Source: Patescibacteria group bacterium (GTDB lineage Bacteria; Patescibacteriota; Patescibacteriia; JAHJFT01). From it: 64,000 nt of DNA. Both the position numbers and the translations under genes were made by a program. The stretch lies in contig JAQTTB010000001.1 of assembly GCA_028710985.1 (NCBI GenBank), positions 19,280 to 83,279 of the forward strand. The letters run 5' to 3'. Positions 1-64,000 of this stretch are shown here, piece after piece. The notes beneath the pieces were generated by a model that was given only the letters and a program-made list of their open reading frames with translations, was not told the origin of the DNA and ran no database searches. How positions within the stretch are numbered: the stretch's first letter is position 1; the number at the start of each line of letters is the position of its first letter.

Positions 1-752
1 TTTGATGAAACCGCGCTTTTTTGCGTCCGCTCAACAAGAGACGCGCCGATTTTAAATCCGCGTGCCGCGAGCGCACTGTTCGCCAGTCCGCCCCCGAGTA
101 TGAGCCAATCCGCTTTTTTAACAAATTTTTTTATCAAATTAATTTTTGTGGAAATTTTCGCGCCGCCAAGAACCACAACAAGCGGACGCTTCGAACCCTG
201 TACCGCGCGCTCAAGATTCTCCACTTCATCCGCCAAATCAAACCCGGCATAACTCGGTAAAAACTTTGTCACCGCGGCCACACTCGCGTGCGCCCGGTGC
301 GAGGAGGCAAAGGCGTCATTCACGAAATAATCAAACGGTCGGGCGAGTTCCCGCGCCCAGTTCGCGCTATTTGCTTCTTCTCCGGCGTAAAAACGAATAT
401 TTTCAAGGAGCGTCACCTGGCCGTCCCAGGTTTCCCAGGCGTTGCCAAAAAATTCTGACCCCGGAATCGGAGCGTCGCAGAAATAAACTGATTTTTTTAA
501 AAGCTTCGAAAGCCGTGCTCCGATCGGCCGGAGCGAATATTTTGGGTTCCGCTTTCCTTCGGGCCTCCCAAAATGAGACACGAGCACCACGCCGCCGCCA
601 CGCGCTGTAAGATAACGAATCGTCTTAAGCGAACGCCGAATCTTAGTGTCATCCAAAATACGGCTGTGCGCAATCGGCACGTTGTAATCAACGCGAACTA
701 AAAAAAGCTCGCCCCTAATTTCTTTAATGTCCGTAATTTTTCTGAGTTTCAT
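1..752 (-). CDS. pgk: phosphoglycerate kinase, C-terminal end cut by window edge (absent from supplied ORF track)
   Basis: Own translation of the minus strand from ATG at 750-752: MKLRKITDIKEIRGELFLVRVDYNVPIAHSRILDDTKIRRSLKTIRYLTARGGGVVLVSHFGRPEGK..., open to position 1 (...KRPLVVVLGGAKISTKINLIKKF...ILGGGLANSALAARGFKIGASLVE). PGK N-domain and hinge motifs recognised by eye. Confidence 0.9.
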   Translation of the reverse strand, partial: MKLRKITDIKEIRGELFLVRVDYNVPIAHSRILDDTKIRRSLKTIRYLTARGGGVVLVSHFGRPEGKRNPKYSLRPIGARLSKLLKKSVYFCDAPIPGSEFFGNAWETWDGQVTLLENIRFYAGEEANSANWARELARPFDYFVNDAFASSHRAHASVAAVTKFLPSYAGFDLADEVENLERAVQGSKRPLVVVLGGAKISTKINLIKKFVKKADWLILGGGLANSALAARGFKIGASLVERTQKSAVSS

Positions 753-767
753 GCTGTTATTATATCA

Positions 768-1688
768 CTAGAAAGAGATATTCAAAACCGAAATTTCCGG
801 CGGATCAAAAAGCCTGGCTCTCGGCCCAATCTCTCCAAGTCCTGGTGTGACAAACATATTTTTGCCCTTCCACTCCAGGAGCCCCCGGGCATAAGTCCGC
901 GGCAAATCGGACGGCAATTCAACCACCGAACCGATATAAGGCAGCCTGATTTGACCGCCATGCGTATGCCCGGAAATCAGCAAATCAACTCGGAGCGGCG
1001 CCGGCAGATACCGCACCACGTCCGGATTATGGGCAAGTAAAATCACGCTTTGGCCCGGCCGCTGACCGACCAGTGCGCGGGTTAAATCCATGTTGCCAAA
1101 CCAGTAATCATCCACTCCGGCGATGTAAAATTCCCGACCGCTGATCTTTATCGTTGAACCCTGATTGCGTAAAAATATAATATTTAATTTTTGCAATTTT
1201 TCAACAACCCCGTCAATGCCCCCGCCCTGATAATCATGGTTTCCGGTAACCGCGAACACGCCGAGCGGCGCCTGGAGCTCTCCAAGTTTGGCAAATTTAT
1301 CAATCTGCCCATTGTCAAAAGAAATAAAATCGCCGACCAAAAAAATAATGTCCGGCCGCACGCGATTTACGCGACGCACGACATTGTCAATCAAATATTC
1401 ATCATTATATGGACCGAGATGAAAGTCTCCCAGCACCACGGCCTTAATCATATTCTCCCCGCTTCCGCTGCTGATCGGATAATCATAGTTGCGCGTCACG
1501 ATAAAACGCGGTTCAACGAAACTGCCATAAAAAACCGTGAGCCACGCAATTGCTAATGACAAAACAAAAAAATGAAATAACGCTCTTTTGTTTTTCTTTG
1601 CCCGATCGCGGAGCTCGAGAATACCGGCGCCCGAGGCGATCAAAAAAAAGAAAATTATTCCGTCAAATAGCAGATTTTCCCAACGCAT
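768..1688 (-). CDS. membrane-anchored metallophosphoesterase (calcineurin-like)
   Basis: 306-aa ORF with N-terminal TM helices, then MPE motifs GDFHLG, VGDFIS, GNHDY, AHNP, GHTHGG. ATG lies 3 nt after the gap stop. Confidence 0.8.
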   Translation of the reverse strand: MRWENLLFDGIIFFFLIASGAGILELRDRAKKNKRALFHFFVLSLAIAWLTVFYGSFVEPRFIVTRNYDYPISSGSGENMIKAVVLGDFHLGPYNDEYLIDNVVRRVNRVRPDIIFLVGDFISFDNGQIDKFAKLGELQAPLGVFAVTGNHDYQGGGIDGVVEKLQKLNIIFLRNQGSTIKISGREFYIAGVDDYWFGNMDLTRALVGQRPGQSVILLAHNPDVVRYLPAPLRVDLLISGHTHGGQIRLPYIGSVVELPSDLPRTYARGLLEWKGKNMFVTPGLGEIGPRARLFDPPEISVLNISF

Positions 1689-1691
1689 AAT

Positions 1692-2699
1692 TTATTTCCT
1701 GATCGCCTTACCGACAACTAGCGCCATTTCCGCGAGCCGGTGAGAATATCCCCATTCATTGTCATACCAGGCAATGATCTTTAAAAGATCTCCGTCAACA
1801 ACTTCGGTCAGGCTTAAATCAACGATCGAAGAATGATCGTTACCAATAAAATCCGACGACACCAGCGGCTCGTCGGTCACGTCAATGATGCCGCGGTAGT
1901 GCGGAGCCCCGGCCATTTTTTTCAAATGACTATTCACCGCCTCGGCGGTTGCTTTTTTCTTCAAGACGAAAGTAAAATCCGCGAGTGAAACCACCGGAAC
2001 CGGCACGCGAATGGACATGCCATCAAACTTGCCCGCGAGCGATTTTATAACCTTGCCGGTCGCGATCGCCGCGCCGGTTGTGGTCGGAATAATATTCTGC
2101 GGAGCGGTACGGGCGCGGCGCAAATCATTATGCGGACCGTCCACCAGCACCTGGTCCGAAGTCATTGCGTGGATGGTGGTCATATACGCCTTCTTGATGC
2201 CCCACTTCGCCTCAACAATCGCCGCAATTGGAGCGATGCAGTTTGTGGTGCATGAAGCATTATCAATTATATCTTCACCCTTATATTGATGCGCGTTCAC
2301 TCCCTGCATGTATGTATTCACTCCCTCGCCCTTGGCCGGCGCCGAAATAATTACCTTCTTCGCACCCGCGCTAAGATGCATCGCCGCCTGCTCTTTTGAG
2401 CGAAAAAAACCGGTGCATTCAAGCACCACATCAACTCCAAGCTTCCCCCACGGTAATTTACTCGGGTCCTTTTCCATGAATGCCCATACCTTCTTGCCGT
2501 CAACCGCGAGCGAATCCTTAGTGCTTGAAATCCTATGCCCCCATTTTCGATAAACCGTGTCGTATTTAAGCAAATGCGCCAGAGTCGCGGTATCAGTAAG
2601 ATCATTAATCGCCACGAACTCTATCCCCTTTTTGTCCCAGCCGGCCTTGAATGTTGTCCGGCCGATCCGACCGAAACCGTTTATTGCTACTTTTATCAT
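1692..2699 (-). CDS. gap: glyceraldehyde-3-phosphate dehydrogenase, type I
   Basis: 335-aa ORF with NAD-binding INGFGRIGR, catalytic-Cys motif ASCTTNCIAP and C-terminal WYDNEWGYS. Confidence 0.95.
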   Translation of the reverse strand: MIKVAINGFGRIGRTTFKAGWDKKGIEFVAINDLTDTATLAHLLKYDTVYRKWGHRISSTKDSLAVDGKKVWAFMEKDPSKLPWGKLGVDVVLECTGFFRSKEQAAMHLSAGAKKVIISAPAKGEGVNTYMQGVNAHQYKGEDIIDNASCTTNCIAPIAAIVEAKWGIKKAYMTTIHAMTSDQVLVDGPHNDLRRARTAPQNIIPTTTGAAIATGKVIKSLAGKFDGMSIRVPVPVVSLADFTFVLKKKATAEAVNSHLKKMAGAPHYRGIIDVTDEPLVSSDFIGNDHSSIVDLSLTEVVDGDLLKIIAWYDNEWGYSHRLAEMALVVGKAIRK

Positions 2700-2705
2700 A
2701 ATATT

Positions 2706-3326
2706 TTAGTTATTATTAATAAATGAAAAATTATATAAAACGTTATCGAAAATATCTTGAGAATCTTCGTTCAAAACCCGACTAATTAAATCAACCGACC
2801 ACAATTCGCCGTTCCTCAGGACAAATGCGCTCTGGATTACCGACCCGCCTTCCAAATCGGTTGAGGCTTGGATAATCACCGACGGCAAACCGCCGAGCGC
2901 CGCCGGATGGCGCGCGATGAGTGCATAGCTCGGATCGGATGATATATTCTGATTTAAATATTCGCTCACGTATTCATCGAGCCCTAAATCGGTCGTCACT
3001 TTACCCACCACGAGCCGCAAACCTCTCTCCCCCCGTTCCGGGGTCGTATTTGGATCCCAACTCGTGAATACCAAAAAATCCTCTTCTTGACCCTCAAACC
3101 ATTTGGACGGATGCTTAAATGAAATACTCTGATTTTTATAGCTCACAAATTCAATCGGTTCGAGCTCTTCAGATGGTTCCGAAACCGGCGCCTCGACGGA
3201 CAGGGGGGCCGGCAGCGTCTCCATGGCCGGCTCAAGGCGTGATTTTTGGAAAAAATAAAGACCCAGCGCCATGGCCAAAGCCAGGACGACGATGAATATC
3301 ACTCCGGCTCGTTCCGATCCTTTCAT
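2706..3326 (-). CDS. hypothetical membrane-anchored extracytoplasmic protein
   Basis: 206-aa ORF with one N-terminal TM helix (VIFIVVLALAMALGLYFF), an acidic Pro/Glu linker and a ~150-aa globular part. No family recognised. Confidence 0.5.
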   Translation of the reverse strand: MKGSERAGVIFIVVLALAMALGLYFFQKSRLEPAMETLPAPLSVEAPVSEPSEELEPIEFVSYKNQSISFKHPSKWFEGQEEDFLVFTSWDPNTTPERGERGLRLVVGKVTTDLGLDEYVSEYLNQNISSDPSYALIARHPAALGGLPSVIIQASTDLEGGSVIQSAFVLRNGELWSVDLISRVLNEDSQDIFDNVLYNFSFINNN

Positions 3327-3346
3327 AATGCATATATTTTATCATA

Positions 3347-3382
3347 AAACACCGCTATCGCATATACGCAATGGCGGTGTTT
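3347..3382 (-). terminator. rho-independent terminator after tsf
   Basis: 9-bp stem AAACACCGC/GCGGTGTTT (3347-3355 and 3374-3382). On the minus strand it is followed by UUUUAUGAU. It lies 25 nt downstream of the tsf stop. Confidence 0.6.
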
Positions 3383-3406
3383 ATTTATTTCGTATTTATC
3401 TATTAT

Positions 3407-3991
3407 CTATATCGAAATCCGACAAAATCGACGAATTTCCACTTTCTCCCCAAGCGTCACGATCCGGTCATTGATCAAGTCCGCAATCGTCTTATCTTCG
3501 TCCTTTATAAATACCTGGTTCATAAGGCAAACCTCGCTGTAATACTTGGCAAGCTTGCCCTCCATAATTTTATCCATGATTGCTTCGGGTTTTCCTTCGG
3601 CCACGAGTTCTTCGCGGTACATCTCCTTCTGTTTTTCCAGAATCTCCGCGGGAATATTTTCGGGCTTGAGATACAGCGGCTCGGTTGCCGCAACCTGCAT
3701 GGCAATGTCATGCGCCAGTTCTTTGAATATTTCGTTACGGGCAACGAAATCGGTTTCGCAAAGAATCTCAATCATGGCTCCGACCTTGCCGTTTGCATGT
3801 GTATAAGCGTGCACTATTCCTTCCTTCGTCACCCTTTCGGCGCTCTTTTTCGCCGCCTTGATCTGGCCTTTTTTCTTTAAAATTTTCACCGCTTCGTCGA
3901 TATCGCCAGCGGCTTCATCCAGCGCCTTCTTGCAATCAAGCATGCCCGCGCCAGTAATTGTACGCAATTTTACCACTTCTTGTGTTTCCAT
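3407..3991 (-). CDS. tsf: translation elongation factor Ts (short form)
   Basis: 194-aa ORF with the N-terminal UBA-like motif LRTITGAGMLDCKKALDEAAGDIDEAVKILKKKG. It directly follows rpsB, the conserved rpsB-tsf order. Confidence 0.9.
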   Translation of the reverse strand: METQEVVKLRTITGAGMLDCKKALDEAAGDIDEAVKILKKKGQIKAAKKSAERVTKEGIVHAYTHANGKVGAMIEILCETDFVARNEIFKELAHDIAMQVAATEPLYLKPENIPAEILEKQKEMYREELVAEGKPEAIMDKIMEGKLAKYYSEVCLMNQVFIKDEDKTIADLINDRIVTLGEKVEIRRFCRISI

Positions 3992-4012
3992 ATTTTTTAT
4001 TTTTATTAGTGC

Positions 4013-4732
4013 TTATTTTTTACTCTCCGGAGCCGCACCCCGCTTTGCCTCTTCCCGCCCCTCTTTCACCGCCTCGGCAACATACCGGGTCATGAGCTCA
4101 ATTGATTTAACCGCGTCATCATTTGCCGGTATGCAATAAGCAACGCCGGTTGGATCAATATTCGTGTCACAGAGCGCAACCAGTTTGACGCCGCGGTTAT
4201 CGGATTCGGCGCGCGCGGTTTTTTCGTATTTCAGATCAACCACGAAAATCGCATCCGGAATTTTATTGAGTTCCTGGATACCGCCGATTCTCTGGCGCAA
4301 TGTTTCAATCTCGCGCGCGAAAACCAATTGCTCCTTTTTTGTATATTTCTTAAGTTCGCCTTTTTCCTGGCGCTTCTGCAGATCACGGAACTTCCGGAGC
4401 AATATGAGAATCTCACTAAAATTCGTAAGCATTCCGCCGAGCCACCGCTCGGTAAGATACGGCGCCCCGCATTCAATGGCGTAGCGCTTCACGATATCCT
4501 TGGCCTGGCGCTTCGTGCCGAGAAATAGCACGACTCCGCCGCGCGCCACGGTTTGGCGCACGAAATCCAGAGCCTTCTCCAGGTATTTCTGCGTTTCCTC
4601 CAGATTGATGATGTGTACATTATTTCTCGCGCCGAAAATGTACGGTTCGGCTTTGGGATGCCATCGGCCGGTCTGGTGCCCAAAATGCACGCCGGCTTCA
4701 AGCATCTCCAATATTGTTGGTAGTTTTGGCAT
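4013..4732 (-). CDS. rpsB: 30S ribosomal protein S2
   Basis: 239-aa ORF: LLEAGVHFGHQTGRWHPKAEPYIFGARNNVHIINLEET..., plus a basic/acidic C-terminal tail. Confidence 0.95.
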   Translation of the reverse strand: MPKLPTILEMLEAGVHFGHQTGRWHPKAEPYIFGARNNVHIINLEETQKYLEKALDFVRQTVARGGVVLFLGTKRQAKDIVKRYAIECGAPYLTERWLGGMLTNFSEILILLRKFRDLQKRQEKGELKKYTKKEQLVFAREIETLRQRIGGIQELNKIPDAIFVVDLKYEKTARAESDNRGVKLVALCDTNIDPTGVAYCIPANDDAVKSIELMTRYVAEAVKEGREEAKRGAAPESKK

Positions 4733-4847
4733 ATTAAAAAAATATTCCTTTTTACCGCTGTCTCGGACTCGCTAAGGGGCCCCGTGGGGCAGGATCTTAA
4801 CTTACTCGCCCAAAACATGAGAGATTAATTAATTTAATTGTGGCTGT

Positions 4848-4876
4848 ATTATATATATAAGCCCCGACCCTGTCAA
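4848..4876 (-). promoter_or_regulatory. sigma70-type promoter of rpsB-tsf
   Basis: The minus strand reads TTGACA (4876-4871), 17 nt, TATAAT (4853-4848), about 115 nt upstream of the rpsB ATG. Confidence 0.6.
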
Positions 4877-4898
4877 GAGAGGGGTTGATATGTTAAAA

Positions 4899-4972
4899 TA
4901 GCTTGTAGGAAGTAGCTTGTAGCTTGTAGGACGCGACCTATTAAGATCCTACAAGCTACAAGCTACAAGCTA
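4899..4972 (+). repeat. hairpin built from tandem 7-nt AGCTTGT words in the leader of the 698-aa membrane-protein gene
   Basis: TAGCTTGTAGCTTGTAGGA (4913-4931) is the exact reverse complement of TCCTACAAGCTACAAGCTA (4947-4965), with a 15-nt loop. Extra word copies flank it (4899-4910, 4966-4972). It is preceded by an extended -10, TGTTAAAAT (4891-4899), and ends 2 nt before the ATG at 4975. Confidence 0.9.
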
Positions 4973-4974
4973 AT

Positions 4975-7071
4975 ATGCTCGTCACCCGCACAACCTATCT
5001 CATTACAATTGCCATCCTGATAGTACTGGAGGCCGTCTTCCAGCTATTGTGGCCCAGCCCGCTCTTCGGACTCCTGATATTTGCCGCCGGGCTCGGTCTG
5101 ATCGGGCTGGTTATCGGCGCGCGCCTCCTTCCGAACTGGCGCCGCGCCGAACAGGTGCTTTGGGGCGCAATGTTTGTTTTTTCAATGATTGCGATCGCGG
5201 TCGCGATTTTTTATTATTTCTGGTCCATGAATCCCTTGGCCCTCTCCCTCGCCTGGCTTCCGCCCGCGGTTGCCGGATTCTTTTCTCTGCCAACGCCGAT
5301 CATGATCAATGACGAAGAAAAGAAAAATTCTATTCTTGTAAAAATTCTTTTGGCCGCGCTTTTTATTATCATCACCGCCATCGTCCTCAAGACCGCCGAC
5401 CTGCTCTGGGATTCCGGCACGCTGGAAGCAATCCGCTCGCCATGGACCGTTGTTCCGAAAAACTTTTTTATTCTTTTTTATCTCGCCACTGCCGCCGCTC
5501 TTATCTTTCTCGCGAAATCCAAATCAACAAAATTCGCCTGGCTTACTGCCGGCGCTCTGACGTTCCTGTTTCTGGGCATCAATCTTTTTATTTACAAAAT
5601 CGGCTACGGCTTTGACCCGTTCATCCATCAGGCCACGGAAAAATACCTAGCCGAACACGGCACTATCACTCCAAAGCCGTTCTATTACATCGGCCAATAT
5701 TCATGGGTTGTGTTTTTAAATTACTTTACCCATCTCGGCATCAATCTGCTCGATAAGCTTCTCCTGCCCATCCTCGCAGCCGCCGCGCTGCCGGCCGCGG
5801 TCTATACCGGCCTGCGTCGGGGATTCGGTCTCGCGGAAAGCAAAAGCCGGCTCGCCGCGCTCCTCATCCTTCTCATTCCCCTCTCCTCAATGATCGCGAC
5901 CACGCCGCAGGGGCTCGCCAATCTTTTTACCCTGATAATCATTTTTCTTTCGCTCGCCCATCTCCGTTCCAAAACCCCGCCGCTCATACTTCTCGTTGTT
6001 CTTGCGGCCGCGACCGTGTTCATCCATCCGCTTTCCGGCATTCCGACCGCCATCTATCTCACCCTGATTGTAATAATTAAAATTAAAAAATCAAAAATCC
6101 GGATTCCGCTCGTTGCCGCGGCCGCGGGTTTAGGCGCCATTGCCCTACCCCTGCTTTTTATTTTGAATTCCCTGCTCTCCGGCACGGCGGTTGAAGCCAC
6201 TACCGCGATCCTCCAAAGTCCGGCCGTACTCTTTAGTAATCTCCAATTGCCGGCGTTTTATACCGCGAGCCACTTTTCAAGTATTTTGGATTTTATCTAC
6301 ATCTACGGATACAATCTCGCCTGGATTATTCCGCTCCTTGCCATACTTGCCATTATTTTTATCGCCCGCAAAAAAATTCCGTACTGGTGGCTCGCGCTCG
6401 TGATGTTTGCCATACTGCTGGTCAACTATTTTTTCTTACAAAATGCGGTTGAATTTTCTTTTCTTATTTCCTACGAGCGCGGCGCCTATGCCGAGCGCGT
6501 GCTTGCGCTCGCGCAATTTTTTCTATATCCGTTTTTCATTCTCGGCGTAATCGCCTGGGTTGGCCGGGCCTGGCGCGGACCGTGGGCCGTACGCGCGGTT
6601 ATTATTCTCTTTCTCGCCGCCTGCCTTAGCGCCTCCCTCTATCTCTCCTACCCGCGGCAAGACGCCCTGGAAATCTCAAAGGGCATTAATGTTTCAAAAA
6701 GCGATTTGGCCGCCGTGCAATGGGTTGAACGCGACGCACCGAATGATGAGTTCATCGCGCTCGCGAATCAAACTGTGGCCGCCGCCGCTTTGCATGAATT
6801 TGGATTTAAAAAATATTTTGGCGACAAATTCTACTATCCCATCCCGACCGGCGGCGAACTCTACCAGTATTATCTCAAAATGTCATATGAATCACCCTCG
6901 GCCGTAACCATGCGCCAGGCAATGGACTTGGTCGGAGTAAATTACGGATATTTTATCATCAACGATTATTGGTGGAATTCGGAAAAAATAATTGAAGATG
7001 CTAAACTCCAGGCCGGCTCGTGGCAGGAGATTGACGAAGGGAAAATTTATATTTTCAAATATAAAAAATAA
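4975..7071 (+). CDS. large polytopic membrane protein with C-terminal soluble domain (GT-C-like or polymerase-like; family not recognised)
   Basis: 698-aa ORF with more than 12 predicted hydrophobic helices, then a ~150-aa hydrophilic C-terminal domain (YPRQDALEISKGINVSKSDL...IYIFKYKK). No Shine-Dalgarno sequence is visible upstream. Confidence 0.6.
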   Translation: MLVTRTTYLITIAILIVLEAVFQLLWPSPLFGLLIFAAGLGLIGLVIGARLLPNWRRAEQVLWGAMFVFSMIAIAVAIFYYFWSMNPLALSLAWLPPAVAGFFSLPTPIMINDEEKKNSILVKILLAALFIIITAIVLKTADLLWDSGTLEAIRSPWTVVPKNFFILFYLATAAALIFLAKSKSTKFAWLTAGALTFLFLGINLFIYKIGYGFDPFIHQATEKYLAEHGTITPKPFYYIGQYSWVVFLNYFTHLGINLLDKLLLPILAAAALPAAVYTGLRRGFGLAESKSRLAALLILLIPLSSMIATTPQGLANLFTLIIIFLSLAHLRSKTPPLILLVVLAAATVFIHPLSGIPTAIYLTLIVIIKIKKSKIRIPLVAAAAGLGAIALPLLFILNSLLSGTAVEATTAILQSPAVLFSNLQLPAFYTASHFSSILDFIYIYGYNLAWIIPLLAILAIIFIARKKIPYWWLALVMFAILLVNYFFLQNAVEFSFLISYERGAYAERVLALAQFFLYPFFILGVIAWVGRAWRGPWAVRAVIILFLAACLSASLYLSYPRQDALEISKGINVSKSDLAAVQWVERDAPNDEFIALANQTVAAAALHEFGFKKYFGDKFYYPIPTGGELYQYYLKMSYESPSAVTMRQAMDLVGVNYGYFIINDYWWNSEKIIEDAKLQAGSWQEIDEGKIYIFKYKK

Positions 7072-7109
7072 AAAAGTACGAGTCGTCTATATGCAACCCG
7101 TACTTTTTT
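7070..7109. terminator. bidirectional terminator between convergent genes
   Basis: AAAAAGTACGAGT...ACCCGTACTTTTT forms a ~13-bp stem with one mismatch, an A-run on the 5' side and a T-run on the 3' side. It lies between the stop at 7069-7071 (+) and the stop at 7109-7111 (-). Confidence 0.6.
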
Positions 7110-8275
7110 TATTTTACCAACTCCAGCAATTTGCTGATATAATTTTCCAGTCCATATTCCGCCACCGTCTTCCGACAGGCCTCGCTCATGCCCGCAAGCC
7201 GCGCCGGATCCGCTATGAACGGCTTAATTTTCGCAAGCAGCTCGTCTTTCGCCCCCGGCGTAAAAGTCCACCCGTTCTCCCCTTGGCGCACGAGCTCCCC
7301 GGCTCCGCCAATGCGCGATACAAGCACCGGCACTCCGGCAGCCAGGCTCTCGGAGATTACGGCCGGCGAATTCTCGTAGCAAAATGACGGCACGATGGCG
7401 AGATCCGCCCCGGAAAAAAGTCGTCCAATCTCTTCACGCGGCCGCGGACCTAAAATATTTATTCGCGCATCGCCCGCGGCGATTTTTTTTATTTCTCCAA
7501 GATCCGAACCACCACCCGCAACCGCAAGATGCCAATCGCCGGGCAGATCCTTAAGGGTTTCAACCAGCCACCGCGCGCCCTTGTGTTTCTCAATCTGGCC
7601 GAGATACAGCAGATTAAGCCCGGGGTGCAATATTTTTTCCGCCATCCCTGCCAGGGGCGCGGGATTCGGCAAAACCTCAACGCGCGAGTCTTTAAAAAAT
7701 CCCTTATTTTTATAAAATTCCGCGAGCCAGCGCGACGGCGAAACAATGAGCCGCGGCGAACCAAAAAGCCGGCGCGAGTACGCTTCCCAGATCTTCCGCA
7801 CGAACGAACGCTCCGCCTTTGCTTCTTCCCCCCAGAGCATGAGTCCGTTCGGCGCAGAAAGCTGAATGTCGTGTGCCACGTGCACCCAGCGCTCGCTCTC
7901 TGCCTTGAGCGCCAAAACTCCGAGCATGCCCAGGCCCCTAAGATTATGGCTTACGATAAGATCCGGCACTTCTTCCCTAATCGCGCGCCGCATCATGCCC
8001 AAACCCGCAAGGCTCATGGCGTCCAGCGCGTGCCAGATCGCGCGCGCCGCAAAACCGTGCTCTCCGATATTTTTATACCAAAAAATATTAAGCGGAAAAA
8101 AGCGGCAAATTTTAATGCCATCCGCCTTGTCGCAGGCAAAACCGCGCGGACCGCTCGAGAGCACCGCCACCTCGTGCCCGGCATCGCGAAACCCGCGCGC
8201 CTGGAGTTCAGCCACCCGCTCGGCTCCGCCCCGCGCCTCGGGCGGATACAAATTTGAGACAATCAGAATCTTCAT
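7109..8275 (-). CDS. glycosyltransferase, GT-B fold, family 4-like
   Basis: 388-aa ORF with N-terminus MKILIVSNLYPPEARGGAERV and the C-terminal E-x7-E region CYENSPAVISESLAAGVPVLVSRIGGAGELV. Confidence 0.85.
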   Translation of the reverse strand: MKILIVSNLYPPEARGGAERVAELQARGFRDAGHEVAVLSSGPRGFACDKADGIKICRFFPLNIFWYKNIGEHGFAARAIWHALDAMSLAGLGMMRRAIREEVPDLIVSHNLRGLGMLGVLALKAESERWVHVAHDIQLSAPNGLMLWGEEAKAERSFVRKIWEAYSRRLFGSPRLIVSPSRWLAEFYKNKGFFKDSRVEVLPNPAPLAGMAEKILHPGLNLLYLGQIEKHKGARWLVETLKDLPGDWHLAVAGGGSDLGEIKKIAAGDARINILGPRPREEIGRLFSGADLAIVPSFCYENSPAVISESLAAGVPVLVSRIGGAGELVRQGENGWTFTPGAKDELLAKIKPFIADPARLAGMSEACRKTVAEYGLENYISKLLELVK

Positions 8276-9420
8276 AATTTAAAATATTGCCCACGCATCT
8301 TCCCGACGATTACCGGCCAGGTAAATTCCGCCTCAATCCTCTCGCGCGCCCGCTCCCCCATTTCTTTTACACTCTCCGGATCCGCGGCCATATCGTTAAT
8401 CGCCTTGGCAAGGCCGTTAACATCCTTCGGCGCCACCAGCGCGCCGGTTCTGCCGTCCTGCACCACATAGCGCACGCCCGGAAGACTGCTCGCGATCACC
8501 GGTTTTCCGCAGGCGCCGGCTTCGAGCGCCACGAGCCCGTAGGCTTCGGATTTATCAACCGAAGGAAATGTGAGCGCGTCGGCCAAATTATAATATTGCG
8601 GCAATTCGCGGTCATCCACTCCCCCGGCAAAAAATACGCGCTCCCCCAGGCCGGCGGAGGCGACGATCTGCTCAAACTCCGGCCGGCGGTCGCCGTCTCC
8701 CACGACAAGCAATTTAATCTTTTTATCTTTGACTGTCTTTACTGCCTCAATCAATTTATCCAGTCCCTTGAAATAATGCGCGCGGTCCAATCCGCCGACA
8801 AAGAGCAGGACAAAATCGCTGGCTAGAATATTATATTTTACGGCGAGCGTCTCCAGCCGGTGGCCGGGCGAAAAAAATTTCTCGTCCACCCCGAGATTTG
8901 AAACCACGAATTTTTCCGGATCCTGAGCCACGAATTTCGCCAGATCCCCGGCCTGGGCGTAATCAAGCGTGGATACAAAAACCTTATCCGCGGCCGCGAG
9001 AATCCGCCGCAAAAATAACCGCCGGTATAATCTGAAAAACAACCCTATTGCTCCCCTTCCTACCGTATCCATATGATACGTAACAACCAGTTTGTTCTTT
9101 TGTTCTTTTGTTCTTTTGTTCTTTTTCCAAAAAAGAGCCGCTTCCGCTCCGCCAAAAAACGGATAGTGCAAATGAACGACATCAAATCCGTCCAGCATGT
9201 CCGCAAGATGCGGCACCCAGGCGGCATTGCCGTAGCGGATGACCGGCTTAAGATAAATTACGTTAAAATCAAACTTCAGCCGCTCGGCTCCCCGGGGCGT
9301 CGGGCAAAACACCGTCACCTCGTCGCCGAGACGCGCGAGCTCGCGCGCGTGCGCGTATGCCACGTTGCCCATACCGCCGCGATAAGGAGGAAATGTCGAT
9401 GTGATTATCGCTATCCTCAT
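8272..9420 (-). CDS. glycosyltransferase, GT4-like, carrying an internal 8-nt x4 tandem repeat
   Basis: 382-aa ORF: MRIAIITSTFPPYRGGMGNVAY...KSEAYGLVALEAGACGKPVIASSLPGV. 4-nt overlap with the downstream GT4. Confidence 0.85.
   Translation of the reverse strand: MRIAIITSTFPPYRGGMGNVAYAHARELARLGDEVTVFCPTPRGAERLKFDFNVIYLKPVIRYGNAAWVPHLADMLDGFDVVHLHYPFFGGAEAALFWKKNKRTKEQKNKLVVTYHMDTVGRGAIGLFFRLYRRLFLRRILAAADKVFVSTLDYAQAGDLAKFVAQDPEKFVVSNLGVDEKFFSPGHRLETLAVKYNILASDFVLLFVGGLDRAHYFKGLDKLIEAVKTVKDKKIKLLVVGDGDRRPEFEQIVASAGLGERVFFAGGVDDRELPQYYNLADALTFPSVDKSEAYGLVALEAGACGKPVIASSLPGVRYVVQDGRTGALVAPKDVNGLAKAINDMAADPESVKEMGERARERIEAEFTWPVIVGKMRGQYFKL
9091..9122 (-). repeat. perfect octanucleotide tandem repeat (TTTGTTCT)x4; sense strand (AGAACAAA)x4
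   Basis: Four exact contiguous copies read directly (9091-98, 9099-106, 9107-114, 9115-122). They encode codons ~100-110 (KKNKRTKEQKNK) of the GT4 gene. The unit length is not a multiple of 3. Confidence 0.95.
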
Positions 9421-9450
9421 AAATTAATCAGCTTCGATGCCTTGTTTGGT

Positions 9451-9593
9451 TTAGTCAAAAGTTAAAAGTCAAAAGTCCAAAGTCAAGTCTAAAATTTTTT
9501 AGTCCAATCTCTCCAGCTGAATGTATCTATAACTTTTTGACTTTTAACTCAACTTTTAACTTTAGACTTTAGACTTTTAACTACAAAACAAAC
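9451..9593. repeat. intergenic inverted block of 7-nt periodic words (AAAGTYN x5 versus CTTTWRA x5-6)
   Basis: The left block, 9451-9494, carries GTTAAAAGTCAAAA (9461-9474) and AAGTCTAAA (9485-9493). The right block carries their complements: TTTTGACTTTTAAC (9535-9548, 14/14), GACTTTTAAC again (9572-9581) and TTTAGACTT twice (9561-9569, 9568-9576). It fills the 173-nt gap between two co-directional GT genes. Confidence 0.75.
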
Positions 9594-10712
9594 CTACCAA
9601 AATATAATTAGTCGTGCAATTAAAAAATAAAGATTAAACAACGGATTAGCGATTTTAAGCGCCCAATTATTAATTTCCTGATACTCAATCTTCCCTGTGA
9701 AATGACGAAGCACTTCTTTATCCCCGATACTTCTCGCGCGCGCGATTCTCGCGTGCTTGACGAAGAGATACGGCCAGTGCCACGGCGCGATCATCCAAAG
9801 ATATGCCTTAAGCTTCTCGCGCCACCAGCCGGACTTGATGGAAAAAATAAACTGCCCGAGCTCCATCGCGAGAAAGGCCGGCAGAAACACGAGCTGGGTC
9901 AGAAATTTATAATCGCAAAAATATAAAATAAAACGATTTCGCTCCATCCAGTAATATTTTGAAATACTCCGGCTGAATTCATATTCGTGATACACAACCG
10001 ACCGCGGCGCGAGCACGTTCACGAACCCGCCAAGCCGGAGCCGCCAGCCCAGATCCAGGTCTTCGTGATACGCAAAAAGTTTTTCATCAAAAAGCCCGGC
10101 ATCGCGCAAGGCGCCGATCTTGTATAAAACCCCGGCTCCGGAGCCGTAAGCAATTTCCGGAAGCCCGATAAAATCGCGTTCGCTCCGCGCCGCGCGCGAA
10201 CCGCCGCAAAATCCGAATCCCAGATAATGAATCATGTTGCCCGACGAATTAATGAGTCCGCGCTCGGGCCAGAGCGCGAGCAGAGACTGCACCGAACCGA
10301 TTTTCTGATTTGATTCCGCCGCATCGACGGCATGGCGCAAAAAATCCGGCTCAACCCGCGTATCGTAATTTATTAAATAAACATAATCAAAACCCTGCAC
10401 CTGCCTGCCGGTAGGCAGGGCCATTGCATACTCAATCGCGCGGTTGTTTCCGCCGGCAAAGCCGAGATTCGTGTTCATGGGCATAAAGTGAATCTTCGGC
10501 AGCCCCTGGGGCGGCGACTGCATTATCTCCAGAATGCGCTCGCGCGACCCGTCGGTTGACGCATTGTCAACAATAACAAGCTCAACCGCCTCCCGCGGAT
10601 AATCCAAGAGCGCGAGCGATTCAATCCAGGCATCTAAAAAACGCCGCGCCTTCCAGAGCACGGCGATAATTGCCACTCGTTTTACATCCTGATTATTCAT
10701 GCTTTTTTGCAT
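9594..10712 (-). CDS. glycosyltransferase family 2 (rhamnosyltransferase-like)
   Basis: VAIIAVLWKARRFLDAWIESL...VIVDNASTDGS, then DYVYLINYDTRV and YHEDLDLGWRLRLGG. The ORF-track start at 10838 is an extension overlapping the upstream gene. ATG at 10712 (MQKSMNN) or 10700 is more likely. Confidence 0.8.
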   Translation of the reverse strand: MQKSMNNQDVKRVAIIAVLWKARRFLDAWIESLALLDYPREAVELVIVDNASTDGSRERILEIMQSPPQGLPKIHFMPMNTNLGFAGGNNRAIEYAMALPTGRQVQGFDYVYLINYDTRVEPDFLRHAVDAAESNQKIGSVQSLLALWPERGLINSSGNMIHYLGFGFCGGSRAARSERDFIGLPEIAYGSGAGVLYKIGALRDAGLFDEKLFAYHEDLDLGWRLRLGGFVNVLAPRSVVYHEYEFSRSISKYYWMERNRFILYFCDYKFLTQLVFLPAFLAMELGQFIFSIKSGWWREKLKAYLWMIAPWHWPYLFVKHARIARARSIGDKEVLRHFTGKIEYQEINNWALKIANPLFNLYFLIARLIIFW

Positions 10713-11037
10713 CTTCACTCTTCTCTCCCACCGCGATTTCGCGGGTAATTTTTGTGATATTTTTTTCGATTGACTGAATTTTAATGAATATTCTGAACGC
10801 GAGATAAAATAACAGCACGATTGAAAGATATGTCGCAAGATCCGCGCCGCGCTCGACTCCGAACCAGGCCGCCGCCACGTCGGTTTTCTTTGGGATTACC
10901 GCCGCCGCGCTGACCGCAATCCAAAACAAAAGCCAAACCGCGAGCCATCCGGCGGTAATGTCTTTTGATCGGTACTTGCGGAACGCTCTCCAGGCCGCAA
11001 TCGCCGCAAATAATATAATAACCGCTTGAATTATCAC
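10693..11037 (-). CDS. small membrane protein, DUF2304-like (usual partner of polyprenol-phosphate GT2 enzymes)
   Basis: 114-aa ORF with a GTG start in a GTGA overlap with the upstream GT2 stop. Three TM helices plus the C-terminal amphipathic IFIKIQSIEKNITKITREIA. Confidence 0.65.
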   Translation of the reverse strand: MIIQAVIILFAAIAAWRAFRKYRSKDITAGWLAVWLLFWIAVSAAAVIPKKTDVAAAWFGVERGADLATYLSIVLLFYLAFRIFIKIQSIEKNITKITREIAVGEKSEDAKKHE

Positions 11038-11705
11038 AAAAATTTATTTAATAAATAATCCCAGACTATTTTTAACGAGCCGAGCGATCTCTGTCCTTTC
11101 GCCAGGCTTTCCGGCGTGTATTTAACCGTTACCGGCACTTCGACATATCTTAATTTGTTCCTTCCGATTTCGTCAAGAATTTCCGAAGCGTGAGCCATTC
11201 TGTCCTGGGTAATTTTAATCTTCTCGGCCGCCTCACGGCTCAATGCGCGGAATCCGTTATGCGTGTCTGTGACCCTAAGCCCGGAAGTCAAACGGGTAAA
11301 AATTATACCACCCATAAGCACGAGCTGGCGCAAAGCCGGCACATTGGATTTTTTTCCCAAAAACCGCGAGCCCAGCGCCACATCCGCCCCGCCAAGAATA
11401 ATCGGCTTCACCATCTCGTCAATCTCTTCGGCCAGATGCTGGCCGTCAGCATCATAATGCACGATAATATCCGCGCCCAGGCTCCGGAGAGTGAATTCGG
11501 TACCCGTGGCAAGAGCCGCCCCCTGTCCACGGTTAATCACGTGACGCAGTACCACCGCTCCGGCCGTTCTTGCGACTTCAGCCGTCGCGTCGGTTGAACC
11601 GTCATCAACAACTACGGCGGCATCAATATGCGGCTTTATATCTTCTATGACTTTCGTGATAGAAGCCTCCTCGTTGTAAGCTGGTATTACTGCTACTATT
11701 TTCAT
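11034..11705 (-). CDS. glycosyltransferase family 2, polyprenol-phosphate sugar synthase-like (soluble DPM1/GtrB-type)
   Basis: 223-aa ORF: KIVAVIPAYNEEASITKVIEDI...VVVDDGSTDAT...HYDADGQH. Confidence 0.8.
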   Translation of the reverse strand: MKIVAVIPAYNEEASITKVIEDIKPHIDAAVVVDDGSTDATAEVARTAGAVVLRHVINRGQGAALATGTEFTLRSLGADIIVHYDADGQHLAEEIDEMVKPIILGGADVALGSRFLGKKSNVPALRQLVLMGGIIFTRLTSGLRVTDTHNGFRALSREAAEKIKITQDRMAHASEILDEIGRNKLRYVEVPVTVKYTPESLAKGQRSLGSLKIVWDYLLNKFL

Positions 11706-11731
11706 AAAACTACTTTCGCATCAATATTATC

Positions 11732-11960
11732 GTCATTCCCGCGAAGGCGGGAATCCAGAAACAGTATACCTTGCGGATTCGATTTATAAACTGTCACACA
11801 AATCACTCCAAAGCGGATTGCAGTCTTCAATGAATTTAATCTTTTAGACCCTTTCCACTTATTGGAGGATGCAAATATAGAACTGCCGATAATCGGACAT
11901 AGCATAAATAAGTAGCCCCGAGATTAATTGGTTGTGGATTCCCGCCTTCGCGGGAATGAC
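11732..11960. repeat. MITE-like unit bounded by 26-bp perfect terminal inverted repeats, each a REP-type hairpin
   Basis: GTCATTCCCGCGAAGGCGGGAATCCA (11732-11757) is the exact reverse complement of TGGATTCCCGCCTTCGCGGGAATGAC (11935-11960). The arms are 177 bp apart. Each arm is itself a palindrome (ATTCCCGC-GAAG-GCGGGAAT). It occupies the gap between two co-directional genes. Confidence 0.7.
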
Positions 11961-11964
11961 AGTT

Positions 11965-12978
11965 CTAAATCCCAACCAACCCCTTCTGCACCCTTGAAAA
12001 ATCAATCGTCTTTTGAAGGCCCTCCTCAAGCCGCACGAGCGGAATCCAGTCTAGCCTCTCTTTGGCTTTGGTGATATCCGGAAGCCCAAGTTCGGTCATG
12101 AAAAGAAGCGGGGGTTCATGTTTGATTTCCGAGGATGAATTCACCATGGCGATTATTTTCTTTGCCACGTCGGCGAGCAGGAAATCCTGGTCCGATCCGA
12201 GATTCACGGGCCCGATATCCGCCGGCGCCTGCATCAGGCGCTTCAGCCCGTCAACAATATCCGAGACAAAACACAGGCTTGTTTTAAAACTTTCATCGCC
12301 GTAAATAACCAGTTCTTTGCCGTCAAGCGCGTCGGTGATAAAATCCGGTATCATCTGGCCGTCAAAAAGTTTCATGCGCGGCCCGTAGGTGCGGAAGATA
12401 CGCGCAATTTTCGCGTCGATCCCAAAAACTTGACTATAAGTCGCGACCATTGCTTCAGCGAAGCGCTTTCCCTCATCATAACAGGCGCGAGGCGAAATGG
12501 TTGAAACCCCGCCGATTTCATCTTCCCGAAAAGAAAGATGCTCTTCTTTGCGCCCTCCATAAATTACCGAACTGGATGTAAAGAGAAATTTTGCTTTGTA
12601 CTTCACCGCGATATCCAGGGCGTGCCTTGTTCCGACCGAGTTGGAAAGCGCGGTCTGCAGCTTAAATTCATCAAATCGTTTCGCCGATGTCGGACAGGCC
12701 AGATGATAAACTTCCTGAATTCCCTGAAAACGCAATTTGAACCTCTCAAGCTCGGGAAATGATTCCAGATCAAACGGTTCGTTGGTATCCAGCCGCAGAA
12801 ATTCAAAATCCGGATTCTGCATCAACCGGTCAATGTTTGATTCCGAGCTCGTCACAAAATTATCAATACAAATAACCTTGGCTTCATCCAAAAGCGACTC
12901 GCAGAGGTGTGAACCGATAAATCCGGCCCCGCCGGTGACAAGCACATTTTTCTTCTCAAATATGGGCGAAATTGGCAT
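11965..12978 (-). CDS. NAD-dependent SDR, UDP-glucuronate decarboxylase (UXS)-like
   Basis: 337-aa ORF: VLVTGGAGFIGSHLCESLL, VYHLACPTSAKRF, YDEGKRFAEAM (YxxxK). The usual STSEVYG motif is diverged to TSSSVIYG. Confidence 0.7.
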   Translation of the reverse strand: MPISPIFEKKNVLVTGGAGFIGSHLCESLLDEAKVICIDNFVTSSESNIDRLMQNPDFEFLRLDTNEPFDLESFPELERFKLRFQGIQEVYHLACPTSAKRFDEFKLQTALSNSVGTRHALDIAVKYKAKFLFTSSSVIYGGRKEEHLSFREDEIGGVSTISPRACYDEGKRFAEAMVATYSQVFGIDAKIARIFRTYGPRMKLFDGQMIPDFITDALDGKELVIYGDESFKTSLCFVSDIVDGLKRLMQAPADIGPVNLGSDQDFLLADVAKKIIAMVNSSSEIKHEPPLLFMTELGLPDITKAKERLDWIPLVRLEEGLQKTIDFSRVQKGLVGI

Positions 12979-13082
12979 AATTTTTGTATTTATTTTATCA
13001 AGTTTATATGTATATTTTAGACGAAATCACGCTTTTTGGCAAGGAGCGAGAATAATAATAAAACGAGCCGATTAAAGCCCGC

Positions 13083-13114
13083 TTTGTTCCATTGTTCTAT
13101 TGTTTTATTGTTCT
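13083..13114 (-). repeat. 8-nt periodic word array (sense AGAACAAT AAAACAAT AGAACAAT GGAACAAA) across the GtrA-like stop codon
   Basis: The plus strand reads TTTGTTCC ATTGTTCT ATTGTTTT ATTGTTCT. This is the same word family as 9091-9122 and 53967-54074. The stop codon is at 13097-13099. Confidence 0.8.
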
Positions 13115-13552
13115 CTTAAAAATGAATATTTTCTGAAAAAAGAAATTAATAAAATAGAGAATGGCATACACCACAAATTTTGCCGCCACGTCCCAGATTC
13201 CGAGGTAATGCACCGTGACAAACAGCAGGCCTTCGCCGATCAAAAAAACCACAAGCGCGTTAATCCAATAAACCGCATACTGCCTGACCACGCGCTTATC
13301 CGTATCGCCGAAAGTATAAGTCTTGTTAAACCAATAACCCACGATCGCGCCGAGCGTCATGCTCACAAAATTCGCCAAAAGATAATGTATGCCGAAAATT
13401 TTTGTGAGCAATAGATACGTCCCAAAATCAACGCCGGTCGCCCCGGTCCCCACGATCGTGAACCGCCACAGCTGTTTGATGGTTTGAAAAAGATTTGATT
13501 TTTGAGATATATTTTTGAGATTTGAGATTTGAGATTTGAGATTATCTTCCAT
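13097..13552 (-). CDS. GtrA-like family membrane protein (putative lipid-linked sugar translocase)
   Basis: 151-aa ORF with 4 TM helices: RFTIVGTGATGVDFGTYLLL...LANFVSMTLGAIVGYWFNKTYTF. Confidence 0.75.
   Translation of the reverse strand: MEDNLKSQISNLKNISQKSNLFQTIKQLWRFTIVGTGATGVDFGTYLLLTKIFGIHYLLANFVSMTLGAIVGYWFNKTYTFGDTDKRVVRQYAVYWINALVVFLIGEGLLFVTVHYLGIWDVAAKFVVYAILYFINFFFQKIFIFKRTIKQ
13514..13541 (-). repeat. perfect heptanucleotide tandem repeat (TTTGAGA)x4 in codons 4-13 of the GtrA-like gene
   Basis: Exact copies at 13514-20, 13521-27, 13528-34 and 13535-41, plus an isolated fifth copy at 13501-07. The array also lies in the divergent promoter region of the priming transferase gene. 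Confidence 0.95.
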
Positions 13553-13613
13553 ACTCTTGAAATTTTATCTAATATTAGTTAATATATGCCCACAAGCACA
13601 TATATTATCTCCT

Positions 13614-14993
13614 ATGACCGACACCATTGTCAAAGTAAAGAAAGCCCTGCTCGTGCTCGGCGACCTCGCGGCCGCCTATTCTTCGCTTTATCTTACCCTG
13701 CTTTTACGCTACCGCGACGGCCTGAATCTTGAAGCCTGGCAGAGCCATCTCGTCCCGTTCACCGCAATTTACCTTGCCTGGATTGTGGTATTTTTTATAA
13801 GCGACCTTTATAACCTGAACACCGCGCGAAACACCGTGGATTTCCGCCGACGCTTCTTCCAGGCTCTGGCAATCAACGCCCTGATCGCGGTCGCCTTCTT
13901 CTACCTCAATCCCGCCGTCGCTATTGCGCCAAAAACCAACCTTATTATCAACATCGCAGTTTTTGCGATTCTCGCCTACTTTTGGCGCGCGATTTTCAAC
14001 CTCGCGGCTTCACATTCAATTTTCGCGAACCGCGTGCTCTTTATTGGTTCACAGAAAAAATTTCAAGACATCATGCCCGACCTCGCACGAGGCGCCTATC
14101 ACGACTGGAAGGTCGTTGCCGTTGTCGACCCGCAGGAGATTAAAGAATACCGCCGCGACAACGTCAGTTTTTATAAAAACACCACCCCGCTTTCCGAAAT
14201 CATTAACCAGGAAAAAATCAGCACCATCGTGCTCGGCCTCTCCCCGGAAGAGCACCCGCGTCTCGGAAGAGAACTCTACGACTGTATCTTTGCCCATTCA
14301 ATCGCAGTCGTGAATTTGCCGAAATTTTATGAAATCGTCACCCAGCGCCTGCCGGCCGATTTGCTTTCAGAATACTGGTTTTTGGAAAATATCAAAGAAA
14401 TGGACAAAAAATTCCACGACTCGGCAAAGGCCATCGCCGATATCGCCCTCTCAATCGCCTTTGGCGCATTTTTCCTCGCCACCCTACCGATTATCGCGGC
14501 CGCGACACTGATCGACAGCGGCTGGCCAATTTTTTACACCCAGAACCGCGTCGGCCGCCGAGGCAAAATTTTCAAAATCATCAAATACCGCACCATGTAC
14601 CGCGATGCCGAGCTCCAGGGCGCGCTCTGGGCTAAGCGCAACGATGCACGCATTACCCGCGTCGGCCGCTTGCTCCGCAAAACCCGGCTGGACGAACTGC
14701 CGCAGATTATCAATGTCCTCAAGACCGACATGAGCTTCATTGGCCCGCGGCCGGAACGCCCGGAATTTGTAGCTGATTTGGAACGCATGATGCCGTTCTA
14801 CGCTCTCCGCCACTTAACCCGGCCCGGACTCACCGGTTGGGCGCAAATCAATTATGAATACGCCGCGAGCTACGAGGAAAATTTGAAAAAACTACAATAC
14901 GATTTATACTATATCAAGAACCGGTCACTCCTCTTGGACTTTAAAATACTTTTAAAGACCGCCGGGATTGTAATAAGCAGGAAGGGGCAATAA
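13614..14993 (+). CDS. polyprenyl-phosphate sugar-phosphate transferase (WbaP/EpsB-type priming enzyme)
   Basis: N-terminal TM helices, a central domain, and a C-terminal Bac_transf motif region: RDAELQGALWAKRNDARITRVGRLLRKTRLDELPQIINVLKTDMSFIGPRPERPEF...PGLTGWAQIN. The ORF-track TTG start at 13536 is probably an extension. ATG at 13614 (MTDTIVKV) is preferred. Confidence 0.85.
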   Translation: MTDTIVKVKKALLVLGDLAAAYSSLYLTLLLRYRDGLNLEAWQSHLVPFTAIYLAWIVVFFISDLYNLNTARNTVDFRRRFFQALAINALIAVAFFYLNPAVAIAPKTNLIINIAVFAILAYFWRAIFNLAASHSIFANRVLFIGSQKKFQDIMPDLARGAYHDWKVVAVVDPQEIKEYRRDNVSFYKNTTPLSEIINQEKISTIVLGLSPEEHPRLGRELYDCIFAHSIAVVNLPKFYEIVTQRLPADLLSEYWFLENIKEMDKKFHDSAKAIADIALSIAFGAFFLATLPIIAAATLIDSGWPIFYTQNRVGRRGKIFKIIKYRTMYRDAELQGALWAKRNDARITRVGRLLRKTRLDELPQIINVLKTDMSFIGPRPERPEFVADLERMMPFYALRHLTRPGLTGWAQINYEYAASYEENLKKLQYDLYYIKNRSLLLDFKILLKTAGIVISRKGQ

Positions 14994-15007
14994 AAAAATA
15001 ACAAAAA

Positions 15008-15037
15008 ATAGGTGTTTGCAGACACCTATTTTTTTAC
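15008..15037. terminator. bidirectional rho-independent terminator
   Basis: ATAGGTGT-TTGCAG-ACACCTAT, an 8-bp stem, is preceded by AAAAAA and followed by TTTTTTT. It sits between convergent stops at 14991-14993 and 15039-15041. Confidence 0.7.
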
Positions 15038-15038
15038 A

Positions 15039-15956
15039 CTATTTATTTTCCAATCCCCACCGTTCAAACAAATCTTTCATCCCGTCGATGAACTTTACCT
15101 GCGGCTCCCAGCCAAGAAGTTCTTTGGCGCGCCGGATGTCCGCCCGCGTATGCTTGGCCTCAATGCGCGGCGGCAAAAATACTTTTTCCCCGCCGAACAT
15201 GGCCGCGATTTCATTGACCGAATGGTTATCTTCGGCACCGATATTTATCACTTCGCCTTTCCCCACCTTCATGGATTCAAGCGCTAGAATATTGGCGTTA
15301 ACCACATCGTTTATATGCGTAAAATCGCGCGTCTGCTCACCGTCGCCGATTATGGTCAAGGGTTTACCGGCGTCATAGAGCTGCTTAAAAATACTCATTA
15401 CCGTCACATAGGCCCCCTTATCCGCCATGCCCTGGCCATAGACATTAAAATAACGTAAAGAAACCGTAGGTAGTTTGTAGATATTGGCAAAAATTTTCGC
15501 GTACAGCTCACCAATGTATTTCTGAAGGCCATATGGATGCATCGGTTGAGCCGGCAGTCCTTCGTGGAGCGGCAATGTCTCCTGCTCGCCATAAGCCGAT
15601 GACGAGGCGGAATAAACTAACTTCTTGACACCCGCATCACGGGCCGCGATTAACACGTTCAATGTTCCACCAACATTTGCTTCGTGCGTCTCCTGCGGCT
15701 TCTCGATTGAAAGCGGCACCCTCGGAAGAGCCGCGACGTGAAAAACCCCCTCAACGCCAGTAAAGTGCGGCTTTATCTCATCAAGTTTAGTTATATCGGC
15801 AAACACAAATTCCGCATCCGGATGCAAATTTTCTTTTTTACCGGTAGACAAATTATCAATAATCTTCACGGCGTAGCCGCGGCTGATTAATTCTTTTACC
15901 AAATTATGGCCGATAAATCCCGCGCCGCCAGTGACTAAAACTTTTTTATAATTCAT
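15039..15956 (-). CDS. NAD-dependent nucleotide-sugar epimerase (UDP-hexose 4-epimerase family)
   Basis: 305-aa ORF: VLVTGGAGFIGHNLVKEL, SASSSAYG, YGLQKYIGE (YxxxK). Confidence 0.85.
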   Translation of the reverse strand: MNYKKVLVTGGAGFIGHNLVKELISRGYAVKIIDNLSTGKKENLHPDAEFVFADITKLDEIKPHFTGVEGVFHVAALPRVPLSIEKPQETHEANVGGTLNVLIAARDAGVKKLVYSASSSAYGEQETLPLHEGLPAQPMHPYGLQKYIGELYAKIFANIYKLPTVSLRYFNVYGQGMADKGAYVTVMSIFKQLYDAGKPLTIIGDGEQTRDFTHINDVVNANILALESMKVGKGEVINIGAEDNHSVNEIAAMFGGEKVFLPPRIEAKHTRADIRRAKELLGWEPQVKFIDGMKDLFERWGLENK

Positions 15957-16004
15957 ATTACCGATCTTTATTTATTTAAATTATTGTAGCATAGACTGAA
16001 TCTT

Positions 16005-16033
16005 TTGACAAGGGCGGCTAATTCGGATAAAAT
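16005..16033 (+). promoter_or_regulatory. sigma70-type promoter of the flippase gene
   Basis: TTGACA (16005-16010), 17 nt, TAAAAT (16028-16033), 22 nt upstream of the ATG at 16055. Confidence 0.6.
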
Positions 16034-16054
16034 ATTGAATATTCATAAAGACCC

Positions 16055-17308
16055 ATGGAAATCAAATTAATAAAAATCGCTGAAAAATTTTTCAAAACCG
16101 ACATTAATTATTTAATTAAGGGCGGCTTTTGGCTTACTTCCGGGCAAATCCTTACTTCGCTGTCATCTCTAATTTTAGCAATCGCTTTTGCCAATTTGCT
16201 GGAAAGAGAATCTTATGGCACCTATAGATATATTCTTTCCGCAATCGGCATCATTTCGCTCTTTACTCTTCCGGGAATAAATACCTCTTTGATAAGATCG
16301 ATAGCGAATAATTTTTCCGGATCCTACCTGAAGGCAATTAAGACAAAGTTTAAATTTTCACTGATTGCCACTATAGCTTGCTTAATAGTCGGAATATATT
16401 ATTTTTATTGCCAAAATAATGAAATTGCCTTTTGTTTCTTTATTATTGCATCCATTATCCCTTTCAATAAATCATCCGAACTCTATTTGTCTGTACTGAA
16501 CGGCCAGAAAAGATTTAAACTCTATACTATTCTATATGCGAGTTCAAATATTATTGCAACGTTGTCAATAATCTTAACTTTATTTTTCACGGATAGTTTA
16601 GCGCTAATTTTAACGTCGTATTTCTTATCTTATACGATCCTGCAATTAATATTTTCTTTGTACGTAAAAAAATACCTAAACAACAATGAGGCTGATAATA
16701 CCGTTGAATATGGCATTCATTTGAGCATAATGGATGTAATCAAAACGATCGCCGGACATCTCGACAGGATACTCATATTCAACGCAATGGGACCGTTAGA
16801 GGTGGCTATTTACTCTTTTGCCGTTGTCCCGCATAGCCAGGCAAAAAGTTTCCTCGAAAATATTAAAGTCCTCGCTTTCCCCAAACTTAGCGCGTCCAAC
16901 GAGGAGGATATAAGAAAATTTTTACCAAAAAAAATTCTAAAAATGGAGCTCATAATCGCAATCTTGGTAATCATCTACATCTTCGCCGCTCCGACCCTAT
17001 TCCAAATATTTCTCCCGAAATACATGGATTCGGTCCTCTATTCCCAAGTGTACTTTATCTCGTTGATATTTTTCCCAAGAACAATTTTATCTACCGCAAT
17101 GACCGCAAAAATAAAAAAGAAAGAACTTTATTCCATAAGAATCCTCAGTCCAATACTAAGAATTATACTGATGGTCGTCGGATTAAAATTCTTTCAACTT
17201 TGGGGCGTACTCGTCGCGGGTATGGCGGCAAATGCGCTCATGATGTTAATCTACGGCTATTACTTTAAAAAAGCATTCAAGCAAATCACTTATCAATCAT
17301 CTCTCTAG
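16055..17308 (+). CDS. Wzx-like polysaccharide flippase (MOP superfamily)
   Basis: 417-aa ORF with ~12 TM helices and the typical N-terminal region (INYLIKGGFWLTSGQILTSLSSLILAIAFANLL). It is the first AT-rich gene of the island. Confidence 0.7.
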   Translation: MEIKLIKIAEKFFKTDINYLIKGGFWLTSGQILTSLSSLILAIAFANLLERESYGTYRYILSAIGIISLFTLPGINTSLIRSIANNFSGSYLKAIKTKFKFSLIATIACLIVGIYYFYCQNNEIAFCFFIIASIIPFNKSSELYLSVLNGQKRFKLYTILYASSNIIATLSIILTLFFTDSLALILTSYFLSYTILQLIFSLYVKKYLNNNEADNTVEYGIHLSIMDVIKTIAGHLDRILIFNAMGPLEVAIYSFAVVPHSQAKSFLENIKVLAFPKLSASNEEDIRKFLPKKILKMELIIAILVIIYIFAAPTLFQIFLPKYMDSVLYSQVYFISLIFFPRTILSTAMTAKIKKKELYSIRILSPILRIILMVVGLKFFQLWGVLVAGMAANALMMLIYGYYFKKAFKQITYQSSL

Positions 17309-18071
17309 AAAAAAGACTGTTGCGGGGATATATCAGCAAGATCTGAAATAGCAAATATACTATCGAAAAAATGATATATAGACCATACATCCATACTCCA
17401 TATCTAATATCGTACAAGCAAACCAATAATATCAATAAATACCATATCCATACGAAGTCGTAGATCATACTTACCGAATAGTTAAGAAATTTCATAAAAA
17501 CCTTTTTACCCGTAAAGAGGTTTTTATTATAATCCCTGAGGACATCCTGATGATTTTCAAGAGTAACTTTATATTTGATATGATGCCTCAACTTACCTAG
17601 CATTTTATAGTTAGTGAGCAATATGGAAAAAACAATGCTCGAAATTAATATCAGCATGTTCTGCGTAAGAACATAAAGAAAAACGCCCGTAGAAAAAGTC
17701 AAGGCAAACGGATAATAGAAATGAAATAATATCTCGTAATATATTCCCCTCTGAGTATAATGCTCACGATATCGGGCAATACCACCGTCTACCTTATCCA
17801 ACATTGATGATATTCTCATCAAAATAAGCTGGATAAAATATATCCAGAAAGGATCTACGGCAAATAACAGTAAATTAATAAAAAGGGAGATAATCAATAA
17901 CGCCACATTCAAAACGGACACGAAGTTGGGCGAAATTTTTGGAAAAATATTTAACAAAATAAATGTTATATACAAGGCCAGATAGCGTTCTGCGCGGTAT
18001 ATAATACCGCTCTTTTTTATTTTTTCCTGCTTGCCCAAGAAACATTTATCCCTCAGCTCAGAAAATGTCAT
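17286..18071 (-). CDS. polytopic membrane protein, CDP-alcohol phosphatidyltransferase-like with a degenerate motif
   Basis: 261-aa ORF. LDKVDGGIARYREHYTQRGIYYEILFH matches DG-x2-AR-x8-G, but the two terminal Asp residues are replaced (E, H). Its 3' end overlaps the convergent wzx-like gene by 23 nt. Confidence 0.4.
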   Translation of the reverse strand: MTFSELRDKCFLGKQEKIKKSGIIYRAERYLALYITFILLNIFPKISPNFVSVLNVALLIISLFINLLLFAVDPFWIYFIQLILMRISSMLDKVDGGIARYREHYTQRGIYYEILFHFYYPFALTFSTGVFLYVLTQNMLILISSIVFSILLTNYKMLGKLRHHIKYKVTLENHQDVLRDYNKNLFTGKKVFMKFLNYSVSMIYDFVWIWYLLILLVCLYDIRYGVWMYGLYIIFSIVYLLFQILLIYPRNSLFSREMIDK

Positions 18072-19177
18072 ATAAATTTAAATAATTTAATTAGTTTATC
18101 CGTCTGCTGTGATAAGGAAAAATTATCACGGACATGGGAAAATGCCGCCATCCCCATTTTATTTCTAGTTTCACTATCCAGCATTTTCTTTATAGCATTA
18201 CTGATTTGATCTTCATTGCCACGCTCAATAATAAACCCATTCACATTATCAAGCACTATCTTATTTATTCCCCCTACGGCAGTTGAAATAACCGGCAATC
18301 CACATGACATGGCCTCCAGTACGGCATTTGGACAACCCTCATTTTTAGAGTATAAAATAAAAATATCGGCCAATAGATACTGTTCTTTTAATTCCTCTCT
18401 ATCCAATAAACCGGTAAAAATAACTTTTTCTGCCAGCCCTAAATCAAGCGCAATTTTTTCGAAATGCTGCCGCAATTGACCCTCGCCGACGAGAACAAGT
18501 CTGGCGATAGGCAGACCCCGATCCACCATTTTTTTAAAAAAATAAATTAATTGTTCCTGGCCCTTGTTCTCATTTTTCATCGAGCCCACATTCAATAACG
18601 TTACCCGGTCAATTTTTTTACCTTTTCTTAATTCCCCCAATGCTCCTTCGGATATTTCAATTTCGACTCCATTATTAATAACAATCATCCGGTTTCGATA
18701 GAATGGCTGATACTTGACTAGGCTGTTCATTACTTCTTCTGAAACGGCGATTATCCTATAGCAACAAAAATTTAAAAAAACATCGATTATCCTTAAAAAC
18801 AAACTCTTTCGATCCGCCATCCCCGATTCTCGAATTAAAACCCTCAGCCTCGGATTAAAAATTTTCAAAAGTCTAGCAACGACGTTCGCCACATCTAGGG
18901 TAGAATAAACAAATTTTATATTGTTAGTTTTCACAAAAAGCAGGGTTCGATAAAATGATCTAACGTCAAATAAATACTTAAAATTAAAACTCACTACTTC
19001 ATTTTTTATTCGTAATTTGGAAACGAAGGTCTGTTCGGCGCGAAAAATCGTAGCAAAAAAAATATTAAATCCCTGCGCCGATAAATAGTTAGCCTGTTTT
19101 ATAAAATAAGTTTCGGCGCCGCCGACACCCAATCCGTTTATCAAAAGTAATATATTTTTAGTTGCAGATTCTTTCAT
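18068..19177 (-). CDS. glycosyltransferase, GT4-like
   Basis: 369-aa ORF: NGLGVGGAETYF...KNEGCPNAVLEAMSCGLPVISTAVGGINKIV. Confidence 0.85.
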   Translation of the reverse strand: MKESATKNILLLINGLGVGGAETYFIKQANYLSAQGFNIFFATIFRAEQTFVSKLRIKNEVVSFNFKYLFDVRSFYRTLLFVKTNNIKFVYSTLDVANVVARLLKIFNPRLRVLIRESGMADRKSLFLRIIDVFLNFCCYRIIAVSEEVMNSLVKYQPFYRNRMIVINNGVEIEISEGALGELRKGKKIDRVTLLNVGSMKNENKGQEQLIYFFKKMVDRGLPIARLVLVGEGQLRQHFEKIALDLGLAEKVIFTGLLDREELKEQYLLADIFILYSKNEGCPNAVLEAMSCGLPVISTAVGGINKIVLDNVNGFIIERGNEDQISNAIKKMLDSETRNKMGMAAFSHVRDNFSLSQQTDKLIKLFKFI

Positions 19178-19178
19178 A

Positions 19179-19847
19179 TCAGTTACACCGCACCACGGCC
19201 CATATTTCCCCCCAATTTATTTTGTAATCCGATATAGACATTCCGGCTGAATTCAGCTCTTCGGAAAAGTCATTAAAAGTATATTCAATAAAATGATTCC
19301 GATCCAATCGATATTCAAGTCCAAGCTCTTTTTTATACGGCACTAACCAATCCCGATTAATCATCGGCACGCGTATTAAAGCGATATCGCAAATATTTTT
19401 TATTTGCTTTAAAAGAGAAGTCCTATCATCTATATGCTCCAGTACATTAGATACTACGACGCGATCAAATTTTTCATTAAAACTATACTGTGTCGCATCG
19501 GCGACAATATATTCAACGTTTGGCAACGCGCAGTGCGATTTTGCATACTCAATACTGGTTTTATTCATATCAATCCCCACGACTCTTTTGGCCTTTTTGG
19601 CAATCTCGCGGGTCAAAATACCATTACCGCAGCCAATATCAAGGACGGTGTGCGATGGCTCGATATTATTTAGAAAAAAATCGTGATATTCAGTGAGGCG
19701 ATGCTTTGGATGTATCCCCCCCTCTCGCAATGAAGCGACCGTGACAATTTTATGCAATGCCCAATCGTGCAAATAAAATAATCGCCTCAGGATCCAGAGG
19801 GATAAATTTTTATTTTTAAACGCTCTTTTTAATAAATCCTTTAGCAT
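19179..19847 (-). CDS. class I SAM-dependent methyltransferase
   Basis: 222-aa ORF with motif I VLDIGCGNGILT, motif II VVGIDM, and VVVSNVLEHI. Confidence 0.8.
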   Translation of the reverse strand: MLKDLLKRAFKNKNLSLWILRRLFYLHDWALHKIVTVASLREGGIHPKHRLTEYHDFFLNNIEPSHTVLDIGCGNGILTREIAKKAKRVVGIDMNKTSIEYAKSHCALPNVEYIVADATQYSFNEKFDRVVVSNVLEHIDDRTSLLKQIKNICDIALIRVPMINRDWLVPYKKELGLEYRLDRNHFIEYTFNDFSEELNSAGMSISDYKINWGEIWAVVRCN

Positions 19848-20775
19848 ATTCTTTTAATGTGGAACTAATAATACTTTTTTTCTTTGAAAAAATCAGCATC
19901 TTTTCAAACAAATCATAAAAATGTTCCAATTCCTGTTCATTTTTCACATAAGGGCTTCCGCCGATCATCAGCTCGCTTGAATGCACCATAAAAACAGCTA
20001 CGGGAAAATTTTGTCTGAGTAAAGCTTCGAGCACAGACCTTATTTCATCAAAACTTGAGTTTGAGAATATCCTCAACCACCGCTGTTTAAAAAATAATTT
20101 ATTTAATACTTTTTTCAATAACGAATCCGGCAATAAAGCAAATGACCTAGAAATATATGAGGCCTCTCCAACGAAAGGTGAGGTAAACGCAACTGTCATC
20201 GGCACCTCCAATACCCCGTCCACTACCGAGGGCATCAGCGACGAACCGCGAAAATCCGGTCCCCGTCTATCGTGGCCGCCGGAAGAATTATTCTTCCATG
20301 ATATCTTTGGGGTTACCGAGCTGTCGGCGATATAGCCCAATTTATTCAAAAATCGCATTATCCGAATATCATAACCCCAGCGTCCGGCTCGATGAGTCTT
20401 TGGACTTATGCCAAAATTTTCCGCAATCGCCTTTGTTAAAGATGATAATTTTTTGTACAGCTCTTCGTCTTCAAGCTCATTAGGAAAACGATGCTTCAGC
20501 ATTTCCCATTCCCTGTCCTTCACACAAGGCGGTGTTGTCCAAGGATGCAAATGAGCCCCAACTTCCGCTGACCCGGAATCCTGAAAAGGCTTAAGAATAT
20601 TTACCGATTCTCTATCTACCGCAACCTCATAAGTTATAAAATATGTCGGTTTAAAGCGATATTTTTGGCAAAGCTCCTGGAAGCGAGGCAGAAATTTAAT
20701 ATTTTCAAGTGTAATTTCCTCAGATCTTTTCCACTGGTTGTCCGCCTCAACATCAACGGTTATTATTAATTTCAT
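19816..20775 (-). CDS. polysaccharide deacetylase-like (WalW/CE4-like) protein
   Basis: 319-aa ORF: MKLIITVDVEADNQW...VGAHLHPWTTPP...HRAGRWG. Recognised only by recollection of this family. Confidence 0.5.
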   Translation of the reverse strand: MKLIITVDVEADNQWKRSEEITLENIKFLPRFQELCQKYRFKPTYFITYEVAVDRESVNILKPFQDSGSAEVGAHLHPWTTPPCVKDREWEMLKHRFPNELEDEELYKKLSSLTKAIAENFGISPKTHRAGRWGYDIRIMRFLNKLGYIADSSVTPKISWKNNSSGGHDRRGPDFRGSSLMPSVVDGVLEVPMTVAFTSPFVGEASYISRSFALLPDSLLKKVLNKLFFKQRWLRIFSNSSFDEIRSVLEALLRQNFPVAVFMVHSSELMIGGSPYVKNEQELEHFYDLFEKMLIFSKKKSIISSTLKEYAKGFIKKSV

Positions 20776-22406
20776 ACATTTTTAAAACCCCTGATTCGCA
20801 TCCAATATTTGATAACGCTTGAATACACCTTGTAATAATAGTAACATTGTTTTCTTTCACCGCCAAATGCTTCCTTGAATTCAGCGATTGACCTGAGCCC
20901 CCTCTGATTTGAATCCGGACTTATGCCGCCTAAGTCAAAAATTTCATGATCCGTTAATTTCGCGTATCGAATTGCCTCCCAAACGATCATCCGATTTGCC
21001 TGCCCCACAATCTCGCACTGCTGGCTATCGGAAAAACGCAGTGAGGAAAGAGCCCAAGCACGAATATTCCTAGTATCGCTGATAAAAATACCGCCGGCGA
21101 TCATTTCGTTTTTATAATAAGCGGAAAAAAGTAAGCCGTTTTCTAGATAATGGTTGACTCTTTCGATGGGCAAACCTTTTTCTGAGCGAAAAATACTATA
21201 AATTCTTCTAAATTCCTTATGATTTAGGTCATTTTTTACGATAATCCCATTTCTTTCCCCTCTTTGAATCTGTTTACAGATATAATTTTTCCTCATCTTG
21301 CTCCAAATCGTTTCAATGCTCTGTCTTAAATCAATTACCGTGGTTAAACCCGCTCGTTTATGAAAATCTGGCTTATCAATATTGTGATAGGAAAAAAAAT
21401 TGATCATTCCAACGCCTGGAATGTCTTGCGGATCCTCAAACCATCGCCAGCACTTTTTTAAAAAATTAGTGTCAAATAAACCATAGCAAATCCGGCTAGA
21501 AATTACCGGCTTATGCGCCTTTATTAATATAAGATGTGAAAAACCTCTGATTATCGGCAAGTGTTCAGCGAGGCGAAAAAGCGTTGGATAAATTTTTTTT
21601 AAAAAACCCATCCTCTGTTCAAACGGAAGCGCTATGTCAATGAAACTAACATTGTCGATAAAAAAATTTTTGTTAAATAAATTTATTATATCTTTCGCGG
21701 AAAAATAATAATAATAAATACCCGAAGGATGAACTCCCTCTTTTGGTAATTTCTTTAATCTCCTCCTTAAATCAAGATGATACGCCGATAAAATCAACGG
21801 CTTGCCCGGCGCAAGGGTGAAATTAATGTTTTGGAGAAACTGATTACGATACGCATCGGATGGCAAATGCTCTAAGACTTGGGCAGAGAAAGCAATATCA
21901 AAAAAACCTTTTGCTGTTTTAAACGACGTTACGTCAGCCCAGACCAAACCAACATTATTGGATTTTAATTTGCACGAAAGTATCTCCAGCGAATTAAACG
22001 AGATATCCACCCCCAATAAACAACTATAATCAACAAATTCCTCTGTAAAACGACCTGTTCCGCAGCCATACTCAATTATTTTTTTTCCCGATACGTCGCC
22101 GACTTGCGCAAGCGTTGAGGGAATTTCCCTATCATGCCTCGCAGACAATCTAGCGTCATAACCGCCAGCTTGCGCATCTCTAACGGCTATCTCAGAACCT
22201 ATTTTTTCATCATTGACCGTCTGCTCCGGCAATATAAACAAAATCCCATTTTTAATTTGATATGCTTTCCCACAACGAACGCATTTTAGAAAACCATTAA
22301 ATATTGCCTCGTCATTGCCGCTTTCCATGCCACCAATTTCAAGACGAGCGTTATCAGATTGACAGACCAGGCAAGCAATAAGTTTTTTCGAAAATCCTAT
22401 CCTCAT
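20772..22406 (-). CDS. three-domain fusion: Trm112-like zinc ribbon + SAM methyltransferase + FemAB/GNAT(Acetyltransf_6)-like domain
   Basis: 544 aa. CLVCQS...CVRCGKAYQIKNGILFILPE (zinc ribbon). IIEYGCGTGRFTEEF...FDIAFSAQVLEHL (methyltransferase). The C-terminal ~200 aa read IRAWALSS...QANRMIVWEAIRYAK...DLGGISPD...GLRSIAEFKEAFGG (FemAB-like). Confidence 0.6.
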   Translation of the reverse strand: MRIGFSKKLIACLVCQSDNARLEIGGMESGNDEAIFNGFLKCVRCGKAYQIKNGILFILPEQTVNDEKIGSEIAVRDAQAGGYDARLSARHDREIPSTLAQVGDVSGKKIIEYGCGTGRFTEEFVDYSCLLGVDISFNSLEILSCKLKSNNVGLVWADVTSFKTAKGFFDIAFSAQVLEHLPSDAYRNQFLQNINFTLAPGKPLILSAYHLDLRRRLKKLPKEGVHPSGIYYYYFSAKDIINLFNKNFFIDNVSFIDIALPFEQRMGFLKKIYPTLFRLAEHLPIIRGFSHLILIKAHKPVISSRICYGLFDTNFLKKCWRWFEDPQDIPGVGMINFFSYHNIDKPDFHKRAGLTTVIDLRQSIETIWSKMRKNYICKQIQRGERNGIIVKNDLNHKEFRRIYSIFRSEKGLPIERVNHYLENGLLFSAYYKNEMIAGGIFISDTRNIRAWALSSLRFSDSQQCEIVGQANRMIVWEAIRYAKLTDHEIFDLGGISPDSNQRGLRSIAEFKEAFGGERKQCYYYYKVYSSVIKYWMRIRGFKNV

Positions 22407-22408
22407 AT

Positions 22409-23521
22409 TTATCCTAAAATCTTCATTAAATCATTATAAAACCGATCGGGGTTATACTGATTCTTTATCAATTCAAAGCCGGCATTTCCCATTTTTATTA
22501 AGTTGTGCTGATCCGAAATAGTCAGGCGAATCTTATCTATTAAATCGACCAAATTTTTACTTTCAAAGATGTAACCATTCACGCCATTCTCAATATATTC
22601 CTTCGTTCCATTTTCGCTCGAACTAATAACCGCCAGTTTGCAACTCATTGCTTCAACTATCGAAAAAGCCGCGGCTTCACCATAGCTCGGTAAAATGAAT
22701 ACATCATTTACTTTATATTCTTCATAAACATCCTTCCAATTAATATCAAATTTCACCTTCACAATTTCCGATAAATTATTAACTTTAATGTACTCTAATA
22801 ATTCATTTGTATATTCATTCTCATCCCTTTCGCCGACTAATGTAAGATTAATATTAAAATTATCTTTTAATTTTTCAACGGCCTTAACTAATAAAATCTG
22901 ATTCTTGCGCTCTTGGAATTTACCTACGCAGATAATATTAACCCATCCGCCAATAAAATACTCCTTGTTGAAGTCAAGCGCTTCATGAACAAATGGAATA
23001 TAAAAAAGATTCTTATTCTTACTTGCATAAGCGTCGTTACCCCTCAATGGAGTAATTACCGACGCCTTCCACAAAAAACCAACCAGCCAAATCGAGAAAC
23101 TCTTGATTTTTTTTCTAAATTTTTCAATTTGAATTAAAAAAATAATTTTTTTAACACCCAGGAACCGACTTAGAAGCGCGCCAAGGATTGAATAAAGACT
23201 ATCAATATTTTTTATCAGCACAACGTTCGGCCGATATTCCTTTATCAAATGATATAGTGAAAATATGGGTGGATAGCTATATCGTATCTCGAACCGATTC
23301 TTAATTGTGCGTCCACCCCGCTTATTGAATATTCTATTAAATAGCTTAAAAATATTCGAATATCCAACAACTCGCGGTTCTAGAATATCATAGCATTCTG
23401 ATTTTCCGCGATACATAACAAACATGGCCACTTCGTGTCCAAATGACTGAAGGGCCTCAATCATGTAGAAAAAATTTGTATGATATCGCGGGGTAAGAAA
23501 TAAAAATTTCATTGATTTCAA
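22409..23521 (-). CDS. glycosyltransferase, GT4-like
   Basis: 370-aa ORF: YGEAAAFSIVEAMSCKLAVISSSENGTKEYI. Confidence 0.8.
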   Translation of the reverse strand: MKSMKFLFLTPRYHTNFFYMIEALQSFGHEVAMFVMYRGKSECYDILEPRVVGYSNIFKLFNRIFNKRGGRTIKNRFEIRYSYPPIFSLYHLIKEYRPNVVLIKNIDSLYSILGALLSRFLGVKKIIFLIQIEKFRKKIKSFSIWLVGFLWKASVITPLRGNDAYASKNKNLFYIPFVHEALDFNKEYFIGGWVNIICVGKFQERKNQILLVKAVEKLKDNFNINLTLVGERDENEYTNELLEYIKVNNLSEIVKVKFDINWKDVYEEYKVNDVFILPSYGEAAAFSIVEAMSCKLAVISSSENGTKEYIENGVNGYIFESKNLVDLIDKIRLTISDQHNLIKMGNAGFELIKNQYNPDRFYNDLMKILG

Positions 23522-25191
23522 ATTTTTAAAATTTTATAATCCTTATTACTGAAAACTTCCTCCAGTCCGTCTGCTGAATTCGAACTATAGTATAAATCCA
23601 TATATTTACCGCGCGGCAAAAGAATATATGAACAATCAAGCCTAACGGCAAAATTTACAATCTCTTTGAAGTCAGCCGCTTTTTCAACGATCTGATTATA
23701 TGCCTGTCTCTCCTCATACCATCTTTTAGCATTTTCGAAATTTGAAGTAACCCAAATAGAACCTTCTTTTTCAGTCAGATTAGTATTCTGCCTACTTAAT
23801 ACTTTGAATTTAAATTCATTTTGAAAGTCATCAAAAACAAAAATCCGGTTCTCACTAACGGAAAGCGCGCTTTTTGCCCAAATTGCCGCCTCATAAAGAT
23901 TGTTAAAGTTATTTGTATTCGATTCATCCACCACGGGGGCTAAATTATATTTTATTCTTATGCCTTCGGGCACCAATGCCCTTACTACCGGCCTAATAAC
24001 GGGCGCAAAAAAATAAATTGGCGTAACCACAACGATCAAAGATAATGCTACGGACAGCCATTTTTTATTCATCCTAGAATAAAGCAAATAAACAACTAGA
24101 GCGAACTGCATGATTAGAATGAAGCCCAACACCCTCATTAGCCGAATGTGCTCCACGAAAAATGGCAGCTCTCCATTTTTCATTAAAAAATAATTAGTAA
24201 CATCAACACCGATAACGAATAAAATGGTTATAATCATCAGTATGGTGCTGATTTTATGAACTGCCCGTTTCTCCGAATCTAATGAGGACCCGTAGATACG
24301 CATGATAAAAAACGATAAAAAAAACATTAAGATCATTGTAAAACTATCCCACATCGAACGTTTAATTCTGGCCAAGTCGACTGTCGCGAGAAAACCGTTC
24401 GCTTCAAACCTATATTGAACAATTTCAGAATGCAAAGCAACGTCCTCGGCGCTCAAATACTCCTCGGCCGGAATCATGCCGGTACTCGAATTAGTAAAAT
24501 GGTTTATCAAAAATGGCAAAGCTACTATAAAATAAATGACAGCAAAAATAATTATCGGCTTGAAATATGCCCTATGTTGCTTCGCATAAAAAATCAAAGC
24601 GCCCAAGATAAATAAACCGATAACTACGCTTCCGACGGGCGGATATAAGTAAAGCAAAATGCCGGCAGATATTGCCAATAAAATATTATATTTATTATTT
24701 TTTAAACCATAAATTATCCAATAGTAGCTAAGCAAAAAATAAAAAGGAAAGGCGAATGTATTGCCGCGCAAATTCCCAAGATCGAGCAAGCCAATTCTTG
24801 TAAAGAATACATTACGCGGTACTACGCACAAAAGTCCCACCAATGCCGCTAGGGACCAGCTTTTAAATATTTTTTTAGCAATTAATCCGCTCGCAAGATA
24901 GGTTATGGCAATTATAAGAATAGTAAATAGATGATAGCTCACTAAATCATACTTCAAGCCTGGATTGAAATAATAAAAAACCGGGAACGCTGCATATAGC
25001 TCCTCCTGATTATAAGCCGACGGCACGTCTGTCCATACTCCATCATTTTTTTGTATCATCAATAATTGATAACACCAAAGATCGCTGCTCAAATCGCCAA
25101 GATTACTACCATAATTAGTAAAAATATAATAAAAAATTATGACTACAAGTATGATAGTAAAAAAAAGTTTAGAATTGAAAAATTTTAACAT
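23518..25191 (-). CDS. polytopic membrane protein with C-terminal soluble domain (GT-C-like or Wzy-like; unassigned)
   Basis: ~557 aa from ATG at 25191 (MLKFFNSK); the ORF-track TTG at 25224 overlaps the upstream GT2. More than 12 hydrophobic helices, then a ~170-aa hydrophilic tail. Confidence 0.55.
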   Translation of the reverse strand: MLKFFNSKLFFTIILVVIIFYYIFTNYGSNLGDLSSDLWCYQLLMIQKNDGVWTDVPSAYNQEELYAAFPVFYYFNPGLKYDLVSYHLFTILIIAITYLASGLIAKKIFKSWSLAALVGLLCVVPRNVFFTRIGLLDLGNLRGNTFAFPFYFLLSYYWIIYGLKNNKYNILLAISAGILLYLYPPVGSVVIGLFILGALIFYAKQHRAYFKPIIIFAVIYFIVALPFLINHFTNSSTGMIPAEEYLSAEDVALHSEIVQYRFEANGFLATVDLARIKRSMWDSFTMILMFFLSFFIMRIYGSSLDSEKRAVHKISTILMIITILFVIGVDVTNYFLMKNGELPFFVEHIRLMRVLGFILIMQFALVVYLLYSRMNKKWLSVALSLIVVVTPIYFFAPVIRPVVRALVPEGIRIKYNLAPVVDESNTNNFNNLYEAAIWAKSALSVSENRIFVFDDFQNEFKFKVLSRQNTNLTEKEGSIWVTSNFENAKRWYEERQAYNQIVEKAADFKEIVNFAVRLDCSYILLPRGKYMDLYYSSNSADGLEEVFSNKDYKILKI

Positions 25192-25192
25192 T

Positions 25193-26050
25193 TTATTTAC
25201 GTTGTTTAAATAGAAGATCAGCAATTAGAGAAATGAAAAATATGAGCACGGCGCTTAACATGAGGAATATGCTGAAATTACCAACAAAATTATCGCCTAC
25301 AAGATCATATATACCCTTGGCGAAACCGACTGTAAAGAATGCAATTCCAAACGGTATTAAAAATTTTAATGGTTGAAAATAGAAGGCAATTTTAAAAATT
25401 AAATTTATGTAAGTAAAAAAATTCCACGGCCTAATACCAGACTCGCCCACCCTTTTGTGATAGTCGATTGGCAGGAATTTGACTAAGTAATCATTCTTTA
25501 AAAACGCCATAGTAATGGTTGACGTAAATGAATATCGGCTGGGATACAATCCCCAAAACTCAAAACAGATATCTTTTTTGAAAAGCCTCATCCCCGAATT
25601 CAAGTCAGGTATTTTTCTATTGACAAGCCATCCCGCAAACCAATTTACAAATTTTTTCGGAACCCGTCTAATAAATTCGGTATGGTTAACCTTCGTCACT
25701 CTTGCACCGACAATCATGTCATAAGAATCCATGAACGGAAAAAAATCCGATAGCTTCTCTACGGGATAAGTGCCATCGGCATCGATAATAAAAATCCACT
25801 TGCCGGCTGCGGTTTTAATCCCCCTTTTCAAGGAGGCTCCGTAACCTAAATTATATGGATTGCGAATAATCTTTATATCTGATCGTGATTCTAATGTTTT
25901 CAGAGTGCCATCCTCGCTCTTATCATCAATGGCAATTATTTCAAAAGTATGTGATGTACACTTTTCGGCAACTCGTGCCAGTCCATCCAAAACATTCGCA
26001 ACCGTCGCTTCTTCGTTATAACATGGGATAACAATTGAAATTTCACTCAT
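25193..26050 (-). CDS. glycosyltransferase family 2 with C-terminal TM helices (GtrB/ArnC-like polyprenol-phosphate sugar synthase)
   Basis: 285-aa ORF: SIVIPCYNEEATV...IAIDDKSEDGT...IDADGTYP, with two C-terminal TM helices. Confidence 0.8.
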   Translation of the reverse strand: MSEISIVIPCYNEEATVANVLDGLARVAEKCTSHTFEIIAIDDKSEDGTLKTLESRSDIKIIRNPYNLGYGASLKRGIKTAAGKWIFIIDADGTYPVEKLSDFFPFMDSYDMIVGARVTKVNHTEFIRRVPKKFVNWFAGWLVNRKIPDLNSGMRLFKKDICFEFWGLYPSRYSFTSTITMAFLKNDYLVKFLPIDYHKRVGESGIRPWNFFTYINLIFKIAFYFQPLKFLIPFGIAFFTVGFAKGIYDLVGDNFVGNFSIFLMLSAVLIFFISLIADLLFKQRK

Positions 26051-26054
26051 ATAA

Positions 26055-26981
26055 TTATTTATTTATTGCAATTATTCGAATATTGGAGGTGGCATATAGA
26101 GCCCCGAGAACAAAATCAATTAACGAAAAAAATAGTGTTAAAAATAAATTATTTATATTAAACCAACCGGCAATTTTTTTATGTTTGTCATCGAAATAAT
26201 GATGCAATGACTGAATCCAGAAAGTCGGGCTCAGCAAAAATTGAATTCCAATAACAGCGAAATTGCACTCATTCAACAAACCCACGAGGATATTTTTATT
26301 AAAAATATGCCAATGTCGTGGTATATGATAGCCTCCCCAATATCTCTTTCTAAAAATTCTCGCATCTAGAGAATCGTAATTTGGGGTTTCGATAATAAGC
26401 AAGCCGTTCCGTTTAAGCATCCTCCTGGCCTTTAAAATAATTTCGCGTGGATTATGAAGGTGCTCAATCGTTTGATTCAAAATGATTGCGTCAAAATAAT
26501 CATAATAACCCCCCATTTCTTCGAATCTTCCTGCAATGAATTCGATACCATGCCGATTTAATATATCACCAGTTGCAGAATTAATATCATTGCCATACAA
26601 TTTCCATCCGCTACCCCTGTGTTTCTTAATAATTCTGAGCAATTCTCCGTTGCCGCACCCACCGTCGAGAATTCTAGCATCATCCGAAAGATTAGCAAGC
26701 AAAGGACGAACCTTCAATCTTTGCACAAAATTCCGCGCAATCTTTGTAATAAAATTTAACCCCTCTTCAAATTTATAAGGAAAATAATTTGCTGGATAAA
26801 TCTTTTCAATTTCTCCGACGGTCGGATTGGGATTTAGGTATATCACACCGCACTTTAAACACTTTACGTAACAATATTCCTGATCGGATGTGTGATATTC
26901 AAAATCTTTTCCATGCGCCCAAACTTTGTACAGATCCGATCCGCATACACCACGACAAGCTTTTTGGGTCCTTATTTCCAT
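26055..26981 (-). CDS. class I SAM-dependent methyltransferase with N-terminal Cys-rich zinc-ribbon
   Basis: 308-aa ORF: CRGVCGS...CLKCGVIYLNP, then ILDGGCGNGELLRIIK and FDAIILNQTIEHL. Confidence 0.8.
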   Translation of the reverse strand: MEIRTQKACRGVCGSDLYKVWAHGKDFEYHTSDQEYCYVKCLKCGVIYLNPNPTVGEIEKIYPANYFPYKFEEGLNFITKIARNFVQRLKVRPLLANLSDDARILDGGCGNGELLRIIKKHRGSGWKLYGNDINSATGDILNRHGIEFIAGRFEEMGGYYDYFDAIILNQTIEHLHNPREIILKARRMLKRNGLLIIETPNYDSLDARIFRKRYWGGYHIPRHWHIFNKNILVGLLNECNFAVIGIQFLLSPTFWIQSLHHYFDDKHKKIAGWFNINNLFLTLFFSLIDFVLGALYATSNIRIIAINK

Positions 26982-27080
26982 ATTTTTTTATAATCCACCG
27001 GAAACTGCTTCTCATAAATTGGCAATAAATAATCAAATTTTCCCCACTGATATCCGAATCTCTCTTCAGAACCCATACAT

Positions 27081-28913
27081 TTATAATTCAAGCTTATTTT
27101 TACGGTAAAATTTTACAAAACTTATCAAACCCCACAACTCTCTACTATAATCTTTCTTATTCCCCATATGATCCGCAACCATTTTTTCAATCGCTTTACC
27201 ATTTAAAAATGCTATATCCGCAATATTCTTTTTATCTAAAATATCCATCATGAAATCCTTTAATTCATTCTTCAGCCAATCCGCGATCGGAAAGCTGAAT
27301 CCCTGCTTCTTTGTATAAATTAACTTTTTCGGTAAATACCTCTCTAGAAGCTTTTTTAAAATATACTTAGTGGTGATACCGCGAATTTTTAATCCCGGCG
27401 CCAAGGAATTGCTAAACTTTATTACTTCGTTGTTCAAGAAAGGAACACGTACCTCTAAAGAATTAGCCATGCTCATTCGATCGACCTTGACTAAATACTC
27501 CCCTTCCAGCACGGTTTTCTGATCAACATACAATAGCTGATTCAGCACATCTTCCCCCTCCACGACTTTAAAATACTCTGCAAAATCGTCGCAAACATTG
27601 TTAAAAAAATCTTCAACTAGGATATCCGCATTATGCATTATTCTATAATAAAAATGAGATTTTGTAAATGGATACTTGGCCGCATAAACAAACCTTTTTA
27701 ACTTATAATCAAAGCTCATTTTTCTGTAAGAAGACGGCAAATAATGAACCATTTTTTCCACCAATGTTTTTATGGGCAGGTGGCGATAAATTTGACTAAT
27801 TCTAGGCAAATAATAGATAGGGTAACCCCCAAATAACTCATCCCCGCCGTCGCCGGATAAGCAGACTGTCGCTCGCTCTTTTGCAAAATGGCACAAGAAA
27901 TATGTGGGAATCGCGCTGCTGTCACCAAAAGGCTCCTGAAAATAATCAAAAATATCCGGAATGGCATTTATGACCTCCCTCTTCTCTAGATAAATCGAAT
28001 TATGATTAGTGCCAATAATCTTTGCGATTTTACTGGCGTTCTTTGATTCGTCATAAGAATTCTCACCGAAATTAAATCCAACCGTAAATGTATTCAGGTT
28101 TCCTACATGCTCCTTGGCGATGGCGGTGATTAAACTAGAATCAACGCCGGAGGATAAGAATACCCCCAATGGCACATCGCTGACCAAGGATTGTTCGATT
28201 GATTCATCGAGCACGCACCGTAGGGCATCGATTGAATTATTAAGATCTTGATAATTATTTGTAAATGTCGGTTTCCAATATTCCTGAATATTAATTTGCT
28301 CTTTCTGCAAATCAAAAATCGCAAAACTAGCCGGTGGCAATTTAAAAACGTTTTCAATTATGGACTCATTGCCATAAATGTAATTTTGATAAAAAAATCT
28401 TCTGACTGCCCTTAAATTAATTTTTTTGTTGATCTGGAGCGATGCCAGCTCAGAGGCGAATTGAAATATCCCGTCATGAAAACTATAGTAAAGTGGTTTT
28501 ATTCCCATTCGATCTCTGGCCAAAATTAATTGATTTTTAACTTCATCGTAAATTGCCAGGGCGAACATGCCATCGAATAATTTGAAGGCTTCTGGTCCAT
28601 ATTTAATATAGGCCCTTAATACAACCTCCGTATCGGAATCGGAGAAATAGTCACCGGGCAAATCTTTTTTTAATTTTTTAAAATTATATACTTCACCATT
28701 GTAGACAATCGCATAGGCGCCAATTCTCATGGGTTGGCTCGCCCTTTGAGAAAGATCAATGATAGAAAGACGCCGGTGTCCTAATTTGACCCTCTGATCT
28801 TCGGATATAAAAAAACCTGCCGCATCCGGACCGCGGTGGAGCATTGAATCTCTTCTCTTCAAAAAAATTTCCTTATCAAATTTCGATGAATATTCTCCGA
28901 TAATTCCGCACAT
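27081..28913 (-). CDS. asparagine synthase (glutamine-hydrolysing)-family amidotransferase
   Basis: 610-aa ORF with the N-terminal nucleophile MCGIIG, a GATase-II domain and the PP-loop LSSGVDSSLITA. Confidence 0.9.
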   Translation of the reverse strand: MCGIIGEYSSKFDKEIFLKRRDSMLHRGPDAAGFFISEDQRVKLGHRRLSIIDLSQRASQPMRIGAYAIVYNGEVYNFKKLKKDLPGDYFSDSDTEVVLRAYIKYGPEAFKLFDGMFALAIYDEVKNQLILARDRMGIKPLYYSFHDGIFQFASELASLQINKKINLRAVRRFFYQNYIYGNESIIENVFKLPPASFAIFDLQKEQINIQEYWKPTFTNNYQDLNNSIDALRCVLDESIEQSLVSDVPLGVFLSSGVDSSLITAIAKEHVGNLNTFTVGFNFGENSYDESKNASKIAKIIGTNHNSIYLEKREVINAIPDIFDYFQEPFGDSSAIPTYFLCHFAKERATVCLSGDGGDELFGGYPIYYLPRISQIYRHLPIKTLVEKMVHYLPSSYRKMSFDYKLKRFVYAAKYPFTKSHFYYRIMHNADILVEDFFNNVCDDFAEYFKVVEGEDVLNQLLYVDQKTVLEGEYLVKVDRMSMANSLEVRVPFLNNEVIKFSNSLAPGLKIRGITTKYILKKLLERYLPKKLIYTKKQGFSFPIADWLKNELKDFMMDILDKKNIADIAFLNGKAIEKMVADHMGNKKDYSRELWGLISFVKFYRKNKLEL

Positions 28914-28919
28914 AGATAC

Positions 28920-29399
28920 TTAATTCTCTTTAAAGCAAAAAACGAATCTTTTATTAATTAAAAATGTAAAAAAGGACATTAATAATCCGACCAGGGCAAC
29001 GGATAAAAGGTAATAAAAACCTAAAATAGTTGTTAGCAAATAGACCAAAGTGAAGGTAATTAATCCTATTGCGCCATATATCGCGAGATAACCAAGGTAC
29101 CTTGCAACATAACCTGATTTTCCATGACCAGAAAATGTAAATAATGAATTCATTATAAAACTAAAAGTCCAGGTAATAAAAGTTGCGATTACAAAAGATA
29201 ACATGTACCAAAAATGCAGTGATTCAGTAAAAATGAAAGTTAATAATAAATTCAACAAAAAAGAACTGACTCCAATGATGAAAAATATCGGATATCTCCT
29301 AAAGATATTTATTATATTCAAAGCCATCTTGAAAAAATTAATAAAGTCACGCTTCAACAATTTTCTTTTTACGACCTCCGAATTTCCATGAATTGCCAT
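28920..29399 (-). CDS. GtrA-like small membrane protein
   Basis: 159-aa ORF with 4 TM helices, ending in FLINKRFVF. The start may be the internal ATG at 29327 (MALNIINIF), because 29399 overlaps the upstream gene by 53 nt. Confidence 0.6.
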   Translation of the reverse strand: MAIHGNSEVVKRKLLKRDFINFFKMALNIINIFRRYPIFFIIGVSSFLLNLLLTFIFTESLHFWYMLSFVIATFITWTFSFIMNSLFTFSGHGKSGYVARYLGYLAIYGAIGLITFTLVYLLTTILGFYYLLSVALVGLLMSFFTFLINKRFVFCFKEN

Positions 29400-30783
29400 T
29401 TCTCATCTGAATATAAATTGAATTCAAATCAATTTCTGAATTACTTCTCAACCATCGTTCGATAAGATCCCTTGATAAATATGTAGTTGTTGGCGTTACC
29501 AATTGGTCAAAAACAATGTGGTGAAAAAAAATAAAGTTCTCCTCGGAAATCCAAACGGTATATTGATATAATGGTAATTTTTTTACAAAAGAAATACTTT
29601 TAAGTATATTGATTATTTTAGAGTAAAGAAAAAATAAAATAGCCAATGGGCCAGCGATAAAATATTTATTTAACCACCATGGTGTATGACAAACAATGCG
29701 ACGAAGTCGATCGATGACGTTTATTATTATCCAATTGCCTTCTTCCGCATAAACCCAGCAATGAAAACGACCGCCGGGTATAGTATTTTTAATTACAAAA
29801 TTAAAACCCAACTCCGGCTCCTTTAAATGATGGAGAACGCCAATACAATAAACAACATCGAACCCACCTTCGCTGAATTGTAAAATATCATCCTGAATAA
29901 TCCTATATTTTGTATTTTTGATATCTTCTAAATTTTTTCTCGCCGAATCGACGGAAGCACCTAAGTCAACCCCAACCATTTCACGCGGCTGCCAATTTGC
30001 TAAATGCACCATCAGGCTGCCATTGCCGCAGCCGAGCTCTAATATTTTATTTCCAGAAAAATCATTCTTGGTCAGTGGATGCATCCAATCCTCGAACTGT
30101 TTAAATGTATATATTGAACCAGCGACCAGATGATTCCACGATTTGGCAAATGCATCTGCCGTACCCTGATCCGGACTAGCAATAGCTTCATTCAGCTCCT
30201 TGGAGTGTGATTTTACACAAACGAATTCAAACGAAATCTCATCAAATCCCCCAACCCAAAAGCACCATATTCTGCTGCAAAAAACCTGGTTAAAATTAGC
30301 TAAACCGCTAATAAATTTATCTACTATTTTCAGTAGTTGCGTGGAAATTTCGCCATAACCCAAATATTGCAATAAATGCGGAAAAGCCATCCACCGCAGT
30401 TCCATTCTTTTCAGCCTAAATTCGACGCCGATATATCCAGATGAAGTATACTTTTCATTAAAGTAAAGGGGGAAAGCAACATCAAAACCGTGTGCATGTT
30501 GAGCGTGCGTAAAGCCGCGAGAAAAATGCGGCACTTTCAATTTTAAAATGCCGCCGTCTCTTAAAATTCTGTGCATCTCTTTCATCACCTCGAACGGTTT
30601 ATCGAGATGCTCCAAAACATGATAAGCCTCAATCAAATCAAAGCTATTCGATTCAAATGGATAAGGCAAACTGTTCAGGTCATGGATAACATCCGGTGAA
30701 ACTAACGGATTGATGTCAACATTGATATAATCGCTCTTTTTTGACGCACCGCATCCTAAATTTAATTTGTTCGTACTTTTCAT
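29347..30783 (-). CDS. tandem double SAM-methyltransferase with C-terminal membrane segment
   Basis: 478 aa. Domain 1: LNLGCGASKK...FDLIEAYHVLEHL. Domain 2: ILELGCGNGSLMVHL...FDVVYCIGVLHHL. Then the hydrophobic segment FIAGPLAILFFLYSKII. Confidence 0.7.
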   Translation of the reverse strand: MKSTNKLNLGCGASKKSDYINVDINPLVSPDVIHDLNSLPYPFESNSFDLIEAYHVLEHLDKPFEVMKEMHRILRDGGILKLKVPHFSRGFTHAQHAHGFDVAFPLYFNEKYTSSGYIGVEFRLKRMELRWMAFPHLLQYLGYGEISTQLLKIVDKFISGLANFNQVFCSRIWCFWVGGFDEISFEFVCVKSHSKELNEAIASPDQGTADAFAKSWNHLVAGSIYTFKQFEDWMHPLTKNDFSGNKILELGCGNGSLMVHLANWQPREMVGVDLGASVDSARKNLEDIKNTKYRIIQDDILQFSEGGFDVVYCIGVLHHLKEPELGFNFVIKNTIPGGRFHCWVYAEEGNWIIINVIDRLRRIVCHTPWWLNKYFIAGPLAILFFLYSKIINILKSISFVKKLPLYQYTVWISEENFIFFHHIVFDQLVTPTTTYLSRDLIERWLRSNSEIDLNSIYIQMRNGNSWKFGGRKKKIVEA

Positions 30784-30800
30784 AACTGGATTTAAAATGT

Positions 30801-31754
30801 CTAAAAATTAATTTTAGATTTTAAAACGTACGGTTTCTCCCCTCGCGATTCATAATAAGTGCGCATGATCAATTCCGCTAAAACACCCATGGCGATAAGC
30901 TGTATGCCGACAATGATAAATAAAGCAGTCAATATCGGCAATGGAGTCTCCACGAAACTTCTTAATCCAAAAATTTTAAGCACAATCGCAGATAGGCCGG
31001 CCATAATCCCGACAAAAAGCGCGATAAACCCCATCCCTCCAAAAAAATGCATCGGCTTATTCAAATACTTTTCAAAAAATTTTATAACTACCAAATCCAG
31101 TAAAACTCTAAAAATTCTAGATAAACCATAATTGCTCCGACCGGCTTTTCTTGGACGATAGTTTACCTCCACTTCTGTCAGATTAGCGCCTTGGCGTACG
31201 GCATAAGCCGGTATAAACCGATGCATTTCTCCATAGAGGGAAAACCCGTGTAATATTTTTTTTCTATATGCCTTCAATGTGCATCCATAGTCATGCAACT
31301 TAACATTAGTAATTCTTGAAATCAACCAGTTCGCCATGAGGGAGGGCAGTCTACGACTTAATTTATTCTTTTGCCAACGCCCGCGACGCCACCCGGAAAC
31401 AACGTCATACCCGTTATTAATACGCTCCAAGAGCCTTGGAATATCGGCCGGGTCATTTTCTAAATCACTATCCATGGTCACGATTATATCACTGCTCGCA
31501 TATTCAATCCCGGCTTGAAGCGCGGCGGTTTGTCCGCGATTTACCGCAAAACTTAAAACCTTAATTTTATTATTATCGCCCGCTAGTGATTTTAACACGG
31601 CCAAAGAATTGTCGCTCGACCCATCGTCAACCAGAATTATTTCATAATCATAACTATTCCTCTCCATTACGGACACGATCTCTCGGACCAATTCCAATAA
31701 ATTTTTTTCCTCATTATAGACTGGTATAACAATCGATAAATGCATATTTCCCAT
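30801..31754 (-). CDS. glycosyltransferase family 2, GtrB/ArnC-like polyprenol-phosphate sugar synthase
   Basis: 317-aa ORF: SIVIPVYNEEKNL...ILVDDGSSDNS...TMDSDLENDP, with two C-terminal TM helices. Confidence 0.85.
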   Translation of the reverse strand: MGNMHLSIVIPVYNEEKNLLELVREIVSVMERNSYDYEIILVDDGSSDNSLAVLKSLAGDNNKIKVLSFAVNRGQTAALQAGIEYASSDIIVTMDSDLENDPADIPRLLERINNGYDVVSGWRRGRWQKNKLSRRLPSLMANWLISRITNVKLHDYGCTLKAYRKKILHGFSLYGEMHRFIPAYAVRQGANLTEVEVNYRPRKAGRSNYGLSRIFRVLLDLVVIKFFEKYLNKPMHFFGGMGFIALFVGIMAGLSAIVLKIFGLRSFVETPLPILTALFIIVGIQLIAMGVLAELIMRTYYESRGEKPYVLKSKINF

Positions 31755-33418
31755 TAAAATTTAATTAAAACAAAATATTCATTTTGCGATATGGGAAGAT
31801 CCCCTTGATCCCCTTCTTTCACCACTCCGGCTAACGCTGAGTTCGAACGCAATAGCGCATAATTTGCCCCATATTTACGACCAAAATCTATCAACTTAAC
31901 GATATCGTCACCGTGTAGGGCATTGTTTTGTTCTTCAAATACTCTGCGCCATTCTACCAATTGATTCTTGCCCGACATTAAATATGCGGATCCCTCTTCA
32001 AAGGAAGTAACTATATTAACCCTGCAGAAATAACGCAAATTAAAATCATTACTAATCACGGTATCCCCGTCGCCGACACCGCCGTTTTTAAGTTGCTGGC
32101 AAACTATATTATATATCTTTTCCTGGTCTTCAAACACCTTATTTTGAAATACCCTGGGTATATATTCCTCCTGATAATTCTCATAACCTAATAAAAATTG
32201 AAACCATTCGAAGCCAAAGGAGGAGCTCAAAAAGCCCAAAATGAGCAGGGCGGATAAGAAAATTACTCGAACTTTTTTTTGTAAAAAATATCTATTGCGT
32301 CTAAATAATTCTTCCAGTGAAACAGCCACTAATAAAAATATACCAAAGTAAACAAATTTAAAAAATCGACTAGTTTGCTGAAAAATAAACGGACCATCCA
32401 AATGGATCATCGCTATTTGTAGTATTGGAAAAAATACACTAAAAAATATTGAGAGCAGTATAAATAAAATTGACCACTTTGCGATAAGATAATCCAAGGA
32501 TTCTTTTATGATTAACCTCTTTTTCAAGAGGTACAAAACATATGCAACGAATGGCGCAAAGAAAACAAGAATAATTATCATATGCCGTATCCACATAAGG
32601 CTCTCCGGCGGATAATCCCATGGCGTCCTAAAAATTATCGCTTCCAAGAAGTCTAAGCTTGAGTATTCAACATTAGATAAAAATTTGGAATTTATTGCAT
32701 CTAAACGAAAAATTATTTCATACAACAGCAAGGATGAACCAAGAATAAATGCAGCTGACGCTGATGCGGTCTGTTTCAAAACACCAAAAAAATTATTGCG
32801 CCAAAATAAAAGAAATAAAGATATTACGAGAGCTAGAAAAGTAAAAAATAATATGCTTACCGGATGAATATAAGAGACTATACCGAGCAATAAGAACAAC
32901 GGCCAAATTTTCTTATTGTCGTAAATAAATTTAATAATTAATGCACCGATTATCCATAAGAATGGCATCGCCGTCGAACGTCCCAAAACTTCATAATTCG
33001 TGAGAACTCCGAATATTTCGTTCCCGACCGAAAAGCGCGGGGCAAGGGCTACTATAGCTACAACGATCGCGATTGAACGCCGTATGCCCAATATTCTAAG
33101 CGCAATATACGCCGAATAACCAGTAAAAAAAACCATAGAAAATAATAGTATATTGCGGCTGGTAAATGGATCAAAGAAATAACTCAACGCATTAATAATA
33201 TATGGATAAACGTAGTATCGATACGTCATCGTGGACAATAATTCATTTCCTGGATAAGAACTATCCATTAAAGCCCGGTTAGACGCCATAATGGCAATCT
33301 CATCGCCATTGAGTCTAAACGGCAGGGAAAAATTATAAACAACCGACAGAGCGGCAATAAACAAAAAAATCAATATTACACATAAATTGACGATTCCAAC
33401 ATTTTTACGCTCTGACAT
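31754..33418 (-). CDS. polytopic membrane protein with C-terminal soluble domain (GT-C-like; unassigned)
   Basis: 554-aa ORF with more than 11 helices and a ~150-aa C-terminal hydrophilic domain. Its stop overlaps the downstream GT2 start by 1 nt. Confidence 0.55.
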   Translation of the reverse strand: MSERKNVGIVNLCVILIFLFIAALSVVYNFSLPFRLNGDEIAIMASNRALMDSSYPGNELLSTMTYRYYVYPYIINALSYFFDPFTSRNILLFSMVFFTGYSAYIALRILGIRRSIAIVVAIVALAPRFSVGNEIFGVLTNYEVLGRSTAMPFLWIIGALIIKFIYDNKKIWPLFLLLGIVSYIHPVSILFFTFLALVISLFLLFWRNNFFGVLKQTASASAAFILGSSLLLYEIIFRLDAINSKFLSNVEYSSLDFLEAIIFRTPWDYPPESLMWIRHMIIILVFFAPFVAYVLYLLKKRLIIKESLDYLIAKWSILFILLSIFFSVFFPILQIAMIHLDGPFIFQQTSRFFKFVYFGIFLLVAVSLEELFRRNRYFLQKKVRVIFLSALLILGFLSSSFGFEWFQFLLGYENYQEEYIPRVFQNKVFEDQEKIYNIVCQQLKNGGVGDGDTVISNDFNLRYFCRVNIVTSFEEGSAYLMSGKNQLVEWRRVFEEQNNALHGDDIVKLIDFGRKYGANYALLRSNSALAGVVKEGDQGDLPISQNEYFVLIKF

Positions 33419-33430
33419 ATTTTATGAAAA

Positions 33431-34159
33431 TTATTTTCTACATATCGCCATCAACGAAACGCCGAATGGAAAATTAAAACGCTTCAATACAAACGCTTCC
33501 AGGGAAAACACCCAAAATAATATACGAGATAAGGGGCCGCCGCTGCCGACAAATTCGATTTTCTTAACAGAAAAAAAAGCTTTTTCGAAAAAACGGAAAA
33601 ATAATATTGGCAAAAATAAAATGGTATTAAAATACGAAGAACGTACAACGTGCAAACCCAAACTCCGTAATTTTACAAAAATTTGATTGTAGGTATAACG
33701 GCGAAAATGATGTCCCGCCTCATCGGCCCAGCCCCACAAAAAATTAAAAGCAGGAACAAAAATAATAATTATTCCTTCTTTTTTTACTACACGTTTCAAT
33801 TCACTAATAGCTTTATTATCATCAGACACGTGTTCTAATACATCGAGGCAAATCACAACATCAAAAAAATTATCTGGAAATTGAATATTCGTAATATCTC
33901 CCAAATCGACATTCTCTAAAAAATTTTGTTTACAAAAATTAACGGCCAACGGGCTATTATCAACGCCATAACAAACACCGAATTTTTTGAGCTCCTTCAT
34001 CAGCATACCCGTGCCACAACCGACATCGAGCATCTTCAATGCACCACTATGGTCAGAAAAAAAATTACTGATTATATCAGCTACAATTCTTCGCCTCACC
34101 CTATACCACCAATTATCTTTTTCAGCTGTATAAATTAATTTATAGACGTCAGATCGCAT
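33431..34159 (-). CDS. class I SAM-dependent methyltransferase
   Basis: 242-aa ORF: MLDVGCGTGMLMKEL...FDVVICLDVLEHV. Confidence 0.8.
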   Translation of the reverse strand: MRSDVYKLIYTAEKDNWWYRVRRRIVADIISNFFSDHSGALKMLDVGCGTGMLMKELKKFGVCYGVDNSPLAVNFCKQNFLENVDLGDITNIQFPDNFFDVVICLDVLEHVSDDNKAISELKRVVKKEGIIIIFVPAFNFLWGWADEAGHHFRRYTYNQIFVKLRSLGLHVVRSSYFNTILFLPILFFRFFEKAFFSVKKIEFVGSGGPLSRILFWVFSLEAFVLKRFNFPFGVSLMAICRK

Positions 34160-34166
34160 AACTTTA

Positions 34167-35237
34167 TTAAATATTCTTATCTGGATAAAAATTATCCATC
34201 AAACGCTCAATTAAAAAATCCAAACTATGCTCGCGGATTATAATTTCTCTCAATCCCTTGCCTAACGCCACCCGCCTGTCTACATCCATAGTCAATAAAT
34301 TTATCAATTTATTCTTAAAATCATTCACGTCATCCTCCTCAAAAACCATCGGCTCAGGCAAAACATCCTTTAGCGCCCTATTTGATACCAGCACCGGCAT
34401 TTCACAGGCCATGGCTTCAAAAATTGTCTTATCCATGCTCCCGCTCTGTGTAAAATTAACATAAAGCGCGTGTTGGTTATAAATGTTCGATGTCTCACGA
34501 TATGGCACGCCAGGATAAAAAGAAAGCATTCCTGCGCCCTCCAGCTCCTTGCCCGCTCCCCTGACTCTTTGATAATATTCCGCATCGGAATCGGTCGGAT
34601 CGCCATAGATACTCGCCGTAAAGCCAATTCCTTGGCCATGCAGATCAGACAAAGCGTTAACAAACATTTCGACTTTCTTAACTGGCGATATTCTCCCCAG
34701 AAACAATACGGATTTTTCATATTTCGCCGATGGATCGAAACCTTTAAATATATCTGTGTCGATCCCAACGGGCATAATCCTTGCTTTTTTATACCGCGAG
34801 CAAAACGAATTTGGTGAAGTGTAGAATACGTTATTGGAAAATAAGACGCCAAACCTAGTTATGATATTACCAATCTTGTGATTGTGCCATAGAAAAATTT
34901 TTTTATTAAAAATTCTCCACAATATACCGGCCATAACAATATATTCCGGATTCATATGGACAAAAATAACGTCGTAATCCCTAATTAGAAAAATAATATT
35001 TTTATAAAATTCGATAATATAGCCAACCCGACTCTTCCTTTTTTCCTTTTCCAGGGATATAACTCGCACATTGTTTGGCAAATTATATTTTCCTGACTCT
35101 AGACAAACTACGTTAACAGTATCAAACGATGGGCTAATCTTCATAATCCAGTTATGAAAAAATCCAAGCACTTTATCGTCCCTGTCAACCTTCTGAGTAA
35201 TAATTAGCAGATTTATTTTTTTATCGCCTTGTCCCAT
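34167..35237 (-). CDS. glycosyltransferase, GT-B fold (GT4/GT1-like)
   Basis: 356-aa ORF: LGRISPVKKVEMF...SGSMDKTIFEAMACEMPVLVSN. Confidence 0.75.
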   Translation of the reverse strand: MGQGDKKINLLIITQKVDRDDKVLGFFHNWIMKISPSFDTVNVVCLESGKYNLPNNVRVISLEKEKRKSRVGYIIEFYKNIIFLIRDYDVIFVHMNPEYIVMAGILWRIFNKKIFLWHNHKIGNIITRFGVLFSNNVFYTSPNSFCSRYKKARIMPVGIDTDIFKGFDPSAKYEKSVLFLGRISPVKKVEMFVNALSDLHGQGIGFTASIYGDPTDSDAEYYQRVRGAGKELEGAGMLSFYPGVPYRETSNIYNQHALYVNFTQSGSMDKTIFEAMACEMPVLVSNRALKDVLPEPMVFEEDDVNDFKNKLINLLTMDVDRRVALGKGLREIIIREHSLDFLIERLMDNFYPDKNI

Positions 35238-36337
35238 GTTTCGTTATAAAGTTTTAATGTCGCCTCCTTGCCCGGAAGTCGCTCTAACGCGTTCTTGGCA
35301 TTTTGACTAAACTTCATTTTTAATTCAGGGTTATTCTTTACTTTGACCAATGCGTCAGAAATCGCACTTATATTATTTACCGGGACCACGATACCATTCT
35401 CATAGTTTTTTACCACCTCTCCGGCGCAACCGACGTCGGTCATGATAACTGCGCAGCTGCAAGCCAGGGATTCAATAGCCACCCTGCTCCATCCTTCGTA
35501 TTCAGAGGTCAATAAAACACAATCCGCTCCCTTAAAAAAACTCACAACGTCCTGGGTCCAGGGAATGAAAATCACCGATTCACCCAAGCCCAATTCGCCT
35601 ACCAATCTTTTTAATTCTTTTTCCTGACTCCCCTCGCCAACAATGAGCAAGCCGCTCTTAGGACTTTTTTTTAAGAACATTAAAAATGCTTTTAAGGCAA
35701 CGTCTATTCTTTTTACCCTCTCCAATCGCCCCATAACCAGAGCGATAAAATCAAATTGTGAATATTTTTCCTTTAGATTAAAATCCGGCTCCTTTAATTC
35801 CAGACTTTTCCAAGGTGTGCAAATCGGCAGAACCGTTATCTTTTCTTGATTAATCCCTCTCTTGATTAAGTCCCGCTTGATTCTCTGACTAACCGCTCTG
35901 ATAGAATCGGCCTTTTTTATAATTCCCAAGCCAAGATACCATCGTAGATTGTTCAAAAAATTTTCTCCGCGCCAATGAGGATTACTAAAAAAATCGCCAT
36001 GGAGTTGAATATTCAAACCTAAACCGAATTTTCTTTTAGCGAAATATCCGATTAACCCGATGGCAAACGGGTCTTGAACCGAAACGACATTAATATTGCT
36101 GCGCTTAATAATGCTGGCTGCTTCCCTCCACAATTTTAACCAGCCAAAAAATTTATTATTAACTCCCACGGATCGTACGAATACGTTGTCGGTTAATTGT
36201 ATATTCGTGCTACAACCAGCCGGCAGCAAAATATAAAATTTATTACCAATAAAATTGGCGTAACTCTTAAATCTCTCCTGTGTCTCGCTACCCGACTTTA
36301 AAATTCTTGCATCGGTGCCAATTATCAAAATGTTCAT
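35213..36337 (-). CDS. glycosyltransferase, GT4-like
   Basis: 374-aa ORF: EYEGWSRVAIESLACSCAVIMTDVGCAGEVV. Confidence 0.8.
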   Translation of the reverse strand: MNILIIGTDARILKSGSETQERFKSYANFIGNKFYILLPAGCSTNIQLTDNVFVRSVGVNNKFFGWLKLWREAASIIKRSNINVVSVQDPFAIGLIGYFAKRKFGLGLNIQLHGDFFSNPHWRGENFLNNLRWYLGLGIIKKADSIRAVSQRIKRDLIKRGINQEKITVLPICTPWKSLELKEPDFNLKEKYSQFDFIALVMGRLERVKRIDVALKAFLMFLKKSPKSGLLIVGEGSQEKELKRLVGELGLGESVIFIPWTQDVVSFFKGADCVLLTSEYEGWSRVAIESLACSCAVIMTDVGCAGEVVKNYENGIVVPVNNISAISDALVKVKNNPELKMKFSQNAKNALERLPGKEATLKLYNETWDKAIKK

Positions 36338-37338
36338 TTCAGCTTCAAATTAATTGCTTTAATTATCGGCTTATTGGCAATGCTGCAGTTTTTGCATACC
36401 GGCAATTCCTGCTCAATGACTGCTCTTCTGATTTTTGCGTATTTATCGCTCTGCCAAATTTTATTAAAACTTCTTTCTTCAAAAACATTACCAACCACGA
36501 TGCTCCCCTCAAGATCGGTGCAGCATACACCCACATCACCGTTCCAAAGTATCACACTGCGCCAAATCCAGGGGCATGTCTTTGGCTTATCTATATTCAC
36601 GAGTCTACCCTCCTTCAGGCGATAGCGACTATTTTTTAAATCCGTTGGCAGAAACTCCAAGGCATTTGCTAGAAGCTTTTCCTGAAGTTCGGCCGTTGAC
36701 CCGATATTGAAAGAAGCGCTTTTAAACCACAGGGCGTCAACTCCGAGCTTGCGGCCCAAATCCTCAATCGCTCCCATCTCACGCTCATTGAACTTCATTA
36801 CCAAGAATTGAATAATAATCCTTGTCTTGCGGTTTTTGATGCCCGCTATCTGCCGCAGGGTTCCAACTATTTTATTAAAATCGCTATTGACACGATATTT
36901 CTGCTGCGTCTCGGCCGATGCTCCGTCCATGGCAAAAATCAAATTATCAATTCCATAGCCGACCGCCTCGCGATACCTTTCAACCGGCATGGTCCCATTA
37001 GTACTAACTGTCAATATATAACCGTGGTCTTTGAGATACTTCACCATCGCCGGAAACTCAGGATTGGCGAATGATTCGCCGGAAAAGTGCAAAGTAATTT
37101 TTTTGATGCTCCTGGGCAAATAACTTTCTATTTCCTCGAGCTGTTTCAAGGTTAAAAATCCTCTCGGCTTGGTTGACGTTCTCTGAATGCAAAACGGACA
37201 ACGCAAATTACAAAAACTCGAGGCCTCAATAATTATTTCTTTAAGCGGCCTAACCCTCCGAATCCAGGCATCTGGAAGCAATAACAGCGCTCTGTTGAAC
37301 AGAGTCGATTTACTTATTTTATCTTTCAGCCAATACAT
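36334..37338 (-). CDS. radical SAM enzyme with C-terminal SPASM-type Cys cluster
   Basis: 334-aa ORF: SSFCNLRCPFCIQ (CxxxCxxC). C-terminal CPWIWRSVILWNGDVGVCCTD...LPVCKNCS. Confidence 0.85.
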   Translation of the reverse strand: MYWLKDKISKSTLFNRALLLLPDAWIRRVRPLKEIIIEASSFCNLRCPFCIQRTSTKPRGFLTLKQLEEIESYLPRSIKKITLHFSGESFANPEFPAMVKYLKDHGYILTVSTNGTMPVERYREAVGYGIDNLIFAMDGASAETQQKYRVNSDFNKIVGTLRQIAGIKNRKTRIIIQFLVMKFNEREMGAIEDLGRKLGVDALWFKSASFNIGSTAELQEKLLANALEFLPTDLKNSRYRLKEGRLVNIDKPKTCPWIWRSVILWNGDVGVCCTDLEGSIVVGNVFEERSFNKIWQSDKYAKIRRAVIEQELPVCKNCSIANKPIIKAINLKLK

Positions 37339-38449
37339 ATCGTTTTATTATATTCAGGGTATCGGTCGCCGTATCTTTCCACGTGCGGTTTAATTCACCT
37401 TCTTTTATATCTGGACAAATTCTTTCATAATCAGATTCCTCGGCCAAACGAGCAATGTCTTTTTTTATTTCTTCGCGATCCATTGGATTAGTCAAAGTGG
37501 ATCTACCTTCAAAAATTTCTTCCATACCATTATCCCTGGTAATAATCAGGGGTTTCCCGAGTTTCATGCATTCCATGCCAAAATTCGGGCTGATTTCCGA
37601 AAACGAAGGCAGGATGCAGGCATAGGCCAATTTTATCCTTTCAATAACCCCTTGATGCGGAATGCCGTCAAATATTTTTATATATTCATCTGACCGGCTC
37701 TCTCGAACAATTCGTTTTAAATTATCTTTTTCGGGACCATCGCCATAAACACTCAAAAAAATCTTTTTTCCCTCGGTACGAAGCTCGACAAAAATTTTAA
37801 TTAAATCAGCCAGATTTTTTAATTTTATCAATCTGCCAGCAAATAAAAATATTTTATCCGGTTCAGCGTAACTCAATGACTGCCCTTTTAAAATCTGAGG
37901 GAATGGATTTAAAATAACGCTGCTCTTGGCCTCAATGAAAGGAAATACTTTCAAATAAATATTTCTCTGAAAATCGGTAGAAAAAATAATATGGGAACTG
38001 CGTGTTAAAACCAATTTAATAAGACGAAAGGCCATGCCACGCGTATATAAGTTTCTGCCGTAATATTCCGATAGCGTAACCCTTTGGCCGGATTCAGCCG
38101 CTTTCTCCCAAAGATAATCTCCACCGAGACGCAAAAATATTTTTTTTCTTAAATATACATTGGCAATTGCGGTTGGCAAACCAGCGCTCAATATATCAAA
38201 TGTATAAATGAGATCCGCCTTTCGTCCGTGTCGCAAGACATTAATAAAAAAGGTGAAATATCTAATATAAACACACGGCTTTCTTGAAACACCGTGGATT
38301 CTCATCCCCTCCACCGCATTTGGCTGGCCATATGTAATTATTTCGATCTCATGGCCTAATTTTTTTAGCTCCGCAGATAAATTTTCTACATACGTTGCTG
38401 GCCCGCCAATATCCGGTGGAAATATGCCCGTTGTGATCAATATCTTCAT
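37319..38449 (-). CDS. glycosyltransferase, GT4-like
   Basis: 376-aa ORF: MKILITTGIFPPDIGGPATYV...FSEISPNFGMECMKLGKPLIITRDNG. Confidence 0.8.
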   Translation of the reverse strand: MKILITTGIFPPDIGGPATYVENLSAELKKLGHEIEIITYGQPNAVEGMRIHGVSRKPCVYIRYFTFFINVLRHGRKADLIYTFDILSAGLPTAIANVYLRKKIFLRLGGDYLWEKAAESGQRVTLSEYYGRNLYTRGMAFRLIKLVLTRSSHIIFSTDFQRNIYLKVFPFIEAKSSVILNPFPQILKGQSLSYAEPDKIFLFAGRLIKLKNLADLIKIFVELRTEGKKIFLSVYGDGPEKDNLKRIVRESRSDEYIKIFDGIPHQGVIERIKLAYACILPSFSEISPNFGMECMKLGKPLIITRDNGMEEIFEGRSTLTNPMDREEIKKDIARLAEESDYERICPDIKEGELNRTWKDTATDTLNIIKRYVLAER

Positions 38450-39558
38450 TTTAAATATTTATCATATTCCCCGCTCACTTGCCGAACAACCTTATCCCAG
38501 TTGAATCTTCCCAACCCCTGAAAAGCATTATTTCTTAATCGTTCGCGCAGTTCCTGGTCGCTAAGAAGACGCTTTATGGCCGCAGCGATGGCTTCCGAAT
38601 CTCGCGGCGCAATTAAAAGCCCGGTTTGATTATCGGAAATAACATCCGGAATTCCGCCGACTCGCGTTCCTATAACTGGCGCCCCGCACGCCTGGGCTTC
38701 AATAAAGACAATACCTAAACCCTCAGCGAGCGATGGACAAATAAATATTTGAGCCTTGCCCATCTCCCTAAGTGTCTCTTCGTGCGGCAGTTTACCCAAG
38801 AGCGTAACCCTGCTCCCCAAATTCAATTCCTTTATCATCCGCTCAATTTCCTGTCTTTTATTTCCCTCCCCAACCATAACCAAATGAGCATTGGGAAATT
38901 CTTGAAAAACCGAGGGCAACGATTTTATTAAATAATCCAATCCTTTTTCCCAGGAGAGTCGCGCCACGCAGACGATTCTTCCCGGGATCGGTTCGGCCTG
39001 ACTTTGTTTTGCCAGCTCAAGGTCAACCCCATTCGGAATAATTACAACCTTGCCCTGATCGGTCCTCAATTTCTTCGCGCGTTCAGCAAGCGACGAGCTA
39101 ATCGCAGTTACAAGATCGGGCGTAGAGTGAATTCTTTTCCAAAGAAATGCGGGAATTTTCTTGCTCGGATCGTCCAGATCGCCGCTTTGTAAAGTCAGGA
39201 TTGTTGTAATTTTTTTATTAAAAATTGAAAAAAGCCACAACGCGATGCCGGCATAGCTCTCCATAACTGCATGAACCAAGTCCGGCTTTAATTTTTTGGC
39301 TAAAATTACAGCAAAAATCGGATACAGCCATTTATCAAAAGAACTGCCGATTCCAACGCGGTAGTACTTAAACTTGTCCCGCTGTTCAAATTTTGGCAGT
39401 TTCTTATCTAATCGAGCGCTGATGATTGTAAAATCATATTCTCCAGCCAGCCGTTCAACCACTTCTTTCACAAACATCTCCGCACCGCTGATAAATGGGT
39501 CGTAAAAGCAAGAAAAAATTACAATTTTTTTTTGTCCATTCATTCTATAAAAAATCAC
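38446..39558 (-). CDS. glycosyltransferase, GT4-like
   Basis: 370-aa ORF (GTG at 39558; alternative ATG at 39543, MNGQKK): LAEGLGIVFIEAQACGAPVIGTRVGGIPDVI. Confidence 0.85.
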   Translation of the reverse strand: MIFYRMNGQKKIVIFSCFYDPFISGAEMFVKEVVERLAGEYDFTIISARLDKKLPKFEQRDKFKYYRVGIGSSFDKWLYPIFAVILAKKLKPDLVHAVMESYAGIALWLFSIFNKKITTILTLQSGDLDDPSKKIPAFLWKRIHSTPDLVTAISSSLAERAKKLRTDQGKVVIIPNGVDLELAKQSQAEPIPGRIVCVARLSWEKGLDYLIKSLPSVFQEFPNAHLVMVGEGNKRQEIERMIKELNLGSRVTLLGKLPHEETLREMGKAQIFICPSLAEGLGIVFIEAQACGAPVIGTRVGGIPDVISDNQTGLLIAPRDSEAIAAAIKRLLSDQELRERLRNNAFQGLGRFNWDKVVRQVSGEYDKYLK

Positions 39559-40265
39559 TTAATTACTTTTTCCTGAATTGAACTATATTGACTACTCTTC
39601 AAAGCCTCCAGCCCCTTCATTTCGTTCTCCAGTCTTTTTATCATTTCCGGATGGGCATAGGCCTTATCAATTAACTCTTTCCATCGAGGCTCCTGCTCGA
39701 TTAATACATCTTCCGCGGAAATGAAATCCACGTCGACATCGCTATATATTGGATTGTCTTTCTGAAACTTTTTACAAAAAGCTTCCGATCTCGGAACATG
39801 ATAAGCATTCGTAACGATTAAAATATGGTTCCAAAAATTTTCCTTTGCTATCCTGAATAGTTCTTCAAAATTCTGCTTGGTATTTTTGGAAACTTTTTCA
39901 ACAAAAATCGATTCTTCCGGTATTCCTCTTCCCACTAACTCTTTTTTCATCAACTCACTTTCCTCCGGCGTCTCCGGTGGCTCGCTTTCAAGATAGTTAG
40001 GCTTTCCAGTGACAGTCAAAACGTTCTTTGCCGTGTCGCCCTTTTTAAAGAGATACTCCGTGGCAATAACTCTAATCCGGCCACCTAAGGCGCCGAATGC
40101 ATCGCCTTCGGAATAGGCCGTCGTGCGCCATCCGAATTTTTCATGCTTTCTCATTGCGCCACTCAACGTGATAATGGCGTCATAGCGATATTTATTTTCC
40201 TTTTCAACGTTAGTCTCATCAAATATTTCGCCGGTCACCGATGAGACTCCTTCGGATAATGGCAT
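39555..40265 (-). CDS. DUF218 (YdcF/ElyC/SanA-like) domain protein
   Basis: 236-aa ORF: AIITLSGAMRKHE...ILIVTNAYHVPRSEAF. Confidence 0.65.
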   Translation of the reverse strand: MPLSEGVSSVTGEIFDETNVEKENKYRYDAIITLSGAMRKHEKFGWRTTAYSEGDAFGALGGRIRVIATEYLFKKGDTAKNVLTVTGKPNYLESEPPETPEESELMKKELVGRGIPEESIFVEKVSKNTKQNFEELFRIAKENFWNHILIVTNAYHVPRSEAFCKKFQKDNPIYSDVDVDFISAEDVLIEQEPRWKELIDKAYAHPEMIKRLENEMKGLEALKSSQYSSIQEKVIK

Positions 40266-40267
40266 AT

Positions 40268-41254
40268 CTATGTTGCCGAATTATTATAGATACTTTTATA
40301 CCACTCATAAGTACGCCGCAATCCTTCGTCCAGTCCGACTTGCGGCAAGAAATCCAAAAGTTCCTTCATGCGCGTTACATCCGGACAGCGATAACGGATA
40401 TCAGCCCTTTTTCCTTCAACGAACACGGGTTGAAGATCTTCACGGCCCGAAATTTTGATAATCTTTTCCGCCAAATCCAATATCGTGGTCTGCCGACCCA
40501 TTCCAATATTTATAACCTGACCATTTGTCTTTTCCGTAAGAAGCGCCCGAACTTGTGATTCAATATTATCATCAATATAAATAAAATCACGCGTCATCAT
40601 ACCATCACCATAAACTGTGGGCGATTTACCATCCAAAACCTGACGGATAAACACTCCGGTTACAAATCCATAGGCCGAGGACTCTTGGCGCGGTCCGTAA
40701 ACATTAAAGAAGCGCAGGGCTGTGGCCGGCAGATTAAACTTATCGTTATATCCTAAAAACATATTCTCACCAATTAGCTTGGTCAATGCGTAAGTATCGC
40801 GCGAACGCGGATTATGCACTCCGTCCTCTTTCTCCGGCAAAGTCACCGGCTCACCATAAGCTTCGGATGACGATGAAAAAACAATCTTCTTAACACCCTT
40901 AATGAGCGACAACTCCAAAATATTTTTATATCCATCGATATCACGAAGCGGCAAAAGCGGATTTTCTTGAACTCGCTTCACTCCGACCACGGCTGCTAAA
41001 TGAAAAACATAATCAATCGGATTCATCAAAAAAACATCCCTGAGTTCTTCGTAGACGCAAACATCGCCTTCAATGAATTTAAAATTCGGATTTTCGCGAA
41101 AACTAGAAAAATTTTCCAGTTTGCCCGTGCTCAAATCGTCAATAACTATTACCTTAGCTCCTTCACGGAGCAAGCGATCCGTCAAGTGTGAACCCACGAA
41201 CCCGGCCCCGCCGGTCACAAGAACACTCTTGTCTTTTAGTTGAGAATAGTCCAT
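40268..41254 (-). CDS. NAD-dependent nucleotide-sugar epimerase/dehydratase; first gene of the long minus-strand operon
   Basis: 328-aa ORF: VLVTGGAGFVGSHLTDRLL, SSSSEAYG, YALTKLIGE. Confidence 0.85.
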   Translation of the reverse strand: MDYSQLKDKSVLVTGGAGFVGSHLTDRLLREGAKVIVIDDLSTGKLENFSSFRENPNFKFIEGDVCVYEELRDVFLMNPIDYVFHLAAVVGVKRVQENPLLPLRDIDGYKNILELSLIKGVKKIVFSSSSEAYGEPVTLPEKEDGVHNPRSRDTYALTKLIGENMFLGYNDKFNLPATALRFFNVYGPRQESSAYGFVTGVFIRQVLDGKSPTVYGDGMMTRDFIYIDDNIESQVRALLTEKTNGQVINIGMGRQTTILDLAEKIIKISGREDLQPVFVEGKRADIRYRCPDVTRMKELLDFLPQVGLDEGLRRTYEWYKSIYNNSAT

Positions 41255-41302
41255 ATTTTGAGTAGAATTAGCTGTTTTATTGACTTGAAATTAATATAAC
41301 AT

Positions 41303-41337
41303 TAGACTATTATATATATATTGAGTATAATCGTCAA
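41303..41337. promoter_or_regulatory. overlapping divergent sigma70-type promoters
   Basis: Minus strand: TTGACG (41337-41332), 17 nt, TATAAT (41314-41309), facing the 22-gene glycan operon. Plus strand: TAGACT (41303-41308), 17 nt, TATAAT (41326-41331), facing the four-helix-bundle gene. Confidence 0.55.
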
Positions 41338-41396
41338 GAACGAATTTTTGGCTATATCAAGAGAAAAAACAAAAAAAAGAAATAGAGAAAAAGACT

Positions 41397-41789
41397 ATGG
41401 GCGAAACTATCAAATCATTTGAGGACTTGCTCGTTTGGCAAGAGTCGCACAAGCTCATGATTGACGCTTATGGGTTCGCGGACCGCTATTTGCCGCCGGA
41501 AGAAAAATACAATCGCATTTCTCAAATAAAACGCTGTTCAAGCTCAATCCCTGCCAATATCGCCGAAGGTTATGGTCGATTTCATTTCTTGGAAAATATC
41601 CAATATTGCCGGCAAGCCCGAGGTTCACTTGATGAACTTAAAAACCACATCATCGCCGCCCGAGACCTAAAGCAGGCTCCTCCGGAAGAATGTGCCAAAT
41701 TTATCCAAAAATGCAATTATGTACGGGCTATCCTAAATAACTACATTAACAAAACTCATGATCTCTATATTGAAAATAAGCAAAAATAG
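41397..41789 (+). CDS. four-helix-bundle protein (23S rRNA intervening-sequence protein family)
   Basis: 130-aa ORF: FEDLLVWQESHKLMIDAYGF...RISQIKRCSSSIPANIAEGYGRFHFLENIQYCRQARGSLDELKNHI. Confidence 0.85.
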   Translation: MGETIKSFEDLLVWQESHKLMIDAYGFADRYLPPEEKYNRISQIKRCSSSIPANIAEGYGRFHFLENIQYCRQARGSLDELKNHIIAARDLKQAPPEECAKFIQKCNYVRAILNNYINKTHDLYIENKQK

Positions 41790-41854
41790 TATATCACCCG
41801 TTTGACCACATTTTTCTTCTTTTCTCTTTTTCCTTATTTCTCAATACAACCCTC

Positions 41855-43021
41855 ATGCCACCAAATTCCCCAAAAAAGAAATTATTGCATCTCATTACTC
41901 AACCAACGTGGGGCGGCGCCCAGCGCTATATTTTTGATTTGGCCTCAAGCCTCAAGGACGAATTCGACATCACGGTCGCGTCCGGCCCGCTTCGCCAAAG
42001 CGAAAGCGAGGCGAGCGAAATTAAGGATGGCCGCGAGCTCCTTGACCGTCTTGAGGCCCAGGGCATAAAGACACGTGTTTTCCCTCACCTTATCCGTGCC
42101 ATCAATCCAATAAGAGATTTGCAGGCTTTTATACAAATCTTCGTATATCTATACGCCAATAAATTCGATACCATCCACTTAAATAGCAGCAAAGCCGGCG
42201 TCCTCGGCTCCATCGCCGCTAATATTCAGTCGGTTCCGAAAATAATTTATACCGCACATGGCTGGGTTTTTAATGAACCCATGCCAACCTGGAAAAAGAG
42301 ATTCTATAAATGGGCCGAACGCCTGAGCGCCAAACATAAAACAAAGATTGTCACCCTTTCCCGTTTAGAAACCGAGATCGGGGTACTTGAGCGCATTGCG
42401 CCGGCTGAAAAATTTGTACAAATCTATCACGGCGTAAAACCGATTGAATTTCTTTCATCCGATCAGGCCCGCGACGAACTAAAAATACCGCGCCAGATTC
42501 CGGTAATCGGTTGCATTGCCAATTTTTATGAAACCAAGGGCCTGGAATATATCGTCAAAGCCTGGCCGCAAATCATCGCCGCAATTCCTGACGCCCAGCT
42601 CGTGATTATCGGCGATGGCGCGCTTCGAAAAAAACTTGAATCGCTGATTAAAAAATTAAATCTTGATGAAAACATTGCGCTTGCCGGCTCCCGGCCCGAT
42701 GCTTCAAAATATTTAAAAGCTTTTGATGTTTTCGCGCTCCCGTCGGTTAAAGAAGGCCTTCCCTACGTGATTCTTGAGGCCATGCAAGCCGGTGTTCCGA
42801 TCGTGGCGACGCGCGTCGGCGGCATTCCAGAGATGATTGAGGACGGCGCAAGCGGCCGGCTCGTCCCGCCGGCTGATTCGGCCGCCCTTGCAACCGCGAT
42901 TATAAAAATTCTGCAAAACAAAAATCTCGGCGAGTCATACGCCGAGAACGCGCGCCAAACGCTGACGCAAAAATTCAGCTTTGAAAGAATGATCGAACAA
43001 ACCCGATCGTTATACAACTGA
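41855..43021 (+). CDS. glycosyltransferase, GT4-like
   Basis: 388-aa ORF: KLLHLITQPTWGGAQRYIFDL...VKEGLPYVILEAMQAGVPIVATRVGGIPEMI. Confidence 0.85.
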   Translation: MPPNSPKKKLLHLITQPTWGGAQRYIFDLASSLKDEFDITVASGPLRQSESEASEIKDGRELLDRLEAQGIKTRVFPHLIRAINPIRDLQAFIQIFVYLYANKFDTIHLNSSKAGVLGSIAANIQSVPKIIYTAHGWVFNEPMPTWKKRFYKWAERLSAKHKTKIVTLSRLETEIGVLERIAPAEKFVQIYHGVKPIEFLSSDQARDELKIPRQIPVIGCIANFYETKGLEYIVKAWPQIIAAIPDAQLVIIGDGALRKKLESLIKKLNLDENIALAGSRPDASKYLKAFDVFALPSVKEGLPYVILEAMQAGVPIVATRVGGIPEMIEDGASGRLVPPADSAALATAIIKILQNKNLGESYAENARQTLTQKFSFERMIEQTRSLYN

Positions 43022-43028
43022 GCATCAA

Positions 43029-43263
43029 TAAAATCCCTCTCTGCCTCTCCCTTCCTGCCTGCCGGCAGGCAGGTTGCATACTTTTGGTTACAAAAGTATG
43101 TCCTGCTGAAAGCAAACAAGAGTGGTGCTAGAAAAGATAATTATTGCCCAGACAGGTGGCAGGCAAGAACTTAAAAATCCCAATATTAAAACAACTTGTA
43201 CGATAATATATAATAGGATTCCCCCGGTACATTGAACCTGGATTCCCGCCTTCGCGGGAATGA
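43029..43263 (+). repeat. mosaic palindromic-unit repeat, copy A
   Basis: In order: AAAATCCCTCTCTG..CTCTCCC; the 20-nt perfect palindrome CCTGCCTGCCGGCAGGCAGG (43053-43072); the hairpin CATACTTTTG-GTTA-CAAAAGTATG; a ~130-nt body; and the REP hairpin TGGATTCCCGCCTTCGCGGGAATGAC (43238-43263). 43051-43263 aligns with 56985-57198 at roughly 85-90% identity by eye. Confidence 0.85.
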
Positions 43264-43370
43264 CAAAAGTAAGGCAGGAATGACAAATGGCGCTAAGATT
43301 TTTATAGCAAGATTCCCGCCGGAGCCTGCCCTCATGCAAATGGGGGGGGTGGCTAAAAATATCGTCAACC

Positions 43371-43405
43371 AAAAAACCACTCCGACGTTACGTCGAAGTG
43401 GTTTT
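43371..43405. terminator. bidirectional terminator after the Wzy_C-TPR gene
   Basis: AAAAAACCACTCCGACG-TTA-CGTCGAAGTGGTTTT: ~11-bp GC-rich stem with one mismatch, flanked by an A-run and a T-run. It lies 12 nt downstream of the stop at 43417. Confidence 0.65.
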
Positions 43406-43416
43406 GAATTTTAATC

Positions 43417-45660
43417 TTATTGCCCCGCCTTCGCTTCTTTCTCGTCAATCATTTTCAGAAACTCATCCGTATCCGCGGATATTGAGGGATCCAACTGTTT
43501 GGCAATATTCGCGTACAACCGCGCGAGCTCATACTCCCCGACTTCAAAATATGCCGCCGCAATACCGGCATATAACCGCGGATCGTTTTCATCAATATTG
43601 TCAATCGCAAAATTATAAAGTTCAATCACCCTCGGCATATTGCCGGCTTTAGCATTAAGTTCAACCATCGCCGCCACTTCCGGAAGATTTACCGGATGTC
43701 CGCCGATTGATGCCGATTTTTCAAATGCCTCAAGTGCTTTATCTTCCCACTCGGCCTCATAGTATGCAATACCTAAATTCCACCATGACTCCGTGACATT
43801 GGGATCGAGGTTCACTGTCTCCAGATAATACTGGACAGCCTCATCGGTGCGGCCAAGATTCAAGAGCGCCTTACCGCGCACAAAACGCAACTGCTGACGA
43901 TCGGGAGAATACCTTAGCGCCTCATCAATGTCCGCGAGCGCCTGTTCATGGTGCGTCGGATCAATCTTACCAAGCTCGAGCTGAATCAAGCTCATGAGAT
44001 AATAATTATATATATTCATGGGATGAAGCGGCACAGTTGCCTTTAGCGCATCGTATGATCGCTCAAGATACTCAGCGAGCTCATCGCTTGGCATTTGCAT
44101 TGAGCGGCTAATTTGCGCCATCTCTCGGCTATAGTAAAGAGGAACCAAATCCGGATATTGGTTTGAGATAGCCATGCCTTTTTCAAATGCTGCGGCCGAA
44201 CCTTTATAATCCCCTGCCTGTGACGCAATCACTCCGCTCCGCACCCAGGTGGAAGCAAACGCGGTCCGAAAAGTAAATAAATACAAAACCGCAAACGAAA
44301 AAATTATCAAGACCGCGAGCCACGCTCCGGCAACGGCTGGAGTATTGATAAACAATCTTCCCTCTTTTTTCGGTTCGGTTGTCTCGCTCTGCCACCAGGC
44401 CAGGCAGAAATAAAACATAATCAATGCATTCGGCTGGTCAAAGATAAAAAGATTTTGCACGAAATATCCGATCAGAATTCCAATTGAGCCGCAATAAATA
44501 TGGGTATCGATTTTACCGCCCTTGAAGGCTTTGGTGAGCTGAATGATTATGAGAGCGAATAAGGCGAGATATGCCGCCGTACCGACCACGCCCGTATTAT
44601 TCAGCATATCCATCATCTGGTTATGCGCATGGTCAAACCATGTTTCGTAGAACGAAAACTCCAGTGACTTTGGATTGTAGTATTTATTGAAAGTATAAAA
44701 ATAATTTTCCGGACCCCAACCAAAAACCGGACGCTCCAAGAATCCCTTCCACGCGATTTCCCAAGCAATAAAGCGCGTCGCCGCCGTGCCACCGGTTAAC
44801 GAAATATCTCGGAAGCGATTGAGGCCGGGAACCTGCGCGGTCCAGGCCTGATCTTTAATCAGCCAAAATCCAGCCGACGCAAGGATTATTGCCAAAAATA
44901 TACCCGCGGAAATTATGCGGATCTTTTTATTATTTTTAAGTATTGCGTAAAGCGCGAGATACACGAGCCCGGCGAGAAAAACTCCAACCATTGCGCCGCG
45001 TGTTTCGGCGAAAAGAAAAGCCAAGAACTGTATTGCGAGCATGGCTCCCCACATTGCCTTGGTTGACCACCGCACGGCTTTTTGCAGAAGAACGAGCGTA
45101 ATGAACATAGTGAAAATCAAATACGCAGCCAAGAAAATCGGATTATTCATAAACGCGCCGGTACGAGCGCCGGTTTGCAGCACCAATTCCGGCGCCACGC
45201 GCTGGATAAAAGCGACAAACGACAGCGCCACGCTCACACCCACATTGAAAATTAAAACTTTTTTCCATTCGCGCCAGCCGCGGAAAACCGAAATTGCCAT
45301 AAAATAAAACAGGAGATAATGGAGAAGCGGCCAAAAACCGGTCATACGTTCGTGATAACTCCAGAAGCTGCGATTCGAATCAACGCCAAAAATCACGGCT
45401 AAAAAAAGTCCGATGAAATACGCCGCAAGCCCGTACATAATAAGCGACCGCCGCGGCCGGTATTCCGGCTTGCGCGCGAGAAGATATATATACCACGGCA
45501 ACGCGCTCATGAGCACGATCATAAGATAGACCGTCTTGCCAAAAATATACGGGTAAACCGTCCATGGCAAAAAAATAAACGGCATCACGAGAGCCGCATA
45601 TACGCTAATTTTTACCCACCAATATGCGATGCGGTCCATTGTTTCAAGATTGTTATTCAT
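43417..45660 (-). CDS. O-antigen ligase family (Wzy_C) polytopic membrane protein with C-terminal TPR domain
   Basis: 747 aa: FAETRGAMVGVF...RFIAWEIAWKGFLERPVFGWGPENYF...WFDHAHNQMMDMLNNTGVVG. The last ~250 aa are TPR-like (ALRYSPDRQQLRFVRGKALLNLGRTDEAVQYYLETVNLDPN...). Confidence 0.85.
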   Translation of the reverse strand: MNNNLETMDRIAYWWVKISVYAALVMPFIFLPWTVYPYIFGKTVYLMIVLMSALPWYIYLLARKPEYRPRRSLIMYGLAAYFIGLFLAVIFGVDSNRSFWSYHERMTGFWPLLHYLLFYFMAISVFRGWREWKKVLIFNVGVSVALSFVAFIQRVAPELVLQTGARTGAFMNNPIFLAAYLIFTMFITLVLLQKAVRWSTKAMWGAMLAIQFLAFLFAETRGAMVGVFLAGLVYLALYAILKNNKKIRIISAGIFLAIILASAGFWLIKDQAWTAQVPGLNRFRDISLTGGTAATRFIAWEIAWKGFLERPVFGWGPENYFYTFNKYYNPKSLEFSFYETWFDHAHNQMMDMLNNTGVVGTAAYLALFALIIIQLTKAFKGGKIDTHIYCGSIGILIGYFVQNLFIFDQPNALIMFYFCLAWWQSETTEPKKEGRLFINTPAVAGAWLAVLIIFSFAVLYLFTFRTAFASTWVRSGVIASQAGDYKGSAAAFEKGMAISNQYPDLVPLYYSREMAQISRSMQMPSDELAEYLERSYDALKATVPLHPMNIYNYYLMSLIQLELGKIDPTHHEQALADIDEALRYSPDRQQLRFVRGKALLNLGRTDEAVQYYLETVNLDPNVTESWWNLGIAYYEAEWEDKALEAFEKSASIGGHPVNLPEVAAMVELNAKAGNMPRVIELYNFAIDNIDENDPRLYAGIAAAYFEVGEYELARLYANIAKQLDPSISADTDEFLKMIDEKEAKAGQ

Positions 45661-45661
45661 A

Positions 45662-47620
45662 TTATTTTATTTCAACGGCATTAATATTGTCAAAAACGCC
45701 ACTGATAAAGCGCAGATTAATTTTATTATTATAAATTTCCGCGATGGCGATTCTCACCTCTCCGACAATATAGTCATAAAATGCTTTCAAGTCAAACTGA
45801 TTCGCCTGCGTCGCCCAGTTTGCGCTGCGGAGGAACGCGCCATTCCGATCGAATGATTTTATATATATATTTCCGTCTGTTTTATAAGTAACCAGTATCT
45901 CTTCTTCTTCGCCCGTATCCAAATTTTGCGTCGCAACGAATATTGGCCCCGTGATTTTCTCTGCCGCTTGAAAATTTGAAACCAAGACGCCACTCTTCCT
46001 AAATATCTTAATATGCAAAACACCGGCATCAATAAATCCCACGATTATTTCATCCGTGTCATCGGCATCAATATCTCCAGCCGTGACCGTAACGCCGCCG
46101 CGAAAACCAGAAGTATACGCCATAAAATTACCCTGAATTTCCCCTCTTTCATTAAACACTAGTATATGCGGACCGCCGCCCGGACCCGGCGCGGTGATAA
46201 TTTCATCGTTCACCGTCCGGCTGTCCACATTTCCGACGGCGATATTCACGCCACCGCGGAAAAGCGAATTATACGCAAAAAATTGTCCGTACAATTTCCC
46301 TGTCTCGCTAAAAATACGCACCTGCGGACCGCCGCCCGGACCCGCGCCGACCACAATTTCTTTTTGACCGTCATTATTTACGTCGCCGCTCTGAGCCGTG
46401 AACCCCTTTTTGAAACTATCCGGAAACACCGCGAAGCTATCTTTGACTTCCCCGCCGCTCCCAAGCTCACGGACAACCGGCGTAAAACCAAGCGGCGCAC
46501 CGATTACAAGCGATGAACCGCTCTTTGCCGCTTCAAGCGCCAACTCAAGCGCAGCGCGCGCATCCACGCGCGTTCCCAAGCCTCCGGCAAAATCCGGATT
46601 GATCCCGTCAATTATCACGCCGCTTTTTACCAAAATTTCATTGATTTCACGAGCCGAGAGCCCGGGCGCGATTGATTTCACGAGTGCGGACACGCCGGAA
46701 ACAATCGGCGCCGCAAACGAAGTGCCCGACCAATCGTCATCATAGAATGTATCAAAATCCGCAATTGCCGAGTTATAAACACGCGCGCTCCATATATCCA
46801 TGCCCGGTGCCGAAACATCAACGCAGGCTTTGCCAAAATTTGAAAATTTCGCTTTTTGATCCAACGTGTCGGTTGCCGCGACTCCAAGTACGTATATTTC
46901 ATTCTCATATTGATCAATGCACACCGGAAATTCATCGTACATATCCAAGTTCGAGCCGCCCGATTCGTCCGGCGTATTGCCGGCCGCCGCCACTACTACT
47001 ACTCCCGCTTCCCAGGCGCGGCGCACCGCAGTTGACATATCCTCGCTAAAATTAAAACCTACAAAACTCAAATTAATCACATCCGCACCATTTCGAATGG
47101 CGTAATAAATCGCTTTTGCCACATTGTCCGAGAATCCGTTACCCGTGGCATCGAGCACCTGAAGCGGCATTATCTTGCTCTCCCAGGTGATTCCGGCCAT
47201 GCCGTTCCGATTATTCCCTTCGGCTGCGATGATGCTCGCCACCGCCGTGCCATGGCTAATTCCCTCTTCCGCATATCCGTTGGAAAAATTCGGCAATATA
47301 TTTCCGTTATTATCCGAGAAATTCCATCCATTCACATCATCAATATAATCATTCTTATCATCATCGATTCCGTTTGCCGGAATTTCATCTTCATTGATCC
47401 AAGCATTGCCATCCAATTCCGGATGCGAAATATCCACGGCCGTATCAATCACTGCGACAATCACCTTCGGACTGCCGGTCGAAATATCCCAGGCGCGTTC
47501 GGCATCAATCTGACGCAAATACCACTGACGCGAAAAATCCGTATCGTTTGGGGTGAAAGCCTGCGCGCCTTGAACCGCAACGAATACAAAAATTATTGTG
47601 CAGAATATAAACTTTTTCAC
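45662..47620 (-). CDS. secreted subtilisin-like (S8) serine protease fused to FG-GAP/VCBS beta-propeller repeats
   Basis: 652 aa with a GTG start and signal peptide MKKFIFCTIIFVFVAVQGAQA. Catalytic triad: AVIDTAVD, HGTAVASI, SGTSFAAPIVSG. C-terminal repeats: FxAY...FRGGVxVxxGDxDxDxxDEIIxGxGPGGGPxxxVF. Confidence 0.9.
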   Translation of the reverse strand: MKKFIFCTIIFVFVAVQGAQAFTPNDTDFSRQWYLRQIDAERAWDISTGSPKVIVAVIDTAVDISHPELDGNAWINEDEIPANGIDDDKNDYIDDVNGWNFSDNNGNILPNFSNGYAEEGISHGTAVASIIAAEGNNRNGMAGITWESKIMPLQVLDATGNGFSDNVAKAIYYAIRNGADVINLSFVGFNFSEDMSTAVRRAWEAGVVVVAAAGNTPDESGGSNLDMYDEFPVCIDQYENEIYVLGVAATDTLDQKAKFSNFGKACVDVSAPGMDIWSARVYNSAIADFDTFYDDDWSGTSFAAPIVSGVSALVKSIAPGLSAREINEILVKSGVIIDGINPDFAGGLGTRVDARAALELALEAAKSGSSLVIGAPLGFTPVVRELGSGGEVKDSFAVFPDSFKKGFTAQSGDVNNDGQKEIVVGAGPGGGPQVRIFSETGKLYGQFFAYNSLFRGGVNIAVGNVDSRTVNDEIITAPGPGGGPHILVFNERGEIQGNFMAYTSGFRGGVTVTAGDIDADDTDEIIVGFIDAGVLHIKIFRKSGVLVSNFQAAEKITGPIFVATQNLDTGEEEEILVTYKTDGNIYIKSFDRNGAFLRSANWATQANQFDLKAFYDYIVGEVRIAIAEIYNNKINLRFISGVFDNINAVEIK

Positions 47621-47701
47621 AGGCTAAAAATTCATAAGTTATACGGATATGATACCATTTTTGCGCAAAAAATACACACTCATGCCATCCATCCCCAACC
47701 T

Positions 47702-47739
47702 AAATCCCGCCCCCGGGCGTCCCCAGGGGCGGGATTTTT
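47702..47739 (-). terminator. GC-rich hairpin terminator after the surface-protein gene
   Basis: AAATCCCGCCCC (47702-47713) pairs with GGGGCGGGATTT (47726-47737), with a 12-nt loop and flanking A/T runs. It starts ~40 nt downstream of the stop at 47778. Confidence 0.5.
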
Positions 47740-47777
47740 GAGTTACTGAATATTGCCGATTACTCGGCCAGTCAAGA

Positions 47778-50700
47778 CTAGAAGGTCAATACCACGTTTT
47801 CGGTGAGATCCTTGACGAGATACTCGTCAGTCCAATCACCGGTTGACAACGTATCTAATTGAGCGTTGTGCGGTATTGCCGCCTTGTCTGACCAGACAAG
47901 GTAAGCAGCAACTTCGCCACCCACTACACCGGTTGCATCCAAGTTCGGACCACGTACGGTGCCGACCGCGGCTGCATTCAGGTGATAGGTGTAGATGGTT
48001 GAGCTGCCAGTCTTAATAGTTACGTTAAGCGACTCGCTGGAGCCTGCACCGCCAACCGTACCCTTGAGGGTAAAGATGTGGCCGGAGCCAGAAATGCTCT
48101 GCTCTGTGCCGCTCGTGTAACTAATAAAGATTGTGCCCGAGGCATCGGTTGCGCCTTCAACAGTATTGCCGAGGTTATCAGTGATGGTAACCAAATCGGA
48201 AATATCTGTACCGTCCTGGAACCACTTCAAGGTATCAACCGTGAACGCACCGCTCTTAGTGAATTCGAATGTGAGTTTCGCGACACCCGCATCGCCTGCA
48301 CTGTCTGCGGTAACCTTGGTCTTGTAGAGTTCAATCGTACCGTTGGCCAGGCTCGAGCTAGCTAACGCTTGCTTGGCAAAAGTAAGCTTGGTCTTGCGGA
48401 TAACCATTGGGTTGCCCGCGAGGACCGCCGAGGCCGCCGCGTACACGCGCTCGCCGGACATGGCGCCCGTGCCCTTCACATTGTAACTATTGGTATAGTT
48501 CGCATCCCACTCGCCGGTCGTAACATTGTATTCAACCGCGAGTTTCGGGTTGTTGCCCGAGGTTGCGCCTGCGTCAATCGCGTTCAGCTTGCCAACCACC
48601 TGGAAGGTCACACTGCCGTCAGCCGGCACGGTGATCGGGGTGGAAAGCGTGATGTCGGTCGCCGTCGCCGAACCCGGGAACACATCCGTGCCCGAGGAGA
48701 CGATTACGCCGTCCTTCTGAATCGCGAGGTACTTGAAGTCACTATTTGCGCCGCCGCTATAGCGTTGCAGGCGGATCTTGTCAACGGAGATATTTTCGTA
48801 CTGTGAAGTAATCTTGGCTTGGGCAAAGGTTGTCCAAGCATCCTTACCGGCAATGACAATGTCGGTTGACGGATTTGATTCCGCCGCGATTGTCAATGTA
48901 CCGGAATTCTTCACAGTCTGGAAGATTGTCGGACCGTTGTTGATCGGATTGCTCCAAGTCACGTCGCCGTCAGTCGCAGTAACTGAATTGGCATCTGCGT
49001 CTTCGGCCGAAATATCGGTTTCGAGAGCAATACCGACCCAGAATGTGTCATCCGTACCGCCGGAAGTCGCCACTGAATCAAGTATTGCCTTGACAACCAA
49101 TGTCTTGGTTTCACCCGCCGGAATGCTATAGCTGAGACCGTCAAATGTGGCGGTACCCGCCGTTGCATCCGGGCTCTCGGCCGTGCCGAGCTGAGTCGTG
49201 CCATCCCACAGCGTAAGCTGGGTAATGACATCGTCCAGTTGAGCCGCGGTATAACCCGCACCGTTCACATTGCCCTGACCAGTGACTTTAACGCTCGTCA
49301 CTTTGATTGCGCTCTGTGAACCAGCTGTGAACACAAAACCAGATGAAGCAACATCTGATGTCTTCTTGACATAGGTGTCACTCACCGGAGTCGCGGCCAG
49401 CTGAACTGTCAGACTCGATGTCTTGACCGTCATGGTGTTGCCGGTAATAACCGCATTCGGCACGATTTGGGTTACAGCGAGATATTCGCCTGTGGCATTG
49501 TTCTTCACATAATCGGCAGCAAAGGCATTCAACTTGGCCACATATTGGCGATCGCTGTTGAACCAGGCGTTGTTTGCCACATCGGCCTTGAGGGCCAAAT
49601 TCTTGGTTGTGCCCGCGTTCACATAAAATGAATCGCTAACCACCCAAGTGCAAGTAGTTGCATCCTCACCACAGGCGGGACTTCCGCTTGAAAGTTGAGT
49701 CGGACCGGCGACAACTTCGCCGGAATCGGTATCAACTAATTTGATGTCAGTGAACAGATCTGTGGTGGATGCGTCAATGTAGTCATCACCATTGATACCT
49801 GCCAGTGTGAAGCTGATCTTGCGGACCTCGAGAGTGTTCTCGGCCGCAGTCATGCCAAACTGGAAGAAGATCTGATCCTGGCCGGCCTTTGGCATAGTGC
49901 CAGTCGCCGGACCATTGTAAGCGATCGTCAATTGACCGCCCTCGGTATTCGTGGTTACTGAATCGCCGCTATCAAAATCATCAATGTTCACTGCCGCGCC
50001 CCAGCCATAGGTATTATCTGTGGCATCGACATCGGTAGTGTACTCAAGATAGGTAATGATAGAGCGGCCGCCCTTGCCCACGACATCGGCCTTGACATAA
50101 AGAGTCTTGGTTGTGCCGTTGGAAATGAGATAAGGCGTGGCGAGGATAAAGTTTATCTTATCGCCGACAATTGTCGCTGTTTCGGCCACTAATTCTGTAC
50201 CAACATACAGCTTCAGGTTGGTAACGTCGCTGTTCACGACCGTACCGGCCTGAGCGATGCTGATTTGATTAAGCTTAATATCCGCGCTTGCGGCAGTAAG
50301 CTTAAATGAAGAAATCGTGGCTGCAAGTGATCCAACTGTTACGTTGGCCGGATCTGAACCTTCATTCACCGTCAGAGTGGCGGCATCCTGTGCACCAACC
50401 GTGAAGGTGTTGCCGCGTATCGGGAAACTGCCCGAAACCGTGGCGGTTGTGCCAACCTTACTCGTCGCAACGAGCTCTAGGGCATGTTCATCCGCAGCTA
50501 TTGCGGTTGAACTCAAATCGCCGCGGACCGTGAGATACTTGGTCGTGCCGGCGGTAATCGTCAAGTTCAGGTTGTTGAATTGAGCCTCGTTTGAGCTGGT
50601 ATTGATACTGCGACCGCTCGTCAGTCTTGTTGAACCCTCATAGAGGTAGACGTTCGTGAAGTCGCTCGCTGTACCAACGCCAAGGCGATGGAATGTCAGG

Positions 50701-51557
50701 GTATTAAGAATGACATTGCCGTCCGAGCTCGCGGTCACAGCGACCTTAATAAGCTGCACGCTTGACGAACCCTGGGCGACAGTTGCGCCCGCCGGGGTGT
50801 CAGAGGCCAAGGCCACGGCAAGACCGGTGCCTGTGCCGGAAACGCCGGCTACAAGATCCGTAATGCCCGCTTCACCGCCGGTAACCGCGGTTCCGTCCGC
50901 ATAAGTTACATCGGCCGCGACTGGGCTAATTACGAAACGCCATTGGAACATGTTGGCATCAAATGCCGCCTCGTTCGCAATTGCGCGCTTCTGACCATCC
51001 TGAATGTAGTAGACGGATGCACCAGAAGCATACTTAATCAAGCATCCATTCGGATGCACATAAGTGCTGATTGAGGTGCCGATTGAATAGTTGGTGAAGA
51101 ATGAATCCGGAACGTCAACTACCCAGCTGGCCCAATTTGTTCCCCAGAGTTTCTGGGCAACGGCCTCGGTCTCAACCCAATGCAAAACACCGCCGGTCGT
51201 CACGGCATAAACCTTGGGATCGGTGGTAATTTTGATTAGGAATGTACCTGGGCGGATTGTGATATTTCCGCCGATAGAGACTGCCGCGAGTTCCGCGTCA
51301 GTGATCTCTTTCAGGGTTGAGAAATCGGGGTACCATGAATAATAGGTGTTCTCGTTCGGGAAAACGTATCTCTTACCATCTGCTGCGTAATAATACACCG
51401 CCGGTTGGCTGGCCTTAATAAGGTCGCCTGCGGACAAGGTCGCTGCTTCCGCTGCCAAAGGCATTATGAAAGCCGCAAAACCGATTGACCACGCCATGGT
51501 GGTGATAACTACGCCAACGGTAAGGATCCTCTTTGAAATGCGTAGAACTTCAGTCAT
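47778..51557 (-). CDS. large secreted modular surface protein (S-layer-like or adhesin-like; family not recognised)
   Basis: 1259 aa with signal peptide ...FIMPLAAEA/AT. Three N-terminal ~60-aa modules: PAVYYYAADGKRYVF, PKVYAVTTGGVLHWV, ASVYYIQDGQKRAI. Then repeated T/S/A/G/V-rich ~100-130-aa modules ending ITAGTTKYLTVRGD, ISNGTTKTLYVKADV, VNAGTTKNLALKADV, IPAGETKTLVVKAIL. Confidence 0.7.
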   Translation of the reverse strand: MTEVLRISKRILTVGVVITTMAWSIGFAAFIMPLAAEAATLSAGDLIKASQPAVYYYAADGKRYVFPNENTYYSWYPDFSTLKEITDAELAAVSIGGNITIRPGTFLIKITTDPKVYAVTTGGVLHWVETEAVAQKLWGTNWASWVVDVPDSFFTNYSIGTSISTYVHPNGCLIKYASGASVYYIQDGQKRAIANEAAFDANMFQWRFVISPVAADVTYADGTAVTGGEAGITDLVAGVSGTGTGLAVALASDTPAGATVAQGSSSVQLIKVAVTASSDGNVILNTLTFHRLGVGTASDFTNVYLYEGSTRLTSGRSINTSSNEAQFNNLNLTITAGTTKYLTVRGDLSSTAIAADEHALELVATSKVGTTATVSGSFPIRGNTFTVGAQDAATLTVNEGSDPANVTVGSLAATISSFKLTAASADIKLNQISIAQAGTVVNSDVTNLKLYVGTELVAETATIVGDKINFILATPYLISNGTTKTLYVKADVVGKGGRSIITYLEYTTDVDATDNTYGWGAAVNIDDFDSGDSVTTNTEGGQLTIAYNGPATGTMPKAGQDQIFFQFGMTAAENTLEVRKISFTLAGINGDDYIDASTTDLFTDIKLVDTDSGEVVAGPTQLSSGSPACGEDATTCTWVVSDSFYVNAGTTKNLALKADVANNAWFNSDRQYVAKLNAFAADYVKNNATGEYLAVTQIVPNAVITGNTMTVKTSSLTVQLAATPVSDTYVKKTSDVASSGFVFTAGSQSAIKVTSVKVTGQGNVNGAGYTAAQLDDVITQLTLWDGTTQLGTAESPDATAGTATFDGLSYSIPAGETKTLVVKAILDSVATSGGTDDTFWVGIALETDISAEDADANSVTATDGDVTWSNPINNGPTIFQTVKNSGTLTIAAESNPSTDIVIAGKDAWTTFAQAKITSQYENISVDKIRLQRYSGGANSDFKYLAIQKDGVIVSSGTDVFPGSATATDITLSTPITVPADGSVTFQVVGKLNAIDAGATSGNNPKLAVEYNVTTGEWDANYTNSYNVKGTGAMSGERVYAAASAVLAGNPMVIRKTKLTFAKQALASSSLANGTIELYKTKVTADSAGDAGVAKLTFEFTKSGAFTVDTLKWFQDGTDISDLVTITDNLGNTVEGATDASGTIFISYTSGTEQSISGSGHIFTLKGTVGGAGSSESLNVTIKTGSSTIYTYHLNAAAVGTVRGPNLDATGVVGGEVAAYLVWSDKAAIPHNAQLDTLSTGDWTDEYLVKDLTENVVLTF

Positions 51558-51782
51558 AAATAATTTATATCCTTTTGAATTTAATTCTTATCACGCAAGC
51601 GGCCATTGGCCCCGACCTTTTAGCCTGCGCGTTAATTAACTCTGGTACAAGTTCCGACGCCCCAACATAAAGTTGGCGGTCGGAATCCCGACTTCCGCCT
51701 GCGGCGGAATGTCGGGACATCAGCCCATACCCCGGAAACGGCTTCCATAAAAACCGCCTTCGGGGTATTTCCGATGATTAAT
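51558..51782 (-). promoter_or_regulatory. 225-nt structured leader and promoter region of the surface-protein gene
   Basis: The minus-strand RNA would contain AUACCCCG...CGGGGUAU (51729-51768) and a 14-bp bulged hairpin UCCCGACAUUCCGCC-GCAG-GGCGGAAGUCGGGA (about 51684-51716). A GGAAC box (51655-51651) is a possible ECF-type -35. There is a weak SD, AAAGGA, before the ATG. Confidence 0.45.
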
Positions 51783-52991
51783 TTAATTCGTTACCGCTTT
51801 TGTCGTGGTTGCGGCTCCAGCCACTGCTGGCGTAGATGAAGTCTGAATTACGGGAATGATTGGGTCAGTCGATGAAACCCCAACCGGTTCGGTTATAATC
51901 GGCGTCTCGCTTGCTTCACTCTGATTTTCGGCTCCAACCGCCGAAGCCAGGGTATTCACTTCTTTTACCGCCGCAATCGCCCCGACTAAATCATTATTTT
52001 CCAAAAGTTCCCGTGCCTCCACAACTTTTTCCGCCAGTTGATCGGCAGTCGCGGTTGATGCTCCCGTTACCCCGATAACTTCACCCGTGCCGCTCGCCGC
52101 ACCAGTAATCACCTCTCCGGTCGAAGACGCGGCCTCCGAACCCACCGGGGTAGAAATTACCTCCGCGGTACCCGAAGCGCTCGTTACTCCAACCAACGCT
52201 GCCGCGGCTTCGGCTCTTTCCAGCTTGCTCGTAATTTTTTCAATTACTTCTTCCTCGGTGATTCCTTCGGCCTGACCCTGGGCGTGTTTCTCTACGATGA
52301 CTTCAACGGCCTTAACTGCCGTTACCTCAACAACCGCTTTCGCTTCTTGGACATCATTCTTATTGACATCGGAAAGCTTGTCCATGGTTTCCTGCAATTT
52401 ATTTTCAAACTCTTCAGATTTTTCATCAACGATTTTCGCCACCTCAACCGCCTTCTTTGAAGAACTTTTTTGTTTAATTTCTTCCAGATCATCCTGAACT
52501 GTTTTCATGCCTTTTTTAAAATCCGCCATGGACTTGGTTAGCTTTTCTTCCTTCCTTATATCGGGTTTCTCAATCAACTTAGTCGCTTCTTCCAGCCGCC
52601 GTCCGGCAAAATCAATGCGCAGTTTTGTTTTAACTTCCCGGGCCGGCGAAAGGGTTATTTGCGCGCCTTCGGAAAATAATTTTACGCCGTAAAGCGCATC
52701 ACCCGGCAAGCTGCCAAAAGACGCACTCACTGTCGCGGTCCAGCTGCCAAATACCAGAAATACGATAACCATGGCTGCGACAACCGGACGAAACGCCTTA
52801 GACCAGCCGGTGCTTACATCCACTGCCAATGAAAAATTTTCAAGCAGACTGCCGGTTTTCTCCGCCGCCGGCGCGTCCTGTCTTGCGTGAGCAAGCATGC
52901 TTTCGCGCGTTGACAATACCCAAGCCTCACGCGCTTTGCCGCCCGCTTTCGTCTTACCGAGATTATTCAATTGTTCTACCAATTTATCCAT
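51783..52991 (-). CDS. single-pass membrane protein, putative anti-sigma factor (DUF5667-like ectodomain)
   Basis: 402 aa. A ~75-aa cytoplasmic N-terminus, a TM helix (VVAAMVIVFLVFGSW), then SLPGDALYGVKLFSEGAQITL...KLRIDFAGRRLEE, a coiled-coil and an Ala/Thr/Ser/Gly-rich tail. It starts 9 nt after the sigma-factor stop. Confidence 0.5.
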   Translation of the reverse strand: MDKLVEQLNNLGKTKAGGKAREAWVLSTRESMLAHARQDAPAAEKTGSLLENFSLAVDVSTGWSKAFRPVVAAMVIVFLVFGSWTATVSASFGSLPGDALYGVKLFSEGAQITLSPAREVKTKLRIDFAGRRLEEATKLIEKPDIRKEEKLTKSMADFKKGMKTVQDDLEEIKQKSSSKKAVEVAKIVDEKSEEFENKLQETMDKLSDVNKNDVQEAKAVVEVTAVKAVEVIVEKHAQGQAEGITEEEVIEKITSKLERAEAAAALVGVTSASGTAEVISTPVGSEAASSTGEVITGAASGTGEVIGVTGASTATADQLAEKVVEARELLENNDLVGAIAAVKEVNTLASAVGAENQSEASETPIITEPVGVSSTDPIIPVIQTSSTPAVAGAATTTKAVTN

Positions 52992-53000
52992 TTATCGGGT

Positions 53001-53546
53001 TTATTTATTGTCTTGCTGCTCCATAATTTCACGTAATGCCGCGAGCGAGCGGTGAAGCAGAACCCGCACATTGTTTCCGCTTTTCTGCAAAATACTCGCG
53101 ATTTCGCCAGCTGTCATATTATCCAGATACTTCATCACCACAATCTCGCGATACTCATCCTTTAGTTTATTCAGCGCACGGTAAATCCTCGCCAAGTCAG
53201 ACTGCTTCTCCAGTTCCGCCAGTCCAACGATGTCCACTTCTCCGGCCGTCTCTTCCATGAGCTGAATATCGCTCTTTCTCTGCCGATAATGGTCAATGAC
53301 CAAATTCCGCGCAATTGTGTAGAGTAGGGCTCCCACACTTTTCACCGGCTGGCTGCCTGCAAGATAATCCCAGGCTTTTAAAAAAACCTCTGAACTCAAG
53401 TCTTCAGCTTCTTGTTCCGAGGATACTTTAAAAAAAATAAATCTATATATCTTGGCGCCGTAATCATCATATAACTCTGCAAATGCCCCTGCGTCCTGCT
53501 TCGCCTTGATCTTATAGACCAGTATTTTTTCTTTGAATTTATTCAT
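53001..53546 (-). CDS. RNA polymerase sigma factor, ECF (sigma-70 group 4) type
   Basis: 181 aa. Region 2: FAELYDDYGAKIYRFIFFKVSSEQEAEDLSSEVFLKAWDYL...IARNLVIDHYR. Region 4: EYREIVVMKYLDNMTAGEIASILQKSGNNVRVLLHRSLAALR. Confidence 0.85.
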   Translation of the reverse strand: MNKFKEKILVYKIKAKQDAGAFAELYDDYGAKIYRFIFFKVSSEQEAEDLSSEVFLKAWDYLAGSQPVKSVGALLYTIARNLVIDHYRQRKSDIQLMEETAGEVDIVGLAELEKQSDLARIYRALNKLKDEYREIVVMKYLDNMTAGEIASILQKSGNNVRVLLHRSLAALREIMEQQDNK

Positions 53547-53638
53547 CTATATTGACGATAAGATGATACGAATGTTACACAATCCGCCTTCATTTGTAAA
53601 GTCTTTTAGTCTCAAATTCGGTTAAATCACCCGTTTTC

Positions 53639-53667
53639 TTGACAAACTTTCAAGCTGCACATATAAT
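53639..53667 (+). promoter_or_regulatory. consensus sigma70 promoter of the small HTH gene
   Basis: TTGACA (53639-53644), exactly 17 nt, TATAAT (53662-53667). It is immediately followed by the palindrome AAGTCTA-N8-TAGACTT (53668-53689), a possible operator. Confidence 0.7.
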
Positions 53668-53702
53668 AAGTCTAAACTAGCCTAGACTTTTAATATAAGC
53701 CC

Positions 53703-53999
53703 ATGTCTTCATCCATTCGCTTATCCGTATCCGAAGCCGCCCGGCTTTTTGGCATTAGTGAAAAAACCCTGCGCCGCGCCATCATTAATAAGGAAATCAA
53801 CTATATCGTGGTTGCCGGCCGGTACAAGCTAAATTTTGAAAGCCTGGTCAAGTGGTCCCAGCAAAAAACCACGGTGCGCCGCAAATCCGAAAAATACGGC
53901 ATCGACCAATTTGTGGATAAATGGCGCCTCTCCGCCACCCTCTACTCCCCCAACCCACCCGCCACGGAACAAGAGAACAATTCAACAATACAACAATAG
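53703..53999 (+). CDS. small helix-turn-helix DNA-binding protein (excisionase/MerR-type HTH)
   Basis: 98 aa: LSVSEAARLFGISEKTLRRAIINKEINYIVVAGRYKLNFESLVKW. The C-terminal 11 codons are encoded by the SAACAA word array. Confidence 0.7.
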   Translation: MSSSIRLSVSEAARLFGISEKTLRRAIINKEINYIVVAGRYKLNFESLVKWSQQKTTVRRKSEKYGIDQFVDKWRLSATLYSPNPPATEQENNSTIQQ

Positions 54000-54074
54000 A
54001 ACGACCTATAAAAAAACAAGCGTTTTACCTATGCTTGTTTTTTTGTTGTATTGTTGAATTGTTGCGTTGTCCGC
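53967..54074. repeat. two facing 8-nt periodic word arrays around a bidirectional terminator hairpin
   Basis: 53967-54006 reads GAACAAGA GAACAATT CAACAATA CAACAATA GAACGACC. 54043-54074 reads TTGTTGTA TTGTTGAA TTGTTGCG TTGTCCGC. 53976-53996 and 54043-54063 are exact 21-nt reverse complements. The inner terminator is AAAAAAACAAGC-GTTTTACCTAT-GCTTGTTTTTTT (about 54010-54044). Confidence 0.9.
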
Positions 54075-55229
54075 TTACGCCGTTTCCAGCGCGAACTTGC
54101 ATTCCGGCTTCAGATCGAAATAAAGTCCGGAAATGTCGCGGCAGATGTCTTTCCAGTTATATTTTTCATTCACGAAAATCTTCGCGCGCGCGCCCAGCTC
54201 TTTCAGATTTTCGGTTTGCGGCAAATACGTCTCAAGCTTACGGATTAAATCTTCAACATTCTTATTTTCAAAACTGATTCCCGCTTCACTCACGACTTCC
54301 ATATTTTCCGGGATATCGCTCGCGATCACCGGCAAACCCCAGCCCATCGCTTCAAGCAAAGCGATCGGCAAACCTTCGGATTCGGACGGATGAACCAGCG
54401 CGTAAGCGTTGCCAAAAAGCGCATTCAACGGCTCGCCGTTCTGAAAACCGGTAAATACAATAGATTCGTCGCCGGCCGCCATCTCATGAAGTTCTTTCAC
54501 GTAATCATCTGTAAAAGCCGAGTCGCCGACGATCACGAGTTTTTTATTGCCAATTATCTCCGGATTACGGAATTTTAGAGTTTTATAAGCATCAATCAAA
54601 TAATGGGCGCCCTTATGACGCACCAGCCGCGAAACCATAATAATATACTCTTTAGGCTCAAGACCAAACTTTTTAAGATACTCGGTGTCGGCCGGATTCT
54701 GCATCCTAACGCCGTTCGGAATATATTGAGTCATGGAATCATAAGCTTCGGAGCAATACTGATTCAAAGTACGCGAAACCGTAATGGTGCGGTCCGCGAA
54801 ACGGCACGCTGACCATTCGCCAAGGCGAAGCATAGCGCGGGCAATAAATCCCCATTTTTGATGCTTGCGATCAATGCAGTGAAAAGTCACCACCACTTTG
54901 GTGCTGGGTCGCAAAATTTTCGGAAGCCACGAGAGTAGCGCCGGCCCGACGCCGTGAATGTGGATAATCTCAAAACCGCTCCGGCAGGCATGAATAATGC
55001 TCAAGAAAGTATGGCTAATGGCATCAAGATGCTTGGTCTTAAGGCTCGGGGTATAAATAAGATGCACCCCGTTAATCTGTTCCTCGTGGCCCTTTGAGTA
55101 CCACGGGCGACAGTATACAAAAACCTCCAGGCCGAGTTCAGCCAGGCCGCGCGAAAGCTCATCCACGTGGCGTTCAATACCACCGAAGATAGCCGGGATG
55201 CCTTTTTGTCCGATCATTGCTATTCTCAT
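54075..55229 (-). CDS. glycosyltransferase, GT4-like
   Basis: 384-aa ORF: MRIAMIGQKGIPAIFGGIERHV...ESEGLPIALLEAMGWGLPVIASDIPENMEVV. Confidence 0.85.
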   Translation of the reverse strand: MRIAMIGQKGIPAIFGGIERHVDELSRGLAELGLEVFVYCRPWYSKGHEEQINGVHLIYTPSLKTKHLDAISHTFLSIIHACRSGFEIIHIHGVGPALLSWLPKILRPSTKVVVTFHCIDRKHQKWGFIARAMLRLGEWSACRFADRTITVSRTLNQYCSEAYDSMTQYIPNGVRMQNPADTEYLKKFGLEPKEYIIMVSRLVRHKGAHYLIDAYKTLKFRNPEIIGNKKLVIVGDSAFTDDYVKELHEMAAGDESIVFTGFQNGEPLNALFGNAYALVHPSESEGLPIALLEAMGWGLPVIASDIPENMEVVSEAGISFENKNVEDLIRKLETYLPQTENLKELGARAKIFVNEKYNWKDICRDISGLYFDLKPECKFALETA

Positions 55230-55353
55230 ACCATGATTATTTGTAATGCGATTAATTTGTTATGTAATCTCATTAAATCCTCGTCTTGCCCGCCGAAATC
55301 CCGACCGAACGAAGTGAGCGTCGGGACGAAGGAGGGTCATTGCTATTCTCATA
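55214..55353. repeat. 17-bp direct repeat (TCATTGCTATTCTCATA) flanking a 106-bp insert that carries a REP-like hairpin
   Basis: Copies at 55214-55230 and 55337-55353, exactly 123 nt apart. The repeat contains the GT4 start (minus-strand ATGAGAATAGCAATGA). The insert contains ATCCCGAC-N15-GTCGGGAC (about 55298-55327). The upstream copy opens a 30-codon ORF, MRIAMTLLRPDAHFVRSGFRRARRGFNEIT*. Confidence 0.8.
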
Positions 55354-55413
55354 TTAAACAACCCACTATACCACATTTTTGCGTTTTTGTCAACTCTCGA
55401 GTCCGGCCAGCTC

Positions 55414-55442
55414 TTGACAAAACCCGCAATTTATGATATACT
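55414..55442 (+). promoter_or_regulatory. sigma70-type promoter upstream of the GC-rich lipoprotein gene
   Basis: TTGACA (55414-55419), 17 nt, TATACT (55437-55442). It leaves a ~215-nt leader before the ATG at 55665. Confidence 0.55.
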
Positions 55443-55664
55443 TTACCGTTAAAGTCAAAATGGAACAGTCGTATCTTATGACAAATTTTGGCTAAAGCAA
55501 GCCCTTTACAACCTTCTCCCAAGCGTCGAATCTACATTTTCTGGCTATTTTCAGCAATGGTTGGCACACAGTTCAACCCCACCTGCTCGGCTTATATTAT
55601 GCAGATTCATCGCTTAGGAGAAGCAAAACAACCTAAACGCAAAAAACACCGAGGAGGGTGTAAA

Positions 55665-56699
55665 ATGAAGAACTCCAGGATAGTGCTGATTCTCTGCGCC
55701 CTGGTACTGATGGCCTGCGAGACGAGGTACGTGGACGTGGGCGGCGAGCCCGACACCTCCATCGACACCGCGTCCGACAGCGTGGAGCTCTGCTCCGACG
55801 GCCTGGACAACGACATGGACGGCCTGGTCGACTGCAACGACAACGACGGCGACGAGAACTGCCCGCCGTGCGCGGACGCGTCAACCGACGCCGTGGCCGA
55901 CGAGATCGAGGACAGCGCAGAAACCGACGTCCCGCCCGTGGAGCTCTGCTCCGACGGCCTGGACAACGACTTCGACGGACTCGTGGACTGCAACGACGGG
56001 GACGACTGCTGCGATGAAGCAGTGTGCGTTACGAGCGAGCACTGCGCTTCGGAAGACGCTTCAAGCGACTCCGAAGAGGAAGCCGACGCAGTCTCCGACT
56101 CGGGTGCGGATTCGGATCCCGCCGAGGACCCCGTGCCTGACACTGATCCCGACACCGCCTCCGACCCGGATAGCGCAAGCGATCCGGACGCGGTCTCTGA
56201 CCCGGACGTGGTGGACGCCGAAGCCGACGCAGCTGACATCCTCCACTCCGGCCTGGCCACGTTCAAGTGGTGCCGGCCCATGACCATGGCGCGCCCCGAC
56301 CACATTCTCGCGGAATGCTTTGTCTGGGGAAGCCTCTATGAAAGCTGGGATGACTCCTGGGAGCTGGCAACCGGCTCTCCGGACTTCGTCGCACCGGCCG
56401 ACAGCGACTGCATCGAGTTCACCCTGCCAGATCTGGATTACACGCTCCTCGGAATAAGCGTAGAGTGCAACATCACTGCCTATTCCGACTCGGCGTACGG
56501 GCCGTGGGGACGCATCTACGCTCTCGGCGAGTGCACGTGCGGCGGCAGCTGTGTCGTAAAAGGCACGCTTACCGTCCGTTCCGGTCCCGACGCTGATGAC
56601 GCAACCGCCTTGGATCTCACGAGCCTAGTCGTGCAGAATCCGCGATGCGCGTCCCTGAGCGACCAGGCCGGCAACTACGTCCTCTCACCTATTCCATAG
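55665..56699 (+). CDS. GC-rich secreted lipoprotein with two TSP3-like Ca-binding Cys/Asp repeats and a poly-acidic linker
   Basis: ATG at 55665 is preceded by GAGGAGGG. Lipobox: [18 protein letters not shown]. Repeats: [29 protein letters not shown] and [24 protein letters not shown]. Then a D/S/P/A-rich linker and a ~160-aa Cys-containing C-terminal domain. The ORF-track TTG start at 55488 is rejected. Confidence 0.75.
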
Positions 56700-56718
56700 G
56701 GGGTTCGTCTCTCCCCAT

Positions 56719-56768
56719 GGGCAGGATAAGCAAGGTCCCCCCCTACCTTGCCCCTGCCCGCCTTTTTT
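56719..56768 (+). terminator. rho-independent terminator of the GC-rich gene
   Basis: GGGCAGG...CAAGGT-CCCCCCCT-ACCTTG...CCTGCCC forms a nested stem (56719-56759), followed by CCTTTTTT. Confidence 0.7.
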
Positions 56769-56809
56769 CAGCGAATCATGCAAATGATTCATTGAAAAAA
56801 GGCAAAAAT

Positions 56810-56844
56810 AAAAAACGCCCCGTGTTTACCGAGGGCGTTTTTTT
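56810..56844. terminator. second, bidirectional terminator hairpin
   Basis: AAAAAACGCCC-CGTGTTTACCGA-GGGCGTTTTTTT. Confidence 0.6.
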
Positions 56845-56984
56845 GTGCATCTTAGTCAGAACATGGGGTTCGGGGGCGCAACTGAGCATGGCGCTAGGAA
56901 GCAGTGAATTGCCTATTTGCCGAGAGCGAACCCGCCTGCCAACGCCTGGCGTAGGCCTGGCGGGCAGGTTTGCGACCCCGAAAC

Positions 56985-57384
56985 TTCCTGCCTGCCGGCA
57001 GGCAGGTTGCATACTTTTGGTTACAAAAGTATGTCCCGCTGAAAGCGAACAAGAGTGATGCTAGAAAACAATAATCAATACCCAGACAAGCGGCAGGCTG
57101 TGGCTAGAAAATCCCAATATTAAAACAACTTGCACGAAAATATTTAATAGGATTCCCCCGGTACATTGAACCTGGATCCCCGCCTTCGCGGGGATGACGA
57201 AGAGAGCACTTTGCCACTTACCGTCATTCCCGCGAAAGCGGGAATCCAGAAACAAAGCCCCTCCAAAATCCCTCTCTGACACGTCGCTCGCGAGCGACGT
57301 GTCTCTGTCTCCCCCTTCCTGCCTGCCGGCAGGCAGGTCAGCCACCCCGAAACTTTTTGGTTACTTTTTGGTTACAAAAAGTAA
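56985..57384 (+). repeat. mosaic palindromic-unit repeat, copy B (expanded)
   Basis: 56985-57198 parallels copy A, with the same palindrome, hairpin, body and REP. It is followed by an inverted second REP (57223-57248), then the AAAATCCCTCTCTG...CTCCC unit interrupted by the palindrome ACACGTCGCTCGCGAGCGACGTGT. A second CCTGCCTGCCGGCAGGCAGG follows (57317-57336), then the hairpin TTACTTTTT-GGTTAC-AAAAAGTAA. Confidence 0.85.
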
Positions 57385-57459
57385 CGCGCCGGAGGCAAGA
57401 GACCAGAGGTAAAAAGATGCAAGAAAAAAATGGGAGGCCCAAACGATTGTAGGAGGAAC

Positions 57460-57489
57460 AAAAAGACGTGCCTTTAAGCACGCCTTTTT
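57460..57489. terminator. bidirectional terminator after the 631-aa gene
   Basis: AAAAAGACGTGC-CTTTAA-GCACGCCTTTTT. On the minus strand it lies 10 nt after the stop at 57499 and is followed by a U-run. Confidence 0.65.
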
Positions 57490-57498
57490 ATAATATTT

Positions 57499-59394
57499 TT
57501 ATGGACGGACTTTTCCAAGACCCGCCGCCCGCGTGTCATGCGCAAGCTCGGTCGTAATCAACGGAGTGGCAAACGACAAATCTTTACCGATAAATTCATC
57601 ATGCGCCGTCACCTTTATCCAGTCAACGAGCGACGCCGCCGTGCCCGCCTGATCCGCGGTCGGCACAATTTCCACCTCAAAGCTCAGGCCGATCACGGCC
57701 CCGGATTCAGCTGTGGCCGAAAGCTCTTTAAGCGACCAGGTTATCATTCCGGTGTCCGGATTATAATTAATGCTGTCCCCGGCCGTCACGCTTGAAAGCC
57801 CGGCATATGTAACATTCGGGGCAAGTTTTGCCTGCAGAAACATGTTGGTCAGATCGCTTGTGGTTTTTGGCAAATTCCAGAAAACCCAATACTTGGTCGG
57901 TCTCTCGACCTTGGGCGGCATGGAACCACGGCCAAGCTGATCACCGGTTTCGGCCCAATAACGCGCGAATGCCTGACTCGCGAACGGCGTTATCATTTTT
58001 ATATCAATACGTCCAGTTTTATAAACCGCAGCCCCTTCTTCCCCTTCAACGCGGTAACTCGCCAAAACCGCGACAGGCATTGTTATATTCTTCTGCGACT
58101 CGAGCTGTGAAAAATCCGGATTACTTTTTAGATATAAGGCGCCGGATACTTTTTTTGTCTCGCCCGGCGCAAGGCCTGCCGCACTTTCTTTAAAATAAAA
58201 TCTTCCATCGCGAAATTCCATTCCCTCGATGCGCGCCGTATTTATTAAATAAGCATCGGCTTCAACCGCGAGAGCGACGTCGGAAAGCGCAAAGTCGCCA
58301 ATATTTTTATACGATACCACGACATCCATTTTCTCGCCCCAGCCGGCAACCGGTTCGGATGTATCATTTATACGTATAACCGCTTCAATCTGCGGCGGAA
58401 CAATCTGCGCCGAAGCGGCTAAAATCTCCTGGCGCGCTTTCTCTTCACCCGCGGTTACGTATGTTTCGAAATAAAAATTCGCGCGGCTGTCCGGACAGGC
58501 AAGATAGCCGCGAATTGTAATCTCACCCTCTTTCCCGGCCTCAAGGTCGCCAATTCTAAAAACATTTTCTAACATAGGGAGCGATGAACTCAAGTATTCA
58601 AACCCGGCGGGCCAATACGCGTGAACCTCAGCATTCACGAGAGCGGCGCTTCCTGTATTTTTATATTTAATCTTAACATCAATATCCTGATTATTTATCA
58701 GCTTTTCCGGAGCCTCAAGCTCGGCCCAGAACACGGAATCATCTATAGTATAGCTTGCGGTGAACGGCTTCTGCTCATTCTTGCCGTTCTCGGCCTGTGT
58801 GAATCCGAGCGTTGACCAGACGGTTTGTGAATCTCCAACCGTGCCCCAAACGCGTCCATGCAAACGCAGTCTCCCCTCTCCCCCTGGGGGCAGGGTTCCG
58901 ATATCCACAATATTTTTTGTTGCGTCGGTCTGCGCCGGAATCGTATCTAAAAGTTGAAAATTATTCGGCAGCCTGAAACTCCAATAAGCCTCGTCAAGTA
59001 TTGATTCCGAATCGTTCCGGTAAACCCAGACCACGCTCACTTCTCCGCCGCTCACGATCTCCTGCGGCATAACTGCGGTATCAATATGAATCTTGTCGGC
59101 AATCGAAGGCTTGTAAAAATAAATAAGTGTGACAAAAACCGAGAGCGCAATAATGAGTCCTAAAAGCGCCATATCCACCCAGAAAAGAATTTTGGCGCGC
59201 TTGTATTTGCCTTCATAGCGCGTTTCATAATGATCGCGAAGCCGCGAGGTAATGGCTTTCGCCGGCTGTAAGGCCACATTCAGTGTCCCAATAAAAATAT
59301 TACCTCGTCCTTTGTCGGCCGCGGATTTAAATTCCTGCGGAGTCATAACATCTTCCGACACATTGGTTAAATCAGTTGTTTTTTCTTCTGGCAT
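57499..59394 (-). CDS. single-pass membrane protein with repeated CARDB/DUF11-like beta-sandwich modules (hypothetical)
   Basis: 631 aa with a TM helix (ILFWVDMALLGLIIALSVFVTLIYFY). Repeated segments resemble IGTLPPGGEGRLRLHG, IGDLEAGKEGEITIRG and LAPGETKKVSGALYL. Confidence 0.55.
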   Translation of the reverse strand: MPEEKTTDLTNVSEDVMTPQEFKSAADKGRGNIFIGTLNVALQPAKAITSRLRDHYETRYEGKYKRAKILFWVDMALLGLIIALSVFVTLIYFYKPSIADKIHIDTAVMPQEIVSGGEVSVVWVYRNDSESILDEAYWSFRLPNNFQLLDTIPAQTDATKNIVDIGTLPPGGEGRLRLHGRVWGTVGDSQTVWSTLGFTQAENGKNEQKPFTASYTIDDSVFWAELEAPEKLINNQDIDVKIKYKNTGSAALVNAEVHAYWPAGFEYLSSSLPMLENVFRIGDLEAGKEGEITIRGYLACPDSRANFYFETYVTAGEEKARQEILAASAQIVPPQIEAVIRINDTSEPVAGWGEKMDVVVSYKNIGDFALSDVALAVEADAYLINTARIEGMEFRDGRFYFKESAAGLAPGETKKVSGALYLKSNPDFSQLESQKNITMPVAVLASYRVEGEEGAAVYKTGRIDIKMITPFASQAFARYWAETGDQLGRGSMPPKVERPTKYWVFWNLPKTTSDLTNMFLQAKLAPNVTYAGLSSVTAGDSINYNPDTGMITWSLKELSATAESGAVIGLSFEVEIVPTADQAGTAASLVDWIKVTAHDEFIGKDLSFATPLITTELAHDTRAAGLGKVRP

Positions 59395-59411
59395 ACAAGT
59401 ATGATACCAAT

Positions 59412-61469
59412 TTATTTAATCATGGACAATGTAAAAACCCCGGTTGTCTCGGCGATAATCTCATCGCGTCCATCATTGTCAATATCCGTCGCCGCAACGC
59501 CGACTCCGGAATTATCGTGCACATCATAAGCAAAAAATCCGCCGCCGTCGAGCGCCTGCCCTTTTTCGTTGAACACGCGCACATGCGGACCGCCGCCCAG
59601 GCCCGGACCAGTGATTATTTCATCCGCGCCATCGCCATCCGTATCCCCGGCCGCGACATTCACTCCGCCACGAAAATTTTTATCATAAGCGAAAAATCCC
59701 GGATTGATCAGGCGTCCGTCCAGCCCAAAAACGCGCACATGCGGACCCCCGCCGACTCCGGCTCCGGCAATTATCTCTTTCCAGCCGTCGCCGTTCAAAT
59801 CTCCGATCGTCACATTCACCCCGCCACGAAAATTTTTATCATAAGCGAAAAATCCCGGATTGATTAAAACGCCATCGCGGTTAAAAATTCTAATTTGCGG
59901 ACCGCCGCCATTTTCCGTTCCGGTGACGATTTCCATAAAACCATCCTTGTCCAAATCTCCGGCTGTGATATTTATGCCACCGCGATATTTATCCGTATAG
60001 GGATAGAACTGGGCATGCACCTTGCCGGAGGCATCATAAATCGTCACGCGATTTATATCACCGACCACGGTTTCGTCCTGACCGTCACTATTCAAGTCAG
60101 CAATCGCCACATTACTTCCGCCCCGGTAATCCGCTTCGTAGGCAAAAAAACCGGTGCGATAAACTTCGCCGTAACGGTTGAATATTCTTACAAAACTTCC
60201 GTTTGTGAATGTCGTGTTGGCAATTTTTTCGATCGGCCGAATCAGCACAATGCCGTCGCGCGGCGCGACAACTGTGCCGCTCACGATGGACCCGTCGTTT
60301 TTTTTCGGATCCTGGACACCGTGAATTTTTTCATATTCTCCAAAAAATTCGGTTGACTGGTTGCTGTAAGTAGAATTCACCAGCACCAAGCCGTTTTGAA
60401 ATTCGCGCTTCCACAAACCCTCCATTAAATCCGAACCGGAAGAAGTGAGGTTTTCCGCCGGACCCTTGGGAGCGCCGAGATATGCACCGTATTCATCATA
60501 CCACCAGGTTTGGCCGTGATCCTGGTCACCGAAATCAAAACTGTAATATCCGTCAAAAAGCATAGCGCTCGTATAACCGAAACGCATTGTCTTGTAATCA
60601 TTCTGGCTGCCGGTATTGTTCGTATTGGAATTTAGAATATTGGACGATGGCTGCTGCGATTCCGTGACGGCATCGCGGTAGTTTTTAAGCGCGTACGTCC
60701 AATCTTTGCTCGAAAAATTCTCAACCGTCACACCGTCGGTATGGTTTGCGTAATACGGGCCATCATTCAGCATCACGAGATATTTGGAGCCAATCGCACT
60801 CGCGGTTGCATCTAATGCTTTCGCGATTCCTTCTTTCCACAGGCGATTTGCGTCGCTTGATCCCGCCGGCTGACCGTCGCGGTTAAAATCAAGATTTCCG
60901 CCGGCAAAATATGTTACATCCTCCCAGCCATTATCAAAAAAAACACCATCCCATTTTCCCGAAGCGATAATTTCATTCTTAACAAAACTCGGCAAATAAT
61001 CATTCCAGCGTTGACCGGCAACCGAAAGGCATTCGTTCGTGATATTCATTATCCAATTGCCCTGCCAGAATGATCTTTTGTTTCCGGATGTATCAACGAG
61101 GTACCATTCATTTTTAATTCCCTGGGCCAATTTACGCCGCAGCGAACTTGAGGCCAGGCCGTCAATACTTTGTCGCACTTCAACGAGCGGAATATAAGCG
61201 AATATTTTTATATCCGGATTGATTCGCCTCATCGTGTCAATGGCGGAGGGATTGGATGTCTGGATATCCATGTCCAAAATCACCACATCCCATTCTGCAA
61301 GATCTCGCGCCTTGTCGTCTGCCACGCTCCAATGCAAAAAAATATTGGCCAACCGCGGCGCGTCCGTATTCAAAGGCGCACTTGCCGCCAAACCAGGCCA
61401 ACTAATAAATATAATTAACAAAATAAAAAAGCCTTGAACCCAAAACTTTAATTTACGGAGAATTTTCAT
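59412..61469 (-). CDS. secreted protein: TIM-barrel glycoside-hydrolase-like N-domain fused to FG-GAP/VCBS propeller repeats
   Basis: ATG at 61469 gives the signal peptide MKILRKLKFWVQGFFILLIIFISWPGLAASA; the ORF-track start at 61574 overlaps the upstream GT4. N-domain: WDVVILDMD...IFAYIPLVE...GVFFDNGWEDV (weak recollection of GH114/GHL-type). The C-terminal half has 6-7 repeats: FFAYDKNFRGGVNVxxGDLxGDGxxEIIxGxGxGGGPHVRVF. Confidence 0.65.
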   Translation of the reverse strand: MKILRKLKFWVQGFFILLIIFISWPGLAASAPLNTDAPRLANIFLHWSVADDKARDLAEWDVVILDMDIQTSNPSAIDTMRRINPDIKIFAYIPLVEVRQSIDGLASSSLRRKLAQGIKNEWYLVDTSGNKRSFWQGNWIMNITNECLSVAGQRWNDYLPSFVKNEIIASGKWDGVFFDNGWEDVTYFAGGNLDFNRDGQPAGSSDANRLWKEGIAKALDATASAIGSKYLVMLNDGPYYANHTDGVTVENFSSKDWTYALKNYRDAVTESQQPSSNILNSNTNNTGSQNDYKTMRFGYTSAMLFDGYYSFDFGDQDHGQTWWYDEYGAYLGAPKGPAENLTSSGSDLMEGLWKREFQNGLVLVNSTYSNQSTEFFGEYEKIHGVQDPKKNDGSIVSGTVVAPRDGIVLIRPIEKIANTTFTNGSFVRIFNRYGEVYRTGFFAYEADYRGGSNVAIADLNSDGQDETVVGDINRVTIYDASGKVHAQFYPYTDKYRGGINITAGDLDKDGFMEIVTGTENGGGPQIRIFNRDGVLINPGFFAYDKNFRGGVNVTIGDLNGDGWKEIIAGAGVGGGPHVRVFGLDGRLINPGFFAYDKNFRGGVNVAAGDTDGDGADEIITGPGLGGGPHVRVFNEKGQALDGGGFFAYDVHDNSGVGVAATDIDNDGRDEIIAETTGVFTLSMIK

Positions 61470-62694
61470 TTTTGAGTTTAAGCGATGACTCATATATCTC
61501 AAATATTTTTTTATAGTGATCCGCCGCGCCGTTTTCTTTCTCCACCCTCGCCCTCCCCTGTTTTCCGAACTCAATAAGTTTTTTCGGATTTTTTTCCGCG
61601 TCCAGGATTCTTGCCGCTAAATCGTCCGGATTTCTTGGTTCATAGAGATAACCGCTCATACCGTGCTCAACCATTTCCGGAATTCCACCAAGCCGCGACG
61701 CGATTATCGCCTTGCCGAGCGCTTGGGCCTCGAGCACGCCATATGGATAATTATCGTGCATGAGCGTCGGCACGATTACCGCGCGGCATCCGCCAATTTC
61801 AGCCTTGAGCGCGTCCGGCGCAAGATGTCCGAAAAATTCAATATTTTTCGCGCCGCTGGTTTTTACAAAATCCTTAAGTCCGTTCTCGAGCGGTCCGGAT
61901 CCGGCGATCTTCAATTTAATATTCTTGTGTTTGCAAAAAACGCTTACCAGATCGGAGACTCCCTTTTCGTGCGCCAGCCGCCCGGCATAGAGATAGTAGT
62001 CTCCGACTGCTTCGTGCGGCTCATATTCATCAAGGAAAACAAAGTTCGGCACTACCTCAATGCGCTTCACCCGTACCCCCCAATCCTTAATTTTTTTGGT
62101 AAAGAAACGGCTTGGGCTAACGTAGCAATCTACCACATTTTCGTATATTTGTCTAGTCTTGGCAATGGCCATTTCCGCGGCCGCGAGAGCGCTCGAGGCC
62201 AGCGAATTCTGCGCGCATCTGTAAATAATGGCATTGTAATATTTGTGTTTGAAACACCTCTCGCAGATTCTGCCGCGGGTGAATAATTTATAATTCGGAC
62301 AAATGAGTTTATAGTCATGGAGGGTCAGGATTTTTGGCGCCGGCGAATCGCGGAGCGCATCCAGCACCGATGTACTCAGCTGATGATAGATATTATGGAG
62401 ATGCACAATATCGGGTTTAAAATCCGCGAGCAGTTTTTTCAAATTACTGCGCGCTTCGAAATTATATAAATACCCTGCCGCCTTGCCGGCTTCTCTTAAG
62501 ATTCCTTCGCGGCGGGTGTAATCAACTTCGGAAACAAAATACTTGCTCCATACGGATTTATCATTTTCACGGCCCTTCATGGAGAAGAATGCGACTTCGT
62601 GGCCCTGCCGCTTCAGGAGCTCCGCTAGGTCAAAAAAATAAGTTTCCGCTCCGCCGCGCCGGTAAAAAAATTTATTAATTAATAATATTTTCAT
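61453..62694 (-). CDS. glycosyltransferase, GT4-like
   Basis: 413-aa ORF: MKILLINKFFYRRGGAETYFFDL...MHDNYPYGVLEAQALGKAIIASRLGGIPEMV. Confidence 0.85.
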   Translation of the reverse strand: MKILLINKFFYRRGGAETYFFDLAELLKRQGHEVAFFSMKGRENDKSVWSKYFVSEVDYTRREGILREAGKAAGYLYNFEARSNLKKLLADFKPDIVHLHNIYHQLSTSVLDALRDSPAPKILTLHDYKLICPNYKLFTRGRICERCFKHKYYNAIIYRCAQNSLASSALAAAEMAIAKTRQIYENVVDCYVSPSRFFTKKIKDWGVRVKRIEVVPNFVFLDEYEPHEAVGDYYLYAGRLAHEKGVSDLVSVFCKHKNIKLKIAGSGPLENGLKDFVKTSGAKNIEFFGHLAPDALKAEIGGCRAVIVPTLMHDNYPYGVLEAQALGKAIIASRLGGIPEMVEHGMSGYLYEPRNPDDLAARILDAEKNPKKLIEFGKQGRARVEKENGAADHYKKIFEIYESSLKLKNENSP

Positions 62695-63773
62695 AATTTT
62701 GTATACAGAGACTGGTATTCATACGCCATTTTCTGGATTGAAAATTCCTTCTCCGTGTAATCCTTGGCCTCTCTTGCCATAAAGAGCGCCTCGCTCGGAT
62801 GCTCGATCATCCATTCAATCGCCTTGGCAAGCGCCGCCTCGTCGCGCGGCGGAACAAGCAGGGCGTTCTTTTTATCTTGAAAAATATCTGCGAGTCCGCC
62901 GACCGCGGATGCGATTATCGGCAGGCCGCTCGCCGCCGCCTCGATCGCCGCGAGTCCCATGCCCTCCCAGAGCGACGGAAAAATAAAAATATCCGCTTGA
63001 GCAAGCAAACTCGGTACATCCTGACGGGCGCCCAGTAATTCGATACGATCCTCGAGACCTAATCCCCTCACGTCGGCAATAATCTTTTCCCGCAGTGCGC
63101 CCTCTCCGACAAGCCACAGCATCCACGGCGTGTCTTTTATTTTATAAAGCGCGCGCACCAAATATTCATGCCCCTTTTGCGGCTCAAGCCGCGCCACATT
63201 GATAAGAACCGGCGGTGATGAAAAGTTTTGTTTTTCCTTTTTTGAAAAACGCGAAAAATCAATACCGTTATATATAATTTTAATTTTATTACGCGGTGCG
63301 CCCTCATGCACCACGGCGTAATCCGCCACGGCCGGCGAGACGGCAATAATTTTTTTGAATATGCCGACCGTCATTTTTTTTATAATTTTCTTTAACATGC
63401 CTTCATTCAAATTCAAATTGTGTTCGGTCTTCACGATCGCCGGAACGCCGGCAAACCGCGCCGCGAGCCCGGCCCAGATATCCGCGCCAAAAAGATGCGT
63501 ATGCACGATTGCCGGTTTTTCTTTTTTGAATAACAGATACAGCGATAAAAAGACTCCAAGCCCCAGCCTGGTGCGCTTAACTAAAACGAGCGGCCTGATA
63601 CCCGCTGCGATAAAATCTTTTTCCAGATTGCCGCCGCGCACCATTGAAACGACTCTGACTTCAAAGATATTTTTATCCAATTTGGAAACCAAATCCAAAA
63701 CCAGCCGCTCCGCGCCTCCGTAGCCAAGAGTCGTAATCACCTGAATAATTTTAATTTTATCCCTCTTTTCCAT
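62691..63773 (-). CDS. glycosyltransferase, GT4-like
   Basis: 360-aa ORF: IKIIQVITTLGYGGAERLVLDL...LWEGMGLAAIEAAASGLPIIASAVGGLADIF. Confidence 0.85.
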   Translation of the reverse strand: MEKRDKIKIIQVITTLGYGGAERLVLDLVSKLDKNIFEVRVVSMVRGGNLEKDFIAAGIRPLVLVKRTRLGLGVFLSLYLLFKKEKPAIVHTHLFGADIWAGLAARFAGVPAIVKTEHNLNLNEGMLKKIIKKMTVGIFKKIIAVSPAVADYAVVHEGAPRNKIKIIYNGIDFSRFSKKEKQNFSSPPVLINVARLEPQKGHEYLVRALYKIKDTPWMLWLVGEGALREKIIADVRGLGLEDRIELLGARQDVPSLLAQADIFIFPSLWEGMGLAAIEAAASGLPIIASAVGGLADIFQDKKNALLVPPRDEAALAKAIEWMIEHPSEALFMAREAKDYTEKEFSIQKMAYEYQSLYTKL

Positions 63774-63783
63774 TTTCTAGTAT

Positions 63784-63803
63784 GGGTCGCATATATGCGA
63801 CCC
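63784..63803. repeat. 20-nt perfect palindrome GGGTCGCATATATGCGACCC between genes
   Basis: The sequence is self-complementary as read. It lies between the partial upstream gene's stop (63826) and the GT4 start (63773) and may act as a terminator or processing hairpin. Confidence 0.6.
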
Positions 63804-63825
63804 CTTCCTTATTTCGTTTTTTTCG

Positions 63826-64000
63826 TTATTTCGTTTTTTCCTCTTTTCTTTTTTTCTTCTCCAGATGCGGCCGCTCTTCGTGACGAAAAACTTTGGTCGC
63901 CGCGAGCGCCAAAGCGAGCGGAATCCATAACTTTGGGCTGTAATAATTTGTATTAAATAATTGATAAGTCATACTTCCCGCGGCCATCACGAGGCACGAA
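63826..64000 (-). CDS. C-terminal fragment of a membrane protein (N-terminal part lies outside the window)
   Basis: Own translation of the minus strand: ...SCLVMAAGSMTYQLFNTNYYSPKLWIPLALALAATKVFRHEERPHLEKKKRKEEKTK*, with the stop at 63826-63828. Not in the ORF track because it runs off the edge. Confidence 0.35.
   Translation of the reverse strand, partial: SCLVMAAGSMTYQLFNTNYYSPKLWIPLALALAATKVFRHEERPHLEKKKRKEEKTK

Follow-up and report, generated by a model that had tools for sequence, protein, structure and literature searches.

We put at about 50% the probability that the 123 bp at the start of the GT4 glycosyltransferase gene represent the local version of an old leader cassette of the GT4 orthologue group, in which a decoy ORF and a stem-loop are predicted to control translation. 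The gene lies in the window, the whole stretch of 64,000 nucleotides that was analysed. The lineages that carry the cassette share one order of parts. The decoy start comes first and is followed by a hairpin with a CCC...GGG closure; a purine-rich SD-like tract comes next, and AT-rich spacer sequence separates it from the real start. Syntenic orthologues have the cassette at the junction of positions +16 and +17 in no fewer than eight further lineages of Patescibacteria, and sister lineages are without it. Most likely, a translated leader combined with the stem-loop would control or couple GT4 translation. The cassette thus appears to be an old, locus-specific leader, and not a fresh MITE/REP insertion with a target duplication.

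Repeated start region of the GT4 gene

The features of the locus are summarized in Table 1. The 17-mer TCATTGCTATTCTCATA is present in exactly two copies, which are identical to each other and 123 nt apart, as the sequence-only reading had stated. A third copy is not found in the window even at two mismatches (0.01 expected). The minus strand of the 17-mer is T-ATG-AGA-ATA-GCA-ATG-A, which corresponds to positions −1 to +16 of the GT4 gene, so that the earlier assignment of the repeat to the gene start is correct. Among all ORF starts in the window, that of the GT4 gene alone has such a decoy copy of itself. An SD sequence is absent at the real start.

The closest orthologues open with either MRIAMIGQKG or MKIAMIGQKG, indicating that position 55229 is the true start of the GT4 gene. 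The database proteins of the window and L082 lineages start at Met5 and Met10, and these starts are mis-placed. An exact database look-up with the 384-residue GT4 protein gives no match, because gene callers had begun the protein at Met5. Proteins called from Met5 were also considered as a proxy for the cassette and were rejected, because L173 does not contain it. The independent Logan assembly L081 (SRR22315506) is 100% identical to the window across 7.7 kb, including the 123 bp. This result indicates that the 123-bp segment is not a one-off assembly artefact.

Table 1. Positions of the features of the GT4 leader and of related sequences in the window
Feature	Position	Strand	Description
GT4 glycosyltransferase gene, 384 aa	54075..55229	−	Pfam PF00534, PF13439, PF13579
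Real start region D, TATGAGAATAGCAATGA	55214..55230	−	−1 to +16 of the GT4 gene
Decoy start region U, TATGAGAATAGCAATGA	55337..55353	−	Exact copy of GT4 −1 to +16
Insert of 106 bp between the two start copies	55231..55336	−	Homologous to the inserts of relatives at the same junction
Promoter P1 (predicted), TTGACA (55393-55388), 17 nt, TG-extended TATAGT (55370-55365)	55365..55393	−	11/12 matches
uORF1, MRIAMTLLRPDAHFVRSGFRRARRGFNEIT and stop, 30 codons	55260..55352	−	ORF reading; opens at the decoy ATG
Stem-loop, outer stem UG.CCC.CC / GG.GGG.CA	55287..55339	−	Predicted fold
Inner stem GUCCCGAC (55327-55320) / GUCGGGAU (55305-55298), 14-nt loop	within 55287..55339	−	Predicted fold
Purine-rich SD-like tract GGGCAAGACGAGGA	55278..55291	−	Sequence comparison; directly 3' of the hairpin 3' arm
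uORF2, MRLHNKLIALQIIMV and stop	55226..55273	−	Window lineage only; GAGGA and 4 nt 5' of its ATG
Weak promoter-like site P2, ATAACA, 16 nt, AATAAT	55236..55263	−	9/12 matches; in the AT-rich spacer
Two adjoining hairpins with T(T/C)CCGAC...GTCGG(A/G)A arms	51654..51717	+	Pattern scan; arms as in the leader inner stem

Leader between the promoter and the real start

An equivalent of P1, TTGACA-17-TATAnT (+TG), is located 5' of the decoy start in L082, L170, L169, L095 and L171, and also in the cassette-less orthologues inspected. In the window, the −10 hexamer of P1 ends 12 nt from the decoy ATG. The sequence-only reading had proposed that the GT4 gene is intact and that a uORF lies between its promoter and the gene. 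Both proposals hold. The upstream copy of the 17-mer opens uORF1, as described earlier, and the stop of uORF1 ends 30 nt 5' of the real ATG. A uORF is found in all nine units compared, with a length of 8–30 codons and a variable stop position; those of the other lineages, 8–25 codons long, each open at the decoy ATG. The leader peptide is not conserved past residue 6.

The SD-like tract is represented in other lineages by GGGGCGAGGA, GGGCAAGCGAGG and GGGCGAGAAAAGGA. It is separated from the real ATG by 45–60 nt, which is beyond the normal SD range, and the AT-rich spacer accounts for ~45 nt between the tract and the real start. The TGA of uORF2 overlaps the GT4 ATG as ATGA, which is the geometry of translational coupling. 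Coupling mediated by uORF2 is rejected as a general feature, because uORF2 is confined to the window lineage. The −10 hexamer of P2 ends 6 nt from the real ATG. P2-like sites are found elsewhere only in L169 and L170, and are absent in L082, L095 and L171. An internal promoter that produces a leaderless GT4 mRNA is therefore rejected as a general rule. A terminator-like site is not detected on the gene strand in any cassette, either of the window lineage or of its relatives.

Stem-loop and its palindrome family

The stem-loop of the window contains a TCCCGAC-14 nt-GTCGGGA hairpin at 55299-55326. Within the decoy ORF, it is predicted to start at +14 to +19, so that the leader codons overlap the stem arm. 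Its folding energy is −21.3 kcal/mol, with z = −2.4 relative to shuffled sequences. When each unit is folded separately, a CCC...GGG-closed hairpin is found at the same position in eight of the nine units, with z = −2.1 to −3.5, different interiors and G-U pairs on the sense strand in these stable units. The hairpin is local and ends 45–60 nt 5' of the real ATG, and the real start is not sequestered. RNAalifold does not detect a conserved structure on MAFFT alignments of the leaders, which are of limited quality, because the 3' arms are mis-aligned. A conserved alternative pairing is not found in these limited alignments either, and folds of whole leaders are not better than those of shuffled sequences. 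Rfam gives no match to the leader in the window (E ≤ 1) or in seven further cassette-bearing loci (E ≤ 5).

The sequence-only reading had placed a second copy of the hairpin near 51.69–51.72 kb. This is correct only for the inner stem, the 7–8-bp arms of which recur at 51.65–51.72 kb and are the sole REP-like part of the segment; the 106-bp segment itself is single-copy in the window. The hairpin at 51686-51717 has the arms of the leader hairpin and another loop, and is adjoined by a TTCCGAC...GTCGGAA hairpin at 51654-51683. Together with the leader hairpin, the palindrome family has three members in 64 kb. Among 173 loci, the palindrome pattern occurs outside the window genome only once, in L144.

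Distribution and age of the cassette

The cassette is carried by the window lineage, L082/83/94, L169, L170 (two tandem units), L171, L095/145/172, L003 and L097. A scan for start copies at up to three mismatches recovers only three lineages. The older, decayed copies in L003, L097, L169 and L171 were recognized when the leaders were read by eye, and an nhmmer profile and a 12-nt scan were then applied. The searches for copies cover the GT4 neighbourhoods (~1.2 Mb) and one 64-kb window. The nhmmer profile of the cassette recovers the known cassettes and no others in ~1.2 Mb of related GT4 loci. Likewise, 14-mers or longer words repeated 40–250 nt apart in 1.19 Mb represent only coding repeats, the GT4 cassettes and one repeat in L011. 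The L011 repeat, which is 55 nt long, is rejected as a scaffolding artefact, because it flanks a run of N.

Compared with its cassette-less syntenic orthologues, the window contains an additional 106 bp and an additional copy of the start region. In the cassette-less L084, L085-88 and L089, the promoter is followed by a leader of 25–45 nt and the ATG, and the leader of the cassette-less L001 is collinear with the L095 leader 5' of the decoy. The flanking genes, encoding GT4, HTH_17, a sigma factor and a DUF5667 protein, are the same with and without the cassette. Thus, the proposal of a 123-bp insertion at the GT4 start is supported in so far as the window has gained 106 bp and a start copy relative to these orthologues, but this gain is not recent. 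Homologous inserts of 82–96 bp are located at the junction in L082, L169, L170 (two copies), L171, L095, L003 and L097. The identity of the inserts (51–72%) tracks that of GT4: it is 72% for the pair L095 and L003, as compared with 81% for GT4, and 51–60% for distant pairs. The insert of the window is only 52–60% identical to any other, which is too low for a young copy of an element that the lineages share. The position of the hairpin is kept, and the 3' half of the cassette is scrambled and unconserved.

The cassette is absent in ~85 of the 95 orthologue lineages, indicating that it is dispensable. Lineages with and without the cassette are interleaved in the tree, and at least five independent losses are required under vertical descent.

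Divergence and identity of the decoy and real copies

The decoy differs from the real copy at 0 to 7 of 17 positions. The sequence-only reading had named independent divergence of the two copies beforehand as evidence against itself, and such divergence, at 2–7 of 17 positions, is seen in most lineages. In L097, for example, the decoy encodes MRLVM and the real copy MKIAM. The decoy retains T-ATG, T9 and T15 in all nine lineages, in which its ATG, length and frame are kept and indels are absent. All but one of the 29 mismatches are located at positions that are also variable among the 95 real GT4 starts. Selection on the decoy at the peptide level is not supported, the decoy-specific changes being few and uninformative.

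The two copies are identical (17/17) in the window lineage and L082. Two real starts drawn at random are identical in only 1.2% of the cases, and the 17-mer of the window is unique among the 95 lineages. Given the same peptide, the chance of identity between decoy and real copies estimated from codon usage is ~0.006. In L170, a 27-nt patch is identical between copies that are 202 nt apart and have a diverged copy between them. Vertical descent alone does not explain the perfect repeats in three lineages. Identity in lineage-specific codons points to a later copying event, and the 27-nt patch of L170 agrees with this. The identity in the window may therefore result from later short-patch copying or from selection for identity.

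Proposed role of the leader

The following course of events would account for these results. The start region of the GT4 gene (−1 to +16) may have been duplicated early around ~90 nt of foreign sequence. The cassette was then inherited vertically, and several lineages lost it again, probably by deletion between the start copies. In the resulting leader, the conserved P1 is followed by a decoy start that carries the SD-less initiation region of GT4 itself, and the stem-loop is predicted to start at the edge of the initiating ribosome (+14 to +19). Ribosomes would load at the decoy and, while translating the short leader ORF, which is otherwise unconserved, would enter or pass the stem-loop and thereby open it. 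The supply of ribosomes to the SD-less real start would be set either by re-initiation or by the exposed SD-like tract serving as a loading site. In the window lineage only, uORF2, the stop of which overlaps the GT4 ATG, may provide an extra relay. It counts against this model that, apart from the hairpin, the structure of the leader is not conserved, that the hairpin leaves the real start free, that the length and the stop of the uORF vary, that the SD-like tract is distant from the real ATG, and that the cassette is missing from most orthologues.

Alternative explanations

The cassette may instead be a functionless relic of an old accidental insertion or duplication, which decays slowly and is lost by deletion between the repeats. 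The gene remains intact owing to the duplicated start, and for this reason a relic would be tolerated; the frequent losses, the many orthologues without the cassette, the unconserved 3' half and the variable uORF are all consistent with it. However, the position of the hairpin and its CCC...GGG closure persist across lineages with scrambled spacers, the decoy ATG, length and frame are intact in 9/9 lineages, and the cassette persists despite flanking repeats that are expected to ease its deletion. We consider a relic rather unlikely.

It is unlikely that the cassette is a site-specific mini-element with repeated cycles of excision and re-integration (homing) at the GT4 start, in which identical flanks are regenerated from the current host sequence. 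The mobility of such an element would depend either on staggered cleavage at points 17 nt from each other or on recombination within an att-like core of 17 bp, which is how SXT/R391 elements enter the 5' end of prfC. The divergence of the insert tracks that of the host gene, and copies at other sites are not seen in the window and the GT4 loci. The cassette is not linked to any recombinase or transposase, and the HTH_17 gene beside it is present in loci of either kind. A segment of 82–106 bp is too small to encode anything or to circularize easily. The tandem units of L170, which might be taken as repeated insertions, have identical outer copies and a diverged middle copy, an arrangement that is not expected from simple re-insertion at the start of GT4. 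The identical junction in all cassette lineages, the patchy distribution and the perfect, host-specific repeats in the window lineage and L082 nevertheless argue for homing. In addition, the decoy in diverged pairs resembles a real GT4 start of the other type (Lys or Arg at codon 2), as is expected if cassettes move between alleles.

The stem-loop, together with a ribosome at the decoy or the SD-like tract, might also serve as a 5' mRNA stabilizer that shields the GT4 message from 5'-end-dependent decay. STAB-SD and 5' stem-loop stabilizers are known as stabilizers of mRNA in Gram-positive bacteria. The hairpin is located ~20–70 nt from the predicted start of the P1 transcript, most units contain the SD-like tract without a start codon at SD distance, and the structure is conserved while the sequence is not. 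However, between 12 and ~50 nt lie between the −10 hexamer of P1 and the decoy, so that the hairpin is not 5'-terminal, and the need of the decoy to resemble the start of GT4 itself is left unexplained. Stabilization is quite an unlikely main role.

A broader idea, which we regard as improbable, is that the cassette is a self-renewing site-specific element or a bypass- or intron-like gap, in which the five decoy codons resemble real GT4 codons and are repeatedly reset to the current sequence of the gene. The ~100 nt between the 17-nt repeats might be passed over by hopping ribosomes, removed from the RNA, or lost from the DNA reversibly and restored; alternatively, a copying process dedicated to this task would hold the two starts identical.

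The sequence-only reading itself, according to which codon 6 recently received a dispersed, non-autonomous MITE/REP-like element and a fresh target duplication of 17 bp arose, is largely refuted and has become very improbable. It is favoured by perfect 17-bp direct repeats around a hairpin-bearing segment of 106 bp, by the lack of the cassette in close orthologues and by the recurrence of the inner stem arms at 51.65–51.72 kb. The duplication is not fresh, because the same junction is filled by homologous, diverged inserts in at least eight other lineages, in which the divergence tracks the host and the repeats are decayed. The exact 17-bp repeat is also unusually long for a flanking direct duplication. 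Copies of a MITE should be more alike than their hosts, but identity between the inserts only follows that of GT4. Other copies of the 106-bp segment, which the reading implied, are not found in the 64-kb window or in ~1.2 Mb of related loci. Terminal inverted repeats are lacking, the internal TCCCGAC/GTCGGGA being the sole inverted repeat in 55205-55365. Exact-pattern scans of viral contigs with two cassette cores give no match. Literature searches on target duplications that restore a start codon and on 17-bp duplications give no result of relevance for bacteria besides one Proteus paper with a 17-bp duplication.

Finally, it is hardly credible that ~100 nt are skipped by ribosome hopping or RNA excision, with the five codons of the decoy as the real N-terminus. 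As with T4 gene 60, a hairpin stands at the beginning of the gap between the matched sequences, and the decoy codons vary like real GT4 N-termini (M-[KR]-[ILV]-[AV]-[MIL]). However, every lineage has an intact ATG and a full ORF in the real copy, and a take-off site followed by a stop or a rare codon is missing. The fifth decoy codon, AUA in L003 and UUG in L169, differs in these two lineages from the AUG of the real copy (the other seven units match). The nascent chain would be just five residues long, no ribozyme or intron family is detected by Rfam in the window and seven cassette loci, and the few decoy-specific changes are uninformative on selection at the peptide level.

Implications

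To our knowledge, gene regulation in bacteria of the Candidate Phyla Radiation is almost uncharted. If the leader model is correct, the cassette would represent an undescribed cis-acting leader in these bacteria, in which a second copy of the SD-less initiation region of the gene serves as a decoy before a stem-loop. If the decoy is instead renewed by a self-renewing element, a bypass-like gap or a copying process, the cassette would be an element of a kind so far undescribed in bacteria. The flanking repeats would allow easy loss by deletion, and they seem to be re-homogenized in some lineages. The locus may thus provide a natural system for the study of short-patch templated copying between close direct repeats. 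In addition, gene callers mis-place the GT4 start in some cassette loci, and a repeat-flanked hairpin of this kind is easily taken for a mobile-element insertion.

Comparison with known systems

Bacterial MITE/REP sequences and the palindromic elements that are inserted in Rickettsia genes share with the cassette a hairpin insert of ~100 bp, direct repeats, variable presence and an intact gene. The cassette differs from them in that it is confined to a single locus, with no dispersed copies in the window and the GT4 loci searched, lacks terminal inverted repeats, is flanked by a 17-nt repeat and diverges with its host.

The SXT/R391 elements use an att core of 17 bp to integrate at the 5' end of prfC. 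As in these elements, the insertion is located in the 5' end of a gene, the flanks are identical over 17 bp and the gene start is restored. An identical core at both junctions is found in the window lineage and L082 (17/17). However, the cassette is ~100 bp instead of ~100 kb long, its core is host-specific, and it has no integrase: a recombinase gene is present neither within the 106-bp insert nor among the neighbours checked.

In T4 gene 60 and the mitochondrial byp elements, as in the cassette, matched sequences flank a non-coding gap of 50–100 nt that starts with a hairpin. The downstream copy of the cassette, unlike theirs, has its own start codon, the take-off stop is missing, and the copies are mismatched in some lineages.

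The ermC, cat86 and cmlA attenuators also have a short leader ORF on the transcript, the early codons of which form the 5' arm of a stem upstream of the gene. uORF1 is, as read from the sequence only, such a short ORF downstream of a promoter, and L170B and L171 are attenuator-like in that their 5' arm is CCUCC-like and their 3' arm is GGAGG-like. The stem-loop of the GT4 leader differs in containing neither the real start nor an SD at working distance. The start of the leader ORF is a copy of the start of the gene itself, and the leader peptide, unlike that of the attenuators, is unconserved past residue 6.

The stem-loop of fepA that activates translation is located just downstream of the start codon and acts on initiation, according to the summary in PMC11979758, which cites Jagodnik et al. 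(2017). The GT4 leader resembles fepA in that its predicted stem-loop starts just 3' of the footprint of the initiating ribosome, which in the decoy ORF is at +14 to +19. The predicted stem-loop of the GT4 leader differs from that of fepA, as summarized there, in that it follows a decoy ORF instead of the gene itself.

Duplicated start region of the glycosyltransferase gene

The 17-mer TCATTGCTATTCTCATA is detected at two sites in the window, and no third copy is found there even when two mismatches are allowed (0.01 matches expected). It reads T-ATG-AGA-ATA-GCA-ATG-A on the minus strand, and its downstream copy spans positions −1 to +16 of the ORF encoding a family-4 glycosyltransferase (GT4). 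The closest GT4 relatives begin with MRIAMIGQKG or MKIAMIGQKG, and therefore position 55229 represents the real GT4 start. The upstream copy (decoy) opens a 30-codon ORF (uORF1) that stops 30 nt short of the real ATG. An independent assembly (SRR22315506) is identical across 7.7 kb, including the repeat-flanked segment. All factual statements of the sequence-only reading agree with these results: the 17-mer containing the GT4 start codons occurs twice, the 30-codon ORF ends where it was said to end, and the 106-bp segment between the repeats contains a hairpin. In a scan of the 64 kb, no ORF start other than that of GT4 has an upstream copy of itself. The GT4 start is not preceded by a Shine-Dalgarno (SD) sequence, which other genes in the window have. 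In the database proteins P0001 (window lineage) and P0010 (L082 lineage), gene callers set the GT4 start at Met5 or Met10 rather than at Met1, so that the true 384-aa protein is not retrieved by exact look-up.

The −10 hexamer of the upstream promoter (P1) ends 12 nt ahead of the decoy ATG, and the divergent gene has a mirror-image promoter; this back-to-back arrangement is kept in L082 and L171 (L-numbers denote orthologous GT4 loci from other Patescibacteria, and a slash the same lineage). The 106-bp segment contains one local stem-loop, which is followed by the purine-rich tract GGGCAAGACGAGGA and approximately 45 nt of AT-rich sequence. The whole leader of the window folds no better than shuffled sequence. 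A second leader ORF, uORF2, is confined to the window lineage, and its TGA overlaps the GT4 ATG as ATGA. Such a stop-start overlap is the textbook geometry for termination-reinitiation.

Features of the GT4 leader and other repeats in the window
Feature	Position	Strand	Description
P1 promoter	55393-55365	−	TTGACA-17 nt-TATAGT, TG-extended, near-consensus
Back-to-back promoters	55365-55442	−/+	TTGACA-17-TATAGT (−), TTGACA-17-TATACT (+); both TG-extended, near-consensus
Inverted repeat of paired promoters	55367-55393, 55414-55440		27 nt, imperfect
17-mer, upstream copy	55337-55353		decoy
17-mer, downstream copy	55214-55230		real start
uORF1	55352..55260	−	30 codons
Local stem-loop	to 55287		begins at +14 to +19 of uORF1
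Hairpin	55299-55326		TCCCGAC-14 nt-GTCGGGA
uORF2	55226-55273	−	MRLHNKLIALQIIMV and stop, 15 codons; GAGGA SD, 4 nt, ATG
GT4	54075..55229	−	384 aa
Inverted repeats	53964-54083		long, AT-rich, with terminator-like hairpin (54008-54046), between convergent GT4 and HTH_17; probably a bidirectional terminator
Adjacent hairpins	51654-51717		two, arms T(T/C)CCGAC and GTCGG(A/G)A, between DUF5667 gene and 1259-aa gene
Palindrome-dense region	56700-57500		non-coding, also dense in repeats; weak sub-threshold Rfam matches only: ylbH leader (56717-56846), rsmX (57223-57341)
CTTCCTGCCTGCCGGCAGGCAGGT	56984, 57315		two copies
CTGGATCCCCGCCTTCGCGGGGATGACG/CGTCATTCCCGCGAAAGCGGGAATCCAG	57172-57249		pairing
156-nt-period coding repeats	55781-56004, 59572-59883, 46167-46344		in divergent Asp-rich lipoprotein and FG-GAP-type surface proteins; also in many orthologous loci

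Distribution and conservation of the cassette

The loci compared, 173 in total and all of Patescibacteria type, come from a protein search, from exact look-ups and from scanning genome and metagenome collections. In the window and the closest loci, the genes run FG-GAP protein, DUF11 protein, divergent lipoprotein, GT4, HTH_17, sigma factor, DUF5667 protein and 1260-aa protein. In the close relatives L084, L085-88 and L089-93, the promoter is followed by a 25-45-nt AT-rich leader and the ATG, and by sequence comparison with these loci the window carries an insertion. The alignment proposed in the sequence-only reading gives loci without the segment, but also lineages in which a cassette (decoy plus hairpin-containing insert) occupies the same junction, mostly with diverged copies. 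L082/83/94 (73% protein identity) contains its own exact 17-mer, TATGCGTATTGCAATGA, twice, 103 nt apart. The arrangement is matched in L095/145/172 with 2 mismatches between decoy and real start, in L003 and L171 with 5 each, in L169 with 6 and in L097 with 7, and L170 contains two units in tandem. A profile built from the nine units, the window's among them, recovers all nine and nothing else in ~1.2 Mb of related-locus sequence, so that the search for other copies of the segment gave only cassettes at GT4 starts, and none elsewhere in the window.

The decoy start region is 17 nt long with an intact T-ATG in every unit. The insert always opens with CCC (or TCC) directly after ATGA and contains a hairpin closed by CCC...GGG with a lineage-specific interior, the tract GGGGC(G/A)AG plus purines, and an AT-rich spacer of similar length but unconserved sequence before the T-ATG of the gene; conservation lies mostly in the hairpin half. 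Of the 9 units, 8 form a hairpin of significant stability (z = −2.1 to −3.5). Its pairing is kept by sense-strand G-U pairs in several units, which favours a structure at the RNA level. The hairpin arms are literally CCUCC and GGAGG in L170B (one of the L170 units) and L171. Rfam recognises no cassette in the window or in seven other cassette-bearing loci, and a terminator scan of the cassettes recognises nothing on the gene strand. All lineages retain the promoter upstream of the start, whether or not they carry the cassette.

The more distant L010/L110 (55% protein identity) contains a shorter variant at a different junction, in which a 12-nt start copy is followed by a hairpin (CCCGCAGGGCTGCGGG); it lies 53 nt upstream of the GT4 start and consists of CATGAAGGTCGCC and then CCGCAGGGCTGCGGG, the gene's own sequence being ATGAAGGTCGCG. 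This variant could have arisen independently or derive from the cassette by deletion. A GGGGCGAG or GGGGCAAG hairpin without a recognisable decoy is located ~55-75 nt (L106) or ~30 nt (L041) upstream of the GT4 start, and these leaders may be decayed relatives. A 55-nt exact repeat including SD and start codon in L011 (3163-3372) flanks an N run and is a scaffolding artefact. The adjacent hairpins at 51654-51717 have the same arms as the inner stem of the leader hairpin, whose ancestral loop may, in the window lineage, have given way to this small palindrome.

Origin of the cassette and of its perfect repeats

The sequence-only reading proposed that an element was inserted with a target duplication, restoring an intact gene and leaving a uORF. 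Of this proposal, the architecture resembling an insertion, the integrity of the gene and the uORF are borne out, but a recent REP/MITE insertion with a fresh target duplication is not. A recently spreading mobile element is expected to show uniformly high identity, which is absent: inserts are 51-72% identical and track the GT4 protein (72% against 81% for L095-L003, 70% against 69% for L095-L097, 62% against 80% for L082-L169, and 51-60% for distant pairs). No terminal repeats are seen at the cassette, and no other insertion sites are found in the window, the ~1.2 Mb of related loci or viral contigs. Cassette-less lineages are interleaved with cassette-bearing ones in the GT4 tree. L001 shares 84% identity with L095 and with L003 but contains no cassette, and its leader is collinear with the L095 sequence upstream of the decoy. 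A single old origin followed by vertical descent, with the cassette lost at least five times, is the simplest history; deletion between the start copies would yield precisely the cassette-less form.

Among 95 non-redundant orthologue lineages, random pairs of real start regions show 4.45 differences on average and agree fully in 1.2% of cases, the window version AGA ATA GCA is unique, and an MRIAM-encoding decoy would match by chance with a probability of ~0.6%, given the codon usage of this genome. Nevertheless, decoy and real start are fully identical in the window and L082, and those of L170 match over 27 nt, of which 8 are non-coding, with 202 nt that contain a diverged middle copy between them. 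This result indicates that sequence was copied between the starts after the cassette arose, possibly by transient replication misalignment, short-patch conversion, or excision and re-integration. In the tandem cassettes of L170 (1290-1518), the middle start copy is 67% identical to the outer copies, as are the two inserts to each other, and the order of copies could not be derived from simple re-insertion or unequal crossing-over. In diverged pairs, 28 of 29 mismatches fall at positions also variable among real GT4 starts, and the ATG, length and frame of the decoy are never lost, so the decoy is either selected as a working start or refreshed too often to decay.

Proposed function and comparison with known systems

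Transcription from P1 would place the decoy first on the message, in the native SD-less initiation context of the gene. A ribosome initiating there would meet the stem-loop within the first few codons, and the leader ORF would end variably, 8-30 codons along. Stem-loops just past the ribosome-covered region are reported to influence initiation (PMC11979758). We infer that the cassette is best read as a translated leader and stem-loop that set the number of ribosomes at the real start, either because ribosomes re-initiate after crossing the unstructured AT-rich spacer or because the SD-like tract adjoining the 3′ arm of the hairpin is exposed, with a relay via uORF2 added in the window lineage. 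Against this reading, the real start is not masked by the stem, alternative pairing is not conserved, uORF2 and internal promoter-like sites are not general, and most orthologues dispense with the cassette.

The cassette represents a conserved, unannotated cis-element from a poorly understood phylum, with homogenised flanking repeats. It is classed as a putative leader-ORF and stem-loop control region, with a leader start that is a duplicate of the start of the gene. The cassette lies outside every named family and differs in at least one defining feature from each of MITEs, erm/cat-type attenuators, bypass elements and integrative elements.

Follow-up and report, generated by a model that had tools for sequence, protein, structure and literature searches.

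Within a 64,000-nucleotide stretch of a Patescibacteria contig (hereafter the window), one gene for an acidic lipoprotein (55665..56699, + strand; 344 aa; MDD4994911.1, PHW53_00320) carried a GC-rich synonymous composition that is a long-maintained property of the gene, and neither a recent import nor an assembly error. The explanation that accounts best for the whole, and that we judge somewhat more probable than its negation, is a surface lipoprotein module that was inserted once, whose GC elevation would be tied to recombination, and which would carry a variable surface head.

The coding sequence (CDS) had a GC content of 0.641, with values of 0.64, 0.48 and 0.80 at the first, second and third codon positions (GC3 0.803). 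Among the 23 host-like genes in the window GC3 was 0.550 +/- 0.041 (maximum 0.632), so that in the GC3 comparison proposed by the preliminary description the CDS was an outlier (z = 6.2). At host codon usage its amino acid composition would give a GC3 of only 0.572. Codon shares in the CDS and the host were as follows: GAC 81 and 34%, AAC 90 and 32%, TTC 80 and 33%. Every two-fold pyrimidine box favoured codons ending in C (NNC) over those ending in T (NNT; NNC share 0.83), T-ending codons were depleted in every four-fold box, CGT and GGT included, and GAG and AAG were enriched. The dominance of G/C-ending codons noted earlier from the sequence was thus borne out, as was the description of a GC-rich island reaching with sharp edges from the ATG to the terminator. 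The GC shift began at the ATG (GC3 was already 0.93 in the first 40 codons) and stopped past the gene's own terminator, the terminator segment (56700-56768) having a GC content of 0.62 and the following 90 nt of 0.39. GC skew over the CDS was approximately zero, and no G4 motif was found on either of its strands. C3 exceeded G3 in all plus-strand window genes; the strong excess of C3 over G3 was therefore rejected as a mark of translational selection, the asymmetry being partly the strand skew of the window.

The gene is a genuine monocistronic unit that has a promoter, a structured leader and a terminator of its own. The predicted sigma-70-type promoter (55414..55442, + strand; TTGACA-17-TATACT with a TG extended -10) matched at 11 of 12 positions and stood head to head with the equally near-consensus promoter of a GT4 glycosyltransferase gene (55393-55365, - strand). 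It was kept as TTGACA-17-(TG)GTATATT in lineages L001, L006, L007 and L008. The 5' leader of approximately 222 nt (55443..55664, + strand) had a GC content of 0.42, in agreement with the earlier statement that promoter and leader are host-like in composition. It contained a long hairpin (55513-55623, + strand; minimum free energy (MFE) -58.5 kcal/mol, z = -3.8), followed by AAAACAACC and a Shine-Dalgarno (SD) sequence, GGAGG (55653-55657, + strand), 7 nt upstream of the ATG. Orthologous leaders folded into an equivalent hairpin, while the sequence of its basal stem differed lineage by lineage. The intrinsic terminator (56719..56768, + strand) comprised a GC-rich two-tier hairpin (56719-56759) with a C-run loop, then the U-run GCCUUUUUU. 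Equivalent terminator hairpins lay 3' of the orthologues, five with a C-run loop; that of L008 was visible in the aligned sequence and absent from the MFE fold. Promoter, structured leader and terminator were conserved along with the CDS across lineages, contrary to the proposal that a bare CDS had moved alone. An Rfam search of 55000-57600 returned sub-threshold chance matches only.

A Ser/Thr-rich antisense open reading frame (ORF) of 232 aa (55607..56305, - strand), already suspected of being spurious, was a by-product of composition, because its stop codons need sense Tyr, His or Gln codons, which are missing from the acidic part of the protein. Its third codon positions were the same sites as the third positions of the sense frame. 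Comparable antisense ORFs were present in some orthologues only and with different extents, and a real overlapping gene was rejected.

Orthologues of the lipoprotein gene were found at the same locus, between a DUF11 surface-protein gene and the GT4 gene, in six other lineages. With the window these made up seven lineages of one Patescibacteria clade, all from independent assemblies. The gene for one orthologue, P0028, sat between GT4 and DUF11, and its wider neighbourhood also matched the window; the metagenome loci L006-L010 and L012 had the same GT4/lipoprotein/DUF11 arrangement. GTDB representative genomes included one sibling only. Neighbouring genes of the window shared 51-77% protein identity with those of the other lineages. 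In distant relatives (L013-L038) DUF11 was followed directly by GT4, without the lipoprotein gene, and because of this absence from the locus the module must have been inserted once, in the clade ancestor. It entered between the DUF11 and GT4 genes and was then inherited there. The broader group included high-GC relatives with a locus GC content of 0.60-0.67.

Several earlier proposals failed at this point. Recent import of a bare CDS was contradicted by the orthologues at the same locus in six lineages, four of which were equally GC-rich, and the suggested look at sibling genomes found the gene in all six other clade lineages. A search for a high-GC donor by the taxonomy of the matches gave no donor taxon; relatives of the head domain were Patescibacteria orthologues only. 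Integrase and transposase genes were absent nearby, the window contained no tRNA gene, and the CDS was not flanked by repeats; a dispersed repeat lay 3' of the gene, with another copy at 43038-43270. Of the hallmarks of a recent island, atypical composition was observed, while absence from related genomes, mobility boundaries and compositionally matching foreign relatives were not. To read atypical GC3 as recent transfer is wrong here, since syntenic orthologues show the same anomaly.

GC3 of the lipoprotein gene was 0.80-0.87 in five of the seven lineages and 0.61-0.63 in the branch formed by L001 and L010. In the five lineages the gene had GC3 values of.866,.795,.826,.857 and.803, against neighbour means, in the same order, of.41,.46,.38,.61 and.55. 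Background GC3 thus ranged from 0.38 to 0.61 across lineages. The sister lineages L008 and L009, whose DUF11 proteins were 84% identical, had DUF11 GC3 values of.35 and.60 and lipoprotein GC3 values of.83 and.86. Leader GC was 0.33-0.46 in all lineages, with the composition jump at the ATG, and the adjacent GT4 and DUF11 genes showed no GC3 gradient. Four-fold sites of the neighbouring genes were saturated between lineages; in DUF11 the same base stood at only 32-44% of these positions in most lineage pairs. Since GC3 stayed high while the background varied and neighbouring synonymous sites were saturated, a force acting on the CDS alone must hold it up.

Sequence comparison among the lineages indicates that the gene is a mosaic, with heads swapped between close relatives and internal repeats in concerted evolution. 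L001 and L010 were 75-90% identical in nucleotide sequence over the leader and N-terminal part, 23-51% exactly at the head domain (9528-10009) and 80-98% right past the stop codon. The head domain of the window protein was nearest to that of L001 (46%), while the neighbouring genes of the window were nearest to those of L006 and L007. Repeats within one protein were 77-91% identical at the nucleotide level, compared with a mean of 64% between proteins, and the lipoprotein evolved faster at the protein level than its neighbours. Compared with every sampled lineage, the window allele showed no stretch of unusual similarity (at best 71-83% over 46-254 nt), and no recent exchange involving this copy was seen.

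Recombination-linked GC bias was favoured, with moderate confidence, as the cause of the high GC3. In this view lineages exchange modules comprising the head domain or the repeats, gene conversion homogenises the pair of internal repeats, and slippage of repeats turns the spacer over. The resulting heteroduplexes might be repaired with a GC bias, or a gene pool richer in GC might supply alleles again and again; either would keep GC3 high and detach it from the mutation bias of each genome. Recombining bacterial genes have been found to have higher GC3 (PMC4450053), and the lipoprotein cassettes of Borrelia vls, described below, are a further precedent (PMC11499132). Two observations stand against this cause: the GC jump was sharp at the ATG, although GC-biased conversion should take no notice of a start codon, and no GC3 gradient extended into GT4 or DUF11. 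Published effects of GC-biased gene conversion in bacteria also appear much smaller than the differences of +0.25 to +0.45 observed for this gene, the cited study showing a difference that is positive in sign.

A bolder reading, which we regard as a tentative possibility, is that the clade keeps one lipoprotein gene as a dedicated recombination module, in which anchors permit exchange of heads and repeats and the restricted set of GC-rich codons arises from conversion or from selection for allele similarity. The anchors in this reading would be the promoter and leader, the repeat modules and the terminator hairpin. In its selection variant, the codon set would keep the DNA of diverged alleles similar enough for recombination. 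If true, the arrangement would parallel vls-type antigenic variation at the level of populations, and would be an example from nature of one gene whose composition has long been uncoupled from its genome.

Selection on synonymous sites unrelated to tRNAs is a doubtful alternative. Here the GC-rich message, flanked by hairpin and terminator, would be a long-lived, nuclease-resistant mRNA of a major envelope protein. Such selection would account for an anomaly confined exactly to the CDS in every lineage and for a GC3 nearly constant at 0.80-0.87 on any background, as expected of a selected optimum; the near-consensus promoter with extended -10, strong SD, stable leader hairpin and strong terminator would suit high expression. 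Yet the divergent GT4 promoter was equally near consensus and GT4 had an ordinary GC3, and the L001/L010 branch had the same promoter and terminator with a GC3 of only 0.61-0.63. No selection of this size on the GC content of a single bacterial mRNA is known to us.

Translational selection, in which the gene would be expressed at an extremely high level and C-ending codons would be optimal in these organisms, is unlikely. Many bacteria share the direction of its NNC preference (0.83), towards which the genes rpsB, tsf and gap (for ribosomal protein S2, EF-Ts and GAPDH) also leaned slightly. These three genes, however, reached an NNC preference of only.39-.44 and a GC3 of.56-.59. Against an NNC share of approximately 0.32 in the other minus-strand genes, this means that selected codon bias in the genome is weak: it amounted to approximately 0.4 log-odds units, while the lipoprotein gene would need 1.2-2.2. 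Small genomes with few rRNA operons usually show weak selected codon bias. Moreover, the loss of T-ending four-fold codons together with the gain of GAG and AAG resembles general GC pressure and not a tRNA-matched codon set.

Recent acquisition of the CDS from a high-GC donor, or in a weaker form recent xenologous replacement by the allele of an unsampled GC-rich relative, is improbable. Codon usage like that of high-GC bacteria (actinobacterial usage is the familiar case), the high-GC relatives in the broader group (locus GC 0.60-0.67), the cassette replacement that does happen in this gene (L001/L010) and the lack of any sampled allele close to that of the window would fit it. A separate recent import would nevertheless be needed in each of four other deeply diverged lineages; the window protein was no nearer to outside sequences than to its syntenic orthologues, a search of 1.84 billion representatives yielded no relative of its head domain from outside the clade, and the gene edges lacked mobility genes, tRNA genes and flanking repeats.

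Still less credible is a passive relic, that is, a module from a high-GC donor or ancestor that has yet to ameliorate, even though distant relatives lack the module at this locus, which places its insertion in the clade ancestor, and the GC3 of 0.61-0.63 in L001/L010 could be read as partial amelioration. Neighbouring four-fold sites were saturated between lineages, and background GC3 had moved between 0.35 and 0.60 since L008 and L009 split while the lipoprotein gene stayed at 0.83 and 0.86. Its silent sites cannot be frozen, because the protein evolves faster than its neighbours. An assembly chimera, in which sequence of a high-GC organism would have been joined to the contig by mistake and which the preliminary description had allowed from composition, can be dismissed: two exact junctions would be needed, at the start codon and the terminator, both flanks were host-specific (the conserved divergent promoter pair and leader 5', the dispersed repeat 3'), and the same gene lay in the same place in independent assemblies of different samples from NCBI MAGs, Logan, JGI and ENA, which excludes it.

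The product was very acidic (24% D+E, 3% K+R) and is predicted from its sequence features to be a membrane-anchored surface lipoprotein. Its signal peptide (55665..55718, + strand) agreed with the PROSITE PS51257-type pattern (Lys or Arg near the N-terminus, here K2 and R5; a hydrophobic stretch; [LIVMFWSTAG]2-[LIVMFYSTAGCQ]-[AGS]-C, with the Cys at approximately residue 15-35), placing the lipobox Cys at C18 and upholding the earlier lipoprotein assignment. In all seven lineages the lipobox was found at residues 17-20 in agreement with this pattern.

Two acidic disulfide modules followed: module 1 (aa 41-69; 55785..55871, + strand) with four Cys and module 2 (aa 93-127; 55941..56045, + strand) with six. 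The corresponding DNA copies (55781-55848 and 55937-56004) were 88% identical. Module 1 was annotated from NF033662, to which the window protein scored 46.8 bits in two stretches, above the curated whole-protein cut-off of 41 bits. Four of the six tested passed this cut-off; the window protein, L001, L006 and L010 were above it, L009 was below it (34.8), and L007 and L008 had no match. Module 2 aligned with the teneurin C-rich domain (7plp_A) over 34 residues (E = 0.002), covering the DxxDNDxDGxxDCxDxDCC core, six Cys and the acidic and Asn Ca2+ ligands. The teneurin pattern, E..C.D..DND.D...DC.D.DCC....C.....C., comprises six Cys, eight conserved acidic residues and one Asn (PMC9058538); it was present in repeat 2 and, with four Cys, partly present in repeat 1. 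An AF2 model of repeat 2 (pLDDT 76) had as its sole Foldseek PDB matches 7plp and 7bam, both teneurin-4 C-rich domains (rmsd 1.4 A over 21 columns), at an E of approximately 1 because the domain is tiny, so that the structural match is not statistically significant. The teneurin-4 domain binds Ca2+ at three sites, two TSP type-3-like and one LDLR-A-like, and its disulfides pair 1-3, 2-5 and 4-6 (PMC9058538). A Pfam search of the window protein gave no family at E <= 0.1, TSP_3 included. Of the preliminary proposal of TSP3-like Ca-binding repeats, the two copies stood, with the NF033662 score and the teneurin alignment behind them, and the formal TSP_3 assignment did not. The repeat modules are probably Ca2+-binding.

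An acidic, low-complexity D/S/P/E spacer and putative stalk (aa 128-189; 56046..56231, + strand) led to a C-terminal Cys-containing head domain (aa 190-344; 56232..56696, + strand), the same succession as had been outlined earlier. The spacer region of the orthologues contained DPDP or VDTS tandem repeats. The head is probably beta-rich and belonged to no known family: profiles from Pfam, NCBIfam, PHROGs and PDB gave nothing credible, and matches to RGM (E 0.6-0.9) and Beta_helix_3 (E 0.1) were rejected. It had one true relative (P0028) among 1.84 billion representatives, and full-length relatives of the window protein were Patescibacteria orthologues only, other matches sharing the repeats alone. 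The head domain therefore appears restricted to a small Patescibacteria clade. In an alignment built from the seven lineages, two head types emerged as distant homologues of one fold, 24-38% identical. An AF2 model of the head from a two-sequence alignment was unusable (pLDDT 36). The L007 head alone gave no match in a word-indexed protein search, a type of search that also missed the window protein with the seven-sequence alignment. A phage or viral origin was rejected, with no tblastn match in phage records and none in IMG/VR with the type-B head alignment.

Judged by this architecture, Ca2+-bound repeat modules would stiffen the base of the protein and the acidic stalk would carry the variable head outward through the envelope. 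The head may mediate contact under diversifying selection, for example with a partner cell, a host surface or a phage. In Patescibacteria, a group in which little is understood of cell-surface interactions, the protein is a candidate variable surface contact molecule. When a single gene has an atypical GC3, recent horizontal transfer is the routine reading; it misleads here, and island callers that work from composition would give this gene a wrong label throughout the clade. A GC3 of approximately 0.8 amid genome drift from 0.38 to 0.61 calls for a gene-specific force, and the gene offers a clean natural test of GC-biased gene conversion against selection on mRNA composition in bacteria.

Several known systems resemble parts of this gene. 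NF033662 proteins have the acidic double-disulfide repeats, and many are also lipoproteins; they share the repeats only, their repeat numbers and C-terminal parts are unrelated, and the name describes a repeat and not a function. TSP_3 repeats and the MopE-type metal-binding motif (PF11617) likewise consist of Asp-rich, DxDxDG-like Ca2+ motifs stabilised by disulfides, and some proteins sharing the repeats of the window protein carried PF11617, but neither family matched the window protein in Pfam even at E = 0.1. The TSP3 parallel was drawn for the teneurin C-rich domain in the teneurin study (PMC9058538). That domain of teneurin-4 (7PLP) is like repeat 2 in its core, its six Cys and its predicted Ca2+ ligands, and lies between EGF repeats and a TTR domain in an animal synaptic adhesion protein, whereas the window lipoprotein has two copies at its base, the first with only four Cys. 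The teneurin-type C-rich predicted calcium module would thereby extend to bacterial lipoproteins.

The vls cassettes of Borrelia, which encode the surface lipoprotein VlsE, have 49% G+C in genomes of 28.6% in all strains, and strong selection maintaining this composition was inferred (PMC11499132). Like the window gene they combine a surface lipoprotein with conserved high G+C, and they run on gene conversion. At the vls locus, however, silent cassettes form an array, GC skew is strong and the coding strand carries G-runs. No such features were found for the window gene: tblastn and blastn searches of the 64-kb window yielded neither silent cassettes nor a second gene copy, and a vls-like system was rejected on these grounds. 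Exchange was observed here from one lineage to another, with no sign of switching inside a single cell. CdiA-CT, Rhs-CT and phage tail-fibre tips also join a conserved N-terminal part to a swapped C-terminal domain. The lipoprotein gene had no immunity-like gene 3' and no toxin, PHROG or phage-collection match. Its swap breakpoints lie at the domain boundary and the stop codon, as in genes with swappable cassettes, but in contrast to polymorphic toxins its heads are homologues of one fold and not unrelated toxins.

The GC-rich lipoprotein gene (55665-56699, + strand; 344 aa; ATG 7 nt after a GGAGG) had a coding sequence GC of 0.641 and GC1, GC2 and GC3 values of 0.64, 0.48 and 0.80. GC3 was 0.550 ± 0.041 (maximum 0.632) in 23 window genes, a reference set from which a separate low-GC block was left out, placing the lipoprotein gene 6.2 SD off and bearing out the preliminary description of a one-gene GC-rich island. 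The GC3 expected from its amino acid composition under host codon usage was 0.572. The composition change at its edges was abrupt: the 222-nt leader (55443-55664) had a GC of 0.42 vs. a GC3 of 0.93 already in the first 40 codons, and the terminator segment (GC 0.62) was followed by 90 nt with a GC of 0.39. The lipobox, two repeats (88% identical in DNA), acidic spacer and Cys-containing C-terminal domain (head domain, aa 190-344) were all found as had been described, together with a near-consensus, extended -10 promoter ahead of the gene and a hairpin terminator after it. The long antisense ORF (232 aa) was spurious, as had been supposed. Its third positions coincide with sense-frame third positions, and stops in its frame arise only opposite sense Tyr, His or Gln codons; since these are missing from the acidic part, the ORF is a by-product. 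In one orthologous locus, L008, an alternative same-strand frame open across the whole 1.1-kb gene (3410-4507, - strand; 365 aa, Arg/Pro/Gly-rich) is taken as another by-product of stop-poor composition.

The low-GC block (25 kb, 16055-41254; gene GC 0.29-0.44, GC3 0.31-0.49 vs. about 0.55 elsewhere) formed a second compositional island of opposite bias. It encoded a polysaccharide cluster: Polysacc_synt flippase, asparagine synthase, methyltransferases and glycosyltransferases. A free-standing gene of the 23S rRNA intervening-sequence protein family (PF05635; 41397-41789, + strand) was located between this cluster and a glycosyltransferase (GT4) gene.

The lipoprotein was identical to MDD4994911.1 (PHW53_00320), annotated as hypothetical, from a Patescibacteria group bacterium MAG; the remaining matches of the first protein search covered the repeats and acidic region only. 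A high-GC donor had been proposed; instead, the sole true relative of the C-terminal domain in an exhaustive HMMER scan of 1.84 billion representatives was P0028 (338 aa; C-terminal domain 47% identical; same architecture), which occurs in a further two Patescibacteria MAGs and in two SRA assemblies. Its gene is arranged as in the window, head-to-head with a GT4 gene and tail-to-tail with a 632-aa DUF11 (surface-protein) gene. Farther out the neighborhoods also agreed: GHL15/FG-GAP and GT genes lie to one side, with HTH_17, ECF sigma factor and DUF5667 genes to the other. When the DUF11 neighbor was used to scan metagenomes, further sibling loci emerged, L006-L012 (DUF11 51-59% identical), and the lipoprotein gene was present in every one reaching its position (L011 ends short of it). 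In the distant loci L013-L038 (DUF11 24-32% identical) GT4 directly followed DUF11 with no module between. Because the module is present in the siblings and absent from these loci, its insertion is placed once, at the base of the clade.

GC-rich composition persisted across lineages. GC3 of the lipoprotein gene was 0.803 in the window (neighbor mean 0.55), 0.866 in L006 (0.41), 0.795 in L007 (0.46), 0.826 in L008 (0.38), 0.857 in L009 (0.61) and 0.860 in L012, which belongs to the L006 lineage. The anomaly was milder in the P0028 branch: 0.614 in L001 (about 0.47) and 0.626 in L010 (about 0.49). Leaders had a GC of 0.33-0.46 in each lineage preserving one. Between-lineage protein identity of the neighbors was 51-64% for DUF11 and 65-77% for GT4, except in the sister pairs L008/L009 and L001/L010. 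Very probably the locus carries an old module, syntenic and inherited vertically, whose GC-rich coding sequence is actively maintained.

Signals common to the lineages were paired promoters arranged head-to-head, a stable hairpin in the leader, an AAAACAACC stretch ahead of the SD and a two-tier terminator hairpin. Because these are conserved, the whole transcription unit was inherited and not the coding sequence alone, and its noncoding parts have a host-like composition. The leader hairpin (55513-55623; also in L001, L006, L007, L008 and L009; z = -2.8 to -5.6) preceded the conserved stretch and SD, and its basal stem (about 12 bp) differed in sequence between lineages with pairing kept. It had no Rfam match and may be an uncatalogued leader element. 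The terminator hairpin (56719-56759) had a C-run loop in most lineages, kept as (U)CCCCC(C/A) in the window, L001, L006 and L009, and its stems changed by compensating substitutions. The L008 pattern occurred in the aligned sequence only, its MFE fold being without the hairpin; the L007 loop was different, and L001 and L010 carried two or three terminator-type hairpins in tandem. The 800-bp gap from the lipoprotein gene to DUF11 was filled by REP-like palindromes (GGATTCCCGCCTTCGCGGGAATGAC) and a dispersed repeat of about 230 bp (56971-57201 and 43038-43270; 85-96% identical); further repeat or palindrome sites were 11725-11963 and 57218-57255, so that both elements are found again at other places in the window. 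On the other side, the start of the GT4 gene (17 nt, codons MRIAM) had an exact copy 123 nt upstream (55214-55230 and 55337-55353, minus-strand sense). The duplication gives rise to an upstream ORF of 30 codons, MRIAMTLLRPDAHFVRSGFRRARRGFNEIT, and between the two copies is a 106-nt insert that contains a GC hairpin. The same layout occurred in L007 (9407 and 9510; uORF MRIAMTRAPDFVGAGQARQ) and was absent from L001, L006 and L008; it may represent a leader-peptide regulator or a small insertion that duplicated its target site.

The NCBIfam acidic double-disulfide repeat NF033662 passed its cut-off in the window protein and in L001, L006 and L010, fell below it in L009 (34.8 bits) and was absent in L007 and L008 among the orthologues tested. 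Pfam TSP_3 had no match in the protein. Repeat 2 aligned (E = 0.002) with 7PLP, the C-rich domain of teneurin, and the alignment took in all six Cys as well as the Ca2+ ligands. In that domain three Ca2+ are bound, at two thrombospondin type-3-like sites and one LDLR-A-like site (PMC9058538). An AF2 model of the repeat (99-row alignment; pLDDT 76) had teneurin-4 as its only PDB match, without statistical significance. Searches of Pfam, NCBIfam, PHROGs, PDB and phage collections gave no match to the head domain. The repeat family is already catalogued, and the head is an undescribed family restricted to the clade. Surrounding genes had envelope and glycan functions: GT4s, Wzy_C/TPR, subtilase, GHL15/FG-GAP and DUF11. 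The architecture suggests a membrane-anchored acidic stalk, stiffened by Ca2+, that bears a variable head. A protein built this way would serve in contact or recognition and would be under diversifying selection.

At this locus L001 and L010 represent almost one and the same organism (DUF11 91% identical). They agreed at 75-90% of nucleotides across the leader and N-terminal part and at 80-98% immediately past the stop, but at only 23-51% over a stretch delimited exactly by the first head-domain codon and the stop (9528-10009); this is a clean cassette replacement. The two head types (24-38% identical; Trp, Cys, Asn and Gly positions conserved) are distant homologues. Relationships were discordant: the window head was of the L001 type (46% identical), although the neighboring genes of the window were nearest to those of L006 and L007. 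L008 and L009 had signal peptide and head in common and different repeat types. Repeats inside one protein were 77-91% identical in DNA vs. a mean of 64% between proteins, a mark of concerted evolution; spacers were built of lineage-specific tandem repeats. No recent sharing of the window allele was seen among the sampled orthologous loci.

Because this gene, unlike its neighbors, shows several kinds of recombination, and because two published cases tie recombination to raised GC, recombination-linked GC bias is tentatively ranked first, whether through biased conversion, through allele traffic from a GC-richer pool or through both. Recombining core genes have higher GC3 (PMC4450053), and in Lyme Borrelia, whose genomes have 28.6% G+C, the vls antigenic-variation lipoprotein cassettes are kept at 49% (PMC11499132). 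Exchange or conversion would keep GC3 high through GC-biased repair or import of GC-richer alleles. This ranking is weakest on the sharp start-codon boundary and the effect size, both of which would better fit selection on mRNA composition, a less likely but credible alternative.

Codon usage bears on translational selection. In the five GC-rich orthologues A3 and T3 were down to 0.06-0.11, with C3 at 0.54-0.63 and G3 at 0.24-0.26. Every T-ending four-fold codon was depleted, including CGT and GGT, and GAG, AAG and CAG were raised, a pattern of general GC pressure and not the typical translationally optimal set. The C-over-G excess is partly regional strand skew: C3 exceeded G3 in all plus-strand window genes and the reverse held in all minus-strand genes, the lipoprotein gene being on the minority strand. 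This third-position skew was strong across the window, in which the lipoprotein gene is one of few genes on the C-rich, presumably lagging, strand; cumulative GC skew dropped steadily across 51-64 kb. Since rpsB, tsf and gap were near ordinary usage (GC3 0.56-0.59; NNC share 0.39-0.44 vs. about 0.32 in other minus-strand window genes), selected codon bias in this genome is weak. The lipoprotein gene (NNC share 0.83; excess over its neighbors 1.2-2.2 log-odds units) lies far beyond it, and translational selection is unlikely.

Recent acquisition of the bare coding sequence, as had been suggested, is still less probable: the orthologue occupies the same place in sibling loci, so import would have to be repeated independently in each lineage. 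A passive relic of an old transfer is contradicted by saturated neighbors and a shifting background, and is highly improbable. At conserved residues, the four-fold sites of DUF11 agreed in base in only 32-44% of positions, close to the random level; between L008 and L009 (DUF11 84% identical) DUF11 GC3 moved (0.35 vs. 0.60) while the lipoprotein genes stayed at 0.83 and 0.86. The assembly chimera raised as an alternative is virtually excluded, because independent assemblies carry the same gene in the same place.

Calls of horizontal transfer that rest on composition meet a useful counter-example in this gene, which also allows tests of what keeps GC high in bacteria, with mechanism and function as proposals. 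Within the 64-kb window it differs from vls in lacking the silent cassettes, GC skew and G-runs that define that locus, but resembles it in that a single-gene composition anomaly has been conserved.
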